This document shows, in pieces, positions 1-64,000 of a stretch of 64,000 nt of DNA. The DNA comes from an uncultured Nitrososphaerota archaeon (GTDB lineage: Archaea; Thermoproteota; Nitrososphaeria; Nitrososphaerales; CADDZS01). Every line of letters begins with the position of its first letter. Within the stretch, counting starts at the first letter, position 1. Both the position numbers and the translations under genes were made by a program. The stretch covers positions 288,001 to 352,000 of the forward strand of contig CAWCYI010000006.1 of NCBI GenBank assembly GCA_963799845.1, in the 5' to 3' direction. The notes under the pieces were generated by a model, which was given only the letters and a program-made list of their open reading frames with translations, made no database searches and had not been told where the DNA came from.

Positions 1-490
1 TGAGAATCTTGAAGTTGTCAGGAGCTGCGATGTTTTGCTCCTGACCGTTCCGCACGAAAATGCGTTTGCGACGGTGAACGGACTTTCAAGTGACTTTCGG
101 GGAAACCAAGTACTAATTTCGGCGGTCGCAGCCGTTGCGAAAAAAGGGGAGGAGTTCGTCGTCGATGAGGATCCTTCGGGCGAATCGTTCGCACAAAAAA
201 TCAGTGCAATCGTCCCCCCAAATGTTAAGGTTGCAGCAGCCTTTCAAACTGTACCAGCTAGCATTCTTTACAAAGAAAGAGAAATCTCGGCGGACGTTCT
301 TGTCTCCACCGACGACTTGGGAACGTACGAGTCTGTGTCAGCTATAGTTAGAGACATTGAGGGATTGAGGCCCCTTTACCTTGGTAGTCTGCGCCTGGCG
401 GGAGAAATAGAGCGACTAACTGCTCTCCTCCTCAACATTGGCAAGAGAAACAGAATGAAGAGTCCGACTCTAAAGTTCGTGTCCTTTTAG
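1..490 (+). CDS. npdG: NADPH-dependent F420 reductase (5' end outside window)
   Basis: Motifs LLTVP, S-AQKI, VAAAFQTVPA, LRPLYLGSL and IERLTALLLNI match the F420-dependent NADP oxidoreductase family. Confidence 0.8.
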   Translation, partial: ENLEVVRSCDVLLLTVPHENAFATVNGLSSDFRGNQVLISAVAAVAKKGEEFVVDEDPSGESFAQKISAIVPPNVKVAAAFQTVPASILYKEREISADVLVSTDDLGTYESVSAIVRDIEGLRPLYLGSLRLAGEIERLTALLLNIGKRNRMKSPTLKFVSF

Positions 491-511
491 AGGCCAAGAT
501 TTGCTTGAAGG

Positions 512-1000
512 CTATTTCTTGATAAGACGCTTTTCTAATTTCGTCCCGCACACAAGGCAATCGGGTCTTTGCTTGCTGTATTTCTTACCGCAGGCAGGAC
601 AGAAAAAGACCCATTCAGACGCTGTAGCAATGCCTCCGGTCATAAGTGGCCGTGCCTTTACTCCTAATTTTGATGCGACGTTCTCGACTGCAAAATCATC
701 GGAAAGAAGAATCGCATCATTACCATCGGCTGCGATAGAAAGACAGAGAGCTAGAACGCTCAAATCTGCTTTTGATAGATTGTTATCGCCGGTATCTCTG
801 GCAGCTTCCTTTACCTTCTTCAAAGCGTCGGGAGTGGCCTGCCAGACATTAACCTTCGATAAGGCTATCAAAGTTCTGGTCCTTTCGTTGGAAACCTCGC
901 TGATAACGTCTGGCGTCGTTACAAGATTTTCCGTCGTATTCGTATACGGCACTCCTGCGTAAAAAGCAGTAGTGTCCAAGACGAGGTACTGTTGAGACAT
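512..1000 (-). CDS. nob1: Nob1-family PIN endonuclease with Zn ribbon
   Basis: VLDTTAF, LSKADLSVLAL, SDDFAVEN and C-terminal CPAC...CLVCG. Confidence 0.9.
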   Translation of the reverse strand: MSQQYLVLDTTAFYAGVPYTNTTENLVTTPDVISEVSNERTRTLIALSKVNVWQATPDALKKVKEAARDTGDNNLSKADLSVLALCLSIAADGNDAILLSDDFAVENVASKLGVKARPLMTGGIATASEWVFFCPACGKKYSKQRPDCLVCGTKLEKRLIKK

Positions 1001-1191
1001 TTCGGAGAATTCAAAACCCTAGTGATTCTGATAACTCACACTAACATACAGAAGAACGCTCAAGACATAAAGGTCTCAGAAAAAGTGCTAAACTCGGTGC
1101 CAGAGATGACTAATTTCGTGCGCACATTATAATTAGAGTTTCGACAGCTTATCAAACTTTTCGCTGATAACAGAGTTCATCGCGACTTCTT

Positions 1192-2037
1192 TCATCGAAA
1201 ACCGAGGTTTTTTAATTGCCTGAAAGGACCGGCGCGATCAAATCTTACAAACACAGCTTCCTTGTCATGTTTTTTGAATGTAACATAAGTGTCAGCCTCT
1301 ATCCCAAATGAATCCTGCCCGTCGATCACAATGTTCAGAGAATAATTTCCAAGAACTCTGATTCTGGATATTGAAGTAATTATTACCGGTAGCCTGTTAA
1401 TCGATGCGATCGGAGTAATCGCGAAAAGCTGCAGAGAGCCCTCCAGAAATGGGGAACCGTAGGAATAAGCATGTCCGGTAGAACCGGTAGGAGTGCTGAC
1501 CAGCAGCCCGTCCATTCTCTGCGAAAAAACAGATCCATGGTCTAGGTCGATTGTGAAAAGCGGGGTCTTTGACAGTGATCGCCTAATCACGAGAACCTCA
1601 TTCAATGCGGGAGGCAAAAGTTTGTGCTCCAAAGAAGGAGATATTCGGAGTCTTTTTTCTATGTGGTAGTCTCCTTCCTCAATCTTTCTCAGGGCAAATT
1701 TGATTTGATCTGGCTTGATTTCCGCAAGGATTCCCCTGCCCCCCACGTTAACGCAAAGACATGGAATTGTGCTGTCAAGTAGTCGGAGCAACCTTAGAAT
1801 CGTACCATCGCCTGATACGGTGATGACGAGATCGGTCTTGGATTGTCCGATCTCTTCCACGGCTCTGACGTGATCCACTCCCTTAATGTGTAAGTTTGGA
1901 AAACACGTGACGCTCATTCCGCTCGCGAGTAGAAGTTCGGCAATGTCCCTCGCTATTTCTTTGGCTTCGCCGTGACCTTCTTTTGAAATAATTGCAATCT
2001 TGGAGACTTTCAGAAAAACAACCTCAATTTTTTTCAA
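1192..2037 (-). CDS. nadK: NAD(+) kinase
   Basis: SGDGT, ALNE, DGLLVSTPTGST motifs. Confidence 0.92.
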   Translation of the reverse strand: MKKIEVVFLKVSKIAIISKEGHGEAKEIARDIAELLLASGMSVTCFPNLHIKGVDHVRAVEEIGQSKTDLVITVSGDGTILRLLRLLDSTIPCLCVNVGGRGILAEIKPDQIKFALRKIEEGDYHIEKRLRISPSLEHKLLPPALNEVLVIRRSLSKTPLFTIDLDHGSVFSQRMDGLLVSTPTGSTGHAYSYGSPFLEGSLQLFAITPIASINRLPVIITSISRIRVLGNYSLNIVIDGQDSFGIEADTYVTFKKHDKEAVFVRFDRAGPFRQLKNLGFR

Positions 2038-2171
2038 CTTATTCCGATCGATCTAAATTCAGAAAAAAAAGTACCCACCGATTTATCATTAATCCCAAAA
2101 GTTTCGAAAGGTTAGATATAATTAACGTTAAATAGAGAACTACCGAGTCTCGTGCTTCATCGGTTGCGTAA

Positions 2172-2570
2172 ATGAGCAAGCCTGTAGATCTTGGCAGTCT
2201 GAAGGATGGCTCTTACATTATCATTGATGGTGAGGCATGCAGGATTGTTGAATATGATAAGAGCAAGCCAGGTAAACACGGTGCGGCAAAGGCACGTGTC
2301 GTCGGAATTGGAGTTTTTGACAACGTCAAGAGAAGTTTGGTTCTCCCTGTTTCCACAAATGTTGAAGTGCCTCTGATTGAGAAAAAGTCAGGCCAGGTTG
2401 TCTCTGCGGATCCGAATAATGTTCAGATAATGGATCTCGAGACCTTTGAGACGATCGATGTGCCCGTCCCGACTGATCCGGAAATTAAGAGCAAGATCGC
2501 ATCAGGTGCGGAAGTCGAGTATTGGCAAGTTTTGGGACGAAGGAAAATTATGAGAGTGAAGAATGCCTAG
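2172..2570 (+). CDS. eif5a: Translation factor aIF-5A
   Basis: KSKPGKHGAAK hypusine-site motif. Confidence 0.97.
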   Translation: MSKPVDLGSLKDGSYIIIDGEACRIVEYDKSKPGKHGAAKARVVGIGVFDNVKRSLVLPVSTNVEVPLIEKKSGQVVSADPNNVQIMDLETFETIDVPVPTDPEIKSKIASGAEVEYWQVLGRRKIMRVKNA

Positions 2571-2573
2571 ACT

Positions 2574-3706
2574 CTAGAACTTGAAAAATCCTTTCTTCTT
2601 CTCGTCTTCTACCTGTTTGAATTGCTTAAGAAGTCTCTCTTTGCTTTTCCGTGAGTTTCATCGGAACTATAACGTTAACAGTTACTAGTTCGTTTCCCCT
2701 GTTGGAACTGCCCATAATGGGAACTCCCTTCCCTTTCAGTTTCAGGGTCGTTCCGTTCTGAGTTCCGGCTGGAATTGAAATCTCCGCGCCGGAACCATCT
2801 ATCGTCGGAACCTGTATAGTAGACCCGAGAGCCGCGCTCGCCATGTCAAGCGAAACGGAACAGTGAAGATCTCCTTCCTCGCGAGTGAAGACCTTGTGCG
2901 GCAAGACGTGGCAGACCACGTAGAGGTCTCCGGCGGACGTCCCACTTTCGCCTGCATCACCCTCGCCCCTCAACCGAAGCGATGATTCGTTTTCGATCCC
3001 CTGAGGGATTTTCACGGTTATTTTCCGTGTCTTTTGAACAGTCCCGTTTCCCTTGCAATCTCTGCATGGGTTATCGAGGACTTCGCCCTTTCCTCTGCAG
3101 ACTCTACAGGTCTCGATCCGAACAAATTGTGCAAATCCAGACGAGCTGAATTCTCTGGACCTGGCCTCTGCCACCACACTCGGTGCAGACTCGAGGCGTG
3201 CTACCGGGCCTCGCGCCGCTCCCTTTGCAAACTGAACATCTTTCCGTACGGGGAATTTCAATTTCTGTGTTGAGACCGGTTGCTACCTGTTCCAACGTAA
3301 AATCCAGCTCATATCTGAGATCCGCCCCACGTCGGGCCCCGCGGCCCGACCCCGTCATGTTCCCGAAGAACATGTCAAAAATACTTCCACCAAATCCGCC
3401 GAATCCTCCGAATCCGAGATCTCGTAGTATCTCATCAAAGTTGGCTGTACGGAAAATGTCCTCGGTGGAATATTTACCCTGAATTCCTTCATGACCGAAC
3501 CGATCGTACTGCGCCCTCTTCGCGTCATCCGATAGTACTGCGTATGCTTCTGAAATTTCCTTGAACCGATCTTCCGCACCAGCGGCCTTGTTACGATCGG
3601 GATGGTACTGCATTGCGAGTTTGCGGTACGAGCTCTTGAGCTGATCTTTACTCGCGTCTTTTGGGACGCCAAGTACCTCGTAATAGTCTCTTTTTTCCGA
3701 CGACAA
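2574..3706 (-). CDS. dnaJ: Chaperone DnaJ (two apparent frameshifts, near 3145 and 2635)
   Basis: J-domain HPD, G/F region, four CxxCxGxG repeats split over ORFs 3104-3706 and 2626-3261; a third frame gives LLKQFKQVEDEKKKGFFKF* ending at 2574. Confidence 0.92.
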
Positions 3707-3722
3707 TTCTTACCTCTCTCTT

Positions 3723-5600
3723 TCAGTCCTTCTTCTGTGAAGAATCTTGGTCCACTTTGTATTCGGCATCTACGACTTTCTGTTCGCTTGCATCAGCTGA
3801 TTGGGACGAGGTCCCTGTGCCAGAAGAGGTGGAAGACGCCGCGGATGCAGCGGCAGCCTGTTGGTAGGCTACCGTTCCAATCTCCTTCAGCACGTTGCTC
3901 AAGGCCTCGCTCTTTTGCTTGATAACCTCAGTGTCAGTCCCTGCAATAGCATCTTTCAGCTCCTTCGAGGCGTTGTCCAGCTTTGCGAGCAGGTCGGCAG
4001 GGATCTTGTCCTTCAGATCTGACTTTGTTTTCTCGGTCGTGTATACAAGACTGTCGGCCTGGTTTCTAATTTCAGCCTCCTCGCGTTTCTTCTTGTCGGA
4101 TTCGGCGAACTCCTCTGCTTCTTTGACCATCCGCTCCTTTTCCTTGTCGGATAGCTTTGTCGAAGCGGTTATGGCGATTCCAGCTTGTTTACCCGTTGCC
4201 ATGTCTTTCGCGGAGACGTTCAGGATCCCGTTTGCATCTATGTCGAAAGCAACCTCAACCTGTGGAACACCCCTCGGAGCTGGTGGAATCCCTGTTAGAT
4301 TGAAATTACCTAGAGAAACGTTGTCCGTAGCCATAGCCCTCTCGCCTTGTAGGACGTGGATGGTCACGGTTGTCTGAAAATCTGCTGCTGTTGTGAAAAT
4401 CTGGCTTTTCTTCGTCGGGATCGTAGTATTCCTGTCGATAATCTTAGTCAGGATCCCTCCCATGGTTTCGACTCCCAGTGAGAGCGGAGTAACGTCAAGT
4501 AGCAGGATATCGGTAACTTCTCCCGAGAGAACCGCAGCCTGAATCGACGCTCCCATGGCAACACACTCCATCGGATCGACTCCGCGTTCAGCAGGTTTGC
4601 CCATGATTTTCTCGACGAAATTCCTGACAATCGGCATTCTAGTTGGTCCACCCACGAGAATTATCCGGTCGACCTGAGTCGGCTCGAGCTTTGCATCCTG
4701 CAACGCCTGCATTGTCGGATGCCTGCACCTTTCAATTATCGGGTTGATCAATTCTTCCAGTTTAGATCTAGTCAGAGTTAGGGCAAGATTCTTCGGCCCC
4801 GAGGCATCCGCGGCGATGAATGGGAGATTGATCTCCGTTGTGGGAGTTGTCGAAAGTTCGATCTTCGCCTTTTCTCCAGCTTCTCTAACCCTTTGCAGAG
4901 CAACGGGGTCATTCCTCAAATCGAGTCCACTTTGCGCCCGGAAGTGCGAAACGATATAATCGACCAACACGTTATCCATATCGGTACCGCCGAGTTGAGT
5001 GTCTCCGCTGGTCGATTTGACCTCGAACAAACCCCCGCCGAACTCCATTATCGTCACATCAAGAGTGCCTCCGCCGAGGTCGAAAACCATGATTTTCTGC
5101 TCTTTTCCTGCTTTATCCAATCCGTAAGCCAGCGAGGCTGCCGTCGGCTCGTTGATTATTCTCACAACTTCGAGGCCGGCTATCGATCCCGCATCCTTAG
5201 TCGCCTGCCTTTGATTGTCGTTGAAATAGGCAGGAACGGTGATGACCGCCTGCGAGATCTTCTCACCTAGGAATGCTTCTGCGTCTGCCCTAATTTTTTG
5301 CAGTATGAAAGCAGAAATTTGTTGCGGCGTGTACTCTTTCCCATAGATTCTGACCTTATAGTCGGTCCCCATCTTCCTCTTGATCGCCATAACGGTCCCT
5401 TCCGGGTTCGACACGGCCTGTCTCCTCGCGGGCTCGCCAACAAGTAACTGCCCCTCCTTTGTGAAGGCCACGTACGACGGGAATGCTTTTCCGCCGACTG
5501 AAGTCCCTTCTGCGCTTGGGATTATCGTAGGCCTGCCACCCATCATCACTGCCGCGGCAGAGTTGCTCGTCCCCAAATCTATTCCGATTATTTTTGCCAT
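3723..5600 (-). CDS. dnaK: Chaperone DnaK (Hsp70)
   Basis: [25 protein letters not shown], full length 625 aa. Confidence 0.99.
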
Positions 5601-5660
5601 TTCTTCTTGTTCACCTAATTTGTTTCTTAATTACACCAGATACATACAGTACTCGCAATG

Positions 5661-6336
5661 CTAGCGATTCTCTTTCGACGCGGCTTCCTCAATTTCTACT
5701 TCTTTTGAGCGGGAATCGACGATTTTGGAATTCTCTCCAGCCTTCTTTTCCTTTTGTTTCGCGACCTCGACCATTGCCGGCTTTATCACTTTTCCCTCAA
5801 CTGAATATCCAGGACTGATCACTGCAAGGATTGTACCATGTTCGTTGGTTTCCGACTCTTGATACGACAACGCCTCGTGGTGATTAGGATCGAATCTGCC
5901 GCCTAACTTTGCGGGAATGACCTTAACATCTTCCAACTTCAAAATATTCTCAATTCGAGAAGATACCAGAATCAACCCGTCCAGCAGGCCGGACTTTTTG
6001 TCGGATTCGCGAGCAACTCCAACCGCTCGATCCAGAGTCTTCCTTAATCGTAATAATCTCTAGTAGCCAGGTCAACTTTACTTGGTTTCTAACTTCGGAA
6101 ACTCTTCTGTCTGCCTGCCTCTGAAGATTCACGATGTCTGCCTGAAGATAACGCATTCTATTTGCAAGATCTGAAGATCTCTGACGTTCCTGCTCAAGCT
6201 CTTCTCTCAGACTTTGGATTTCTCGAGCGAAAGATTCTAGCTCCGATTCTCGCTTTGATTCCGAGAGTATAGTCTCAGTTTCCGCGGCCTCTTCCTCAGC
6301 CGTGTTGCTGTTCTTCTCGGGAGCACTAACGGACAA
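5661..6336 (-). CDS. grpE: Nucleotide exchange factor GrpE (frameshift near 6035)
   Basis: Coiled coil YLQADIVNLQR in 5950-6336 plus FDPNHHEAL...GY...VIKPAMVEV in 5661-5975; directly upstream of dnaK. Confidence 0.9.
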
Positions 6337-6385
6337 CGTCTAGTCACCAACTCTAGCTAAAGATACGATTGATCAACTTGCATGC

Positions 6386-6427
6386 ATATAAACGCAAAGG
6401 TTCGAATTTCGATTCGACTCGAAATTC
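6386..6427 (-). promoter_or_regulatory. TATA box (TTTATAT) and upstream 9-bp inverted repeat for the grpE-dnaK-dnaJ operon
   Basis: TTTATAT on the minus strand at 6386-6392; GAATTTCGA-N6-TCGAAATTC at 6404-6427. Confidence 0.5.
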
Positions 6428-6729
6428 CCGGAATCTCTTGAAATCGGAATCAAATTTCGCGTCAAAGGGAGCTTAGGATATTCCAAACAATTTAAGATTA
6501 CCTTGTCGGCTATGTTACTCTCCCGATGATGCGCGCAAGGAATTGCTCTTTTTTCTTGCGTATGGAAGAGCCGTCTGAGTTGTGCATCCAGACCTCAGGG
6601 CCAGCTGCATACTTCGATGATGAGGCTCTACAAAAGGCGGCAGAGGGAACTGAAATCTTAACGAATAACGACCAAAGAGTTTCCATAATTTCAAGCCAAG
6701 GGACAGGAAATTATTTTGGCTAATTTTGC

Positions 6730-7963
6730 CTAATCGTACTGGCTTCTAGCATCAGACTTTGACAAATCCTTCTCAATATCCGCATCATTTTCGTGGGATG
6801 AGCCAATGCTCTCCCTTCTAATCGGCTTTATTTTCACTTCGAGAATATCAAAGGGCTTGTCCCGCTCGATGTCGTAAGAGCCGAATAACTGGGAAAGGTT
6901 CGGTTCAACCGTGCCGTCCTGACCCAGTACGAGTTTCTTTAGGGGTATCCCGCCGTCACAATGAACCTCCAGTTCGATTGTTTCCCCTTCATCCAGAACT
7001 CTACCACGGATTTTTTGAATTTCTCTTTGTACAGTTCTGAACTTTCTGGATAGCCTGACGCTGACATGCACATTTGAGAATCTTTCCCTTACATCTTCCA
7101 GCTCTGAATTTCCAATTCTCAATCCTTCTGGTTTTCTTCTCAGGTATACCCTGGCACTTATCTCGAATTGAGGAACATAAGTAACCCTGCGGTCTAGGAT
7201 CTCTAGGTTCTTGATTTGAATTTCTTTTGACCTGAACGCAGTGGCCCTGGGCCTTCGGCCGGCACGTGCCATCAGCTGCCAATCCAGATCTCCTCTTCGG
7301 CCTCGTCACCTCGACGTAAAATGGTCTCCCGGATCCGACCACAAGGCTGTTTTCGTCTTCACTGCCCAGCCAGACAAAATTGCAGCTTTCGGCGTCAAAT
7401 TTCTTGACAAGAAAATCGGTAATTTTCGCTTGAATACTGAAGACGGATTTGCCTCTGTAATTGCACTGCGCGCAACCTAGTCCACTGCATACATTGCACA
7501 CCGAGCTCCTCTGCTGCAAACCGCGAACAAGCTTTGTGTAATTTCCACTGAGCCATATCGATCTTGGATTGACAGTAATCTGCCTATCAACCATTGAAGC
7601 CAAAATAGTTACGTCCGGTCGCGAATAGTTGACGCTCTTTCCCGTGTGCTGCTTGACACGCTTGCTCAGTACCTTGGTGATCTGGGATTTGATACCATCT
7701 CGACCCTTGATCTTGAGCCGCGATCTCAACTCGTCTTCTCTATCCAAAATCGACTGCGGAACTGATGCACCCACCAAGAATGATTCGAATTCGAACTCTT
7801 TCAGTTTGATGAGGATTTCGTCGGCAAGAGACTTCAGACCTGTCATCATCCCTTCGCAAACATAACAGGAACCCGGATCTACCGCTGCCTCGTATCTCAG
7901 TCCGTCCCTCTGCTGACAGAATTTACAAAGAACAATTCCTTGTTGGAGGACTGCGGATTTCAT
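6730..7963 (-). CDS. pus10: tRNA pseudouridine(54/55) synthase Pus10 (frameshift near 7290)
   Basis: N-terminal CxxC pairs, THUMP-like region, YTKLVRGLQQ, GSEDENS, GSGRPF, DGGIPLKKLV; adjacent to srp54. Confidence 0.88.
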
Positions 7964-8084
7964 TTTCTATCGATTCCTTGGTTACGACTTACTCTTCGAT
8001 TGGGAGCTAGATTGCAATTCACTTTTAACAGAAAAATTAGTCGGAATTATTCTCTGAAACAAATACTTGGATATTCAGATGGAA

Positions 8085-9416
8085 TTACTGCTGCCTGTTC
8101 ATCTGTTTCATCATTGCTCTAAATTGTCTGCCTTTACTCGCCTTCATCACCGATTTTGCCTGCTTGTATCTTGTGAGCAGATCCTTTACCTCTCTCTCAG
8201 GGACTCCCGTTCCCCTCGCGATCCTCTTGATGCGCTGAGAATTCAGAAGATCGGGGTCCTCCCTTTCCGTCGGAGTCATTGCTTGGATCATCGCTCGCCA
8301 GTACTTCATTTTTCCCTCGATTTCTTCAATGTTCTCCGTGGGCATGTTAGCCTGAGAGAATCCCGGTAATGACTCGAGTATCTTTCGGAGGGAGCCCATT
8401 TTCTTCACTGATTCAATCTGAAGTAGGAAGTCGTTCATCGTCAATTTGCCGGACATCATTCGTTTGATCTGCTTCTCGTCTGCAACCGATTCCAGTTCCT
8501 TTGCCCTTTCAAGCAGGGCCTGCAGGTCTCCCATCCCCAACAAACGGCCGACAAACCTGGTGGGGTTGAATGCCTCCAAATCATCGACGCGCTCGCCGTT
8601 GCCGATAAAGAATATCTTCGCCCCGGTGGCAGCCGCAGCCGCAAGAGCTCCACCTCCCTTTGCTGCTCCGTCGAGCTTGGTGATTATTATCCCGCCAACC
8701 GGCACAGCGTTATGGAAAGCGGACGCCTGACCAAAAGCGGCTTTCCCGATAGTCCCGTCTAAGACCAAGAAAGTAAAGTCCGGATGAACAGCTCCCGAGA
8801 TCTGTTTCATTTCATCAAGCAGACCTTTCTCTTCCTTGTGCCTACCCGCAGTATCGACAATGATCACATTCGAGTTTTGTTCACGGAAATGCTCGACTCC
8901 AACTTTTGCAACCTTCACGGAGTTTTTCTCATTATCGATTGAAAAGACTGGAACATTGATGTCTGAGCAAATAGTCTTCAACTGGGTCACCGCCCCGGGC
9001 CTGAAAGTGTCTGCAGCGATGACTCCAACGCGATATCCTTTCTTTACCAGATTCCTGCTCAGTTTTCCAATAGTCGTCGTCTTCCCACTGCCCTGAATTC
9101 CGACAACGAGAATAACGTTCGGCCTGTTCGTGGGGAGATCGAGCTTTCCTCCCTCTCCGAGGATTCTCACAAATTCGTCGTACAGTATTTTTACGATCTG
9201 GTCTTTCCTTGGAAGACCTGGCGGGGGCTTTTCCTCAATGGCCCTTTTTTCAATTCTCTGGCAAATTTCGAGAACTATCCTTACGTCAACATCGCTAGAT
9301 AGAAGCGTCCGCTGGATGTCCTTTACGAACTCCTTGATCTCCTTCTCATCGATCGAGGCAGATCCAATCAGCTTGTTAACAGCGTTTTGAAAACCTTCCC
9401 TCAGTTTGTCTAGCAT
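8085..9416 (-). CDS. srp54: Signal recognition particle protein SRP54
   Basis: GIQGSGKTTT, DTAGRH, TKLDG, M-domain. Confidence 0.98.
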   Translation of the reverse strand: MLDKLREGFQNAVNKLIGSASIDEKEIKEFVKDIQRTLLSSDVDVRIVLEICQRIEKRAIEEKPPPGLPRKDQIVKILYDEFVRILGEGGKLDLPTNRPNVILVVGIQGSGKTTTIGKLSRNLVKKGYRVGVIAADTFRPGAVTQLKTICSDINVPVFSIDNEKNSVKVAKVGVEHFREQNSNVIIVDTAGRHKEEKGLLDEMKQISGAVHPDFTFLVLDGTIGKAAFGQASAFHNAVPVGGIIITKLDGAAKGGGALAAAAATGAKIFFIGNGERVDDLEAFNPTRFVGRLLGMGDLQALLERAKELESVADEKQIKRMMSGKLTMNDFLLQIESVKKMGSLRKILESLPGFSQANMPTENIEEIEGKMKYWRAMIQAMTPTEREDPDLLNSQRIKRIARGTGVPEREVKDLLTRYKQAKSVMKASKGRQFRAMMKQMNRQQ

Positions 9417-9537
9417 GGAATCTAAATCCTTGGTCGTTACTTTGATTTAAGTTTGTAGAATCGATTCGATGAGTTGAGTCGCCAATTACATCGCCCGTTT
9501 CAAGAAAAGGGTCTGAATCGGTATTCTAAGTAATATT

Positions 9538-10281
9538 CTAAAAAATCTCGAAAGACTCTGGAATATTTTGACCTGTACGAATCCGATCCTTTCTGACAAG
9601 CGTCGCCTTTTTTATCTCAAGCTTTCCTTCGTAGCCGTTCCATTTCTTCACAGATTCACCGATTTCAATACGGCTTCTCGGATATAGAGGACAATCGAGG
9701 ACCAACGTCTCCCCTTCACCGCCTTCAAGAGCGGGGTTAAATCGATATTTTGAAGAGAGATTCAAAAGTTCCCTTACTGCTTGTTTGTCGATCGGCCTTC
9801 CAAGCCAAGTGTCATCCAATCCCGCTGCAGAAACCGAAGTGAGAATGAAATTGAAGCCTTTCTCCACAATCTCGGAAACGTATGTTACCTGATCAACACC
9901 CCAGAGAGGGGCCTTAGAAATAAGGCCGATGTCCTCTGCTATCCTATCCAGCCGGGATTTTTGATATCCGCTGCACAACGCCCCTGATCCGAGATGTGTG
10001 AATCCAAATTCCTTTCTCGCTTCACCGATCGTGTTCTTGATGTCAGATAACTCGCTCTCTTTTTCACCCTTTGTGTGCCCCAGGACACAAGGAATTTCGA
10101 GCGCTCTCGCACAGAGGTCAGCAGCATGGATGTTCGAGGTGTGCAACATGTAGCTATCTGCGTTCTCAGAGATCATAGTTATTAGGCAAGAAATTTGGAA
10201 TCCGGAATTTCTGAGCCTCTCGATTGTATACGTGCTATCCTTGCCTCCCGAATAAAGCACTGCGGCATTTTTCTCGTCCAT
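9538..10281 (-). CDS. dph6: Diphthine--ammonia ligase
   Basis: YSGGKDS PP-loop, SYMLH, EGGEGETLVLDCP. Confidence 0.9.
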   Translation of the reverse strand: MDEKNAAVLYSGGKDSTYTIERLRNSGFQISCLITMISENADSYMLHTSNIHAADLCARALEIPCVLGHTKGEKESELSDIKNTIGEARKEFGFTHLGSGALCSGYQKSRLDRIAEDIGLISKAPLWGVDQVTYVSEIVEKGFNFILTSVSAAGLDDTWLGRPIDKQAVRELLNLSSKYRFNPALEGGEGETLVLDCPLYPRSRIEIGESVKKWNGYEGKLEIKKATLVRKDRIRTGQNIPESFEIF

Positions 10282-10427
10282 TCAAATAACTCCTCCAAAA
10301 AAAGGTGAAATTTCAGATCCTGTAGCAGTAGTCTCTTGTCGGCACGTCGATCTTAGATAAGTAGAAACGATGTAACAGAAGCATTTAAAGCGCTTCTGCA
10401 AGAACTCGTTCGGAGAGTCACTGGTTT

Positions 10428-10706
10428 ATGCCGAAGTCGCGTGGCTATAGGAGAAAGACAAGGGCGATGTTTAGGGGCAAGCCCAGGTCTCCTCTCGGAG
10501 CGTTTTTGCGAGAGTATAAAGTGGGAGATCGAGTAGTTATTGATGTTGATTCTCGACAGCCGAAGGGTATGCCTCACAGGCGATTTCAGGGCTCGGTTGG
10601 AAGCGTTGAAGAAATCAGACGACGGAGCCTGGTCTTGGACGTACCTGTGGGAGACACCCGAAAGACGGTCGTTGCTCGATTAGAGCATGTTCGTCCTCTC
10701 GCGTGA
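10428..10706 (+). CDS. rpl21e: Ribosomal protein eL21
   Basis: SRGYRRKTR, KGMPHRRFQG. Confidence 0.97.
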   Translation: MPKSRGYRRKTRAMFRGKPRSPLGAFLREYKVGDRVVIDVDSRQPKGMPHRRFQGSVGSVEEIRRRSLVLDVPVGDTRKTVVARLEHVRPLA

Positions 10707-10742
10707 TCTAGTTCTAGTTGTTAATGGAATAGTTGGACGATT

Positions 10743-11084
10743 GTGACTGAGCAGACACAACAGCAGATCGCCGCAAAGAAGGCGCGGATAATAACGATCT
10801 CTGAAGCGCGAGAGATACTCTCCAAGATAGACCCGGAGCAGACCGATCAGATACAGAAGCGAACGATGGATTATCTGCTGAAGTTCTCGAAGGAAGAACC
10901 TGAGAAGGCTAAAAAGATGAGAAAGATGCTGATCGATGAATGTTCTCTGACAACCGAAGAAGCCACAGAACTTGTCAATGTATTGCCAAAGTCGCAAGAA
11001 GAGCTTAGAGTGTTCACCTCTGGCTGGAGAAAACTAATCCCTACCGCAACGGTGGAAAAGATCCTGAAAATTTTGTCCGATTAG
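10743..11084 (+). CDS. rpo4: RNA polymerase subunit Rpo4 (F)
   Basis: Size, YLLKFSK, LVNVLPKSQEELR; conserved position after rpl21e. Confidence 0.9.
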   Translation: MTEQTQQQIAAKKARIITISEAREILSKIDPEQTDQIQKRTMDYLLKFSKEEPEKAKKMRKMLIDECSLTTEEATELVNVLPKSQEELRVFTSGWRKLIPTATVEKILKILSD

Positions 11085-11204
11085 CGAGCTCCACGTTTCG
11101 GAATTCAAATTTAACCTCGATTCGCACAATCGAAAGATGGGTTTTTCAGACACTTTTTGAAAATTCCGATCCAGTATACATTGATAAGAATCGTGTGAGA
11201 AAAA

Positions 11205-11771
11205 TTGTACGCTTCTACGCCTGCCGCGAAGAAGTACGAGGAGTTTGCATACGCTCTTGATTTTATTCCCCGCGGAAAATCCTTCATCATTAAGGAAAGA
11301 GAAGGTCCCCTAGTTCAGGCAGTTGGAGAGGAGCGACTTACCTTGCTTGAAATTCTCGCGACCCCCGAATCGGATTTCATAGTCGGTGAAAAAATTGCGA
11401 TTGGAAAAGAAAACCGGACGAAGATAGTCAGCGTTCTTGGTAAGCTAAATTACGACGAGCTTACTTCCGAAGCTCGAAATGAACTACAGTCAGTTCTGGA
11501 AAAGATGATTGCGGAAAATGAGTCCAGGTACGTCACTTATTTCAACGAGTTGCAACCCCTGACTCCCAGACTGCACGCTCTGGAACTAATACCCGGAATC
11601 GGCAAGACATTCATGAGACAGATTGTTTCGGAGAGAGAAAGGAAGCTGTTTGATAGTTTCGCAGATCTTGAAAGACGCGTCGGAATCCGCGATCCGGCCA
11701 AATTGCTGGCAAAGCGGATTGTCGAAGAACTTTCAGGCGGTTCCAGGATAACTATCTTTGTCCATCACTAA
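11205..11771 (+). CDS. DUF655 family HhH nucleic-acid-binding protein
   Basis: YEEFAYALD, LTPRLHALELIPGIGK; conserved rpl21e-rpo4-DUF655-ksgA order. Confidence 0.9.
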   Translation: MYASTPAAKKYEEFAYALDFIPRGKSFIIKEREGPLVQAVGEERLTLLEILATPESDFIVGEKIAIGKENRTKIVSVLGKLNYDELTSEARNELQSVLEKMIAENESRYVTYFNELQPLTPRLHALELIPGIGKTFMRQIVSERERKLFDSFADLERRVGIRDPAKLLAKRIVEELSGGSRITIFVHH

Positions 11772-12585
11772 TGTTCGGAGCTTTTGTTCGGGAGATGGAG
11801 AAGAAACTTGCTAAAGCCAAGCGGAGGAGAATCAGTCTTGGTCAGCACATGCTTGCTTCAGATCTTGCCGCTGACAAGCTAGTCGCGGTCTGTAATCTTT
11901 CTCGTGGCGAACGAGTCCTTGAGATAGGGACCGGCCTCGGAATACTTACGCGGCGGTTGGCGGAAAAGTCGGCCTTCGTCAAGAGCTTCGAAATAGACGA
12001 TCACTTCTACGAGTTTGCCAAGAAGTCGCTTTCGACTTATCAGAACGTGGAGGTTGTCAAAGGGGACGCTTTCGAACATGAATTGGACGAAGTGTTCGAC
12101 ATCTGCGTCACCAGTCTACCTTATTCCCAATCCTTGAGGTTTGTAAGATGGCTTGCTCTAAACTGCAGATTCTTCAAAAGATCGGTGGTGATCGTCCAGT
12201 TGGAATTCGCAAACAAACTTGTTTCAGATCCAGGCATTCCATCCTACAGGGCCATATCGGTAGTGGCACAGATAAGCTTTGAAATTCAAAAACTCTTTCC
12301 CATCGGCAAAACAGATTTTGACCCTCCCCCAAGAGTTGCATCCCAAGTGCTCGGGCTCTCCCTGAACGATCGTTTGGAGCAGCCCTTCTTTAACAAGAAT
12401 AGTATCCACGTTTTGGATCAACTCTTTTCTTTCCGTGGTAGGCGCCTGTCTTCGGCGGTGAAAAGCTCTCTACCGTAGAAACTTCGAGTAATCTTTCTCC
12501 GGAGATTCTCTCTACCAGAATAGAGAACATTTCACCTCTGGAGTATTCAGAAATCTTGCCCCAAATTGAGCTGCGTATGTCGTGA
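11771..12585 (+). CDS. rsmA: 16S rRNA adenine dimethyltransferase KsgA/RsmA (frameshift near 12475)
   Basis: LGQHML, VLEIGTGLG, SLPY, FDPPPRV; C-terminus continues in another frame to a TGA at 12583-12585. Confidence 0.88.
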
Positions 12586-13118
12586 GCGGACGCCCTTACA
12601 TTTACGCGGAAGATTCTAGACTACTCGGCGATGCTGTATCATCCCTGGACGACACAGATTCCTTTCTCGAAATCGGAGCCGGAAACGGCGGAAATCTGGT
12701 CAGAGTGAAGGACAAATTCAGACTTGTTGTCGGCACCGACATCAATCTAGAAATTCGAAGTGGTTTTTCCCCGGTAGTTCAACTTGTAATAGCCGACAAG
12801 GTTAGTTGCTTTCGTTCCTCGAGTTTTGACCTAGTGGCGTTCAATCCTCCTTACGTACCTTCTGAAGGAATCAAAGATCGAACGACAGATGGAGGCCGAA
12901 ACGGGATGGAAATTCCATTGGAATTTCTTTCTAGTGCGCTTGAGGTGTTGAAACCAGAGGGGAGAATTGCCATGGTCGTTTCGAGCGAGGATTCGATAGA
13001 AGAGCTTGAAGATTTTTGCATGAATAGGGGACTGCAGGCTACCAAGATCGCTGAGGCTAGATTATTTTTCGAGTCGTTGTTCGTTTATCTGATTAAGCAT
13101 CGAGAGAACGGTTGTTGA
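12582..13118 (+). CDS. HemK2/PrmC-like methyltransferase
   Basis: AEDS, LEIGAGNG, FNPPY, DGGRNG. Confidence 0.88.
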   Translation: MSGRPYIYAEDSRLLGDAVSSLDDTDSFLEIGAGNGGNLVRVKDKFRLVVGTDINLEIRSGFSPVVQLVIADKVSCFRSSSFDLVAFNPPYVPSEGIKDRTTDGGRNGMEIPLEFLSSALEVLKPEGRIAMVVSSEDSIEELEDFCMNRGLQATKIAEARLFFESLFVYLIKHRENGC

Positions 13119-13121
13119 ATA

Positions 13122-13943
13122 ATGTCCCAGAGAGTCCGAAAAAACGCAGAAGGGAAGGCTCCTCTATCCCGCTTTGCAGTGGGGATAGTCGAACCAGAGT
13201 TCGGGATTAATCTGGGGTATCTTGCAAGAACCATGGCAAACTTTGGAATGCAAAATCTTCTCGTTATATCTAGCAAGAAGTTGGATGAAGAGAATCTCTC
13301 AAAGGCAAGGTTGTTTGCAGCCCACGGGCGATGGCTGATTGACCGATTACAGTATGTCCACTCTCTTGAGAAATTGAAACGAAAGTACAAAATGCTGATC
13401 GGAACAACCGCCATAGAAGGCAGGAGAAAATCGAACATCACCCGGAAGACGCTGGGCGTTGAAGAATGTGCTGCGACGGTTGTCTCAAGACTTAGACCTC
13501 GCTCAAATGCCTGCTTTATTTTTGGTCGCGATACCACGGGATTGACCAATGAAGAGTTGAAGGCTTGCGATTACACCGTGACAATACGAACGCACTCCAA
13601 CTATAACACGCTTAACGTGTCTCATGCTGCAGCCATCATTTTTTACATATTCACAATCACACAAAGACGATCCAGTCTTAACACTGGACTGAGACAAAGT
13701 CAGCCGAAATGGAATGGATCCGCCGCTCTTGCGACGAGGAAAGAAAGAGACCGGGTGGTGTTACTTTTCCAGAAACTTGCGGAAGAAGCCGAATTCAAAG
13801 AATTCAAATCCAAACTTCTGCAAGAAACATTGCAGAGGATGTTTAATAGAGGAGAGCCTTCACTCAGGGAGCTTTACCTGCTCATGGGACTGGCGTCTAA
13901 AGCTACCTCGAAGATAAAAAGGCTCTCTAAACGAGCGTCATAA
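13122..13943 (+). CDS. trmJ: TrmJ/TrmH-family SPOUT RNA methyltransferase
   Basis: VEPE..NLG..AR.MANFG, FGRD..GLTNEEL, LNVSHA. Confidence 0.88.
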   Translation: MSQRVRKNAEGKAPLSRFAVGIVEPEFGINLGYLARTMANFGMQNLLVISSKKLDEENLSKARLFAAHGRWLIDRLQYVHSLEKLKRKYKMLIGTTAIEGRRKSNITRKTLGVEECAATVVSRLRPRSNACFIFGRDTTGLTNEELKACDYTVTIRTHSNYNTLNVSHAAAIIFYIFTITQRRSSLNTGLRQSQPKWNGSAALATRKERDRVVLLFQKLAEEAEFKEFKSKLLQETLQRMFNRGEPSLRELYLLMGLASKATSKIKRLSKRAS

Positions 13944-15126
13944 GATAGACTTTGCGGCGAATAATTTTCTTCTTGGTCGTCGGCACGGCGCACGGATTCT
14001 CCACGTTCACTCCGGTTACTTGAGGATGGAAGACCGCAAAACCGAGATCGCTCATCGATTCAAGGTCCATGCTGTGTCCCCGTCCTCTGTCGTCAACTAC
14101 CTCAGGTACAACAATCGAGACTTTGCCGTTTTTTTCGAGAATTCTGGAGAACGCTCTAAATGCGTCTTCGTAATTTTCCTTGGCAGTGCGAACGATTTGA
14201 CCCGCCTCACCTGCTGTCGGATTTTTCTCCAACTTTGGAATCAGAATGGGTTCTGTCGCAATCGCATCGATTTTCGGGATGTTCTCCTTTTCGATTCTTG
14301 ATGTGTCCGCTCGCGTGACATAGTAGGACAGCTTGGGAGAAATCTGAAATTGCTTTTTCATCCATTCCAGGTTCTTTCGACACTTGATAACGCCTTGGCC
14401 CGATAACTCGATGCCTACGGCATTATAACCAGCGATCATCGCTTCCTGAAGTATTGTTCCGAGACCGCAGAATGGATCGAGGATAGTCCTTCCCTTACTC
14501 AAACCACAAAGGTTTACCAGAACGCGAGCGAGCCGAGGTCCAAGCGTTACAGTGGGGTCTTGATACGGGCGTCCAAAATCTCTCTCCCCGAATCCTTCGA
14601 TATCTGAAGTAAATTCGGTATATCCGTATTGAGGTCTCGAAAAGCGACAATCAACTATGATATCGAGACCACGCACCCTTGAATCGTTTTTTGCAATAAC
14701 ACTTTTGACCAGATCGGACAATCTCAGCTCCCTTACATCGCCTTCCTCATCTGACTTGAGAAATCTCGACTTTCCGAGTGATTCGCTTTTAAGAAAATCC
14801 GAAATGGAGACTTTGGCATCCTCATATGTGTCGAGGTCGCAACCGTAACTGGAAATTGTCCAATTGAATTTGGGACTCTCGGGGAGCGGGAGAGCTCTAG
14901 TCAATTCCTCCAATGAATTTCCGCAAACTCTGGCTACCTTGAATACTCCGCCTAATTTCTTTGCCAGCGCTTTTCCAGTTTCCCGGCTGCATTGAAGCAA
15001 TAGAGAATCTCTTGTACTTTCCAGTATTTCAAAATCGAAATTGCCGGAGTCTTTGACTCTGACTATTTCGATTGTAGATAGCTGTGCGTATGAAAGAATG
15101 CAGAGGAATTTCTGATCCGGAATCAA
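13927..15126 (-). CDS. Trm11-like (N2-guanine) tRNA methyltransferase
   Basis: LARVLVNL, ILDPFCGLGTI, IATEP. Confidence 0.75.
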   Translation of the reverse strand: MIPDQKFLCILSYAQLSTIEIVRVKDSGNFDFEILESTRDSLLLQCSRETGKALAKKLGGVFKVARVCGNSLEELTRALPLPESPKFNWTISSYGCDLDTYEDAKVSISDFLKSESLGKSRFLKSDEEGDVRELRLSDLVKSVIAKNDSRVRGLDIIVDCRFSRPQYGYTEFTSDIEGFGERDFGRPYQDPTVTLGPRLARVLVNLCGLSKGRTILDPFCGLGTILQEAMIAGYNAVGIELSGQGVIKCRKNLEWMKKQFQISPKLSYYVTRADTSRIEKENIPKIDAIATEPILIPKLEKNPTAGEAGQIVRTAKENYEDAFRAFSRILEKNGKVSIVVPEVVDDRGRGHSMDLESMSDLGFAVFHPQVTGVNVENPCAVPTTKKKIIRRKVYLMTLV

Positions 15127-15200
15127 TACAATACTTCACGCAACGCGGTCAGCTTCGAATTCGAACGATCTCCTTTGATTCACGCATCTTGACTTAAATA

Positions 15201-15806
15201 GTGATCAGGTCACATTCGGACAATATCTTGTCCAAGGCGCCTACTCAGACAAAATCGTTCAGACTCGACGCCGATGTTCTGGAATCGCTCGAAATTGAGA
15301 GTGCTCGTCGTGGAACGAGTGTTAACAATCTGACTAACCAAATCCTGAGAAAGTGGGTTAATTTTGATCGCTACCTGCAAGATTTTGGGACCCTTGTTCT
15401 TTCGGTTCAAGACTTCTTAAGAGCAATCAATTCTTTCGACGACGAGACTATCCGCTCACTAGCTATTGAAAGCGGCAAGCGATTTCCAAAGGATCTGATA
15501 CTATTTACTGGCCAGAAAAATGATCTCAAAACATGCATTAGATTCGTCGAGACCATCCTCTGTGATTACATGAGATGGGCGAACTATCATAGCACTTCTG
15601 GCGAAACAGAGTTCGTGATCACTTTGAGGCACAACTACGGCAGCAAGTGGTCCATCGCGCTAGAGTCAATGCTCACGAGCATGTTCCAGACCAACGTTTC
15701 CATAGTTCCTCGGTTTACTGTTACTGAGAGCACCGTTCTCATGTCCATCGAAAAAGTACCAGAGCCCAAGACCGAGCCGACGGCCAATATTGAATCCATC
15801 GGCTAG
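15201..15806 (+). CDS. Ribbon-helix-helix domain protein, putative regulator
   Basis: N-terminal TKSFRLD..VLESLE..SARRGTSVNNL RHH pattern, followed by a globular domain (LRHNYGSKWS). Confidence 0.6.
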   Translation: MIRSHSDNILSKAPTQTKSFRLDADVLESLEIESARRGTSVNNLTNQILRKWVNFDRYLQDFGTLVLSVQDFLRAINSFDDETIRSLAIESGKRFPKDLILFTGQKNDLKTCIRFVETILCDYMRWANYHSTSGETEFVITLRHNYGSKWSIALESMLTSMFQTNVSIVPRFTVTESTVLMSIEKVPEPKTEPTANIESIG

Positions 15807-15872
15807 TCGGATTATCAGCGGACGGGTAACGTTAAGTACCCTGCTGGGAAATTGTTTTTTTGCGAATTTCTG

Positions 15873-16397
15873 TTGAAAGGAAAGAACTACCGCCTGACAA
15901 GCGGGATGCCTCTTACAAGCAAAGTGTATTCTCCTGGCGCCCCGAATTCAAAAATTGCAAGGTTCAGCACTGGTCAAGCCAGTCCTGATTATGATTACAT
16001 TCTGAAGCTCGTTAGCACAGAAAAAGTTCAGATTAGACACAATGCTTTGGAAGCGGCAAGGGTTGCTGCGAATAAGAAATTGACCCCCATCGGAGAGACT
16101 GCATATTTTCTGAGGGTCAAAGTTTACCCCCACGTTATTCTTAGGGAAAACAGGATGATTGCAACTGCTGGTGCAGATCGTTTGCAGGAAGGTATGCGAA
16201 AGGCCTGGGGAAAGCCAATGGGGCTGGCAGCTAGGGTCATGCCGGGCTCTGTTATTTTGGAACTTTATATCAAGAAAGAAAATCTGGTAAAGGCAAAGGA
16301 AGCTATGAGAAGTGCGTCTACTAAACTGCCAATGGTTACGCAGGTCATTGTTGAGCCCCTTCAAAAGAATGAAAGCGCAATAGCAGTCGCGAACTAG
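15873..16397 (+). CDS. rpl10e: Ribosomal protein uL16 (L10e)
   Basis: QIRHNALEAAR, AGADRLQEGMR; likely TTG start at 15873. Confidence 0.97.
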   Translation: MKGKNYRLTSGMPLTSKVYSPGAPNSKIARFSTGQASPDYDYILKLVSTEKVQIRHNALEAARVAANKKLTPIGETAYFLRVKVYPHVILRENRMIATAGADRLQEGMRKAWGKPMGLAARVMPGSVILELYIKKENLVKAKEAMRSASTKLPMVTQVIVEPLQKNESAIAVAN

Positions 16398-16530
16398 AAC
16401 GGCCCTGCCCCATTTCCCGGGCAGTTTCGTTTATCTAGGATTGTGCATTATTGTTAGATCAATCTGCGCTTCGATGTTACGGTTTTGGATTCGCATTAGA
16501 TATTTGAGTTAGCTCAGCTCTTCAAAGTAG

Positions 16531-17553
16531 ATGGAATGTTTGACGATTAGAATCGATAGAGGTGAAATTGAAGTCATACTTCAGGAGCAACATCCTAAGA
16601 GGATTGTCTTCAACGCGCCGGACGGTCTTCTACGCGAGACGAGAAAGATTGCTCAAGAACTCGAAGCCGCCTATGGTCTGCAGGCGATTGTGATAGCCGA
16701 TCCAACGTACGGCTCGTGTGACACTGTCGATTTGGATGCTCAAAGATTGGGAGCCGACATTGCTTTCCATGTCGGGCATAACGTCACGATTAAGAAGTTC
16801 GGCAAGATCACCTATTCGATAGATGCAGTTGACGATATTTCGTTCGAGGTCGTTGCGAATAAGGCCTGCGAGTCCCTCAAGAATCTTGGCTTTCGAAGTG
16901 CGGGGCTAGCCACTTTTGCGCAACATGTGGCGGAACTTAAACGGGTCTCGGAGATTTTAGAGACAAATGGTATATCAGCCCTGATCGGCAAGGGAATGGG
17001 ACAGCTCCACGATGGACAGATATTTGGCTGCGAGTTCTATCCAGCATTCAATATTAGAGATAAAGTCGATGCCATGCTTTTGCTTGGTCCAAGCATGTTT
17101 CACGCAATAGGGCTGAGTCTTTCCACTGGTAAACCTACGTTCATGCTTGATCCATACCAGAATGAAGTTATCGACATCAGCAAGGTCGCCCAAGAGCGAC
17201 TGAAAAAAGCTGTTCTATCTGTCTATAACGCCAGGGACGCGAATTCCTTCGGAGTGATAATAGGTTTGAAAGAAGGACAAATTATGACAGACCAATCAGT
17301 TAGGTTGAAGAAAGATCTCGAATCGTTCGGCAAAAGAGTTCAGCTCATCGCCCTCCGTGAAATCACTTCTGAAAGAATCAATTCGATGACCGACATCGAG
17401 GCGTTCGTTCAGACAGGGTGCCCTAGGATAAGCGTTGACGGTTATACTTTTGGAAAACCTGTCTTGAGCGTTCCTCAGACCGATGCGCTGCTCAGTCTAC
17501 TTGCAGGCAAAGAGATAAACATGGAGATGTTCGAGAGGAAACATTGGCTTTAG
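16531..17553 (+). CDS. dph2: Diphthamide biosynthesis enzyme Dph2
   Basis: YGSCD, GQIFGC, TGCPR Fe-S cysteines. Confidence 0.93.
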   Translation: MECLTIRIDRGEIEVILQEQHPKRIVFNAPDGLLRETRKIAQELEAAYGLQAIVIADPTYGSCDTVDLDAQRLGADIAFHVGHNVTIKKFGKITYSIDAVDDISFEVVANKACESLKNLGFRSAGLATFAQHVAELKRVSEILETNGISALIGKGMGQLHDGQIFGCEFYPAFNIRDKVDAMLLLGPSMFHAIGLSLSTGKPTFMLDPYQNEVIDISKVAQERLKKAVLSVYNARDANSFGVIIGLKEGQIMTDQSVRLKKDLESFGKRVQLIALREITSERINSMTDIEAFVQTGCPRISVDGYTFGKPVLSVPQTDALLSLLAGKEINMEMFERKHWL

Positions 17554-17580
17554 TAATACGTAGAAACAGAGTGTTTTACA

Positions 17581-18171
17581 ATGGAAAAAAATAATCAGAA
17601 AGAAAAATCCCGTGAAGCTATACCGGGGGACCAACTTGCAACAATAGAAGAATTTGTACCAGGAGTTGGATCTATATCTTTGGGAGATTCTGTCATATCA
17701 ACGGTAGTTGGGCATGTACAGCCAGACATGGTTAACAGGGTAATTAATGTGAAACCTTCGAGGAACGCCGATGACTCTATGCCCAAGGTGGGAGATTACG
17801 TGATAGGTCGTGTTGACAGTGCTCAGCCGTCCATGGTGCAAGTCACTATAATTGCCGTGAACGATGAAGTGAGTGACAAAGAACTGAGTGGTATGCTGTC
17901 GATGAGGGATGAGCGGCGAAGAAGGACGACGAGCCCAATCAAGGCCGGAGATACAATTAGGGCGAAAGTGATCAGTACGAAAAACTCGATTTATCATCTA
18001 GCTCTCGACGATTCAAAGACAGGAGTCATCAAGACCGTCTGCAGCAACTGCGGCGGTAATGTGATAGCAATGGGAAGGGATAGAGTAAAGTGTCGTGAAT
18101 GTGGCTTTGTGGACGAGAGGTTGCTCTCGGACGATTTTATCAAGAATTCGCGAAGTCAATCTGACGCGTGA
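17581..18171 (+). CDS. csl4: Exosome RNA-binding subunit Csl4
   Basis: PGDQLATIEEF, S1 domain, CSNCG...CRECG Zn ribbon. Confidence 0.92.
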   Translation: MEKNNQKEKSREAIPGDQLATIEEFVPGVGSISLGDSVISTVVGHVQPDMVNRVINVKPSRNADDSMPKVGDYVIGRVDSAQPSMVQVTIIAVNDEVSDKELSGMLSMRDERRRRTTSPIKAGDTIRAKVISTKNSIYHLALDDSKTGVIKTVCSNCGGNVIAMGRDRVKCRECGFVDERLLSDDFIKNSRSQSDA

Positions 18172-18255
18172 AATAAGACCTCCTCTGGAATTTTGATGTC
18201 AGCCGTTCAAAGAAAACATATAAAGGGTACGCAGGCCGTTAGCTGATTCTTATCC

Positions 18256-18594
18256 TTGAATCTAAAAATCAACCCGGTAGGGCAAAGTTCAGTACAGATC
18301 CTGATAGAAAAAGAGGACTACAGCATCGCCGATATCGTTCACAAAGAACTGATGAATGTAAAACACGTAAAGTTTGCTGGCGTTGCCCCGCCACATCCCT
18401 TGATTAAGACGCTGACGATCGAGCTCAGTACCGACTCTAACAAACCGATAAAAGCTCTTGAGGAAGCTTTGAAACTTTCTCAGGAAAGGGTGGCTGAATT
18501 GCTGAAGCTTGCAAAGAAAATTTTTCCACAGGCTCCCGCTGGAAATGATGAGGTGCGCGGGAAAGTTGATTCGCCTTCTGAAGAGCTCTACTGA
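18256..18594 (+). CDS. rpo11: RNA polymerase subunit Rpo11 (L)
   Basis: EDYSIA..V.FAG...PHPL; follows csl4. Confidence 0.88.
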   Translation: MNLKINPVGQSSVQILIEKEDYSIADIVHKELMNVKHVKFAGVAPPHPLIKTLTIELSTDSNKPIKALEEALKLSQERVAELLKLAKKIFPQAPAGNDEVRGKVDSPSEELY

Positions 18595-18730
18595 ATCCGT
18601 TGGGTTCCCTTCATCTACTACCGAACAAGGTTCATAAAACGCGGGCTCCCGACGTAATCTAAATTACAAAAAAAAGCCATATCGACTCACGGTTTTCTGA
18701 ATAATCTCTTTTCAAGAATAGTTGGTCTCC

Positions 18731-19063
18731 ATGAAATTCTGTCCAAAGTGTGGTACCCGGTTGAAGTACAAACCTCAGAAAGATGGACCGGTTTTGCTCT
18801 GCGATAAATGTGGGTACTCGCAAGTTGCTGGACCTAACATAACAACTCCAGAGGAAGTGGATACGGATTCTTCGTCCACGATAAAGGTCTTGGGAGACAA
18901 AGAAGACAAGATCAAGACCATGCCGACCACCCAGGTCGAGTGTCCAAAGTGTGGTCACAATACGGCCTTCTGGTGGTTTTTGCAGACGAGGAGCGGTGAC
19001 GAACCGCCGACCCAGTTCTTCAGATGTGAAAAGTGCGCTCACACTTGGCGACAATATAGCTAG
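18731..19063 (+). CDS. tfs: Transcription factor S
   Basis: Two Zn ribbons, QTRSGDEP acidic hairpin. Confidence 0.95.
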   Translation: MKFCPKCGTRLKYKPQKDGPVLLCDKCGYSQVAGPNITTPEEVDTDSSSTIKVLGDKEDKIKTMPTTQVECPKCGHNTAFWWFLQTRSGDEPPTQFFRCEKCAHTWRQYS

Positions 19064-19123
19064 AAATCCGACGGAATAAACTATTTTTACTGAAATTGCA
19101 TCTTTCCGAAGTTAGACATAGAA

Positions 19124-19915
19124 TTGACGGAAGAATCAAGCAGAGCGACAGGTTTTCTTGCAAGAACTCAGTCTCCTAGCCAGTGGAAAGCAGTAACATC
19201 TGCTATCCAAACCCTCGTGGAAGAGGCAACTTTTGATGTTACTGCGGATGGAATCACTTTCAGGGCCATGGACCCTTCACATGTAGCGTTGATTGATCTG
19301 TTTTGGCCCAGCGCTGATTTCCAGAAATTTTCCTGCGATAAACCTGACAAATTTACTGTCCGAATGGATGACTTCGCCAAACTAATTCGGAGGGCGGAAG
19401 GCAAAGATTCGGTTGAGATATCGAGAGAAGGGTCAGAATCTCTGAGCGTCAAACTGAGCAATGGTTACAAACGCGAATTTGAACTTCACCTGATAGAGTC
19501 CAGCCAGAGCAACACTCCACTGCCCAAGCTGACGTACGATTCCAAGTTTGTGACGACGGAACCAGCCTTCGATCGCGTTCTGAATGATGTTTCTGCTGTT
19601 TCAAACCACATCTCGATAGAATCTGGGAAGGACAGGGTTCTATTTTCTGGAAAAGGTGACACCGGTAGGGCTTCCGTCGTGCTAGAAAAGGCCGAAGCTG
19701 GAAAAGGAGATCTCATTAATCTTTCATCAGAAAAGGAAAGCAAGTCGACGTACAGCATCGAGTATCTTCTGAAGATAACCAAGTCCGCGGGCGCAGCTTC
19801 CGACACCATCGATTTCGAGTATTCAAGCAAAATGCCGTTAAGGATGGATTTCAAACTTGGAGAGAATAGTAACGGATATATCCGTTTCTATTTGGCGCCG
19901 AGGGTTCAAGAGTAA
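19124..19915 (+). CDS. pcn: DNA sliding clamp PCNA
   Basis: AMDPSHVALI, C-terminal FYLAPR. Confidence 0.96.
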   Translation: MTEESSRATGFLARTQSPSQWKAVTSAIQTLVEEATFDVTADGITFRAMDPSHVALIDLFWPSADFQKFSCDKPDKFTVRMDDFAKLIRRAEGKDSVEISREGSESLSVKLSNGYKREFELHLIESSQSNTPLPKLTYDSKFVTTEPAFDRVLNDVSAVSNHISIESGKDRVLFSGKGDTGRASVVLEKAEAGKGDLINLSSEKESKSTYSIEYLLKITKSAGAASDTIDFEYSSKMPLRMDFKLGENSNGYIRFYLAPRVQE

Positions 19916-19940
19916 TTCAGTTCGGTCGCTACATCAACAG

Positions 19941-20096
19941 TAGCGGGGGGTGGACTCTCAGTAAAGCAGAGATCAACTGCTATTATTTTTGAACCACCGC
20001 TCTGCGGGTATCTCATGACAATACCTCTTTCCTTTTCGAAAAAAGAACAGGTCACATTATGAGCCCGCCGGGATAACCTGGCTTCCCCACCCCGCT
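19941..20096 (-). tRNA. Initiator tRNA-Met(CAT) with two introns (37/38: 20010-20057; 59/60: 19955-19987)
   Basis: Spliced sequence AGCGGGGTGGGGAAGCCAGGTTATCCCGGCGGGCTCATAACCCGCAGAGCGGTGGTTCAAATCCACCCCCCGCTA folds as a cloverleaf with A1:U72 and a GGG/CCC anticodon stem; both junctions form BHB-like motifs. Confidence 0.92.
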
Positions 20097-20127
20097 AGGT
20101 TGTGTCTTTTTTTCTTCCAGAATTCCG

Positions 20128-20134
20128 TATTAAA
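20128..20134 (-). promoter_or_regulatory. TATA box for tRNA-iMet
   Basis: TTTAATA about 32 nt upstream of the mature tRNA 5' end. Confidence 0.5.
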
Positions 20135-20194
20135 GCTTGACTGGGCTAGAGGAAACCGATTCGGTTCCAAAATGCTAAATCGGATTGAGAGACG

Positions 20195-21076
20195 TTGAAC
20201 ATCCTGTTTGGCGTGTCAAGTCAAGAATTACTTCACCCGGTGGGAATTCACGTTTCTATTTCGGGCAAGCTCGACTTTTCCGTAGATAGGGCAATTGTAC
20301 TGGGCTGCTCTCGAACATTTCAGATCTTTACCTGTAGTCCTCGTAGGTGGGATGCATCTCCCTTGGACGGGAATGAAGTCTCAGCGTATCGCAAGAAAAT
20401 CTCGGAATCCAAATTCAAGGTGCATGCTCATATGCCCTATCTCCCAAATCTGTCATCCCCTGAGGATGAATTTTATTCAAAATCGGTTCGAGTCCTGATC
20501 AGAGAAATTAGAAGATGCGGAGAACTGGGTGTTGAGAACTTGGTTCTTCACTTTGGCAGCCACTTGAAAACTTCGATTGAAGCAGGGGCAGAAAGGATAG
20601 TCGCTGCATGCAAGAATTCCATCGATGAAACAGAAGGCGTAGAGGTTCGTCTCCTGCTGGAGAATTCTGCCGATCCCAACAGCGTCGGTTCAAATTTCGA
20701 TACTATAGGCAGAGTGCTGGAAGGAATACGGAACAATAAGAGAATGGGTGTATGTCTCGACACGTGTCACGCTTTTGCGTCTGGTTACGATCTTTCTGCG
20801 CCGTCCGGTGTCAAAAAGTCGCTAGAGCTATTCGATTCTTCTATCGGGCTCGCAAATCTTTTCCTCATCCACCTGAACGATTCCAAAGGAAAGATCGGTT
20901 CAGGTCTAGATCGCCACGAAAGTATCGGCAAGGGAAACATTGGTGTCGCAGGTATGACGGCAATTCTGAGATCGGAAAAACTAGATCATTTGCCCTTTGT
21001 TTTGGAAACTCCCCGAGACTACGAGGGCGAGGACAAGGAGAATATCGAAACGACCAAACGGTTGATGCGCAACTAG
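20195..21076 (+). CDS. nfo: Endonuclease IV (AP endonuclease)
   Basis: HMPYLPNL, LLLEN, CLDTCH, HLNDSK, DRHE, LETP. Confidence 0.95.
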   Translation: MNILFGVSSQELLHPVGIHVSISGKLDFSVDRAIVLGCSRTFQIFTCSPRRWDASPLDGNEVSAYRKKISESKFKVHAHMPYLPNLSSPEDEFYSKSVRVLIREIRRCGELGVENLVLHFGSHLKTSIEAGAERIVAACKNSIDETEGVEVRLLLENSADPNSVGSNFDTIGRVLEGIRNNKRMGVCLDTCHAFASGYDLSAPSGVKKSLELFDSSIGLANLFLIHLNDSKGKIGSGLDRHESIGKGNIGVAGMTAILRSEKLDHLPFVLETPRDYEGEDKENIETTKRLMRN

Positions 21077-21828
21077 ACTTGAGCCCGGATGTAGTCCTGC
21101 CCGTCTCGAAAGGCGATCAATTTCGCAGCTCTCTGGTCCCGAGTTCCAGTCATGTAGGATTTGCTCCTTTTCCTAGACAAAGATGAAGTGCCGCTTTCGT
21201 TCACAAGTTGCAACCGAATTTCATCGTGATACCTCGAATCGAGAATTTGGGCGATTTTCTTTGCCAAGTGAATATTTCCGGAACCAATCTTGACTATTTT
21301 CTGAATATCAGGAGCATTATCTATAAGGGCAGAGACTCGTGCAATTGTTTCGTCGAGAGAGTGGACAACGCTGCTCTCGACCTCCCGATGATTTATGAAA
21401 GCGGCGACGCCAGTTCTCTTCCCTGGGTCTACTCCTATGATGAACCAGTCATGGGGCTTTGCAGGGTAGAGAAAAGATAGAATTTTCGCTCTTGCAATTC
21501 CCACATCGTCTCCAAGGTCCTCGACGCAAATTATGGAGGGGCCGAAGAATTGAAGACGCTCTCGCCTCGTTGTGATTATTACCTTGATATTTCTCTCAAG
21601 ATAAGGCACTGCGTTGTCTGATCCATCATTGCGAATCTGCGGATGTCTTGGCAAGACATCTGCGAAAGGAAACCCGAGCCTCTTGAGAAGGGAGGCAATT
21701 AGAAAATATGCCTTGCCATTAGAAGTTGACACTCCAACTTCGGGGCCGGAATCAAAGATTTCTCCTATTCTTCCCACCCAACAGGCGATAGAAAATTTGG
21801 CGAGATTCAAACTTTTAAGAGTTGACAT
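21073..21828 (-). CDS. Hypothetical protein with RNase H-like (YqgF/RuvX-type) C-terminal domain
   Basis: IGVDPGKRTGVA, VNESGTS, RDQRAAKLIA. Confidence 0.6.
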   Translation of the reverse strand: MSTLKSLNLAKFSIACWVGRIGEIFDSGPEVGVSTSNGKAYFLIASLLKRLGFPFADVLPRHPQIRNDGSDNAVPYLERNIKVIITTRRERLQFFGPSIICVEDLGDDVGIARAKILSFLYPAKPHDWFIIGVDPGKRTGVAAFINHREVESSVVHSLDETIARVSALIDNAPDIQKIVKIGSGNIHLAKKIAQILDSRYHDEIRLQLVNESGTSSLSRKRSKSYMTGTRDQRAAKLIAFRDGQDYIRAQV

Positions 21829-21987
21829 TATTCTCTAGGAATGTCTGTCCTGAACTTCTCAATCCTAGGATAGGATATCGGACAAGGGATAATACTGTCA
21901 ACCATAGATAAATTACTAGGAGAAATCATTTCAAAGACTCAAACAATAACCCTAGCTTTCGAAGATCCAAAAATAAAACCGGCGTTA

Positions 21988-22560
21988 ATGAAGCGCCTCG
22001 TTGAGGTCTTTCTTACCGTCGCCGAAGTAGTGTATATCGACTATGATCTTCAATTTTCTTCTACCCTGCAAAATATTGGTGAAATTGATTATGGCAGAGC
22101 GTTTGGAAATAACCTACAGGTAATGCAACCCTCAGATGATGCTCTGGATTTTGTAAGTAGTATCGCATCAGTAAAAATGCGATTAGGAGGAATAATGATA
22201 CTCGATTCACTGAACTCACTTCAGAATGTCATAGCTGGAAATTTCTCAGAAGGTGAAACTAAAATTGCAAATCAGAGGTCTGCCCTCGTGATTACCATAC
22301 TACAACAGTTATCTCGATTTTATTCAAAATCTCTCATTGTAGTGAACGTTGCCAAGGCTCGACATAGAGTCGGAAAAGATCATTCTACATTTTGGGAGAA
22401 ATCTCTTGTCGGAGGTAGAATGATCAAATTCAAGAGCGATCTGATTCTCTTAGCAAAGGAGACTCAGAACAATCTTCCTAACATAGAAATTAGAGCGGAA
22501 GCATTGGGGCCTCAACTAGAACAGAAGAGTAGAGAAGAAGCGTATCTATTGAGTTTCTAG
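21988..22560 (+). CDS. Degenerate RecA/RadB-like fold hypothetical protein
   Basis: VVYID, MILDSLNSL Walker-B-like motif, GGRMIKFKSDLIL; no Walker A seen. Confidence 0.5.
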   Translation: MKRLVEVFLTVAEVVYIDYDLQFSSTLQNIGEIDYGRAFGNNLQVMQPSDDALDFVSSIASVKMRLGGIMILDSLNSLQNVIAGNFSEGETKIANQRSALVITILQQLSRFYSKSLIVVNVAKARHRVGKDHSTFWEKSLVGGRMIKFKSDLILLAKETQNNLPNIEIRAEALGPQLEQKSREEAYLLSF

Positions 22561-22586
22561 CCTGGATCTAATGAAACCAGATGGAG

Positions 22587-23009
22587 CTACTTTACCGAGA
22601 GAATGTAGTAGCCTACGGTCATTGAGACAGCAATCAGTACGATTCCACCCACAAAGAACATTTCGGCCGAACGCGCCCTTATTGTCTGTCGACCACTAAG
22701 ATACAAGGCGTAAGCTCCTAGAGACCCAACAATATAGCTGAACATTATGATTATGGTTTCGGTGACATTTTGTGCGTTGGGATTCGCGACTATCGGATTC
22801 AGATTTATTCCCGCTTGACCTGCGTTGCCGATGGCGTTAATGACCCCGGCGACCAGCAGATACAGGGCAAGTAAATACAACCACTCTATTCCTCGGGTTC
22901 TCAAAGAGGTTGTAGAGCCGGGGTTGGAAAGCCTTCGGCCAATACTAGTTTGTGTCACTCGCGAAGTTAACTTTGATGTAGCGGTCTGTACTCTTTTCTT
23001 AATCCCCAT
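22587..23009 (-). CDS. Small 3-TM membrane protein resembling OST3/OST6/OSTC(DC2) oligosaccharyltransferase subunits
   Basis: TM1 ending AGVI, loop with Q-x2-E (NAQNVTET), TM2 ending GSLG, TM3 ending in K. Confidence 0.55.
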   Translation of the reverse strand: MGIKKRVQTATSKLTSRVTQTSIGRRLSNPGSTTSLRTRGIEWLYLLALYLLVAGVINAIGNAGQAGINLNPIVANPNAQNVTETIIIMFSYIVGSLGAYALYLSGRQTIRARSAEMFFVGGIVLIAVSMTVGYYILSVK

Positions 23010-23043
23010 GATATTCGAACCTGTTTTTGCGAGCAGATGTAGT

Positions 23044-23319
23044 CTAACGGATTCGCCTTAATCGCAATTCTTCTCTTGCGACTTCCTTAGCAAAGTCTCC
23101 GGTTTCATTAAGCCGAATTATTGTCTCTAAATACCTTTCCCAGCTCATGTTTTCGAAGGCAGATCTCCAATCAGGATAGCTAGCCTCGATCTCAGAGAAT
23201 GCTCTATAGTGGTAACTGCAATATGTCTTGTCTAAGATTTTAGTTCTCTTGCACAAACTACAGTTCCCGTTCAATCGAAATCTCACCTCGATCTCGATCG
23301 GCAGAAAAAGTTGGAGCAC
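23044..23319 (-). CDS. Small putative Zn-binding hypothetical protein downstream of topA
   Basis: CSLC...YCSYH, W..A...MSWERYL; real start probably near 23273. Confidence 0.6.
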   Translation of the reverse strand: MLQLFLPIEIEVRFRLNGNCSLCKRTKILDKTYCSYHYRAFSEIEASYPDWRSAFENMSWERYLETIIRLNETGDFAKEVAREELRLRRIR

Positions 23320-25386
23320 AAGATGATCGCTCGAGTATTATTTTCAGACGCCGAAATCATTGGCCATAAGCAGACTGAACAAGCGTCACCTGTGGGGGTT
23401 ATTTTCCCTCTCGGAAAAGCAGGTGATGAAGCATTACAACCACTCGCGAAGTTCGTGCATTTGATAAATCTCTTGCCTGTCTTTGACGAGGTGTTTAGAA
23501 TAAGCCTTCCTAATTTGCATTGAGGGCAAATGCTCAATTGTATTCTTTCCTCACCCGGAGACCTACCGTTTGATTTGAGATTTTTCAACCGAATCTCGGA
23601 CTTCTGTAGACTACCTAACGCGTTCCTAAGAGAGACAAGCATATCTTCGACGAAACTTAATTCATCCCCCTTTGACGAACGTATGAGATCTAGTTTTTTC
23701 TCCAATTCTCTAGTCATCTGAACCGAGATTATTTCAGGGCATTTGTCTCTCAAGACCTCGATTAAATTGATTGCAGTCTCGGTGGGAACTAATTCCCTTT
23801 TGGATTTTGTCAAGTATTTCCTGTCGATTAGGACTGCAATCGTCTCTGCCCTTGTCGCCTTTGTCCCGATCTCTTCTTCCTCCATCTTCGACAATAAAGA
23901 GCCCTCAGTGAATCTGTCCGGATTTTGATCATAATGTTCGTTCAACAAGGCAGATTCTGCCTTGACTTTTTCGCCTTCGGAGAGGGAAATATCCAAAGAC
24001 GCAGTTGAGTTCAATCCGAAGGGATAGTATTCGGTCCATCCTGGCTCCAGTAAACGAGCGCCTATCGTCTCGAAATCAAATGAAGAGATGTCGAAGATCA
24101 GTCTCAATCTTTCCTGAGTCGCATTAGGAGAAAATGCATTACAGAATCTTCTGACAATAAGATCGAATACTTTTGACTTATTACCCGTGAGCACCTGTTT
24201 CGGACTCTCTCCGGTTGGAAATATGGCGGGGTGAGCCGGATCGTCGTCAGGTCCCTCCCATGGAGAAGGTCGCATCTTAGGATCTGATTGCAGTTTCGAT
24301 ATCAACGGTGCATAATTTTTCAGCAATGACAACTTTTGAAAGATTCTTGAGAATCCGATTCTTTCTGGTAACTTTTGGCTGTCTGTGCGAGGATAAGAAG
24401 TCAAGGCGTCCTGGTACAATTTTTGAGCGATCGAAAGTGTGAGTTTCGGCGAGAGACCAAATAATCTAAACGATTCCCTCTGCAACTCTCCCAGGTCGAA
24501 CGGGTACCTAGGAGGAATCGACGCCAGTTTTTTCTCAATTTTCTTTACATTCGCAAACCCCGTGGAGGCTACCGCATCATAGACTTCCTTCGCCTTCTTG
24601 AAGCCACGGATTGGAGAATCTAGAAATCTTGAACTAAATTTGATTCCCGCTTTACTAAGCACGCAAGTAACTGACCAAGAAGGTCGAGGAACGTGTGTTA
24701 ATTTCTCAATTTCTCGTTCTACTACGAACGAAAGAGTAGGACCCTGCACCCGTCCTATTGTTAGATTTCTGAGTGAGCTCGAACCTGAGCGCTCAGAGGC
24801 GACAGTCACGGCTCTGGAGAGATTTACTCCCCACAAAAAGTCTGCAAGATGCCTCATTCGCCCCGCCTTAGCAAGATTTGGTTCGGTTGGAAGTAAAGTT
24901 GAAAAAGAATTGCGGATTTCATCCGAGGTTAAAGTCGAGAATTTTGCTCGCCAGAGTGTATTTTCGTGCCCGTGACAGGCATATTCTAGTATGTTGAAAC
25001 CGATTGTTTCGCCTTCTAGATCAAAGTCGCAAGCGTTCACGATCTTCGATGCGCCAGCGGCGCCGCTAGAAATGGCTCTAATCCTTCTTTCAATCAAAAA
25101 TCTAATTCTTGAATACTTTCTGAAAGAGTCTTTGCCTAAGGTATTTCGCGGAAACCAATCAATGTCAAGTGAAGGAAAAATCTCGCGTTTTCCCTGGGAG
25201 TCTATTCAGCTCGTAGAGATGGCCAAAAGCTGAGCAAATAACGTAATGTCTGCCATCGAAGGCTTTGGGGATGTCGATAATCTCATCACTACTGTCGAAC
25301 GTTCCGTCCACGTCTGAGATGGCATGGGCTATTTTTCTCGCTGCATCGGGTTTCTCAGCGATCACGAAAATCCTTTCATCCTTCAT
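23283..25386 (-). CDS. topA: Type IA DNA topoisomerase (frameshift near 25200)
   Basis: IAEKPDAA, GHLY, ACDFDLEGE, GRVQGP, catalytic SYPRTDS, GTKATRA, C-terminal Zn ribbons. Confidence 0.93.
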
Positions 25387-25692
25387 TTGTTGATTGAGAT
25401 CTCCAAGATTCTGTCACTAAGATTTCAAGGAAATTTTCAATGTAAAAGATTATGACCCCGAGCTGAACGATCCGAAAACGTCTACCTTAAATCGACGAGA
25501 AATGTCCAGCGGGCGGAGTTTCAATTCAAATGCCACTCGAAATTGTTTGCGGTGGATGCGGCGAAGTTCTATACTCGGGTTTCGATCTGAGGTCTCCAAA
25601 AGATGTCATAAGGACAAACGAAAACAGGTGCCGTGGTTGTGGAAAAAATCTATCTCCGTCGGATTTTACAATCGAAGTTGCGAAAGTGTGAA

Positions 25693-26550
25693 CTAGACTG
25701 AAGGATTATTGGAATTTTTCAGACTTCGAAGAATTAGGCATTGATCTGGCGATATCGTCGTCTTCTCTTCGAATTCATTTCTCGGCTTCTCAAAAGCTTC
25801 CCGGAATCCTCGAATGAGCACAACTGGGCTCGCCTCATTCGCTTCACCCATCACCAGCTGAGCCGCTGTAGCCAATTGGTCAGCCGTGGCTCTAAGGGTG
25901 ACCTTCAGACTATTACCGCAGAGGTCAGATTTGCCTCTCATATCGATCGTGGGTCTTATACCGGAGTATGAGACCGCGACCCCCACGGTTCCCAGCCGGG
26001 TGGGAGTTACCCTGCTATCAGATAATACAATTCCCAAGTTTTTAACCGAAGATCGCCCACCGCGGAGATATGCCAGTTTAATCAAATTGTTTCGAAGAGA
26101 TCTTGCCGTCTCGTAAGGATTCTTTGGGTACGAAACGACGCATCCATCGGGAACATTGCTCTTGTCTATTCCAGCATTCGGCGCTAGTGTATCATTGACC
26201 AAAGTTAGCACGAATCCCGGGATGCCGCCGAAAATCACATCAGATTCATCGATTACCAATTGGGCTAGCGAAGGCTCCAAGCTGTATTTTTCTGCCAGTG
26301 CCCTTGCTTCTTCACTCGTAACAATCTTCGAAAGTTCGATCATCCGACCCTCTGATATCGCTGCGTATTTGCTTGATACGACGTATATGTCGCCGTCCTC
26401 TAACGCGAGATTATTCATGTCGAGGGAGTTCCATATTTCTTGACCAAGATCAAATGTCCCGAAGCGAACCTTTGCGCTCAACGGGATGATGTTAAGCGTC
26501 GGATTTTTGAACAACGAGAAAAGAAGCCGGGTTTTTGACCTATTCAACAT
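25693..26550 (-). CDS. cofE: Coenzyme F420:L-glutamate ligase
   Basis: VSSK..AISEGR, NAGIDKSN, ADQLA.AA.LVMGEA. Confidence 0.92.
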   Translation of the reverse strand: MLNRSKTRLLFSLFKNPTLNIIPLSAKVRFGTFDLGQEIWNSLDMNNLALEDGDIYVVSSKYAAISEGRMIELSKIVTSEEARALAEKYSLEPSLAQLVIDESDVIFGGIPGFVLTLVNDTLAPNAGIDKSNVPDGCVVSYPKNPYETARSLRNNLIKLAYLRGGRSSVKNLGIVLSDSRVTPTRLGTVGVAVSYSGIRPTIDMRGKSDLCGNSLKVTLRATADQLATAAQLVMGEANEASPVVLIRGFREAFEKPRNEFEEKTTISPDQCLILRSLKNSNNPSV

Positions 26551-26610
26551 GTCGTATCATCTGATTGATAAAACGAATTAAGTAGGCACGAGAATTGTAT
26601 TTTCAGTAAC

Positions 26611-27750
26611 TTGTCAAAAAGATCCCATCTGTACCAGTATCACAGAGATAACGGCAAAATGACTGAATTTTCGGGTTTCGAAATGCCCGTTTGGTACAAA
26701 GGCATCGTCGAAGAACACCTAGCGGTCCGAAACGCTGCCGGACTGTTTGACGTTTCTCACATGGGTCGAGTTTGGATAACGGGGCCGGATGCGACTAAAT
26801 ACTTGAGCCATTTGCTTCCGACTAATCCCAGTCTGGTAAGGGACGGTCGCGCGTTCTATTCAATGATTTGCAATCGAAATGGAGGAATAATCGACGACCT
26901 AATTACAAACAAATTCTCAGAAGAGCGATATCTGATGGTGGTCAATGCAGGAAACCGAGACAAGGATTTTTTGTGGCTTCGAAATAACAGTTCTGAATTT
27001 CAAGTATTTCTTGAGGATTTCTCAAATCAATCAGCGCTCATGACGATTCAAGGGCCTCTTGCGAGTGAGATTCTCCAAAAGATGGTTGACACTGATCTTT
27101 CTACTGTTAGGCGTTTCGCCCTCAGAGAATGTCTGGTGTCAAATGAGAAATGCCTCGTCTCAAGAACCGGGTACACTGGCGAAGATGGATTCGAAATTAC
27201 AGTGTTCGACACACCACTCGAGAACCCCGAACGAGCTTTGAAGATTTGGAAAGAGATTCTACAAATTGGCAATAATTCGGGAGTTCTACCATGTGGGCTG
27301 GGAGCGAGGGATTCACTTAGATTGGAAGCTGGAATGTGTCTTTACGGTCAGGATATCGATGAGACGACCACTCCCGTCGAAGCAGCGCTTGATAGTATTG
27401 TCAATCAGGATGAAAGAAACTTCATAGGAAAAGAGAAAATCATTCAGCAACTCAAACAAGGTACCGAAAGAAAGAGAGTTGCGTTCTCTATGATCGAATC
27501 GGGAATTCCGAGGCATGGATTTGACCTAGCCTTCTCGGGACAAAAAGTTGGAAATGTCACTTCAGGGACGTTCTCTCCGATCTTGAAAAAAGGAATTGGA
27601 ATGGGCTACGTTAGAACACCTCTTGCTAACTACGGGCAACGGATCGCTGTCCAAGTAAGGGAATCAGCGAAGATGTCTGAAGTCGTACCTACTCCATTTT
27701 ACGACGCTACGCGATTCGGCTACAAGAGAAAAATCAGGGCGAGTATCTAG
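26611..27750 (+). CDS. gcvT: Glycine cleavage system aminomethyltransferase T
   Basis: FDVSHMG, RTGYTGEDGFE, GLGARDSLRLEAG. Confidence 0.97.
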   Translation: MSKRSHLYQYHRDNGKMTEFSGFEMPVWYKGIVEEHLAVRNAAGLFDVSHMGRVWITGPDATKYLSHLLPTNPSLVRDGRAFYSMICNRNGGIIDDLITNKFSEERYLMVVNAGNRDKDFLWLRNNSSEFQVFLEDFSNQSALMTIQGPLASEILQKMVDTDLSTVRRFALRECLVSNEKCLVSRTGYTGEDGFEITVFDTPLENPERALKIWKEILQIGNNSGVLPCGLGARDSLRLEAGMCLYGQDIDETTTPVEAALDSIVNQDERNFIGKEKIIQQLKQGTERKRVAFSMIESGIPRHGFDLAFSGQKVGNVTSGTFSPILKKGIGMGYVRTPLANYGQRIAVQVRESAKMSEVVPTPFYDATRFGYKRKIRASI

Positions 27751-27802
27751 AATCATTTTTATCTGATCAGATTTTCTCATTACTTCTGATCAGCGAATTC
27801 AG

Positions 27803-28213
27803 ATGGCAGAATCGTACAATGTACCAGCCGACTATTTCTATACGAGAGATCATGAATGGATAAAGCCGAACAGTGACTCGTATCTAATTGGAATCACCGA
27901 TTACGCAGCAAAGATGTTGAACGATATCGTTTACGTGAACCTTCCGAAAGAGGGAGTCTCTTTTAAACAAAAAGATGTTTTTGGTCAAGTCGAATCCGTA
28001 AAAACTGTTTCTGACTTGTATATGCCAGTATCAGGGGAAATTATCAAAACAAATAACCAGTTGACGCAGACTCCAGAGCTTGTCGCAAACTCCCCGTATG
28101 TTGATGGATGGATGTTGGTAATTAGCTCGGAGAAATTTTCCGAAGAATCTCGGGATCTTCTGGATGCAAAAGCGTACAATGATTTCATTTCGAGTCTCAA
28201 AGATGCTCAATGA
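27803..28213 (+). CDS. gcvH: Glycine cleavage system H protein
   Basis: HEW, GITDYA, VESVK lipoyl lysine, SPY.DGW. Confidence 0.97.
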   Translation: MAESYNVPADYFYTRDHEWIKPNSDSYLIGITDYAAKMLNDIVYVNLPKEGVSFKQKDVFGQVESVKTVSDLYMPVSGEIIKTNNQLTQTPELVANSPYVDGWMLVISSEKFSEESRDLLDAKAYNDFISSLKDAQ

Positions 28214-28251
28214 GATTTTGAGGAAACCTTATACAGCCTTTTTGGACGCAA

Positions 28252-30642
28252 GTGTTTTTGCAAATGAGCTTCCGGGATCAGCTCGCCAAAATTAGAGGCA
28301 TATTTTACCGCCCCTCAATGACGCGGCGCAGTGCTACTATCTTTCTCGCGATGTCGCTTATTTTCATAATCGCACTAATCATGAGGCTTTATCCAGCACA
28401 ATATGGTTGGTTTTTGAATGAGTTTGACCCTTACTTTGACTATTATGCTTCTTATCACGTCGTCGTTCTAGCGCAACAGCACGGCTTGATATACGCCCTA
28501 TTCAACAATCCGGCGAATTGCCCCCCTGGTCTTGTCAGTGGTGCAGCAGCCGCCTGCCACTCTCAACAGGGATATTACTTTTGGCACGACATTCAGACTT
28601 GGTATCCGTATGGGAGAAATGTCGCTGCGACAAGCCAGGTAGGACTACAGCTCACAGGTGCGATGTCCTATCTTTTCGTCAACTCGGTTCTTGGAATTTC
28701 CGTTAGTTATTACGATTTCCTCGTCTTCTTCCCAGTCATCGTGGGTTCGCTCACAATCATTCCTCTATACTTCTTGGCGAAGAAAATTACGAACAGTGCG
28801 GGAGGAATTTTTGCAGCGCTGATTTTTGCGGTTTCACCCCCGATACTTGAACGAGGTAACTTAGGATGGTTCAAGTCTGAACCACTGTCGCTTTTTGCTT
28901 CAGTGATAGGAGCTTACTTCTTTCTTTCAATGTATAATTCCAAGAATTCGCTCAGGGGAGTACTCTTGAGAGGGCTGCTTGCGGGAATGTTCTTCGGATA
29001 TTCAATGATCGATTGGGGAGGTGGAGATGAGTTCGTTCTGATTTTCGGTCTGATATTCTTGATTGCTCCATTTGTGAAAAGCATAGACCTACAGAAGACA
29101 GTCCAAGGCGGATCCCTCCTAGTCGCTGCTTTACTTCTCATATCGGCAACTACTCCAAGGCCCGGCCCAGGAATTATTACAGATCTCATTGGACTCCCGC
29201 TTATCGGCAGCTGGGTTTTTGCGTTTGTCGCGTACTTTGTTAAACGATACGGCGATCCCGCTTCGTACAACCGCAATCTGATCAAGATTCTTCTGATCTT
29301 CGTATTTGGTGGACTCCTTGCTATTTCGTTCGGCGCCATCGGGGGGATATCTGGAAGATATCTCACTGTAATTTATTCCCAGTTCAGAACTAGCGATCCT
29401 CTGGTCCAGTCGGTTGCGGAACAGGCAGTGCCAACGGGCAGCCAGTTCTTTTCCGATTACGCAGCCGTTATACTTCTTTCAGGGTTTGGGGCGTATATTG
29501 CATTTAGAAGAAGGTCAATCGAAGGAATCTTCGCGCTAGTTCTTGCGATCACAGGGGTATACATCGCTTCTTCATTTTCAAGGCTGATGGTGTACTCGAC
29601 GCTGGCGCTTGGGATACTCGGTGCGATTGGCTTGATTGAACTTTCAGAATCAATCCTCAGGCCCAATGTTTCAAGCGTAAGTCGAAAGAAAAGCAAGATC
29701 TATGAATCAAGAAGCGAGGTCAAGGTCATATTCTCAGTATTGATGGTTGCTTTGATTGCTATTCCGATTTTCATCCCCGCAAACGCAACCAATGGATATT
29801 CATTATCCCACTCTGGATGGATTGCTGCTGCCAACGTTCCTGTAAGTGTAGCAAACGGCGGAACTGCATTCAGTACTTCCAGCACGGATTGGCTCCAAGC
29901 CTTTAGCTGGATGCGAACGCTTGGGTCGAGCACAACGATTGCATCCTGGTGGGATTACGGATATTGGACTGCGGTAATGGGAAATATTACCTCCCTGGCC
30001 GATAACGCAACAATAAACGAGACTCAGATTTCATTGATAGGACAGGCTCTAGTTGCCCCACCACAGCAGTCTTTGCAGGTATTGAAGGAACTTCATTCGC
30101 CTCAGTATATTCTAATATTCATCGCGGGCTATAGATTCACCCCCAGTACGTCCTCGGGACAAGCTAGCCAGCTTTATTACATGCTGACGGTTCCAACTCC
30201 TTATCCGCAACCTGCAGGTGGTGATGAATCTAAGAAACAGTGGTTTATTAGAATCGGGAATGAGACATGCGGATGTCTTGAAGAAACTCTTGGCTCACAT
30301 GCCCTGATGGAAAACGACGACTTTACTCCTACTCCATATTTCTGGGCAAATTCTACGCTTGGGAAACTTATTCCGTTCCAGTCACAACAATTGTACTACA
30401 ATCCAGTTTCTTCCCAAACCGCGCAAGGTTACAACCAGACTATTTCTACCACAACTGGCGCATCTGGGATATCTAACGGGTATACGGAGATCTACACTTA
30501 CGGAGTGAACTATCCGACAGGCGATACCTCTGCTCCCTTCCAGCTGGCGTTCGAATCTTCCAGCCTTCCGGGGACTGCCGCCGGTCTCTACACGGCAGTA
30601 CTTGTTTACAAGATCAATTACAACTATACCTTCCCTGCCTAA
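28252..30642 (+). CDS. aglB: Oligosaccharyltransferase AglB (STT3 family)
   Basis: EFDPYF, SVAE, WWDYG, DNAT, GGDESK; multiple TM helices. Confidence 0.95.
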   Translation: MFLQMSFRDQLAKIRGIFYRPSMTRRSATIFLAMSLIFIIALIMRLYPAQYGWFLNEFDPYFDYYASYHVVVLAQQHGLIYALFNNPANCPPGLVSGAAAACHSQQGYYFWHDIQTWYPYGRNVAATSQVGLQLTGAMSYLFVNSVLGISVSYYDFLVFFPVIVGSLTIIPLYFLAKKITNSAGGIFAALIFAVSPPILERGNLGWFKSEPLSLFASVIGAYFFLSMYNSKNSLRGVLLRGLLAGMFFGYSMIDWGGGDEFVLIFGLIFLIAPFVKSIDLQKTVQGGSLLVAALLLISATTPRPGPGIITDLIGLPLIGSWVFAFVAYFVKRYGDPASYNRNLIKILLIFVFGGLLAISFGAIGGISGRYLTVIYSQFRTSDPLVQSVAEQAVPTGSQFFSDYAAVILLSGFGAYIAFRRRSIEGIFALVLAITGVYIASSFSRLMVYSTLALGILGAIGLIELSESILRPNVSSVSRKKSKIYESRSEVKVIFSVLMVALIAIPIFIPANATNGYSLSHSGWIAAANVPVSVANGGTAFSTSSTDWLQAFSWMRTLGSSTTIASWWDYGYWTAVMGNITSLADNATINETQISLIGQALVAPPQQSLQVLKELHSPQYILIFIAGYRFTPSTSSGQASQLYYMLTVPTPYPQPAGGDESKKQWFIRIGNETCGCLEETLGSHALMENDDFTPTPYFWANSTLGKLIPFQSQQLYYNPVSSQTAQGYNQTISTTTGASGISNGYTEIYTYGVNYPTGDTSAPFQLAFESSSLPGTAAGLYTAVLVYKINYNYTFPA

Positions 30643-30686
30643 AAGGGGCTTTTGTCCGTCCTCGCCTGAAATACGTGTGCTGATTC

Positions 30687-31583
30687 GTGAACCCGCCCAA
30701 GGGTCAGTTGGAACAAGTCGCCAGCAACATTTATGCCGTAATATGCGACGCTGATGATTCGGTGTACGGCGGTTATGGAGCAAACCAAGGATTCGTGGTT
30801 CTCGAGGATTCGGTATTAGTGTTTGACTCGGGATTTTCTCTGCCCCAGGCGCGTCATCTTCAGACTTCAATTAGAAGTGTAACGGACAAGAAAATTCGCT
30901 TTTTGATAAACAGCCACGATCATTCAGACCACGTTTTCGGGAACTCATTTTTTACGAAAAAATATTCATCTCATGGCCTTTCGATAATTTCTCATACGGT
31001 TTGTAGTGAAAATATTGTCTGGCAGGGTCCGAAAAGACTGAAAAATTATATGAAGATTCCGGGACTGAAAAAGTGGCTTCGGACCCTTGATATAGAACCT
31101 CCAAATGTTACCTATTCAGATTTGGGTTTTAGAATAGATTTAGAAGGTACCGAAATAATCCTTGCCCATCCGCCGACAGGCGCTCATACACTTGGAGATA
31201 CAGCCATGTATTTGCCTCAAGAAGGCGTTGTTTATTCAGGAGACATCGTATGGAATAGATTCTTGCCTAACCTAGAAGATGCCAACCTGGAAGGATGGAT
31301 CAGTTTCCTAGGGGATATCGATCTAGGCACTTACAAGAAATGCATTCCTGGCCACGGAGATGTTTGTGGACCGAATGAAGTCGTCAACTTCCAAGAATAC
31401 CTCAAGTCTGTGAGAAAAAATCTTCTCGAATCCGAATCGGGGCGGCATACAAATAATCGCAACTTTCTGAGATCTTGCTTTGAAGTTCCAGGCACAGAGG
31501 ATTGGAAAATGAGATCTATCGTCGAATACAACATTAATGCTCTTTTTGGAAAGGATTCATCGGTTCATAAACATGGAAAGTGA
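30687..31583 (+). CDS. Metallo-beta-lactamase-fold hydrolase (cyclase-like)
   Basis: HDHSDH, AHT.GD, SGD, PGHG. Confidence 0.88.
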   Translation: MNPPKGQLEQVASNIYAVICDADDSVYGGYGANQGFVVLEDSVLVFDSGFSLPQARHLQTSIRSVTDKKIRFLINSHDHSDHVFGNSFFTKKYSSHGLSIISHTVCSENIVWQGPKRLKNYMKIPGLKKWLRTLDIEPPNVTYSDLGFRIDLEGTEIILAHPPTGAHTLGDTAMYLPQEGVVYSGDIVWNRFLPNLEDANLEGWISFLGDIDLGTYKKCIPGHGDVCGPNEVVNFQEYLKSVRKNLLESESGRHTNNRNFLRSCFEVPGTEDWKMRSIVEYNINALFGKDSSVHKHGK

Positions 31584-31977
31584 TCACTACCCTCTTACCG
31601 CTTCTACCGATTTTGCTCTAACGGCGAGTTCAGCGGAGACCGCCCTAAGAAAAGAAGGCTTTGAGTTCATCCAAAATAGAACCAAAGATCTGGTAGAATT
31701 TGAAATTGAAAAGCCAGCTTACTTCAGGATCGTAATTCAGAGGAGGACAGATCCGGAGGTGGGAAATTTTCTCTTACCTTCGATAAAGGCCGCACGTGGC
31801 TGCCATATTGACGTATGGCTTTCAAGAGACCTAGTCATAGGAAAGAATGATAGCGATTCGTCTGTCAAAGTATTCCTCAGATCGCTCGTCCAGTCATTGC
31901 CTAGCCCTCCCTGGGAAGGATTGAAGTTTCGAGAATCCGGCAAGGTGAAGAAGAAATGGAAGGAGCTTCTCGACTGA
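31573..31977 (+). CDS. Hypothetical protein
   Basis: ORF overlapping the preceding stop, operon-like; no family recognised. Confidence 0.55.
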   Translation: MESDHYPLTASTDFALTASSAETALRKEGFEFIQNRTKDLVEFEIEKPAYFRIVIQRRTDPEVGNFLLPSIKAARGCHIDVWLSRDLVIGKNDSDSSVKVFLRSLVQSLPSPPWEGLKFRESGKVKKKWKELLD

Positions 31978-32049
31978 AACACGTTTCTTCGAAACTCCCC
32001 TGGAAAACAGATATTAGTATCTAGAGAGATAGAATTCGAGCGAGTCCCA

Positions 32050-32304
32050 ATGGTCAAAAGGCGAAAGCGGGATGCCTACGGAAACTGGGTATGGGAAGAC
32101 GATGAAGATATTCAGACGAATAAAGTAAAAGCAAACCGCGAAAAGATGAATTCAGCTCGTGATAGTCAAGAAGAGGGTTTGAGCCTTGATTGGAGAGATT
32201 TTGTGGCTCTCTCTATCGCCTCTTTGGAAACGTTTTTGCTTCCAGTTGTCGTGTTTATTCTCGTTTTGCTCGGGATAGTTGTGGGTCTATCCTTTTTCAA
32301 ATAA
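32050..32304 (+). CDS. Small membrane protein
   Basis: LDWRDFVAL followed by a hydrophobic C-terminal helix. Confidence 0.6.
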   Translation: MVKRRKRDAYGNWVWEDDEDIQTNKVKANREKMNSARDSQEEGLSLDWRDFVALSIASLETFLLPVVVFILVLLGIVVGLSFFK

Positions 32305-32312
32305 CCTGCAAG

Positions 32313-33338
32313 TTACGCGGCAACCGGTTGCGTCAGTTCAATCTCTCTCTTGGTCTTGAAGTCTATATCGTAGTGGCATTCAATCCAGTGTCCTGGTTCT
32401 ATTTCAACTAGTGGCGGGAAATCTTCTTTGCACTTGTTTGTAGCGTAGGGACACCGGGTGCGGAACCTGCAGCCGCTTGGAATGTCGATAGGACTCGGAA
32501 CGTCTCCTTCAAGCACCCCCATTTCTTTCCTTTTTTGCGGGTCGGGGTTGGGAACTGACGAAAGTAGCGCTTGTGTATATGGGTGCTTGGGATTCTCATA
32601 TATCAACTTCATTGAACCAATTTCGACGATTCTGCCCAAATACATGACAGCGACTCGGTCACACATGTGTCTGATGACTGAAAGATTGTGAGAGATGAAA
32701 AGATATGTCAGATTGTAATCACTCTGCAACTTTTTCAGAAGGTTGAGGATCTGAGCCTGAACTGAAACATCCAGAGACGAAGTAGGTTCATCCAAAAGCA
32801 GAAACTGCGGATTGACCGCGAGCGCTCTCGCGATGGCAATCCTTTGTCTCTGTCCTCCGCTAAATTCATGTGGGAATCTTGAGAGATGATCCGGGTTCAA
32901 CCCGACCGTTTCGATAAGCCTTTCCACGGCGCGGTTTGCTTCGTCTCTAGAATTGATCACGTGGTGAATTCTCATTGGTTCGGTTAGCGTAGAGCGGATG
33001 GACTGCCTCGGATCTAAGGAGGCGTACGGGTCTTGAAAGACCATTTGCATTCTCCGTCGGAAGGGTTTCAGGCTACGTCCCTTCAACTTTGCAAGGTCAG
33101 TATTCTCGAATAAGATCTGGCCCTTTGTCACGTTTGTCAGCCTCATGAGAGTTCGAGCGACCGTTGTCTTTCCCGATCCGGATTCCCCTACTAGTCCCAT
33201 CGTCTCCCCTTTTTTAATTGCCAGAGAGACGCCGTCGACCGCTTTCACGTTTGCAACAGTTTTTCCAAAGAGACCTCCCTTGATCGGAAACCACTTGTAC
33301 ACATTTTCGATTCTTATCAGGTCTTCGCTAGTTTCCAT
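32313..33338 (-). CDS. oppF: Oligopeptide/dipeptide ABC transporter ATPase
   Basis: GESGSGKT, FSGGQRQR, LLDEPTS, CRFRTRC. Confidence 0.93.
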   Translation of the reverse strand: METSEDLIRIENVYKWFPIKGGLFGKTVANVKAVDGVSLAIKKGETMGLVGESGSGKTTVARTLMRLTNVTKGQILFENTDLAKLKGRSLKPFRRRMQMVFQDPYASLDPRQSIRSTLTEPMRIHHVINSRDEANRAVERLIETVGLNPDHLSRFPHEFSGGQRQRIAIARALAVNPQFLLLDEPTSSLDVSVQAQILNLLKKLQSDYNLTYLFISHNLSVIRHMCDRVAVMYLGRIVEIGSMKLIYENPKHPYTQALLSSVPNPDPQKRKEMGVLEGDVPSPIDIPSGCRFRTRCPYATNKCKEDFPPLVEIEPGHWIECHYDIDFKTKREIELTQPVAA

Positions 33339-33349
33339 CAACAAATCCC

Positions 33350-34481
33350 TCAGTACAGCCAACATTCTACAAAATGATTTGGGCGTGCTTCTATTAACAG
33401 AGGCTTTGTCTGGACGCACTTGTCCATTACATACTGGCAGCGCGGATGAAATCGGCATCCAGAGGGAGGAAATATCAGATTAGGAACGCTTCCCTTGATC
33501 GACTCCAGTGCTGAAGAGGCATCAGGTTTCGGAACCGCCGCAAACAAGCCCTTAGTATAAGGGTGCAGTGGATTTTGAAACATTTCAAAAACGTCGGCAA
33601 TTTCCACAATATTACCTGCATACATGACGGCCACGCGGTCACAGGTCTCTGCCACCACTCCAAGATCGTGCGTTATTAGGATAATCGAGGAATCAATCTT
33701 GTCTCTAAGGTCCTTTAGGAGCTTCAAAATCTGGGCCTGGACCGTCACATCCAGCGCCGTAGTTATTTCGTCCGCCAGCAAAACCTTTGGTCTTCTGACA
33801 AGAGCCATCGCGATCATGGCCCTTTGACGCATCCCGCCGGATAATTCAAAAGGATACATCTTGTAGACGCGTTCAGCTTCCGGTAGACGCACTAGCTTTA
33901 GGTATTCTATAGCGAGTAGTTTTGCCAGTCTCTTTCCTTCTCTCTTGCTTATCCTGCCACCGGAGCTTTTCACTGCTTCGAGCTTTTCTTTTTCGTGGTG
34001 GAGCTCGGCGGAACTGCTAGAATCTGATTTAATCTCGGCATCAATTTGATCCAACCTCGACTGGACGAGTTCATCTTGAAACACTTTCAGATTCCCGCTA
34101 AACACTTCGATGATTTGATTTCCGATCGTTATCACGGGATTAAGATAGGTCATGGGATCCTGAAACACGAGCGCAATTTCTGTCAGACGAGCAATCCTGA
34201 TTTCTTTCTTTGACCTTTTGAGTAGGTCGTTACCGTTCAGGATTACCTGACCTCCTAGGACATTCGCGTTCTCAGGAAGTAATCCTGCAATAGCAAGCGC
34301 AGTGACCGATTTGCCGCAACCAGATTCCCCTACCAAGCCGAGGACTTCTCCGCTGTAAACTGTTAGATTAATTCCGTCGAGAGCCTTCACGACTCCCGCG
34401 TAAGTGTTGAACACGACTCGAAGATCTTTTACCTCGAGCGCGGGCTCTCGATGAGCTCAGCTGCGTCTGAGAATCTAGCAA
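33350..34481 (-). CDS. oppD: Oligopeptide/dipeptide ABC transporter ATPase (probable 5' frameshift near 34445)
   Basis: GESGCGKS, LSGGMRQR, ADEITTALD, CRFHPRC. Confidence 0.92.
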
Positions 34482-34521
34482 AATATTCCCAACGTTTCAC
34501 ATGATGACAATATGACTCGAT

Positions 34522-35484
34522 TCAGCGTCTCAGCCGAGGATCCAAAATGTCCCGTATGCCATCGCCCAACAGATTGAAGCCTAACGCTACTATAACAATA
34601 GTAAGACCTGGGAACACTATGAGCCACGGTGCTATCGAAACAAAGTTTATCCCGTCACTGACTAGTTTCCCAAGTTCCGGGGTCAAAGGACTGGGAGCAA
34701 AACCAAGGAACATTAGTGAGGAAAATACCAGAATTACTCCTCCAATGTCAAGTGTAAGTTGAACCAGCACTGGGTATATTGAGTTGGGTAGAATGTGCAG
34801 AAATAGAACACGGAACCTGCTCGCTCCCGTTGCTCGCAGAGCTTCCGCGTAGGGCTTTTCCTTCTCGGTTAGTATCTGTGATCTAACTAGCCTGACGTAA
34901 AGAGGCCACCAAATTACGAGCACTGCAATGGTGAGCATCGTGAGGTTGCGTCCAAAGACCGTGACGAGTACTATCGCGAGTACAAGTCCCGGAAACGCGA
35001 AAAATATGTCAGTGACGCGGAGGATCGCTTCGTCGAGGATCCCACCAGCATAGGCAGCAACAGAACCCAAAACTATTCCAATTGCGAAGGCCGAAAACAC
35101 AATTGAAAAAGAGATTTGGAGATCTATTGGTAATCCCAGGATTATCATCGTCAGGACATCTCGACCGTACAGATCAGTACCAAGCAGGTGAACCGCAGTG
35201 CCTGGACACGGTGCAATGTTCACTAGATTCCAGTCGATTGCTGGATTATTCCAACATAGTTTCGCGGATAGGTCAGTAAACTTCCAAGCGTTAGGATTGA
35301 CCAAGTGTCCGGAGAAAACCGCCACAAAGATCGATGTGACAGCGATCACAGATCCTATTAGCACAAGCGGATTTTTCCTGGCGAGATGCAGGGCGTATTC
35401 GATTTCGGCTATTCTACCGGATCGCTGCGCCTTCCTTATGCTTTCTTTTAGTTCTTTATCAGATTCGGATATTTCTTCCAACAA
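34522..35484 (-). CDS. oppC: Peptide ABC transporter permease
   Basis: HLLGTDLYGRD, EAA-like loop, FNLLGDGIRDILDPR. Confidence 0.93.
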   Translation of the reverse strand: MLEEISESDKELKESIRKAQRSGRIAEIEYALHLARKNPLVLIGSVIAVTSIFVAVFSGHLVNPNAWKFTDLSAKLCWNNPAIDWNLVNIAPCPGTAVHLLGTDLYGRDVLTMIILGLPIDLQISFSIVFSAFAIGIVLGSVAAYAGGILDEAILRVTDIFFAFPGLVLAIVLVTVFGRNLTMLTIAVLVIWWPLYVRLVRSQILTEKEKPYAEALRATGASRFRVLFLHILPNSIYPVLVQLTLDIGGVILVFSSLMFLGFAPSPLTPELGKLVSDGINFVSIAPWLIVFPGLTIVIVALGFNLLGDGIRDILDPRLRR

Positions 35485-35507
35485 CTTTTATTCTTCTCCC
35501 TCTTATC

Positions 35508-36626
35508 TCAATACCTTATCCTTGGATCCAAGAACGCATACAATACGTCAACTATCAAATTAGATAGTACAATAATCAATGCTGTGACAAGAGTATAGAG
35601 TTCCAAGAAATTAATGTCGACGTACAGCGACGCAGAAAGAGCTGCGACTCCAATGCCAGGCCAAGAAAATACATATTCAACCACAACGACTCCGCCTAGC
35701 AAGGATGCTAGGATAAGTCCGCTTATTGTTAGCGCTGGCAAAAGCGCATTCTTTAGGGCGTGACGGTAAATTACAGTCCTCTCAAGCAAGCCCTTAGATC
35801 GGGCAAGGAGAATGTAATCCTGTCTGAGACATTCCATCATACTTGACCTTACGATTCTCGTAAGCGCCCCGAGAGTCGAAAAGCTGAGGGTAATCGCGGG
35901 TAGAGCTAGCGCCATAAGTGAATCCCAAAAATAGCCTGGATTCCCCGAAATAATAGCATCGAATATAGGTGCTCCGGTAACGGTTTTGACAGTACCCACA
36001 TTCGAAAAGCAGAGTCCACAGGTGGTACTCAAAAGCCCGTTGGAAGGGAGCACCCCGGAATTGTTTACTCGAATATAAAGCACAAAAACAATTTGAAGAA
36101 TGAATGCCAGCCAAAAGACTGGCATGGAATATCCGGTCAGAGCGACGATTCTAGAAACGTGGTCCGGAAGTTTGTTGTTTTTTGTCGCCGAAATTATTCC
36201 CATGGGAAGAGCTATGACGACTGTCAGAATAGCACCTGCAATGGCGAGTTCCGCGGTTGCGGGAAAACGAGAGGAGAAAAGCCCCAACGTCGTCTGTCCC
36301 GATCCAATGTCTGGCAACAAGCTGTATCCCCAGTTTCCTTTTAGGGCGTTCGCAAGCCACGAAAAATATTGCGAATATAGGGGAACCACACAACCATGGG
36401 CCTGCTGACCAAATGCCGTCCAGGACGGGCAGGATCTAGTTGCTACTCCTAGTCCAACGGCCAGCCCAAGTTTCGTCGGATCATTCATTCTCGGTGTAAT
36501 ATAAGCCGCGAGGGCGAAAGTCGGAGGTAGAATCCCCCTCGTGAGGTAGAACACTATAACGCTGACTACTAGAAGGACGAATACCATCAAAATGAGTCTT
36601 CGAATGATGTATTCGTAGAGTTTCAT
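35508..36626 (-). CDS. oppB: Peptide ABC transporter permease
   Basis: YIIRRL, ARSKGL, HALKNA, DVLYAFLDPRIR. Confidence 0.93.
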   Translation of the reverse strand: MKLYEYIIRRLILMVFVLLVVSVIVFYLTRGILPPTFALAAYITPRMNDPTKLGLAVGLGVATRSCPSWTAFGQQAHGCVVPLYSQYFSWLANALKGNWGYSLLPDIGSGQTTLGLFSSRFPATAELAIAGAILTVVIALPMGIISATKNNKLPDHVSRIVALTGYSMPVFWLAFILQIVFVLYIRVNNSGVLPSNGLLSTTCGLCFSNVGTVKTVTGAPIFDAIISGNPGYFWDSLMALALPAITLSFSTLGALTRIVRSSMMECLRQDYILLARSKGLLERTVIYRHALKNALLPALTISGLILASLLGGVVVVEYVFSWPGIGVAALSASLYVDINFLELYTLVTALIIVLSNLIVDVLYAFLDPRIRY

Positions 36627-36761
36627 GCCATTTCAACATGGAATTGTGCAATAAAAACGTGAGCCTTACATTTCATTCAGTATCCTCTGAATGACCATAA
36701 CAAAAACAGGGGCAGTAGGCATGTGAAACGCATGCCTACCATTTCGCAGGGTTGCTGACTC

Positions 36762-39056
36762 CTAGTATAACGTGTAGAAGTACTCCAGCGCGTCTCCGCC
36801 GGCGTCAGTCGACGAAGCTGTGTTGTAGACGAACCCGTGGACGTTTGATGTCACTACGAGGATATTGAGCGGATAAATTGTCCAGAGGTACATCACACCT
36901 TGGTTCGCGATCTCATTCATAAGTTGGGCTGCTTGAATAACTCCTGTAACATTGTTGGTCGCTGTATCCGTTACCTGTTGTTGATAGAGATTCTCCATTT
37001 CAGTCAAGTTCCAATGATCTGGACCAGGATACGACTGGTAGGGAGCATACATTGCTCCAGTAAAGTCGACGACCCAGTTATAGTCAGCAAACCATCCAAG
37101 AGAATAGACGTAGTATGGGTTCTGAGCGCCGAGAGCGGTTGACACCATAGCTCCGATTGGTACGGGGACGACGGAAACCTGTAGACCCATGTTGTAAGTC
37201 GAGCTTATGTTGTTTATCACCTCGGCAATCTGGGTGAAGACTTGAATGTCAATATCATCCGCGGCCGCTACGTACAGATTGATCGCCGGTGTTGAAATTG
37301 GCTTGCTACAGCTCCCAGAAGCAGGTAGAGGGTTGCAACCGAAGGAGTTGTTGAAGTAGCCGGCCGGAGCTGCAGTTCCATTATAGAAGTTAAAGTTAGT
37401 CAACGGACTCTGCATCGCGCTCAACAACAATTGTGCAGCCGCGTCCGGATTGTAGCTGTATCTCGGAGTTATGGATGAGTTGAATGATCCCTCGGGAGCA
37501 AGTCCAGGTGCGATAACATTCGTCGCAACCTGCCCAAGCTTGTTGTTTACATCAGCGTTGATTTCGGACATGTTCACAGCATCAGAGAATGCCAACCTGA
37601 ACCTGACATCGGCGAACGGTTGGAACACATATGGCTCACCGGTCTGGGGATTAGTTACATTTTGATCAAATATTTCAAATAAAGTACTCAGACCTGACAC
37701 GGGACCGAATAGCGATATTCCAGGAATAGTTGATGACAATACGTCGTTGTTAAGCCAAGCTGTTCTATTTGCAATGTCATAAAGATGGTCACCCGGAAGA
37801 TCAATTGCCATTGCCTGGCCTGACCTCGCAGCGTTCTCCAAGTCTAATTCAGCAGTCTTTGGATCTGGAACATAGTTGATATCAATGGTCTTGATCTGCG
37901 GTGCGATCTTTTGAGGATCTGCTCCACCCCAGTAATTGGAGTTTGCAGTCAGTACGATATTATTCGTCTGCTGGTTTACACTAGTTATTGTGTATGGGCC
38001 AGTTCCAGCAAGTGAACCTCCATATGAGTCGTCCAGATATGTCCGACCGCATCCATTCGGAGTAGCACCAGTATAGCAAGTCGCTATCTCATCATGCAGA
38101 TATTGGTTGATCATGGTGGTCGCATTACCGCTCGGACTAGGATACGGCAAAGTGTACCCATTGCTTGATTGGCTCCAGAGTGCAATGTCTTTCTGCATGA
38201 CGTAATCTGGAGCAATCATGGCAGCCAGAGGATCGTCCGCAAGTATTTGGAATATTGCCGCATTTGGATGCATTATGTGCATCGTGAACGTCATTGGTCC
38301 AGTGATCTGAATAAAGTTCTCATTCAGAACCTGTTGAGCCCAAGCATTCGTGTAACTGTGCGGACCACTCAGGATCCAGGAGAGGGACGTGTTCAAAAGT
38401 TGCTGGAGAATCCAAGCCCCTCCTTGGTGTCCGTTATAGTAAGCAGCGTCGAATATGAGAAATCTGTTGAAGGTAAAGTAGGCAGCGGTTGAATTGAGCT
38501 GTTCACCATCCCCAAAGGTTATTCCACTTCTAAGGGTGAAATTCACTGTCATCCCATTTGCAGACTCGGTAACAGTTTGTGCGAGCCACGGAATCGTAAG
38601 CCCGGAGTTAGTCCCGTTGAAGTACATAAGATTCTCATATACATTCTGGTCATAAGTATAATCGACCGAAAAATAGGACGTAGATGGATCCAGATCTTGA
38701 TATGTTCCACTAACCTCGTATGTAAAAGTAGAAGGAACTGCAGCACTCGAGGTCGACGTCGTCGAGGTAGTTGTTGGAGGAGCTGAAGACGTAGTTGAGG
38801 TAGTTGGAGGAGCTGAAGACGAGCTAGTAGTTGGGGGCACCGATGAGCTTGTTGTAGAAGAAGTCGAAGTCGTCGGAGGCGAAACACTACTCGTAGAAGT
38901 TACTGGAGCAGTACTTGTAGTCGAAGTAGTACTAGCCTTGCCAGACAAGGCAGCGTAACCACCCACTGCTATTATCACAATGATGATTACAACAATCGCA
39001 ATACCGGCCATCCTACTGATAGCGTATCGAAGTTTAGAACCAGGTGTAGAAAGCAT
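36762..39056 (-). CDS. oppA: Peptide ABC transporter substrate-binding protein, family 5, membrane anchored
   Basis: N-terminal TM helix, Ser/Thr/Pro linker, LDPS, NVYENL, FTLRSGITF.DG, GTGPY. Confidence 0.9.
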   Translation of the reverse strand: MLSTPGSKLRYAISRMAGIAIVVIIIVIIAVGGYAALSGKASTTSTTSTAPVTSTSSVSPPTTSTSSTTSSSVPPTTSSSSAPPTTSTTSSAPPTTTSTTSTSSAAVPSTFTYEVSGTYQDLDPSTSYFSVDYTYDQNVYENLMYFNGTNSGLTIPWLAQTVTESANGMTVNFTLRSGITFGDGEQLNSTAAYFTFNRFLIFDAAYYNGHQGGAWILQQLLNTSLSWILSGPHSYTNAWAQQVLNENFIQITGPMTFTMHIMHPNAAIFQILADDPLAAMIAPDYVMQKDIALWSQSSNGYTLPYPSPSGNATTMINQYLHDEIATCYTGATPNGCGRTYLDDSYGGSLAGTGPYTITSVNQQTNNIVLTANSNYWGGADPQKIAPQIKTIDINYVPDPKTAELDLENAARSGQAMAIDLPGDHLYDIANRTAWLNNDVLSSTIPGISLFGPVSGLSTLFEIFDQNVTNPQTGEPYVFQPFADVRFRLAFSDAVNMSEINADVNNKLGQVATNVIAPGLAPEGSFNSSITPRYSYNPDAAAQLLLSAMQSPLTNFNFYNGTAAPAGYFNNSFGCNPLPASGSCSKPISTPAINLYVAAADDIDIQVFTQIAEVINNISSTYNMGLQVSVVPVPIGAMVSTALGAQNPYYVYSLGWFADYNWVVDFTGAMYAPYQSYPGPDHWNLTEMENLYQQQVTDTATNNVTGVIQAAQLMNEIANQGVMYLWTIYPLNILVVTSNVHGFVYNTASSTDAGGDALEYFYTLY
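38740..38935 (-). repeat. Low-complexity Ser/Thr-rich linker with (S)SAPPTT-like repeats in oppA
   Basis: Repeated GGAGGAGCTGAAGAC / GTAGTTG units. Confidence 0.7.
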
Positions 39057-39249
39057 GACCGAAAAGGTCTCATCCGAATGTTAAAAGCTTTGTTACCAAA
39101 TCCTCGAATATGCTCACAGAATCCCAGTGCTGCACGCGCTATACTATTGCTGGCCAGATTTTGTAGTCGAATGATTTGCTCTAATTTTCCGCGTTTATTC
39201 GAAACCGAAGAACATTCAAATATTCAGCAAGGCGGGACGGACCGCTAAA

Positions 39250-39411
39250 TTGACCGATACCAAAGAAGCCTCACCAGAAGGTGGAACCAACACAGAACCT
39301 TGTCCTTATTGCAAAGGAAAGTTTCCAAAGGATCTCCCCTTGGTAAACGGAGAGACCCAGCTTCAGAGACATATCAAGGTCTTCCACAGGCAGTTCGCAA
39401 GTGAGTTTTGA
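39250..39411 (+). CDS. 53-aa C2H2-type zinc-finger microprotein (below ORF-track cutoff)
   Basis: TTG start; MTDTKEASPEGGTNTEPCPYCKGKFPKDLPLVNGETQLQRHIKVFHRQFASEF*. Confidence 0.65.
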   Translation: MTDTKEASPEGGTNTEPCPYCKGKFPKDLPLVNGETQLQRHIKVFHRQFASEF

Positions 39412-39427
39412 AAATGGCTAGAGTCGG

Positions 39428-39916
39428 TCAAAGAGATTTGGATAAACTTTGAAGTTCTTTCTGTAATTCTTTGTGCTTTCTTTCCACTCGTTTGGTTTCA
39501 TAGGTCACTGTGGAGAGCAATCTGGCAATCGATGAATAGTCTTTACTTACCCTTTCTACGTGGAAAATTAGGGCGCTACATTTGAAACCCTCCACGGAAG
39601 AATTCATGATCGACTTTAGCAACTTTATTCGTCCCTTGACATAATACATACCGGAGTTCTTTCCTCCCCAGAAAACTATGGTTCCCTGCCTTGTCCTCAA
39701 CAGATTTTTCTTTGAGGAAGAGTTTGCGCCAACAGCAAACAGCATCATCTTCGGAGATTTCACCTCTAACTCTGAAAAACTCAACAAAGCGATGTTGGGG
39801 AAACCCTCATCATCAACTGAGATCAGAAAAACGACTTCTTTCGATTCACGACTGGATTCCAATCGGATTTTTCCGATCAAGGCAGTTGTGAGATCAGGCC
39901 CGAGCTGAATCGCCAA
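39428..39916 (-). CDS. Pyridoxamine 5'-phosphate oxidase-like (split-barrel) protein
   Basis: LISVDDEGFPNIAL, NL.R..GT, YYVKG; follows the Mo-hydroxylase gene. Confidence 0.65.
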   Translation of the reverse strand: MAIQLGPDLTTALIGKIRLESSRESKEVVFLISVDDEGFPNIALLSFSELEVKSPKMMLFAVGANSSSKKNLLRTRQGTIVFWGGKNSGMYYVKGRIKLLKSIMNSSVEGFKCSALIFHVERVSKDYSSIARLLSTVTYETKRVERKHKELQKELQSLSKSL

Positions 39917-39963
39917 TTGGAAAAAGATATCCCTGCTTACCGAGCTGTTAAGCTTCTACGAAG

Positions 39964-42339
39964 TCAAAGTATCAATTCTTTTCTTTGAACGCTTGCTAGA
40001 CTCCAGACGTAATCTAGGGAAAAGGGCATCTTTTCCACTTTGACTCCGTTTACAGACAACGCGTCTCGCACAGCATTCGCAAGAACTGGAGTACCCGCGA
40101 TCGTGCCCGCTTCACCGATGCCCTTGATCCCAAGTGGATTAGCATATGTTGGAGTCTCGGTACGGAAGCTGTGAATATTTGGCAGATCTTCCGCCAGGGG
40201 AATCTGATAATCCAAGAAGCTTGAACTAAGAAGCTGTCCGTTTTCGTCGTATCGTACCTCCTCGAGCAAAGCCTGCCCCAGACCCTGCGCAATTCCCCCG
40301 TGTATTTGACCCTCGACGATCATAGGGTTAATCACTTTGCCGCAGTCATCGACTGAAGTGTAATCAAGTATCTTCAACCTGCCTGTTTCCGGATCAATTT
40401 CCACAACTGCGATGTGAGTTCCAAATGGATAGGTGAAATTTGAGGGTGCGAAGCTGCTGAATGCAAATAGAACAGACTCCATCCCCTTCGGAAGTTTGGT
40501 TGGCTGGTAAGCTCGTCCGGCTATTTTCTCAAAAGAAACTTTCTTCTTAGGATCGTCTGCTTCCCTCGAACGAGATAGAATCTCGCTATCTTGGAAGAAC
40601 AAGTCCTCTTCTGGGACTTCCAAAACCATTGATGCTATCTCTGTCATTTTAGCTTTGATTTTCTCAACCGACATCAGAACGGCAGATCCACCAAGTGCAG
40701 CGGATCTGCTCCCGGCAGTAAAAGTTCCCCAAGGAAGCATCATCGTATCACCATAGACAACGACTATGTCGTCCACTGGGATTCCCAGTTTCTCAGCTAC
40801 AATTTGCGAAAGTGGTGTTTCATGACCTTGACCATGCGGAGAGTTTCCTGTAATTACAGTAACTTTACCTGTCTGGCTTACCGAGACCGCTCCAGTTTGA
40901 GGAAAGTCCGGTCCAAAAGCACATATCTCAACATAAGTGGTTAAACCTATTCCTATCAATCTGCCCGCTGCTCGTCCTCTCTCCTGTTCCTTCCTCCATT
41001 TCTCGTAGTGTGAGAGTTCTAGGGCTCTTTTCAGATTCATTGAATAGTCTCCGGTGTCGTATTCGAGTCCGCCGGCAGTCTTGAACGGAAAGTCTTCCCT
41101 AGGAACAAAATTTCGTAGTCGGACTTCTGCCGGATCTAGTCCAAGTTCCCTAGAAAGTTCGTCCATAGATCTTTCGATGAGATAAGTTGCTTCAGGTCGG
41201 GAAGCGCCTCGATATGCGTCGTGTGGAACTTTGTTGGTGAGGGCGATATAGGCTTCGCCCTTGTATGCAGGGATCAGGTATTGGCCTGGACTCATCCTGA
41301 GCGTGAACGTAGCGTCCGATGAACCTCCAGTCAAGTAAGCACCGGCGTCTCCAATCAGCTTGACCCTCAAACCCAGAATCCTGCCCTTTTCGGTTGTGGC
41401 AAGTTCGACATGCTGCACTTGACCTCTACCATGGGTCATCGAAAGGAAGTTCTCCGATCTAGTCTCAATCCACTTCACCGGTTTCCCAGTAGCTATCGAA
41501 GCAAGACAAACAAGAACATCCTCAGGGTAAAGTGAGATTTTTGCTCCAAATCCCCCACCGACATCTGGCGTATACACTCTTACCTTATTTTCAGGAATGT
41601 GAAGAAAACCTGCCAGATCAGATCTACTTTGAAAAGGTCCTTGATGCGATATCCAGACATTAAGCATCTGAGTACCAACGTCAAAGAAGGCAATTGAAGC
41701 TCTAGGTTCTAGCGGGGCGGGAGAGACGCGTTGATTGAGAAGATCCACTCTTACGATCTTATGAGCTCTCTCGAAAGCTGCGTCAATATCACCAAAGGAG
41801 ACAGTATCGACAAGAACCAGATTGCTCTTGAGGCCCGAATGTGACTTCGGGCTTTCGTCCTTTATGGCAAACTCTGGGTCTACTACAGTAGGTAGCGGCT
41901 CGTATTCAACCCTGACGAGATCTAGAGCATCTTCAGCTTGATATCTGCTGTCTGCAACTACAAATGCTACCGGTTCCCCAACGAAACAAACCTCATCATT
42001 AGCTAGGACTGGACGATTAATCTTAGTACCGTCACTCGCATCCATTACAGGGAGAAGAGAACTTTCTTTGGGAAGATTCTTGAAAGTGAAGACGTGCCTA
42101 ACGCCTGGAGAGTTCTCAGCGGCTAAAGTATCTATGCTCTTGATCTTGGCGTGACCGTAAACACTTCTCAGTACCGCCCCAAACAGGAGATTTGGGAACT
42201 TTATGTCATCAACGTACCGCGTTCGACCTGAAATTATACGCGGATCTTCCTTGCGCTTGAGTGAGAGTCCAATAACCTGGACTGTCTCTTCCTCGACTTT
42301 CGCTTCAGTCGGTCTTGTTGTGAGAACTTGGGTGGACAC
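39964..42339 (-). CDS. Xanthine dehydrogenase-family molybdopterin-binding large subunit (CoxL form II / CutA-like)
   Basis: RKEDPR..G...YVDD, VGGGFGAK, AYRGASRPE, HGQGHET, EGQIHGG, KGIGEAG. Confidence 0.92.
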   Translation of the reverse strand: MSTQVLTTRPTEAKVEEETVQVIGLSLKRKEDPRIISGRTRYVDDIKFPNLLFGAVLRSVYGHAKIKSIDTLAAENSPGVRHVFTFKNLPKESSLLPVMDASDGTKINRPVLANDEVCFVGEPVAFVVADSRYQAEDALDLVRVEYEPLPTVVDPEFAIKDESPKSHSGLKSNLVLVDTVSFGDIDAAFERAHKIVRVDLLNQRVSPAPLEPRASIAFFDVGTQMLNVWISHQGPFQSRSDLAGFLHIPENKVRVYTPDVGGGFGAKISLYPEDVLVCLASIATGKPVKWIETRSENFLSMTHGRGQVQHVELATTEKGRILGLRVKLIGDAGAYLTGGSSDATFTLRMSPGQYLIPAYKGEAYIALTNKVPHDAYRGASRPEATYLIERSMDELSRELGLDPAEVRLRNFVPREDFPFKTAGGLEYDTGDYSMNLKRALELSHYEKWRKEQERGRAAGRLIGIGLTTYVEICAFGPDFPQTGAVSVSQTGKVTVITGNSPHGQGHETPLSQIVAEKLGIPVDDIVVVYGDTMMLPWGTFTAGSRSAALGGSAVLMSVEKIKAKMTEIASMVLEVPEEDLFFQDSEILSRSREADDPKKKVSFEKIAGRAYQPTKLPKGMESVLFAFSSFAPSNFTYPFGTHIAVVEIDPETGRLKILDYTSVDDCGKVINPMIVEGQIHGGIAQGLGQALLEEVRYDENGQLLSSSFLDYQIPLAEDLPNIHSFRTETPTYANPLGIKGIGEAGTIAGTPVLANAVRDALSVNGVKVEKMPFSLDYVWSLASVQRKELIL

Positions 42340-42373
42340 GTCGGGAGTGTGAATTCTGAACGGAATTTATCAT

Positions 42374-43313
42374 TTGCGAGCTCGAAAGGAATGTTCCCCA
42401 AGAAACAAGAAAAACAAGAATTATAGATCTTTCACATATCCACAGTCAGGATTTAATCTCGTGCAGAATCCAAAAGGGCACAAGCTCTATCTCTCCGGAA
42501 TAGGTGAAGTAAGATCATTCTTTCACAGGCCCATGCTGGGATGCGTGAACAGGCTCACAATCAAGCGAGACGCTGGCGAGTGGTATGCGGTGTTCTTGAC
42601 CGAGAAGAAAGACGCGAAACTGCAAAACATTCACGACATTAGAGACGGCAGGGTTAGGGCGTTGATGTGGGACTGGAAAAATTCGTCGTTCAGGACGACT
42701 CGAGCTCGAAGGAGTACCCAAGATTTCTACGCAAATCAGAGCACAAGATTAAGCATTTACAGAAACACATCTCGAGAAAGAGGAGTGGATCAAAGCGTTG
42801 GAGGAGACTTGCGTTTAGGTTGGCGAGATTGCATCTACACGTGAAAAGAGAGCGGGAGGACTATCAGAACAAGCTGGTTTCAACTCTCCTGAACAGAGAC
42901 ACCGATCTTTTGGTGTTGGAGAAACTGTCAATGGGTAGCATGCTGCAAAACCACTCTCTCGCGAAATCCCTGGCTGATGCATCCTTCGGAAGGTTTGCCG
43001 TAAAGTGCATCAACAAAGCAAAGATGCTTGGAAAGCGCGTCATGTTCGTGGATCCTTGGGGCACGAGTCAGTTCTGCTACAACTGTTTGGGTGGGTTCCG
43101 AAGGATCTTTCTCAAAGGGAGCATACCTGTCCCAAGTGCCCTGTCGATATACCTAGAGACCTCAATTCGGCTAGACTGATCAAATGGCTTGGAATCCAAA
43201 GAAGCCCGCCCTCGGACGGAGGGTCGTCACCCGCAGAGTCTTTGCCCCTACCATCTCTTCGGAGAATGGCAAGCAAGCGCGTTGAAGCGGGAAGCCAACA
43301 TCTTAGATGTTAG
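42374..43313 (+). pseudogene. tnpB: IS200/IS605-family TnpB, 5'-truncated, two frameshifts (near 42660 and 43090)
   Basis: YRSFTYPQSGF, GEWYAVF, DVGLEKF (RuvC-I), LVLEKL (RuvC-II), TSQFCYNC...CPKC, RDLNSA (RuvC-III). Confidence 0.88.
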
Positions 43314-43323
43314 AGGACGTCAC
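43200..43323 (+). ncRNA. Putative TnpB omegaRNA scaffold / IS605 right end
   Basis: GAAGCC, hairpin AACATCT/AGATGTT and terminal GTCAC at 43319-43323; the 5' boundary is a guess. Confidence 0.6.
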
Positions 43324-43417
43324 ATCTTTAAGCGAGGGCTGCATTCCTTCCCAGGTACGCTTGGAAGTGGGAGGTCTGTGGTGGCCACTAAGCAAATTGG
43401 GCGTTTTTTACTCAGTT

Positions 43418-44962
43418 TTACTGTTCGTCTTTCGAATTTTCGGAGGGAAGTTTTTCATCCGTAGCTGGCCGATTACTTTGAACAGATTCCTGTCCGTACA
43501 TCTTCAGCATCTCACGGATTACTTTGTCAGTTGTTTCTTTGTACTCTTCCTTATTCTTGATGCCTAGCAAATCAACAAATCCCTCTGCAACGAAGCTCAT
43601 GAGAGTAAGATCCCTATACATGCCAGGGATAGTCGCTAGCTGCGAAACATGCGGATGTGACAAATTCAGAATAATCGAATCCTGAGTTGTCATTACTGGT
43701 AGATCAGAGGGGCTCAGTTGAGCTTCTTTGATAGTTCCGAAGGCCGTTCTTGCTGCTCTTATCTCGCGGGGTAACCTGGGAGTTCCTGTAATTATTTTGA
43801 TCTGCCTTACCTTTTCCTTGCCCTTTGTGGGGAGTGCGACCTGAAATTGAGATGCAGCGAGCTGTTGCTCGTTCAAGACTTTGTATTCCGCAGGGAGTGA
43901 TATCTCTACAGTCGCAAGGGCTCTCTCCAAGACTTTTGCAAGTTTGTTCAGCGATTTCTGTACTAGTACATTGGAATAATGTGGAGTGTCCGGAATATCG
44001 TCAACGAGAGAATCAATCGCTTTCTTGAATTTGTGGTACATATCGTCTTCAACGTATGCACTTCTCCCCGTGACCAAAGTGAGATCTGTGTTGACAAATC
44101 CAGTAAGTGTCGGTCTCTTTGATATAACCTCGCGCTTCACCAATACTCCCCTGTTGTAAAATCGGATTGGTTTTCGATCTTCAACGCGATACGGATCAAC
44201 GAGGGTGATCGAGTATCCTTCTCCGGATCGTTCGTGCATAATTCCGGCCGGAAGCTCCGGGGCAATGGCTTCGTTCCCATTAACGAGAATCCTAAATTGC
44301 CAAGTCAGGAGAGGCGCGAAGGCAATGCTCACGTATTCGTAAAGTTTTGCGACGCTGAACGACTTGCGCAACTTTCGAAGATAGACCCTGGTACCATAAG
44401 TCAAGAACTCTCCCGCATCTTCAACCTCGATGGGCTCGCCTGTATCTATCGAACTTCTGATCAATTCGTCCGTCAGATGAACCTTCCACGTCCGCGGCCC
44501 TGGCCGAGAATAAACGTCAATCTCGCGAGCTATTTTGAACACTGAGAGGAAGCCGAGACCCTTTTCTCCTATGAAGAGCCTCCCGGAGTCGGAGGTTCCT
44601 TTATTCTGCTGTCTTTTCTCCGTCATTCCCTTCGTAAGAAAAGAGTTAAAGTCAGAAATGCCGTAGCCATCATCATCGATAAAACAACTATGTTCATTTT
44701 CGATTTCTATTCGAACTTTGTACGCATTGGCATCGTAACTGTTAGCGATTAGTTCTCGGAATGGATCATAGACGCTAGCATACGCTTTGTCCATAAGCTC
44801 GTCCATAATGCCTGAGCTAAGACGCACCCGAACGCTCTGTTTCTCAATAGGTTGAGTCTCATCGCTCGGTTTGCCAGCATATTTTGCCGCTTGCAACTTA
44901 TCTGACCGCTTCTCTAGCGGCTCATCCTTGTTGGTTGATATAGCGGGAAGGGTCGAATCCAA
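43418..44962 (-). CDS. GHKL (HSP90/MORC-like) ATPase domain protein
   Basis: RELIANSYDA (N box), DDGYGI (G1), IGEKGLG (G2), GT, and C-terminal LNLSHP. Confidence 0.85.
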   Translation of the reverse strand: MDSTLPAISTNKDEPLEKRSDKLQAAKYAGKPSDETQPIEKQSVRVRLSSGIMDELMDKAYASVYDPFRELIANSYDANAYKVRIEIENEHSCFIDDDGYGISDFNSFLTKGMTEKRQQNKGTSDSGRLFIGEKGLGFLSVFKIAREIDVYSRPGPRTWKVHLTDELIRSSIDTGEPIEVEDAGEFLTYGTRVYLRKLRKSFSVAKLYEYVSIAFAPLLTWQFRILVNGNEAIAPELPAGIMHERSGEGYSITLVDPYRVEDRKPIRFYNRGVLVKREVISKRPTLTGFVNTDLTLVTGRSAYVEDDMYHKFKKAIDSLVDDIPDTPHYSNVLVQKSLNKLAKVLERALATVEISLPAEYKVLNEQQLAASQFQVALPTKGKEKVRQIKIITGTPRLPREIRAARTAFGTIKEAQLSPSDLPVMTTQDSIILNLSHPHVSQLATIPGMYRDLTLMSFVAEGFVDLLGIKNKEEYKETTDKVIREMLKMYGQESVQSNRPATDEKLPSENSKDEQ

Positions 44963-45111
44963 TTCACTCCAAGGTCAGTTTTTCTCGCAAAATTTGGCCT
45001 GAATAGCAGATCAGGCCAAAACCGAGTAAAAAACCCTACTGTGAAATTCGAAGAAAATAAGCGGCTCTAAGGTCGATCCACGCTTGGCCAGCTGGCATTC
45101 TCAGGCCTGCG

Positions 45112-47212
45112 TTAATCGCTCAGGGCATTGGCTAGTTCATGCTCGTTCGATGACGGCAGTTTGCATGCGAAATTTGAGCATACGAAGACTCGTGTCCTGC
45201 TACCTGACTCGTAAAGCCGATCTTGAACCATTGGAGAAATGCTCTCAATTTCCTTCTCTGCGAAAATTAAGACGGAGTTGGGGAGAAACTTGTTTCTAAT
45301 TACGGAAATCAAAGTCCTTGTTTCTGACGAGCCTTTCTTACCGGAGATGACAATTTCTTTCGGCTTATCGAGGAGAAATTCGAGCCCTACAAGCATTTCG
45401 GTAAAAGACGAGGGCTGTCGGGTTATCGGCTCCCAAAAAGCGAGGAAAGTATCTGCAGCGCAAGTTCTGAATTCTTCCTTTGTTGTGAACTCCGCCAGCC
45501 GAAGACAAACAAGCGCCGCTACCGAATTTCCAGAAGGCAGGGCGCCATCGAAACCATCCTTTGCCCTAACAATAAGATCAGCATCTCCTTCTCCAGTCTG
45601 GAAAAACCCTCCGGAGTTTTTATCATAGAAACTCGATATCATCGTCTTAGCTATCACCAGCGCCTTTTCCAGATATTTCGGATTAAATCCGGCTTCGTAG
45701 AGATCAATAAGCCCGTTTGCGAAAAAAGAGTAGTCCTCCAAGACAGACTTCGCCTTTGGATTCTCCGAGCCTGAATCTCCTCAACAGCCTGATGCCTTCG
45801 CCTGAATCACTTTCATTAAGATTTGCAAGCAAGAATTCGGCGCAGAAGACTGCCGAGGCAAGGTAACTCTCGTCGCCCAGAATCTGATACGCTTTGCTTA
45901 AGGCGGAGATCATCAGCCCGTTCCAGCCGGTCAGAATTTTGTCATCTGTGGGAGGCTTCGGCCGACGCATGCGGTGTTCCAATAGAACCTTCTTTGCCTT
46001 GGCGATCAGAGCACGTAGCTGGTCAGGATCAAGTCCGTCAGCGGTCGACTGATTCACCGGTCTGGAAGTTAGAATCGTTCTTCCTCCCTCGAAATTCCCA
46101 TCAGCCGTGACGCCGAAATATCTCGTGATCGCTGGGGACTCTTTCTCAGTGATCCCAGCTAACGAAAGCACCTTCGTCATTTCATCAAGAGTCCAAGAAT
46201 AATACGAACCCTCTCCTTCAGGGCTGTCGGCATCCTGCCCCGAATAAAATCCTCCCTCTTTGCTCCGCATTTCCCTCATCGCCCAATCAATGGTTTCCCT
46301 TACTATCCGGGAGTACTCCTCATTTCTTGTGATCAGGAATCCCTCGGAATACGAGATGATCAAAAGAGCGTTATCATAAAGCATCTTTTCAAAGTGCGGA
46401 ACAAGCCAGTATCTATCGGTGGAATATCGATGGAATCCGCCGCCAACCTGATCATAAATACCGCCCCTCATCATCGAGTCCAGAGTCTTCGAGACAGCGC
46501 TTAATGCTAGGGCAGAATTCTTCTCGTAGTAATAACGAGAGAGGAAAAAAAGGATCGATGGCGTCGGAAATTTCGGCGAATCGCCAAATCCGCCGTACCT
46601 TTCATCGAACGACCCCATAAGCGCCTCGTAGCACTCGTCGATAGGTGCCCAATTTAGCTTAGAATCTGGGCTTTTCTTAAAGTCGTACGACTCTCTGAGA
46701 GAACCTTTCATTTGGGTCGCCGAGTCTACAATTTTCTTCCTTTCTGATTTCCACGATTGAGAAATACTTCGTAGGACGTTCGAAAAGCTAGGCATCCCGT
46801 ATCGAGGAGTAGGAGGGAAGTAAGTCCCACCGTAAAAGGGGTCGAGGGAGGGCGTCAAGAATACGCTCATCGGCCAGCCGCCGGAACCGGTCATCGCAAC
46901 GACTGCCTTCATGTAAATCTCGTCAACGTCGGGCCTCTCCTCCCTGTCCACCTTGATGCTGACGAAATTCTCATTGAGCAATTTTGCGATTTCGGGATCT
47001 TCGAGTGACTCCCTTCGAAACACATGGCACCAGTGGCATGAAGAATAACCTATGCTGAGAAAGATAGGTTTGTTCTCGTGTTTAGCCTTTTCAAACGCTT
47101 CTTTGCCCCAGGGATACCAATCAACTGGGTTATAGGCGTGTTCTAGGAGATAGGGACTTTTCTCATTTATGAGACGGTTAGCTTTCTTATTGGATTCATT
47201 ACTCTGTGTCAT
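45112..47212 (-). CDS. YyaL/SPATA20-like thioredoxin (DUF255) plus alpha-barrel protein (frameshift near 45748)
   Basis: [64 protein letters not shown]. Confidence 0.93.
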
Positions 47213-48282
47213 TGATCGCAACCCGTTTTCTGCAACCATCTATACACTGTCCGAGAAGATCTTTTAGAAGCCAAAGCGATCTCATCATTACTATGACCTC
47301 GCTCTTTCATCTTTCGTGCAGATAAGATCATCCCATCAAAGATCTGCTTTTTCAATTGTCTTCTTTCCTGTCTGAAAGTGTAGGCGACCTCGGCCTCTTT
47401 GACAAACCTGTCACGTTCCACGCGAATCTCGTTTCGAAATGATCTGTAGACTGGCGCGGCTGAGCTCCAGTGCAGGTTACTCATTGCTTCAGCAAGCCTA
47501 GAGGCATTGACTTTTTCTTCATGCCTTAACCGAAGTTCAGACAATATTTTGATTGCTTCCAAGCCGCTCGCAGAAAGTAGGTAATAATCCTTCTTCCACT
47601 GATCGACTACCTTACAGATTCCTACGCTCATACCTCTCTTACCGAGTCCTTGTTTAAACAATTCCAGAATTGCTTTGTTTCTGTTTGAAAGTCCGAAAAC
47701 TACGCGGGTTTTTCCGCGCGCATCCCGAACTGCTATGTGACCTTCAGCGTCCGTGAATCCTGAAAGTGCGGCGTAGAACAACGAATCCTTCTCTAAATCT
47801 TCTCGACACAGGTGTTCTCGCCGGTTCAGAAGGTAGGAATAAGAATCATCAAGATCGCACACTATTCGCCAGCAATAGCCTGATCTAGTTCGGCATGGAT
47901 AGATAATCGGATGGCAAGCCTTTTCGAATAAACCATTCACTAATAGGAGCTGAGCGCGATGGGTAGTACTGACCGATACCCTAATTTTTCTGCCATGCCG
48001 ATTTGTCCCGAGATCGCCGAGAGCAAAAAATGTAATATATTTTTTGTCGATGCTATCTGCAGTTTTTACCTCGGCTTCGCTTGACATTCTGGAACACATT
48101 CGTTGGTTGAGAATTCTGTCCTATTCTTCGATTGCTTCACAGCTAAAAATCCAATAGCGGACAGAAAATTAACTACTAGGTTGATTTGAAGCGAGTATTC
48201 TGATTGAAAAAGTCCATGAGATGGCCTCATTAGCGATCTATCTGGAATACAACTTTTTCCCAAGTATGCACCAGTGGCATGA
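47027..48282. mobile_element. Endonuclease cassette bounded by 15-bp direct repeats (GCACCAGTGGCATGA at 47027-47041 and 48268-48282)
   Basis: Identical repeat encoding SCHWC in both yyaL 5' copies; 1241-bp spacing. Confidence 0.65.
47209..48099 (-). CDS. LAGLIDADG homing endonuclease with C-terminal HTH
   Basis: Degenerate motif 1 (TFFALGDL), motif 2 [20 protein letters not shown]-like [16 protein letters not shown]; its TGA overlaps the yyaL ATG (ATGA). Confidence 0.82.
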
Positions 48283-48462
48283 CTAGTATCCAATGCTCAG
48301 AAAGATCGGCTTGTTTTCGCGTTTTGCCTTTTCGAATGCCTCCTTGCCCCAGGGAAACCACTCGACGGGATTGTAGGCGTGTTGCTGAAGATAAGGACTC
48401 TTTTCGTTGATTAAATGGTTGGGCTTTGATTTCTCGGCCGGAGAATGCTTTTCTTCTGACAG
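48268..48462 (-). pseudogene. Orphaned, diverged 5' fragment of yyaL
   Basis: Translates [64 protein letters not shown], then homology stops. Confidence 0.88.
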
Positions 48463-48672
48463 ATGGATAATACCTTCTCTAAAATAAGCCAGAAGGAGAA
48501 TTCGTGTTTTAATTCTTGTGTCAGAAAAAACAGTGCAAAGATTGGATAATAATCTGCCAAAGACTCCAAACAGTGTAGCATATTTTTGGTCCGTCTATTG
48601 AGACCTTAAATTCTAGTTCCCATTGATTCATAAAGAAAAAAAATCGGTTTTGTCAAGTCTTCGTCAATTCTC

Positions 48673-49290
48673 CTAGATTTTGTTGCTGTCAAAATTCGTC
48701 AGCTGTCCCAAGTCATTCGGTTGCAACCCCTTTTTGTTAATTTTCTCTAGCGAAAAAACAGACAGGTATTGAAAAGTGTCGAGCCCTAGTTCAACGAGTC
48801 TATCTTCGGTTGTTTTCCCTATAAAGAAATTTGGCTTTCTCCATGAGGACTCTATATTTTTGACCGTTGCAATGATTGACTGATTAAGTTCATTCTCTCC
48901 CAAAAGATTGTGGGCGTATTGGTTTCGTATTCTCTGGAAACATCGAATGTTCTTAACGAGCTTGGAATCAGACTCTAGAATATCCAAAGCTTCTAGGATT
49001 TTCAGCTTATTTTCAAAAGAACCGATATTTTCATCATCGATTATGAGTTTTGGATTTGGAAAAGAGTGCTTGATCATTTCATTAATCCAATATTCTATGT
49101 ATAGATGGATTAGGAGTGCCTTCGATCTCAAATCAGAGACACGGTTAATGTCAGCATTAAATCTACTGAAGATACCTGAAAAAGTCGAGCTCTTGTGTTT
49201 CTTCAGCGGTTTGGCTTTCGCATTTCCTTTAGACAAAATATTCCAAACTCCCCTTGTTTTTGGGTTTCTTTGCTTCGTTAACTTTGGCAT
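48673..49290 (-). CDS. MtlR-like / HEPN-superfamily protein
   Basis: HLYIE helix, GSFENKLKIL, R-x4-H motif RIRNQYAH; AT-rich. Confidence 0.6.
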   Translation of the reverse strand: MPKLTKQRNPKTRGVWNILSKGNAKAKPLKKHKSSTFSGIFSRFNADINRVSDLRSKALLIHLYIEYWINEMIKHSFPNPKLIIDDENIGSFENKLKILEALDILESDSKLVKNIRCFQRIRNQYAHNLLGENELNQSIIATVKNIESSWRKPNFFIGKTTEDRLVELGLDTFQYLSVFSLEKINKKGLQPNDLGQLTNFDSNKI

Positions 49291-49414
49291 TCTGAATGAA
49301 TGTTATCCACTTGACTGACTCCTAAGGCTTGCTGCAAGGCTGTCCCTTCGCCTCGCGACTCCAGTCAGTGTTGGAGTCGCTACTTGTTCGTTCGCAAAAT
49401 GAGGTGTAGGAGAA

Positions 49415-50539
49415 ATGATGAGAAATAAGAGTAAGAAGATTATTCGAAGAAGTATGAGTAGCAATTGCGTAATCGCAGGAATTGACCTGGGCGATAGTAG
49501 CAGCCTTGCAACCGTTCTCTCTCCAGTCGGAGAGATCGCAGACAGGTTCTCCTTCCAGATGGATGAAGCGGGGTACGCCCTGTTCTCAGACAGAATTCCA
49601 AGGGATGCGAGGTTAGCTTTTGAAGCTACGAGCTCGGCATATCCGTTCTCAAGAATGCTCAAGGAACTAGGATACCACGACATAACTGTAGCTCATCCTA
49701 CTGAACTTGCCTGGATCGTCAGATCAAAGAAAAAGAATGATAGAGCTGATAGCTTAAAGATAGCCAAGCTCCATCTAGCGGGTCTGTTGCCCGAATCTCA
49801 TCTTTTGGCTCAAGAGGAGCAGATAGAAAGAGACCTCTTGATTCAGAGGGTAAAGCTCGGATCAGAGATAGGTAAAATCAAGAGCAGGATCATAAGCTAT
49901 CTCAAGAGGGAAGGAGTGTTCGAATCTCTCCCGAAGAGCAAAGATAACTTCTCTGCTAGAAGGAGGGTTGCAATCGCCTCAATGAAATTCAACGATGACA
50001 GAGACCTCGTGCTGAAAACCATGGTTGAGAGACTCGAATTCATGGAGAAGCAGTGCGAGCCGTTGGAGCAGAGGATAATGAAGAACGCGAAGGACAACAA
50101 ATACGTCAGGATGATAATGTCTATTCCTGGCATAGATTACTACCTCGCTTCGCTATATTCTTCGTACATCGGAGATCCACATCGCTTTCCGTCTTTTGAT
50201 CACGTCGCAAGCTTCCTCGGGATAATTCCAGAGAGCAAGGATAGTGCAAACGTCAGGAGGAGAGGAAGAATGTCCAAGGACGGACCTTCCATTGCGAGAT
50301 GGGCTCTGGGCATAATGACCGACACGGTGCTGCTCTACAATCCGAATATCAAGGTATACTACAACGGCGTCAAGCAGAGGACGGGTCGCGGGAGCTACGC
50401 CCATGTGCTAGTGATGAAGAAGTTAGCTCGCATGATCCATCACATGATGATTACGGAGGAGAACTACAAGTGGGAGAACGAGGCGCTAACAGAAGCAAAG
50501 ATCTCAAGACTCGATGCCGCTGGAGGTGAATCAGCCTAG
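49415..50539 (+). CDS. IS110-family DEDD recombinase/transposase
   Basis: GIDLG, AFEAT, KKNDRAD, SIPGI, ASFLGIIP..KDS, GRMSKDG; start may be 49454. Confidence 0.93.
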   Translation: MMRNKSKKIIRRSMSSNCVIAGIDLGDSSSLATVLSPVGEIADRFSFQMDEAGYALFSDRIPRDARLAFEATSSAYPFSRMLKELGYHDITVAHPTELAWIVRSKKKNDRADSLKIAKLHLAGLLPESHLLAQEEQIERDLLIQRVKLGSEIGKIKSRIISYLKREGVFESLPKSKDNFSARRRVAIASMKFNDDRDLVLKTMVERLEFMEKQCEPLEQRIMKNAKDNKYVRMIMSIPGIDYYLASLYSSYIGDPHRFPSFDHVASFLGIIPESKDSANVRRRGRMSKDGPSIARWALGIMTDTVLLYNPNIKVYYNGVKQRTGRGSYAHVLVMKKLARMIHHMMITEENYKWENEALTEAKISRLDAAGGESA

Positions 50540-50773
50540 CGGAACAATTGGGATGGAGTTGCAGGCCGAACCATTTGGAGATAATTGAGCCATAGAGCTT
50601 TTCCATTTGAGTGTGGCGCCCCGCCTCCGTTAAATCGTCAGAATACGCCTAGCCTTGTACTAGAGCGTTTATCGAGTGTATGCGGAAAAGGTGAGGGCAG
50701 GTCTGTTCAGCTAGCCCTAGTCCAAACGCTAGCTTGATAAGCGGGATGAACGATCTCAGAGATAGAGCAGGTT
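50540..50773 (+). ncRNA. Candidate bridge/seek RNA region of the IS110 element
   Basis: Non-coding 3' end containing GGAGATAA (50577-50584, complement of core plus right flank) and TGAGTGT (50608-50614, matches the element end). Confidence 0.4.
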
Positions 50774-51043
50774 AGGCGAAGGGACAGCCCTAAGCCTTAG
50801 ATGAGTGTTATCTCCTTTGATCTCAATTCCGCATTTCTCCCGAACGCGAATATCCAATGTTTATGAATCCGATTGAGACATCTTTGCGATTGATATTTGT
50901 AAGATTCCCAATATTAAGGCCATAGCTCGAAAGCTCCATTCCTGAACGGAAAATTTGAGCTGACGAAAATTTACACGGAGAAATTTGTCTCGAATTGACG
51001 AAAACTTGACAGAACCAAAAAATCTCTGCGTTCGCACACGAGG

Positions 51044-51155
51044 AGCTGTTTTCTGAGCGAAGAGCTACGTTCAAGCTCTGTAAGCTCAGAAGAGCTTGAA
51101 ACGAGCTGAACGGAGCTCAGAGAGCTCAGAACGAATTGAACGGAGGCACAAAGCT
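51044..51155. repeat. Approximately 10-bp-phased AGCT array
   Basis: AGCT at 51063, 51074, 51083, 51093, 51104, 51114, 51123, plus 51044 and 51152. Confidence 0.8.
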
Positions 51156-51530
51156 GCTATAGAGGGTTACTCGACAATTGTCGAGTTGATCATTTCGTAT
51201 TGGATTTTCGAGTTTTCGAGGATGTTCTGGAAATTCACCCCTCGATTTACCAGATCATTGCTCGCGAACTATACATCAGAGCTGAATTTTCTTTGGGTTT
51301 CTGCGCGCGTGAGTAATTTTTGGCCGAATAGCTCGGTTTCAAGCTATTAAATAGAGAGGGGCCCCCTAAGGGGAGTCCTGCAACCGTGCGTGTGTACTCG
51401 TTGGATTGCTTTCTATCAGCTTGTTAAAAGCTCATCCGGCAATTCTGAGCTTGAAATGCCAAGTTATTCCACGCAATGTAATTCATAAGGAAAAAGAGAA
51501 ATTGACTCATATCAGGAAGCAAGATGGGAC

Positions 51531-51902
51531 ATGGATCTCTCCCCTGATAGCAAATCTCGAAACTTTAGATCTGTAATATGCTACAGAATTTCTAACATTA
51601 TGGAAAGAGCCGTGGTGGAAGAGATATGTTCTCGAAAAGGAGTCACCCTACTCTACACACAGGATAGTTCAGAATTGCTTCGGTTTGGCGATGGATACCT
51701 AGTCATCTGCGATCTTGCAAGTCTGAAGAAAGATGATCTTGCCGCTCTGGTCAAGTCAGCAAGAACGAAGAATTGTCGAGTTCTGGGGAGCTACCCTCAT
51801 GTCTCCAGAAAAATGGGTGAAACGGCGCTATCTGAAGGTGTAGATTACGTTGTGCCAAGATCTGCATTCAAAATAAAGTTAGAGCAGATATTGACGAACT
51901 AG
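51531..51902 (+). CDS. Receiver-like small alpha/beta protein
   Basis: LVICDL, VLGSYPHV, ALSEGVDYVVPRS resemble stand-alone receiver-like domains. Confidence 0.55.
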   Translation: MDLSPDSKSRNFRSVICYRISNIMERAVVEEICSRKGVTLLYTQDSSELLRFGDGYLVICDLASLKKDDLAALVKSARTKNCRVLGSYPHVSRKMGETALSEGVDYVVPRSAFKIKLEQILTN

Positions 51903-52171
51903 GTCTTTGAGGCAACCTTGAGTCTTTCCATATTTCTGATCTCCCTGGCTTTCAAAATCGGACCGATGGTATCAAGCCAGGAATCTCCTTCTTTTATCCT
52001 CCATTCGTTCAGATACTCTTGAACGAGATTGTCAGAAGTTGCTAGCCCAATCGGGAGCTTGTAAAAGAACGGGCAGTCAAACATCAAGAGTACAACCTTA
52101 TCGCCGTTTTCGTCCAATCCTGGAACGCGCTCATCTTCCGCTGCGTTGCAGAACGGGCATCTGATGGTCAA
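51899..52171 (-). CDS. Small hypothetical protein with CPFC / FDCPF motifs
   Basis: ORF convergent with the previous gene, Cys motifs. Confidence 0.55.
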   Translation of the reverse strand: MTIRCPFCNAAEDERVPGLDENGDKVVLLMFDCPFFYKLPIGLATSDNLVQEYLNEWRIKEGDSWLDTIGPILKAREIRNMERLKVASKT

Positions 52172-52275
52172 GTGCGATACGAGTTATATTGACAATAGCT
52201 GAAAAATATTGTGCAATCTAATCGATTGCGAAGTTGAACCTTCTTCACCATAAATAGCTGCCAAAATTATCGTCG

Positions 52276-54115
52276 ATGGATATCCAATTGCTGAGATATT
52301 CTGTTTCCATGCCGAGCCCAAATACGCATTATTTTGAAGTGAGCATATTCGTCAGCGATTTCAAGAAAAAAGTCCCTGACCCTAGCAAGTTGCATTTAGT
52401 CATGCCCGTCTGGACTCCGGGCTCTTATCTTGTCAGAGAGTTCTCGAAAAACGTTCTGGATCTTGATGCTAGATTGGTCGATGTCAACAAAAAGGCAAGA
52501 TCATATAAGGTAAGTAAGAATGAATGGGTAGTTGAAACCAATGGTTCTGAGGAAGTAGAAATCAATTACCGAGTGTACGCCTTTGAACTTTCGGTAAACA
52601 CTAGCTATCTCGATGACAAGCACGGGATCATCAACGGTGCAAGCATATTCATGTACATTCAAGGCATGGAGAACATCGAGGGAGTTCTAGAAGTCCATCA
52701 GTTCGAGGAATGGAAAAAAATCTCGACCGGTCTCCAAGAGATTGAGAACTCGGATTCGAAGTCCTCCCAGTTTCTAGTTCCGAACTATGACAAACTGGTC
52801 GATTCCCCGATCGAGATAGGGAATCAAAATCTCCACTCGTTTACCCTCAATGGAACCAAGTACGAAGTATCAATATTCAGCATAAGCAAGTTCGATGAAG
52901 TGGCATTCGTTTCAGATATCAGGAAAATCGTCGAAGCAACGACGAAAGTATTTTCGGAAGTTCCCTACGACAGGTACGTCTTCATCGTCGATTTTACCGC
53001 TGACAATTACGGAGGCCTGGAGCACCTCAACAGCACTTACTGCCTCGCGTCGATTTTCAGACTGGAACCTCCTCAAGAGTATAGACAGTCTGCTGTCGTT
53101 GTTTTCGCACGAATTTTTCCACGCGTGGAACGTCAAGAGGATGCGCCCCAAAGGCCTGGGGCCCTTCGATTACACGAAGGAGACATACACCAAATCACTC
53201 TGGATCGCTGAAGGAATAACGAGTTACTACGACGACCTGCTTATCAGACGGGCCGGGATATTCAGCGTTGGAGAGTACCTTGATGCCTTCAGCTCGAACA
53301 TCAGTCAGATGAAGAGTCTCCCAGGTTCCAGGTGGCAGAGCGCACAGGAAGCGAGCTTTGACACTTGGATCAAACATTACAGGCAAAACGAAAATTCTCC
53401 GAACGTCTCATTCTCATATTACACTCAGGGCGCTGTCATCGGCTGGATGCTTGACATGGAAATCAGGAGGAGCACCGGCTCTTCGAGGACTCTGGATGAC
53501 GCGATGAGAAAGACCTACGCCGAGACGTACTTCAATGAGAACAGAGGGTTCTCAGACGAGGAGTTCGAACGAATTTGCGAGGAAACATCCGGATCTAGCG
53601 CGGTCGCGGCCATCTTCGAGCAGAGAGTCGAGGGAAGGACTGATGTTGATTTCGACAGATATCTTGCTTATGCCGGGTTGAAGCTGGTACCGAAAAAAGA
53701 GGAAAAAGTGAGTGGTTTTCTGGGAGTCAGGCTGAAGGAGGAAACAGGGCGTGTGACGGTTATAACGGTTCTTTCTTCCTCCCCGGCAGAGGTTGGAGGC
53801 CTCGCGCCCTCAGATGAGATCATAGGGGCAAATCATATTCGTATGGATAGAGCCAGACTCTCCTTCTATTTGTCAAACAGCAAACCAGGGGATCTTATCA
53901 TCCTGTCTGTAGCGAGATTGGGTTCCATCTTTCAAGTAGAGTCGCGACTGACCGAAAAACCGGTTCTGGAATTCAGGTTAACAAAAAATGATCAAGCAAG
54001 TCCAGAGGAAAAACAGCTTTTCGAAAATTGGTTGGGTGAGAGCTGGTCTGAAGAAATCAAATTTGAGGATTACAGGCCGTCCCCGGTAAGGACGAATGTT
54101 TTGGATTATGTTTGA
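52276..54115 (+). CDS. M61 glycyl aminopeptidase with PDZ domain (frameshift near 53085)
   Basis: MPVWTPGSY, LVDSPIE, GGLEH, HEFFHAWN, LWIAEG.TSYY, SYY..G, C-terminal PDZ. Confidence 0.92.
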
Positions 54116-54202
54116 TTCACCAAGCAAGGTTTTAAGCATGGATTCATTACAGTACATCTGAATTCTAGCGAAAAAAGAATAATCGAGTTAAAGTGAGTTA
54201 TT

Positions 54203-54517
54203 TTGGGTAAAAGAAAAGTTCTGAACGAAGCTCAACTGAAGGAAATGGTTCTGGCTCAGGAAGGGGAAATGTACGGCCAGGTGATAAAACTCGTTGGCAG
54301 TGATCATCTCATGGTAAAGTGCGCTGACGGAAAGACGCGCCTTGGAAGGATTCGCGGTAAAATTAGAAGGAGAGTATGGATTCGTCTGGGTGATATTGTT
54401 TTACTTGTGCCATGGGATTTTGCAGCGGCAGATAGGTGCGACATTATTTGGCGATACACAGTCTCACAGGTAGAATGGCTTCGGGCAAACGGAATGCTCC
54501 CGCCGGACTTCCAATAA
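54203..54517 (+). CDS. eif1a: Translation initiation factor aIF-1A
   Basis: CADGKTRLGRIRGK, WIRLGD, PWDF, IIWRY. Confidence 0.95.
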   Translation: MGKRKVLNEAQLKEMVLAQEGEMYGQVIKLVGSDHLMVKCADGKTRLGRIRGKIRRRVWIRLGDIVLLVPWDFAAADRCDIIWRYTVSQVEWLRANGMLPPDFQ

Positions 54518-54538
54518 ACGTCGTATGTTTCTCGATGT

Positions 54539-55120
54539 CTAGATAATCAGCGAGTGCTGAGAGCCTATACTGGCAAAAACGTCAGCAATTCCCGCGGCGG
54601 CAAGCTCCCTCTTATCGTATGCGCAAACGATCGCCACCTTTAGCTGCGGCACGATCCGGCTCAATAGCGCATCAAACTCCTGATAGTTTGAGATAAACCC
54701 CTTACGCACAAGCATGTCGGTCTCGGAGATTATTGCTAGAAAGCTAAACCCCGAGTCCGAGGCTTCTTTCGCGCTCTGTCTAATCCTATCTCCCAGCTCT
54801 GGAATGGGACGAAACTGCTGTTGACGCCCCGAAGAGAGGAACCACTCTTCAGAATCAGCGATCTTCATTTGCTTATTTTTTTCATATGCAGCTACGTCAA
54901 AACCAACATCTTTCAGCGATAACCTGATCCCTTTCACTCCTTGTTTTCCTGCAATGTAGATCAACGAAGCATTCTTCGAGTCGACAAATTCTCGACACAG
55001 AGGGAATAGCTTTAGTTGTTTTTCAGAATTCAAGTCAAAAAAATAAGCCGCGTGAATCCCCGCCTCTAGGTAACGTCTGGTATTGGGACCTCCGGGAATC
55101 TCGGTACTCGCTTCCGCCAT
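54539..55120 (-). CDS. MEDS-domain sensor protein
   Basis: HAAYFF...IYI, EEWFL, C-terminal CAYD...H. Confidence 0.65.
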   Translation of the reverse strand: MAEASTEIPGGPNTRRYLEAGIHAAYFFDLNSEKQLKLFPLCREFVDSKNASLIYIAGKQGVKGIRLSLKDVGFDVAAYEKNKQMKIADSEEWFLSSGRQQQFRPIPELGDRIRQSAKEASDSGFSFLAIISETDMLVRKGFISNYQEFDALLSRIVPQLKVAIVCAYDKRELAAAGIADVFASIGSQHSLII

Positions 55121-55421
55121 CTAAATGACCGTGGACTAGTCTCAAGCATTGCTAACGAGAACTGTAATCTTATTGTTTACTGTCATTTCGGAATGGTCTT
55201 GTTTTTCGATAGTAATTTTTGTTTTAGTGATTGTCATAGTTGGCAAAAATAATCGATCCGACCAGAAATTCAGGAGACCCTTGTCCGTGTCTCAGGAATC
55301 TCTTTAATTTGTGATCGCGTGACTATACAGCAATCCAATCTTCGTTTCGCTAGATCTTCTTAGGAATATTCTGCAAAAAAGGCTTAAACCTTATATCGAT
55401 TTCACGGGTTTTTCGTGTCAC

Positions 55422-56786
55422 GTGCCTTCAAAGAGCTATGCCGATCGTAAGTACGGCGTCTTCCTAGATCCTGAGGAATTACCACGAAAGTGGTACAACA
55501 TAGTTCCAGATCTTCCGGAAGAGCTGGCACCGATGTTGAACCCTCACACGCATGAGCCGATGGGGCCGAAAGATTTCGAGAAATTATTCCCTAAGGAGTT
55601 AGTGAAGCAGCAATTTTCCATGGAGCGATGGTTCGACATTCCGGAAGATGTGTGGGAGGCTTACAGAAGATTACCCAGACCGTCTCCTCTAATCAGGGCG
55701 AAACACCTGGAGCAGTTTTTGAAGACACCAGCCAAGATTTACTATAAAGCTGAGCAATTTACTCCGGTGGGTAGCATGAAACCCAACAGCGCGCTTCCAC
55801 AGACCTACTACGCGAAAAAACAGGGATTGGATCTAGCGATCTCGGAAACTGGAGCGGGTCAGTGGGGTTCGGCTCTCGCGATGTCTTGCGCCTGGTTTGA
55901 CCTTCCTGCTCGAATCTATATGGTTCGAGTGAGTTCGAAGCAAAAGCCCGGGCGGAGGGTCATGATGGAAACATATGGCGCTCAGGTTATTGAATCGCCA
56001 AGTGATAATACGAAGATAGGTAGAAAACTTCTTGCGGAGAATCCCGAACACCCAGGATCTCTGGGAATCGCTATCAGCGAGGCTATAGAAGACACTTTTG
56101 CTACCGAGGGATCTGGGTACCTCCTCGCTTCAGCTTTCAATTATGCGCTGGCCCACCAGACGATCATCGGGCTTGAGACTCAAAAGCAATTCGAGCTCCT
56201 CGATGAGACTCCAGACTTGATGTGCGGTTGCATTGGCGGTGGTTCCAATTTTTCCGGATTCATCTATCCATTCGTAAGGGAGAAACTCAGAAAGAAAATT
56301 GACACTGAATTCATGGCATGTGAACCATCGGCCGTTCCCTCCACGACTAGGGGCACATTTACCTACGACTATGCCGATACTGCAGAGCAAACTCCGCTCG
56401 TAAAAATGTATACCGTTGGGCACAGTTTTGCAAATCCCCCAATTCATGCTGGTGGGCTCAGATATCATGGCAAGGCTCCAAGCCTTTCTCTGTTGATTTA
56501 CAGGAAGGTTGTAGAGTCGGTTTCGTTTGCTCAAACCAAAGTCTTTGAGGCCGCAAGAATATTTGCCCGTACTGAGGGAGTCTTTGCAGCACCAGAATCA
56601 GCCCACGGATTGCGATATGCAATCGATGAAGCAATTCGTTGCAGAAAGAGAAATGAGAAGAAAATAATAGTTTTCAACAACTGCGGGCATGGACTACTAG
56701 ATCTTTCAGCATATGACGAATATAATCACGGTAAGCTTGTCGATTGGAGTCCTGAAGAAATCGTAGCACCACAGTATGTAACTTAA
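55422..56786 (+). CDS. trpB2: TrpB2-type tryptophan synthase beta-like PLP enzyme
   Basis: PRKWYNI, GSMKPN, ETGAGQWG, PGSLGIAISEA, GGGSNF, IHAGGLRYHG, APESAH, GHGLLDL. Confidence 0.9.
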   Translation: MPSKSYADRKYGVFLDPEELPRKWYNIVPDLPEELAPMLNPHTHEPMGPKDFEKLFPKELVKQQFSMERWFDIPEDVWEAYRRLPRPSPLIRAKHLEQFLKTPAKIYYKAEQFTPVGSMKPNSALPQTYYAKKQGLDLAISETGAGQWGSALAMSCAWFDLPARIYMVRVSSKQKPGRRVMMETYGAQVIESPSDNTKIGRKLLAENPEHPGSLGIAISEAIEDTFATEGSGYLLASAFNYALAHQTIIGLETQKQFELLDETPDLMCGCIGGGSNFSGFIYPFVREKLRKKIDTEFMACEPSAVPSTTRGTFTYDYADTAEQTPLVKMYTVGHSFANPPIHAGGLRYHGKAPSLSLLIYRKVVESVSFAQTKVFEAARIFARTEGVFAAPESAHGLRYAIDEAIRCRKRNEKKIIVFNNCGHGLLDLSAYDEYNHGKLVDWSPEEIVAPQYVT

Positions 56787-56930
56787 TAGCAATGCCTCAA
56801 ATTCGCGCAAAGCTAACGCCGATATATTATTCGTGCTCATCCAGCGTTGTCTTTAGACCAGTAGATAGAGTTAAGTTTCACAACCACTAAATAGAGCAAT
56901 TGCAATAATATGATTTTGAGTTGAGAGAAA

Positions 56931-57131
56931 TTGTCTGATCAGGGTAACGCCAACAAGAGAGGCCTTGCATCGGCCTCTTCTGAGACCCGCGAGAGGGTAG
57001 CAAAAGCAGGTGGCGAGGCTCCTCACCAAAAGAGAGGACTTCAGGCAGCAGCGTCTGAAACGAGGCAGGCAGTTGCGCGGAAGGGTGGATTAGCTGAGAG
57101 GAGAACAACGCAGAAAGGCAAAACAGGCTAA
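56931..57131 (+). CDS. KGG-repeat general stress protein
   Basis: Two repeats of KRGLxxAxSETRxxVAxxGG. Confidence 0.75.
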   Translation: MSDQGNANKRGLASASSETRERVAKAGGEAPHQKRGLQAAASETRQAVARKGGLAERRTTQKGKTG

Positions 57132-57180
57132 GGAAGCCGCACTAAAAGAAAATCCTGCAGAAATTACTCAGTCTTCCTAG

Positions 57181-57606
57181 TCATTCGGGTATTCCTTTCT
57201 TGAATGAATTCTTCGAAAATGTCTTTCTTTGTTGCCGATCCAGACCGATGCATGAAGAATGGACACTCGCTTCCTTCCGTTCACCACCCACAAAACGGTT
57301 GACGCTTTCGAACTTCTCCGACTCCTGTAAGGTCCTCCCACAAATGAAGCACCGGAATTTTGTTTTGTGTTGCTGAACTAGATCAAAGTAGATCAATGCA
57401 AAAAAGGCTGGTATCGTTACTACATGAAGTAAGGCGATAAGGACGATGTCTGAATAGAAAGCAGCCTCAATAGTTAGAGCAATGTCTACAATGAAAAGTA
57501 GGAAGACCATTTTACCCGTAGTCAAAGCTCGGAGAAACCACAGTAGAGGAAGCGTCAGTGCAAAGAGTAAAGTAGTCACAGCGTACAGAGTCAGTGCGTC
57601 GACCAA
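57181..57606 (-). CDS. Membrane protein with C-terminal CxxC...HxxC Zn site
   Basis: Three hydrophobic segments, CFICG, HSSC. Confidence 0.6.
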   Translation of the reverse strand: MVDALTLYAVTTLLFALTLPLLWFLRALTTGKMVFLLFIVDIALTIEAAFYSDIVLIALLHVVTIPAFFALIYFDLVQQHKTKFRCFICGRTLQESEKFESVNRFVGGERKEASVHSSCIGLDRQQRKTFSKNSFKKGIPE

Positions 57607-57696
57607 AGTGAGCGATTCACGTTTGCTAAGCAGATAAGAATTTTACTCTAGCCCTGCAGGGAATCTGAATAGAATTTACTGAAACAAAGAAATTGA

Positions 57697-60600
57697 CTAG
57701 ATTTTTGAGGTCAACGGGACTATTGTAATTTCTCGCGTCCTTAGCCAAGACAGTCCCTTAATGAAAACGTCAATATTCTCAACGTTCGTCAAGACCGGGA
57801 TTCCGAGTTCCACTGCCTTTCTTCTGATCTTGTAATCGTCTTCCTGCATATCTGCAAATTTCTCAATGGCCAGACTACTTGGAATGTTGATGATCAGATC
57901 AATTTTTCTTTCCGCCAGATAGTCGCTAATGTTCGGTTTTCGATCTCTCTCCATCATTTTGTAGAGAATTGTAACTTTTTCAAGACCATGTTTGGTCAGA
58001 AATTCGGCCGTGTGCTCGGTCGCATAAATGTCGTAACCCATCTCTGCAAGTTTTCGAACAGAATTCAGAGTTCTCCGCTTCAGCTCCGTGCCGCCTACGC
58101 TGATCAGAACATTCCCCTTCGTTGGTATTCTGTAGCCAGAAGCCGCGAGCGCCTTGCAATAAGCATCGAAGAAATTTTCGCCAAAACAGGCCACCTCTCC
58201 TGTAGACTGCATTTCGACACCAAGGAGGGGATCTGCGCCTTCGAGTTGCATGAACGAAAATTGCGGGACTTTTACTCCCACCTTAAAGGCGGGAGATTTT
58301 CGTCCCAGATACTGGCTGATATCGTTGCCCAAGATCGCTTCAGCACCCGCATCCAAGAGATTGACCCCGTTCATTTTAGAGACGAAAGGCATGGATCTCG
58401 AAGCGCGAAGATTGCATTCGATGACCAAGACTTCGGAACCCTTCACGATATATTGAACATTAAAGGGTCCCTTGATGTCGAGACCTTCCGCGATTCTCTT
58501 TGTATAATCCAATATCTTCGCCTGAGCCTCGCTGCTGAGTCCCTCTGCGGGTATCCTCATTGTCGCGTCGCCAGAATGCACTCCTGCCTTTTCGACGTGC
58601 TCAATTATTGCACCAATCAGAACGTTTTTCCCGTCGCTCACGGCATCCACTTCAGCTTCCTTGGCATTTTGAATGAATTTGCTAATCACAAGAGGATGAT
58701 CTGGCGAAACCTCAGCGGCTTCCATGAGAAAACTCTCCAATTGTTTTTGACTCCACATTACTCGCATTGCCGCACCGCTAAGAACGTAGGAAGGACGTAG
58801 TATCACGGGAAAATTCTCTTGCGCAAATTCAGCAGCCCTTTCCTCTGAAGTGACCTCGATCCATCTTGGTTGTGATATGCCGAGTCTATCCAGCAAATCA
58901 GAGAACTTTGCTCGATCTTCTGCTTTGTCGAGATTTTCACTTGCTGTTCCCAGGATCTTAACTCCGGCAAAATCAAGTTTTGGAATCAAGTTGTTTGCCG
59001 TCTGCCCACCCACACAGCAAACCACACCTACCGGATGCTCTAAATCGTGGATGTCGAGCACTCGTTCAAGCGTCAATTCTTCAAAGTACAACCTGTTGCT
59101 CATGTCATAATCAGTCGATACTGTCTCCGGATTACAGTTTATGACAATGACCTCAAAACCCCTTCTCTGGAGAGCCCAGACCATGTTCATTGTGCACCAA
59201 TCAAATTCGACCGAGCTACCAATCCGGTAAGAACCCGCACCAAGTACTATGATTTTCTGGTCGTTGCAGGTCGAAAAAACTGCATTATCTTCGCGTCCAT
59301 CGTAGCTTGTGTATAGATAGTTAGTTTTGGCAGGCCACTCAGCGGCGAGACTGTCGACTTGTTTAACGAAGGGCCTTATCGAATGATGGAGTCTCAATGC
59401 TCGAATGGCTGATTCCGAAAGAGCTAATCTTTTTGCTATCCATGAATCGGAAAAACCAAGTGCCTTCGCGCGCCGAATTACTTCGGGCTTCAGTTCAGCT
59501 CCGAGCTTTGCTATTTGTCCCAATTCAACATCCATGTCAACAATGTTCTTCATTTTTGAAAGAAACCATTTGTCGACCCAAGTCAGCCTGTTAATCTCAT
59601 CAACGCTAAAGCCGCTCGCTAGCGCCTCGGCAATGCTGAAGAATATCGAGTCTGTAGGATGTACCAATGCATTTTCAATCAGTTCGACCGAGCCCAGCGG
59701 TTTGTAGTCGAGCAATCCGTCCTTTCCGATGTCAAGCATCCGGATTGCTTTCTGTATTCCTTCCTCGAACGATCTTCCGATGGCCATAACTTCCCCGACA
59801 GATTTCATCTGACTCCCTAGCTCACGGCGCACCCGCTCAAATTTTCTGAAATCAAAACGAGGCATCTTCACCACGATGTAGTCGAGAGCCGGCTCAAAAC
59901 AAGCTGAAGTGATTCCGGTAACCTTGTTTGTAAGTTCTGAAAGGGAATACCCAAGAGTAATCTTCGCGGCAACGTACGCGATTGGGTAGCCCGTAGCTTT
60001 GGATGCGAGAGCTGAAGATCTAGATAACCTAGCGTTGATTTCAATAGCGTAATAGTTGTCCGATTTTGTGTCCAGAGCGAACTGAATATTGCATTCGCCG
60101 ACGACGCCTACGGCTCTCGCCGCTCTGATGGCAAGTTCTCGAAGACTGTGATATTCGTGATTTGTTAACGTCTGGGATGGGGCGACAACGGTGTTATCTC
60201 CAGTATGAACTCTCATGGAAAGTACGTTTTCCATGTTGCAGATGGTGATGCAATTGTCCGAAGCATCGCGCATGACTTCGTACTCGATTTGTTTCCAAGA
60301 ACCAACGTATTCCTCTATGAGGATTTGTCGAACTATGCTGTTCGCAAGTCCCTTCTCGGCTATAGAGTCGAGCTCATATTCATTGAAAGCGACGCCGCCT
60401 CCGCGACCTCCGAGTGTGAAGGCCACCCGGACAATTACCGGGTATCCTATTCTCGATGCGACATCTCTCGCCTGTTCGATGGAATAGACGGCTTCACTGA
60501 TGGGGCAATTGATCCCGCTTTCGGTCATTTTGGTTTTGAAAAGATCTCTATCTTCGGTAAGCTCTATCCCCCTAATTGAAGTTCCGAGCACTCGGATATT

Positions 60601-60933
60601 GTATTTCTTGAGTATTCCATTCCTCTCGAGCCCAATACCGCAATTCAATGCGGTTTGGCCGCCGAAACTCAAGAGTATTGAATCGGGGCGCTCTTGCTGG
60701 ATAACTTGTTCAACGTATTCAGGCGTGACAGGAAGGAAATAGACCTTGTCTGCCATTCTCGTATCAGTTTGAATAGTAGCAACGTTCGGGTTAACCAGAA
60801 TGGTTTGGATGCCCTCCTCTCTAATCGCCTTCAAGGCTTGTGAGCCCGAATAGTCGAACTCGCCAGCTTCCCCGATCTTGATCGAACCACTCCCCAAGAC
60901 CAGGACCTTCTTGATTGATTTGTCGAGCGGCAA
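57697..60933 (-). CDS. carB: Carbamoyl-phosphate synthase large subunit
   Basis: EFDYSGSQA, two ATP-grasp domains, MGS domain. Confidence 0.98.
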   Translation of the reverse strand: MPLDKSIKKVLVLGSGSIKIGEAGEFDYSGSQALKAIREEGIQTILVNPNVATIQTDTRMADKVYFLPVTPEYVEQVIQQERPDSILLSFGGQTALNCGIGLERNGILKKYNIRVLGTSIRGIELTEDRDLFKTKMTESGINCPISEAVYSIEQARDVASRIGYPVIVRVAFTLGGRGGGVAFNEYELDSIAEKGLANSIVRQILIEEYVGSWKQIEYEVMRDASDNCITICNMENVLSMRVHTGDNTVVAPSQTLTNHEYHSLRELAIRAARAVGVVGECNIQFALDTKSDNYYAIEINARLSRSSALASKATGYPIAYVAAKITLGYSLSELTNKVTGITSACFEPALDYIVVKMPRFDFRKFERVRRELGSQMKSVGEVMAIGRSFEEGIQKAIRMLDIGKDGLLDYKPLGSVELIENALVHPTDSIFFSIAEALASGFSVDEINRLTWVDKWFLSKMKNIVDMDVELGQIAKLGAELKPEVIRRAKALGFSDSWIAKRLALSESAIRALRLHHSIRPFVKQVDSLAAEWPAKTNYLYTSYDGREDNAVFSTCNDQKIIVLGAGSYRIGSSVEFDWCTMNMVWALQRRGFEVIVINCNPETVSTDYDMSNRLYFEELTLERVLDIHDLEHPVGVVCCVGGQTANNLIPKLDFAGVKILGTASENLDKAEDRAKFSDLLDRLGISQPRWIEVTSEERAAEFAQENFPVILRPSYVLSGAAMRVMWSQKQLESFLMEAAEVSPDHPLVISKFIQNAKEAEVDAVSDGKNVLIGAIIEHVEKAGVHSGDATMRIPAEGLSSEAQAKILDYTKRIAEGLDIKGPFNVQYIVKGSEVLVIECNLRASRSMPFVSKMNGVNLLDAGAEAILGNDISQYLGRKSPAFKVGVKVPQFSFMQLEGADPLLGVEMQSTGEVACFGENFFDAYCKALAASGYRIPTKGNVLISVGGTELKRRTLNSVRKLAEMGYDIYATEHTAEFLTKHGLEKVTILYKMMERDRKPNISDYLAERKIDLIINIPSSLAIEKFADMQEDDYKIRRKAVELGIPVLTNVENIDVFIKGLSWLRTREITIVPLTSKI

Positions 60934-60939
60934 CCAAGA

Positions 60940-62088
60940 TCAACTCGTTTTCAAAATCTTGTCTTGAAATACGTCGAAAACGTAACCTGCATCAATTGGT
61001 CCGGGCGAAGCTTCTGGATGAAATTGAACAGAAATGCACGGCTTCTCTCGATGAATAATTCCTTCAATAGTTCTATCGTCCGCGTTTACAAACCACGGGG
61101 CGAGTTTCGTCCCTTCAAGCGATTTTTCTTCAACAGTATATCCGTGATTTTGACTAGTGACCAAACTACGGCCGGTCTCAAGATCGATGCACGGCTTGTT
61201 CTGGCCCCGATGACCATATTTTAGTTTGTAAGTGTCAGCGCCTAGAGACAGAGCAATAATCTGAGTACCGAGGCAGATTCCAAGTGTTGGGATTCCCGCC
61301 TCTATCGAAGTTCTAGCAAATTCAATTGCAGGGCCGCAGTTCTTGGGATCGCCTGGCCCGTTGCTAATTACTATTCCATCGAATTTCGAAATTGTTTCGT
61401 CGAATGCTGTCGAGTAGGGCATGACCGTTACTTCAAATCCCCTCTTGACCAAACTTCTGACGATGTTTAACTTCACCCCACAGTCAATTATCGCAATTTG
61501 GCCATTGACATTTTTCCCATACCGCACGGAACTCCCGACGCTCACAACCTTGCAAAAATCAATTTTTGAATAATCCTGAGCATTTCGAAGAGCATGGACA
61601 CCTTCATCTATTGTTCGGGACAACGCCCCCATCATCACGCCCTTTTCTCGCAAATGCAGCGTTAACTCCCTAGTGTCGATTCCCTCTATTCCCGAAACTC
61701 CTTCATTACTCATCCACTCAGCGAGTGTTCGTTTCATTTCGTAATGGGACGGATTCCTCGAAGCTTGATTGACAATGATCCCTTTGGTCCTAATTTTCCC
61801 GGATTCGAAATTTACGAAAATCCCGTCTTCATCCTTAGCGTAATCCGGGACGCCGTAATTTCCAATTAGTGGATAAGTGAAACACAAAATTTGCCCGGCG
61901 TAGGATGGATCTGTCATTGCCTCCGTGTAGCCAACCATTCCGGTATTGAAGACGACTTCCCCGACTATTGGAGAATGCGAGTAAGAACCGAGAGAAAAAC
62001 CGTCAAAGGACTTGCCGTCATCAAGTACAAGCTTCAGTGGTAAAAGATCGGAACTCGAGACAGAACCCTCAGACAGATGGAGCAACAT
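60940..62088 (-). CDS. carA: Carbamoyl-phosphate synthase small subunit
   Basis: GEVVFNT, TDPSY, SNGPGDP, GICLG, FHPEASPGP. Confidence 0.98.
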   Translation of the reverse strand: MLLHLSEGSVSSSDLLPLKLVLDDGKSFDGFSLGSYSHSPIVGEVVFNTGMVGYTEAMTDPSYAGQILCFTYPLIGNYGVPDYAKDEDGIFVNFESGKIRTKGIIVNQASRNPSHYEMKRTLAEWMSNEGVSGIEGIDTRELTLHLREKGVMMGALSRTIDEGVHALRNAQDYSKIDFCKVVSVGSSVRYGKNVNGQIAIIDCGVKLNIVRSLVKRGFEVTVMPYSTAFDETISKFDGIVISNGPGDPKNCGPAIEFARTSIEAGIPTLGICLGTQIIALSLGADTYKLKYGHRGQNKPCIDLETGRSLVTSQNHGYTVEEKSLEGTKLAPWFVNADDRTIEGIIHREKPCISVQFHPEASPGPIDAGYVFDVFQDKILKTS

Positions 62089-62338
62089 TCTATTTAAACA
62101 ATGTTGTGAGAAAAGAATTTTCGTTCTTTCATTGTCATGAAAAAACTATCACAAATGATTCTTGAAATCTTCGAAATAATTTATCCCAGAAATCTCTTTT
62201 CTCATTCTCGACTTTGGAAAACGATTAACCTTTAGCATGACGTAAAGTTACATGAAAACTAACTCTTACGAAAATCTCTATTTCCGAGGCTCATATCGAC
62301 ACCAAGATTTTTTGCTGATTAAAATTCTCAAGATCATT

Positions 62339-62722
62339 TCATTGGACTGAGTCTAAGGTTTCAAGCGCCTTTCCTTCGTACTCTGGCAGCTTGAATTTCA
62401 ACCATTGATTTCCTTCTTCATCAGTTACCAAGAAACTACTTAGATTCCCCACAGAAGATCCAAGCAATTCATTCTGATTGGGGATCGAACCGAGAGGAAT
62501 TTGAGCAAATGTCTCCCACTTGTGCCTCAGAAAGATCACCTTGATGTTAGACTTTGAATAAATCAGAACAGGCTCGATGTTGATGGCGTCATATTCGACT
62601 TCTTCCAAATATCCTCGATCCAACAATTTTTTTCTCGTAGAAGCGATTATACTTTTTTTTGGCTCGGCCAGAGTTCTTATCATGTCATCTGCGCTTCGAT
62701 TGCCGACAGAACCCGTTCTCAA
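62339..62722 (-). CDS. Hypothetical protein, possibly a fragment of a longer gene
   Basis: Frame stays open upstream to about 62870; no family recognised. Confidence 0.35.
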   Translation of the reverse strand: MRTGSVGNRSADDMIRTLAEPKKSIIASTRKKLLDRGYLEEVEYDAINIEPVLIYSKSNIKVIFLRHKWETFAQIPLGSIPNQNELLGSSVGNLSSFLVTDEEGNQWLKFKLPEYEGKALETLDSVQ

Positions 62723-63315
62723 GTCTGATGACCTGTCTCGAATCTCCTTTTTCTTTAAACAATCTATCTGTCCAAGAAGACACGCGTATAGGAGAAAATC
62801 GGATATTTCTTGGTGTCCAATAGCTTTGGAATGCTCGAATTCGCGTTCACGAATTATTTGGAGACTATATTATCAAATGAAAACCAAGAACTTAGACATC
62901 TGAATCTTCAAGAAATCTTGTCTCTGCAGACGAAGATAATTCCCAGGGAACCTGAAAGTTTGAGAATTCATCTAAGAAACTAGCCAACAACCAACAGAGG
63001 CTCACCCGAAGTATCGCACAATTCGATTACCTTGGCAAGGAGAGAGACAGGCATCCACGAAACTGATAACAGATTACGTAGACGATCTTATAATCCTAGA
63101 AACCCAGCTCTTCCCTTTCACCGAACAGAGAGCACTTCAGATTGTTGACCGCATGACTGAAGGTAAATATTGGAACCATGCTTTTCGCGTGATTGGTATG
63201 GCACACATTTACAAGGGTTTCAATTATGACTTGCTGGGCTGAGCGAATACATTGAGATCAATCCGAGGACGATTCCAAAGTATGTCCATTCACAGAAAGA
63301 AACGCACCCAGCCTA

Positions 63316-63660
63316 CTAGGTCTTGATTTCTGATAAGGAGATCCTATCGGGTATCTCTTCATAGTCCTCTTTGTATTCTGCAATCATGTGGTTGTAAAAT
63401 CGCTCGAAGCATTCGGGCATTTCATACGAGCATACAACTTCAGCTCTCCCAGTGTAGAATTGCTCCAGTTTCCCTTCATATTCGTCAAATGTGAATTGGA
63501 CAGTGCCCTCGGGCTTTCTCCAAGCATGAATTTTGACAATCTCGTCGTCGATTCGAATGCCAGCCATCTCCCCCGATGCGGAGTGGCCCTCCACAAGCGA
63601 GGCGCTTAGCTTGAACTCGTCCGCCCTCGGCTTGTACTTATCCGACCTCGTGAAATACAC
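63316..63660 (-). CDS. Hypothetical protein
   Basis: Plausible coding composition; frame open further upstream; no family recognised. Confidence 0.4.
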   Translation of the reverse strand: MYFTRSDKYKPRADEFKLSASLVEGHSASGEMAGIRIDDEIVKIHAWRKPEGTVQFTFDEYEGKLEQFYTGRAEVVCSYEMPECFERFYNHMIAEYKEDYEEIPDRISLSEIKT

Positions 63661-64000
63661 CCCGTCGCTCGCGGCAGCGCCTCCGGGCGCGGTGTTACCC
63701 CTTACGATGCACGCATCGATTGATACACTTCCCGTTCCAGTATTTAGTCCCGCGAAGGCCTTCTCAATAGCGATTCCCGCCCCATGGCCGAGCGAACTTT
63801 TTTTTCAACTATGAAATTCCGGAGCGACAGCGTGGCATTGTGGCTGCAGGGTTCCCATTAGGGATGCGCTCCATCCTCGGTCGAGTCTGAAGAGCACGAG
63901 TAAATGCCGCCTCCCATGCCCGCCCGCGGCCGCCCTTCAGGAATGATTCTGTTTCCGGCGACTTGCAATACCCCCCCTCCAGCGAACATGTCCGCGTTGT

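Follow-up and report, generated by a model that had tools for sequence, protein, structure and literature searches.

To our knowledge, known archaeal homing endonucleases ride in rRNA introns or inteins. Free-standing enzymes of phages occupy intergenic positions by a conserved target gene, are present or absent between syntenic genomes and are accompanied by adjacent co-conversion, as in the archaeal case described here; most of them belong to the GIY-YIG, HNH or Endo VII types, whereas the archaeal one is a LAGLIDADG type on a cellular chromosome. Endonuclease ORFs of fungal mitochondria, as at Allomyces atp6, likewise bring in a foreign gene end and displace the old end as a pseudogene, but they are found in organelles, it is the 3' end that is concerned, and in-frame fusion is common. 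Examples of the phage enzymes are T4 seg/mob and F-CphI of cyanophage S-PM2 (related papers: PMC6083498, PMC10448857). A full-text search of the literature returned no free-standing LAGLIDADG gene tied to an archaeal cellular protein-coding gene, and nothing linking homing endonucleases with DUF255.

The nearest analogue of the archaeal locus is the WHO element of Torulaspora and Lachancea yeasts, which lies at FBA1 (Coughlan et al. 2020, PMC7282813). In both, a LAGLIDADG-type gene lies beside its target gene and splicing is not needed, the gene end on the cut side (a putative one in the archaeon) is replaced or mosaic, and a truncated remnant of the old end persists; trees of the two gene parts disagree as well, though less clearly at the archaeal locus, where a patch at codons about 55-80 is foreign-type and codons 1-56 agree with the body. 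Intein-derived zinc-finger fusions, diploid meiosis, replacement of a 3' end and fragment clusters belong to the WHO proteins only. The archaeal locus, for its part, combines a compact I-DmoI-like enzyme and an HTH with a changed 5' end, and its cleavage is something we infer; while a WHO element leaves an old end at each integration and builds clusters, the archaeal family showed a fragment in 1 of 11 loci and no clusters.

The locus lies in a 64,000-nucleotide stretch of DNA from an uncultured soil archaeon of the Nitrososphaerota, which was analysed whole and is referred to here as the window (Table 1). The original prediction, made from the letters and open reading frames, described an orphan yyaL 5' fragment, a spacer, an ORF, an ATGA overlap and a full yyaL, and each of these elements was present at its coordinates. 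We lean slightly towards the reading that a free-standing homing endonuclease targets the CxxC site of yyaL and that repair on one side only left the scar seen at this locus. The enzyme would cut yyaL at or just after the CxxC codons in His-Val-Met alleles, a site judged from one junction, and changed codons next to CxxC would shield the alleles linked to the endonuclease gene. One cut-and-repair event may then have joined two yyaL alleles from different lineages. On one side of the break there would have been homologous crossing-over; the other end, broken off at the CxxC codons, would have been joined illegitimately at a point 168 bp upstream of the endonuclease gene, and the outcome would be a truncated, dead yyaL 5' end beside an intact gene. 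The data show the anatomy, the predicted fold, the link to yyaL, a patchy distribution that includes empty sites, the descent of the two 5' ends from two lineages and the mosaic patch; nuclease activity, cut position and repair route are the parts of this account that we infer.

Table 1 Coordinates of features at the yyaL locus (positions in the window)
Feature	Position	Strand	Remarks
Full-length yyaL (DUF255 thioredoxin-like protein)	45112..47212	-	Pfam Thioredox_DsbH E=1.4e-76
g2-type patch at/after CxxC codons (about codons 55-80)	46970..47050	-	Limits approximate
15-nt repeat copy (Ser-Cys-His-Trp-Cys codons), functional yyaL	47027..47041	-	
296-aa two-motif LAGLIDADG endonuclease-type gene with C-terminal HTH	47209..48099	-	ATG start, TGA stop
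Spacer, orphan to endonuclease gene	48100..48267	-	168 bp
Orphan yyaL 5' fragment	48268..48462	-	Contains TAG 48285-48283 and 15-nt repeat copy 48268-48282
MITE-like repeat, one end	48606..48645	.	Remainder at 51017-51443, ~2.4 kb inserted between
IS110-family insertion sequence, 1512 bp	49307..50818	+	Pfam DEDD_Tnp_IS110 and Transposase_20
Conserved upstream neighbours	51531..52171		123-aa ORF (+, 51531-51902); small Cys-rich protein (-, 51899-52171)
Divergent peptidase-like gene, which we take to be of M61 type	52276..54115	+	Ancestral outer neighbour; two overlapping frames here

We give almost no credence to the idea that the locus is an assembly artefact joining two strains or species. 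The assembly is of metagenome type with other apparent indels, and one contig joins 46957 to 48389, both of which would suit an artefact; against this, contigs from X1, X2 and X3 tile 45782-48775 without differences and at even depth, crossing both junctions, and every junction is spanned by contigs of four public runs (these belong to a single study, in which X1 is perhaps the source sample). The orphan likewise appeared without differences in contigs of X1 and X2. In the contig that joins 46957 to 48389, one side of the joint is only 23 letters long and runs on into sequence that does not match, so the joint most likely belongs to another organism's yyaL. A mis-join at the locus, a doubt raised in the original prediction, is unlikely on this evidence. 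The 46957 to 48389 joint was not counted as an empty allele.

Membership of the target gene in YyaL/DUF255 was borne out by an N-terminal Thioredox_DsbH domain with CxxC and by ~700-aa proteins in relatives, where yyaL is present in 42 of 61 genomes with open frames of 673-778 aa. The second N-terminus of the original prediction, which overlaps the ORF's stop and continues into the full gene, was confirmed, with the correction that in the window the gene is broken into 511-aa and 209-aa frames. Record 3 of the short-read contig X1 is without one base at 45747 (depth ~4), and yyaL corrected by removing this base agrees with the relatives. Because the deletion restores a relative-like gene, the split is probably an assembly indel, with one extra base near 45747, as seen in one contig at that depth.

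The 296-aa ORF, present in a single copy in its own genome, appears from its predicted structure to be a free-standing LAGLIDADG homing-endonuclease-type gene with putative nuclease activity. The LAGLIDADG-plus-HTH architecture originally proposed was upheld by the predicted fold but not by the ORF's own Pfam scores, which lie below the curated cut-offs (LAGLIDADG_3, 17 vs 22.5 bits; HTH_23, 19 vs 24.6); its closest relative, P0002 at 55% identity, passes both cut-offs, and the paralogs also pass the LAGLIDADG profile. There was no NCBIfam match for the ORF, and its sequence matches to PDB were weak (E 0.14-0.5). In the AlphaFold model (pLDDT 89.8), the order of secondary-structure elements fits two alpha-beta-beta-alpha-beta-beta-alpha halves, to which an extra long helix and the HTH are added. 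Foldseek against PDB returned I-DmoI (TM 0.65), I-Tsp061I, I-OnuI and I-AniI at E about 1e-9. The best structural matches, I-DmoI and I-Tsp061I (14-21% identity), share the two-motif monomer but lie inside rRNA introns and differ from the yyaL-linked gene in its own start and stop and in the added helix and HTH. Every alignment row that spans a motif retains its acidic residue (D29 in 7/7; E or D at position 119 in 7/7, with D in G005), and in our own reading D29 and position 119 would be the putative catalytic-pair residues.

The gene is free-standing in that it lies upstream of yyaL, not within it, and the prediction of an arrangement free of splicing was supported: the ORF sits inside neither an intron nor an intein, and there were no Rfam matches at E<=1 between 46500 and 49000. 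The stop of the ORF overlaps the yyaL ATG (start at 47212), and the two genes would be co-translated through this ATGA overlap. GC content is mildly different, at 43-46% for the endonuclease gene vs 48-51% for yyaL. An intron was considered as an alternative and rejected on the Rfam result, and the in-frame TAG in the orphan would make a spliced product useless anyway.

Of 401 genomes examined from the order, 11 have a member of the subfamily (E<=1e-25). In each of the 11, yyaL follows immediately downstream of the endonuclease gene, which supports the expected association of endonuclease homologs with yyaL, and the stop reaches or overlaps the candidate yyaL start in 7 of the other 10 loci. 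Both empty and occupied yyaL alleles exist, again as anticipated: family f1 has 3 carriers and 8 empty sites, a clean presence/absence between syntenic flanks, and in family f9, where 8 of 97 genomes are carriers, the gene is likewise a clean indel with synteny on either side. Since f1 and f9 have different upstream neighbours, the gene follows yyaL. Scans of metagenomes and genome contigs yielded distant paralogs only, not adjoining yyaL.

Some of these features would also suit a domesticated protein that binds DNA and is transcribed together with yyaL as its partner or regulator, in which case the orphan would stem from ordinary illegitimate recombination with foreign DNA and no cut. The two families agree in where the gene lies and in its overlap with yyaL, the protein has an added HTH domain, the subfamily ORFs are intact at 31-55% identity, and a large paralog family is conserved beside other genes. 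We nevertheless regard a domesticated partner as quite unlikely, given that so few genomes carry the gene (11/401) though yyaL is common, that ten carriers require 10 changes on the yyaL body tree, that one copy is a pseudogene with 5 stops, that both catalytic-type acids are kept, and that the orphan ends at the exact site where carriers' alleles deviate. The maintenance of intact ORFs at such identities over long times also fits a host function and counts against the homing reading, as does the presence of an orphan in only one locus.

The 59-codon N-terminus claimed for the orphan exists as an open frame (48462 to 48286), but no recognisable start codon was found in it. Its TAG replaces a Ser codon and is followed directly by the Ser-Cys-His-Trp-Cys codons. 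Homology to yyaL extends from ~48426 to 48268, ending 0-3 nt past the last Cys codon. Together, the orphan and functional yyaL form a direct repeat of 153 nt with 78% identity and a spacing of 1241 nt. The exact 15-bp repeat at this distance was confirmed, its two copies being the sole occurrences in the window (0 expected, 100 shuffles). The 15-nt identity could largely reflect motif conservation.

The two copies are identical at 123 of 159 nt (that is, they differ by 23%) and retain 45 of 53 residues (tblastn, 85% identity over 53 aa), with third codon positions holding 28 of the 36 differences. This divergence, mostly at third positions, indicates that the two 5' ends are functional alleles of different lineages, as the original prediction maintained. 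That the yyaL 5' region was duplicated in tandem on the spot and its upstream copy then decayed is therefore very improbable: it could account for the direct repeat, its spacing and the stop codon in the upstream copy, but the third-position bias and the retained residues imply that the copies diverged as working genes, the copies group with different genus members, and the endonuclease gene between them is left unexplained. Homology-facilitated illegitimate recombination couples a homologous anchor to an illegitimate joint, as the 48268/48267 junction would require; such recombination can proceed in the absence of a site-specific nuclease, and a joint at the CxxC codons is not explained by it. 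The spacer had no homologs by blastn or tblastx in any locus compared, and this untraced origin speaks against the preferred reading of a nuclease-driven repair scar.

The original prediction further took the element to orphan the resident 5' end, which would be the native one, and to supply a foreign end. A dedicated, WHO-like cassette of such regular design, with a resistant new end, is unlikely in our judgement, although the anatomy mirrors the yeast WHO/FBA1 arrangement (PMC7282813), the native upstream neighbours and the orphan are on the same side, a foreign-type patch adjoins the junction in the functional gene, and E24 is common to genus g2; an element-borne orphan could also serve as the left homology arm. 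The claim that the cassette is built to carry a replacement end fails in the other 10 carriers, which are plain insertions between yyaL and the upstream neighbour with no orphan within 1.5 kb, and the repeated-fragment clusters that WHO elements build are absent. Sensitive tblastn searches for orphans or endonuclease remnants upstream of G005, G011, G045 and the empty sites gave noise only, and at E<=0.01 the seven f9 carriers showed no match other than the main yyaL one.

Nor does the whole functional 5' end look foreign. Informative sites at nt 4-162 of the functional copy were 28 G004-type vs 13 G007-type, which is at odds with a supplied foreign end, and by sequence comparison the gene is clearly foreign-looking only over a short stretch, approximately codons 55-80. 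In this patch, 12 of 12 consecutive informative sites (nt 165-207) were G007-type, codons 56-71 were identical at 43/48 nt to G007 vs 34/48 to G004, and the derived motif after CHWC is common to G007, G010 and G011. G005 and G006, at 75% nt identity, are too diverged for mapping a conversion tract.

The polarity of the event, with a native orphan and a foreign new end, was not supported by trees, whose weak signals point the opposite way. Over codons 1-56, the functional copy grouped with G002 (94/82), in agreement with the body tree and CarB identity, and the orphan grouped with G006 (83/85), not with the lineage of the body as had been expected; both placements also tell against the WHO-like cassette. 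The yyaL body grouped with G004 (100/95). For G003, whose CarB is 93% identical, the assembly contains no yyaL. An AU test of the orphan with G004 gave p=0.049, and for codons 10-100 three AU tests of orphan placement rejected nothing; over the same codons, the functional copy with genus g1 was rejected (p=0.025), a somewhat post hoc result as it was run after sliding windows. In the endonuclease tree, G000 was nearer G011 than G005 (96/89), which counts against the preferred reading; the alternative was not rejected by the AU test (p=0.44). The C-terminal part of the peptidase placed G000 with G002 and G004 (84/86); beyond this native part, the peptidase flank gave no polarity signal, the G002 and G004 contigs ending before the informative flank. 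The weak tree signals favour a scenario in which a sensitive allele came in, was cut by the enzyme already resident and had its end captured, over a cassette invading a naive gene.

Residues after the CHWC motif were compared between carriers and non-carriers of the endonuclease gene. His-Val-Met (HVM) followed CHWC in 0 of 11 carriers, compared with 15/15 non-carriers of other families and 6/8 non-carriers in f1; in f9, it was present in 19/67 non-carriers vs 0/8 carriers. Families other than f1 and f9 show no variation in these three columns, whereas f9 shows a great deal and varies at this triplet even without the endonuclease gene. A kin-aware test of carriage against non-HVM residues was not significant (9 independent pairs, of which ~3.7 went the same way, 0 the opposite and the rest were ties; median p 0.125). 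We tentatively raise a broader reading, which we hold to be possible but on the improbable side: that a Nitrososphaerota family of free-standing LAGLIDADG genes homes on the yyaL redox-site codons, that an arms race makes the three post-CxxC residues hypervariable where the element circulates, and that WHO-like orphaning would follow when flanking homology is missing.

Were this homing family real, it would be the first such system for an archaeal chromosomal protein-coding gene. If the enzyme cuts yyaL, it would be a selfish nuclease driving gene flow between archaeal genera, a sequence-level cause of a hypervariable spot beside an invariant active site, and a compact scaffold of a new sort, I-DmoI-like but extended by an HTH. 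If it does not cut, the gene pair would still be a conserved, unexplained two-gene unit. The orphan would be a rare natural record of archaeal double-strand break repair.

Farther upstream, homologs of the two small conserved neighbours sit next to yyaL, alone or together with the endonuclease gene, in G005, G006, G007, G009, G010, G011 and G012. The parts of the MITE-like repeat, separated at this locus, abut in other genomic copies, of which there are >40, partial or complete. A second copy of the IS110-family element, 100% identical, is present on contig C4.

The window holds two yyaL 5' ends on either side of an endonuclease-type gene: an orphan, or truncated 5' fragment, and a functional copy that heads the full gene. 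The anatomy described in the original prediction (two N-termini, a TAG, a spacer, an ORF with an ATGA overlap, and a 15-bp repeat spaced by 1241 bp) was confirmed. Aligned with each other, the two 5' ends make up a direct repeat of 153 nt (78% identity, spacing 1241 nt), and the exact 15-mer occurs only twice within the window, once in each. The orphan's TAG (48285-48283) takes the position of a Ser in relatives and is followed by Ser-Cys-His-Trp-Cys codons running to 48268; homology with the functional copy stops 0-3 nt from the last Cys codon. A search of the orphan for a recognisable start codon found none.

Features of the yyaL locus and its surroundings, with paralog examples from loci L007 and L008
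Feature	Position	Strand	Remarks
Orphan yyaL 5' end	48462-48268	-	open frame from 48462; yyaL N-terminus match from ~48426
Spacer, 168 bp	48267-48100	-	between orphan and 296-aa ORF
296-aa ORF	48099-47209	-	TGA overlapped by yyaL ATG
Full yyaL	ATG at 47212	-	downstream of 296-aa ORF
Gene directly downstream of yyaL	43418-44962	-	514-aa protein, HATPase_c_3 domain, E=1.6e-12
205-aa ORF	48673-49290	-	low-GC stretch (36-40%) within MITE-splitting insert
IS110-family element, 1512 bp	49307-50818		second copy 100% identical, contig C4 1287262-1288773
MITE-like repeat, ~430 bp	51017-51443 and 48606-48645		>40 full or partial copies on the genome's contigs, 71-94% identity
Paralog examples	L007 1480-2544; L008 1288-2253	-; +	also in many genomes of family f9

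A mis-join was checked against contigs from three runs (X1-X3), all from a single study and X1 possibly the source sample, which tile 45782-48775 with zero differences and cross the TAG and both junctions. The full yyaL reads as two frames in the window; because the base at 45747 is absent from one short-read contig, and the reading without it agrees with relatives, the gene is probably intact.

As judged from the sequences, alleles from two lineages meet at the locus, and their yyaL 5' copies diverged as working genes. Over 159 nt the copies are identical at 123 positions; of the 36 differences, 28 affect third codon positions, and the translations match at 45 of 53 residues. The pattern points to divergence while both worked and speaks against a decayed local duplicate of the yyaL 5' end. 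In the tree of the yyaL body (residues 120-502), the source genome (G000) joined G004 within genus g1 (support 100/95), in agreement with the order of CarB identities to G000 (93% for G003, 87% for G004, 86% for G002, 83% for G005 and G006, and 75-80% for other genera of family f1); the C-terminal part of the neighbouring peptidase united G000, G002 and G004 (84/86). Based on codons 1-56, the functional copy grouped with G002 (94/82) and the orphan with G006 (83/85), the opposite, with modest support, of the prediction that the orphan would follow the lineage of the gene body. For the same codons, AU tests gave p=0.049 against the orphan with G004 and p=0.205 against the functional copy with G004, and between nt 4 and 162 the functional gene has 28 informative sites of the G004 type versus 13 of the G007 type. 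Codons 10-100 placed the functional copy with G011, G010 and G007 (87/92); grouping it with g1 was rejected (AU test, p=0.025). The source of this signal is a patch at codons ~55-80, where an unbroken run of 12 informative sites is entirely G007-type (43/48 nt as in G007 versus 34/48 as in G004) and where the residues following CHWC show the derived state common to G007, G010 and G011. Most of the functional gene therefore looks native, apart from a foreign-type patch exactly at the orphan's end, and the orphan resembles a different branch of the genus, both with modest support. In the endonuclease tree, the 296-aa ORF was nearest to its relative P0002 and then to G011 (96/89), with the alternative not rejected by the AU test.

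Pfam evidence for the 296-aa ORF itself is weak; P0002 exceeds the LAGLIDADG_3 and HTH_23 cut-offs. A structure model built with seven homologs as input (pLDDT 89.8) predicted two alpha-beta-beta-alpha-beta-beta-alpha halves, followed by a long helix at residues 211-266 and an HTH at the end, and Foldseek matched it to monomeric LAGLIDADG enzymes, best to the archaeal I-DmoI and I-Tsp061I. The acidic residue of each motif is conserved in every alignment row covering it. A search of the region for RNA families, group I and II introns among them, returned zero matches, in line with the splicing-free reading on the intron side. The ORF has one copy in its own genome.

A profile search of 1.84 billion representatives yielded 1107 relatives at E<=0.001. 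Among the 150 matches listed, 28 extend to the C-terminal HTH part of the profile, and the remainder are paralogs with an N-terminal extension that are not adjacent to yyaL. These share the LAGLIDADG core and form a family much larger than the yyaL-linked subfamily: with yyaL-linked copies included, 43 of 97 f9 genomes have a member at E<=1e-30. They are often multi-copy, some with stops; in G020 and G045 a paralog is kept beside a ferredoxin-like gene and a second conserved neighbour, presumably resembling ribose-5-phosphate isomerase.

Going by the source name of P0002, the host of the locus is a Nitrososphaerota archaeon. At E<=1e-25, the subfamily occurs in 11 of 401 genomes of the order (3/13 in f1, 8/97 in f9), and each of the 11 copies is located immediately upstream of yyaL; yyaL itself was detected in 42 of 61 relatives. 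The endonuclease stop touches or overlaps a candidate yyaL start in 7 of the 10 other loci, and one copy has five stops. Both empty and occupied loci were found in each family. At the clean empty sites of f1 (G006, G007, G009 and G012), yyaL adjoins a small Cys-rich gene, either alone or together with an ORF of 114-123 aa, and G005 differs from G006 by a ~1.1 kb indel containing the endonuclease gene; in f9, carriers G314 and G071 have a ~1 kb insert between flanks syntenic with G020 and G035. Because the upstream neighbour is not the same in f1 and f9, the endonuclease gene, by these genome comparisons, follows yyaL. On the yyaL body tree, 10 changes are needed for 10 carriers.

The triplet directly after CHWC is His-Val-Met (HVM) in 15/15 other-family genomes, 6/8 f1 non-carriers and 0/11 carriers. 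Among f9 genomes with the motif it is present in 19/75 (0/8 carriers, 19/67 non-carriers). Outside f1 and f9 the three columns do not vary; in f9 they hold 7, 6 and 4 residue kinds, and yyaL residues 63-65 (loci L092-L121) form at least 15 triplets among 34 genomes there, next to an invariant CHWC. The link between carriage and non-HVM triplets is not significant with kinship allowed for; as a lead, the pattern would fit a recognition site over CxxC and the next codons, of which the variants that travel with the endonuclease gene are protected.

We lean slightly towards a free-standing homing endonuclease that would cut yyaL at the CHWC/HVM codons, with presumed nuclease activity, cut position and repair route. 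Spread would usually proceed through homology on both sides of the break without a scar, which would explain the other 10 loci. Phage free-standing endonucleases are the counterpart of such ordinary, orphan-free carrier loci. At the G000 locus, the exchange would have been between diverged species, with homologous recombination on one side and illegitimate joining of the cut yyaL end upstream of the endonuclease gene. Either an invading cassette may have crossed over at codons ~70-105, or a sensitive allele may have come in and been cut by a resident enzyme, after which a crossover in the upstream flank would have captured the 5' part of that allele. Both routes fit the data, and weak tree signals favour the second. 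The observation behind the original prediction stands, and its interpretation, in which a cassette orphans the native 5' end and supplies a foreign one, is supported in part.

The closest known system is the WHO/FBA1 element of yeasts, in which an endonuclease gene that needs no splicing lies next to its target, gene ends are replaced and fragments are left as orphans (PMC7282813). The yyaL locus would share this logic, but it lacks the regular fragments and the clusters that mark WHO elements. LAGLIDADG ORFs within archaeal group I introns are reported in PMC6125680, and our search of the literature on archaea and DUF255 genes found no report of such a free-standing homing system.

Upstream of the orphan lie the ancestral neighbours (a peptidase-like gene, a small Cys-rich gene and a 123-aa ORF), with a MITE-like repeat between them and the orphan. 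A ~2.4 kb insert splits this repeat and comprises the 205-aa ORF, without a match in Pfam or NCBIfam, and the IS110 element, which looks recently active given its identical copy. No yyaL fragment was found within 1.5 kb upstream in the other 10 carriers (0/10). The peptidase-like gene (52276-54115, +) reads as two overlapping frames and the Cys-rich gene (51899-52171, -) has an internal TAA in the genome search; taken together with the state of the assembly (86.7% complete, 9 contigs), these disruptions look more like assembly indels than gene decay. The assemblies of G002 (contigs C182 and C26) and G004 (C89 and C78) break in the same stretch, which runs from the peptidase-like gene to the ORF lying upstream of yyaL, possibly from repeats or strain variation.

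In carriers G045 (L006 2339-2600) and G218 (L058), the yyaL frame stays open and conserved ahead of CxxC and overlaps the endonuclease tail, with no ATG, GTG or TTG preceding the conserved N-terminus; an unusual start, or coupling with the endonuclease gene, may apply. Matches to yyaL in two other families (G025:C3:44420-44950 and G021:C85:3893-4183) each carry one in-frame TAG, that of G025 after residue 120 and hence at a different position from the orphan's.
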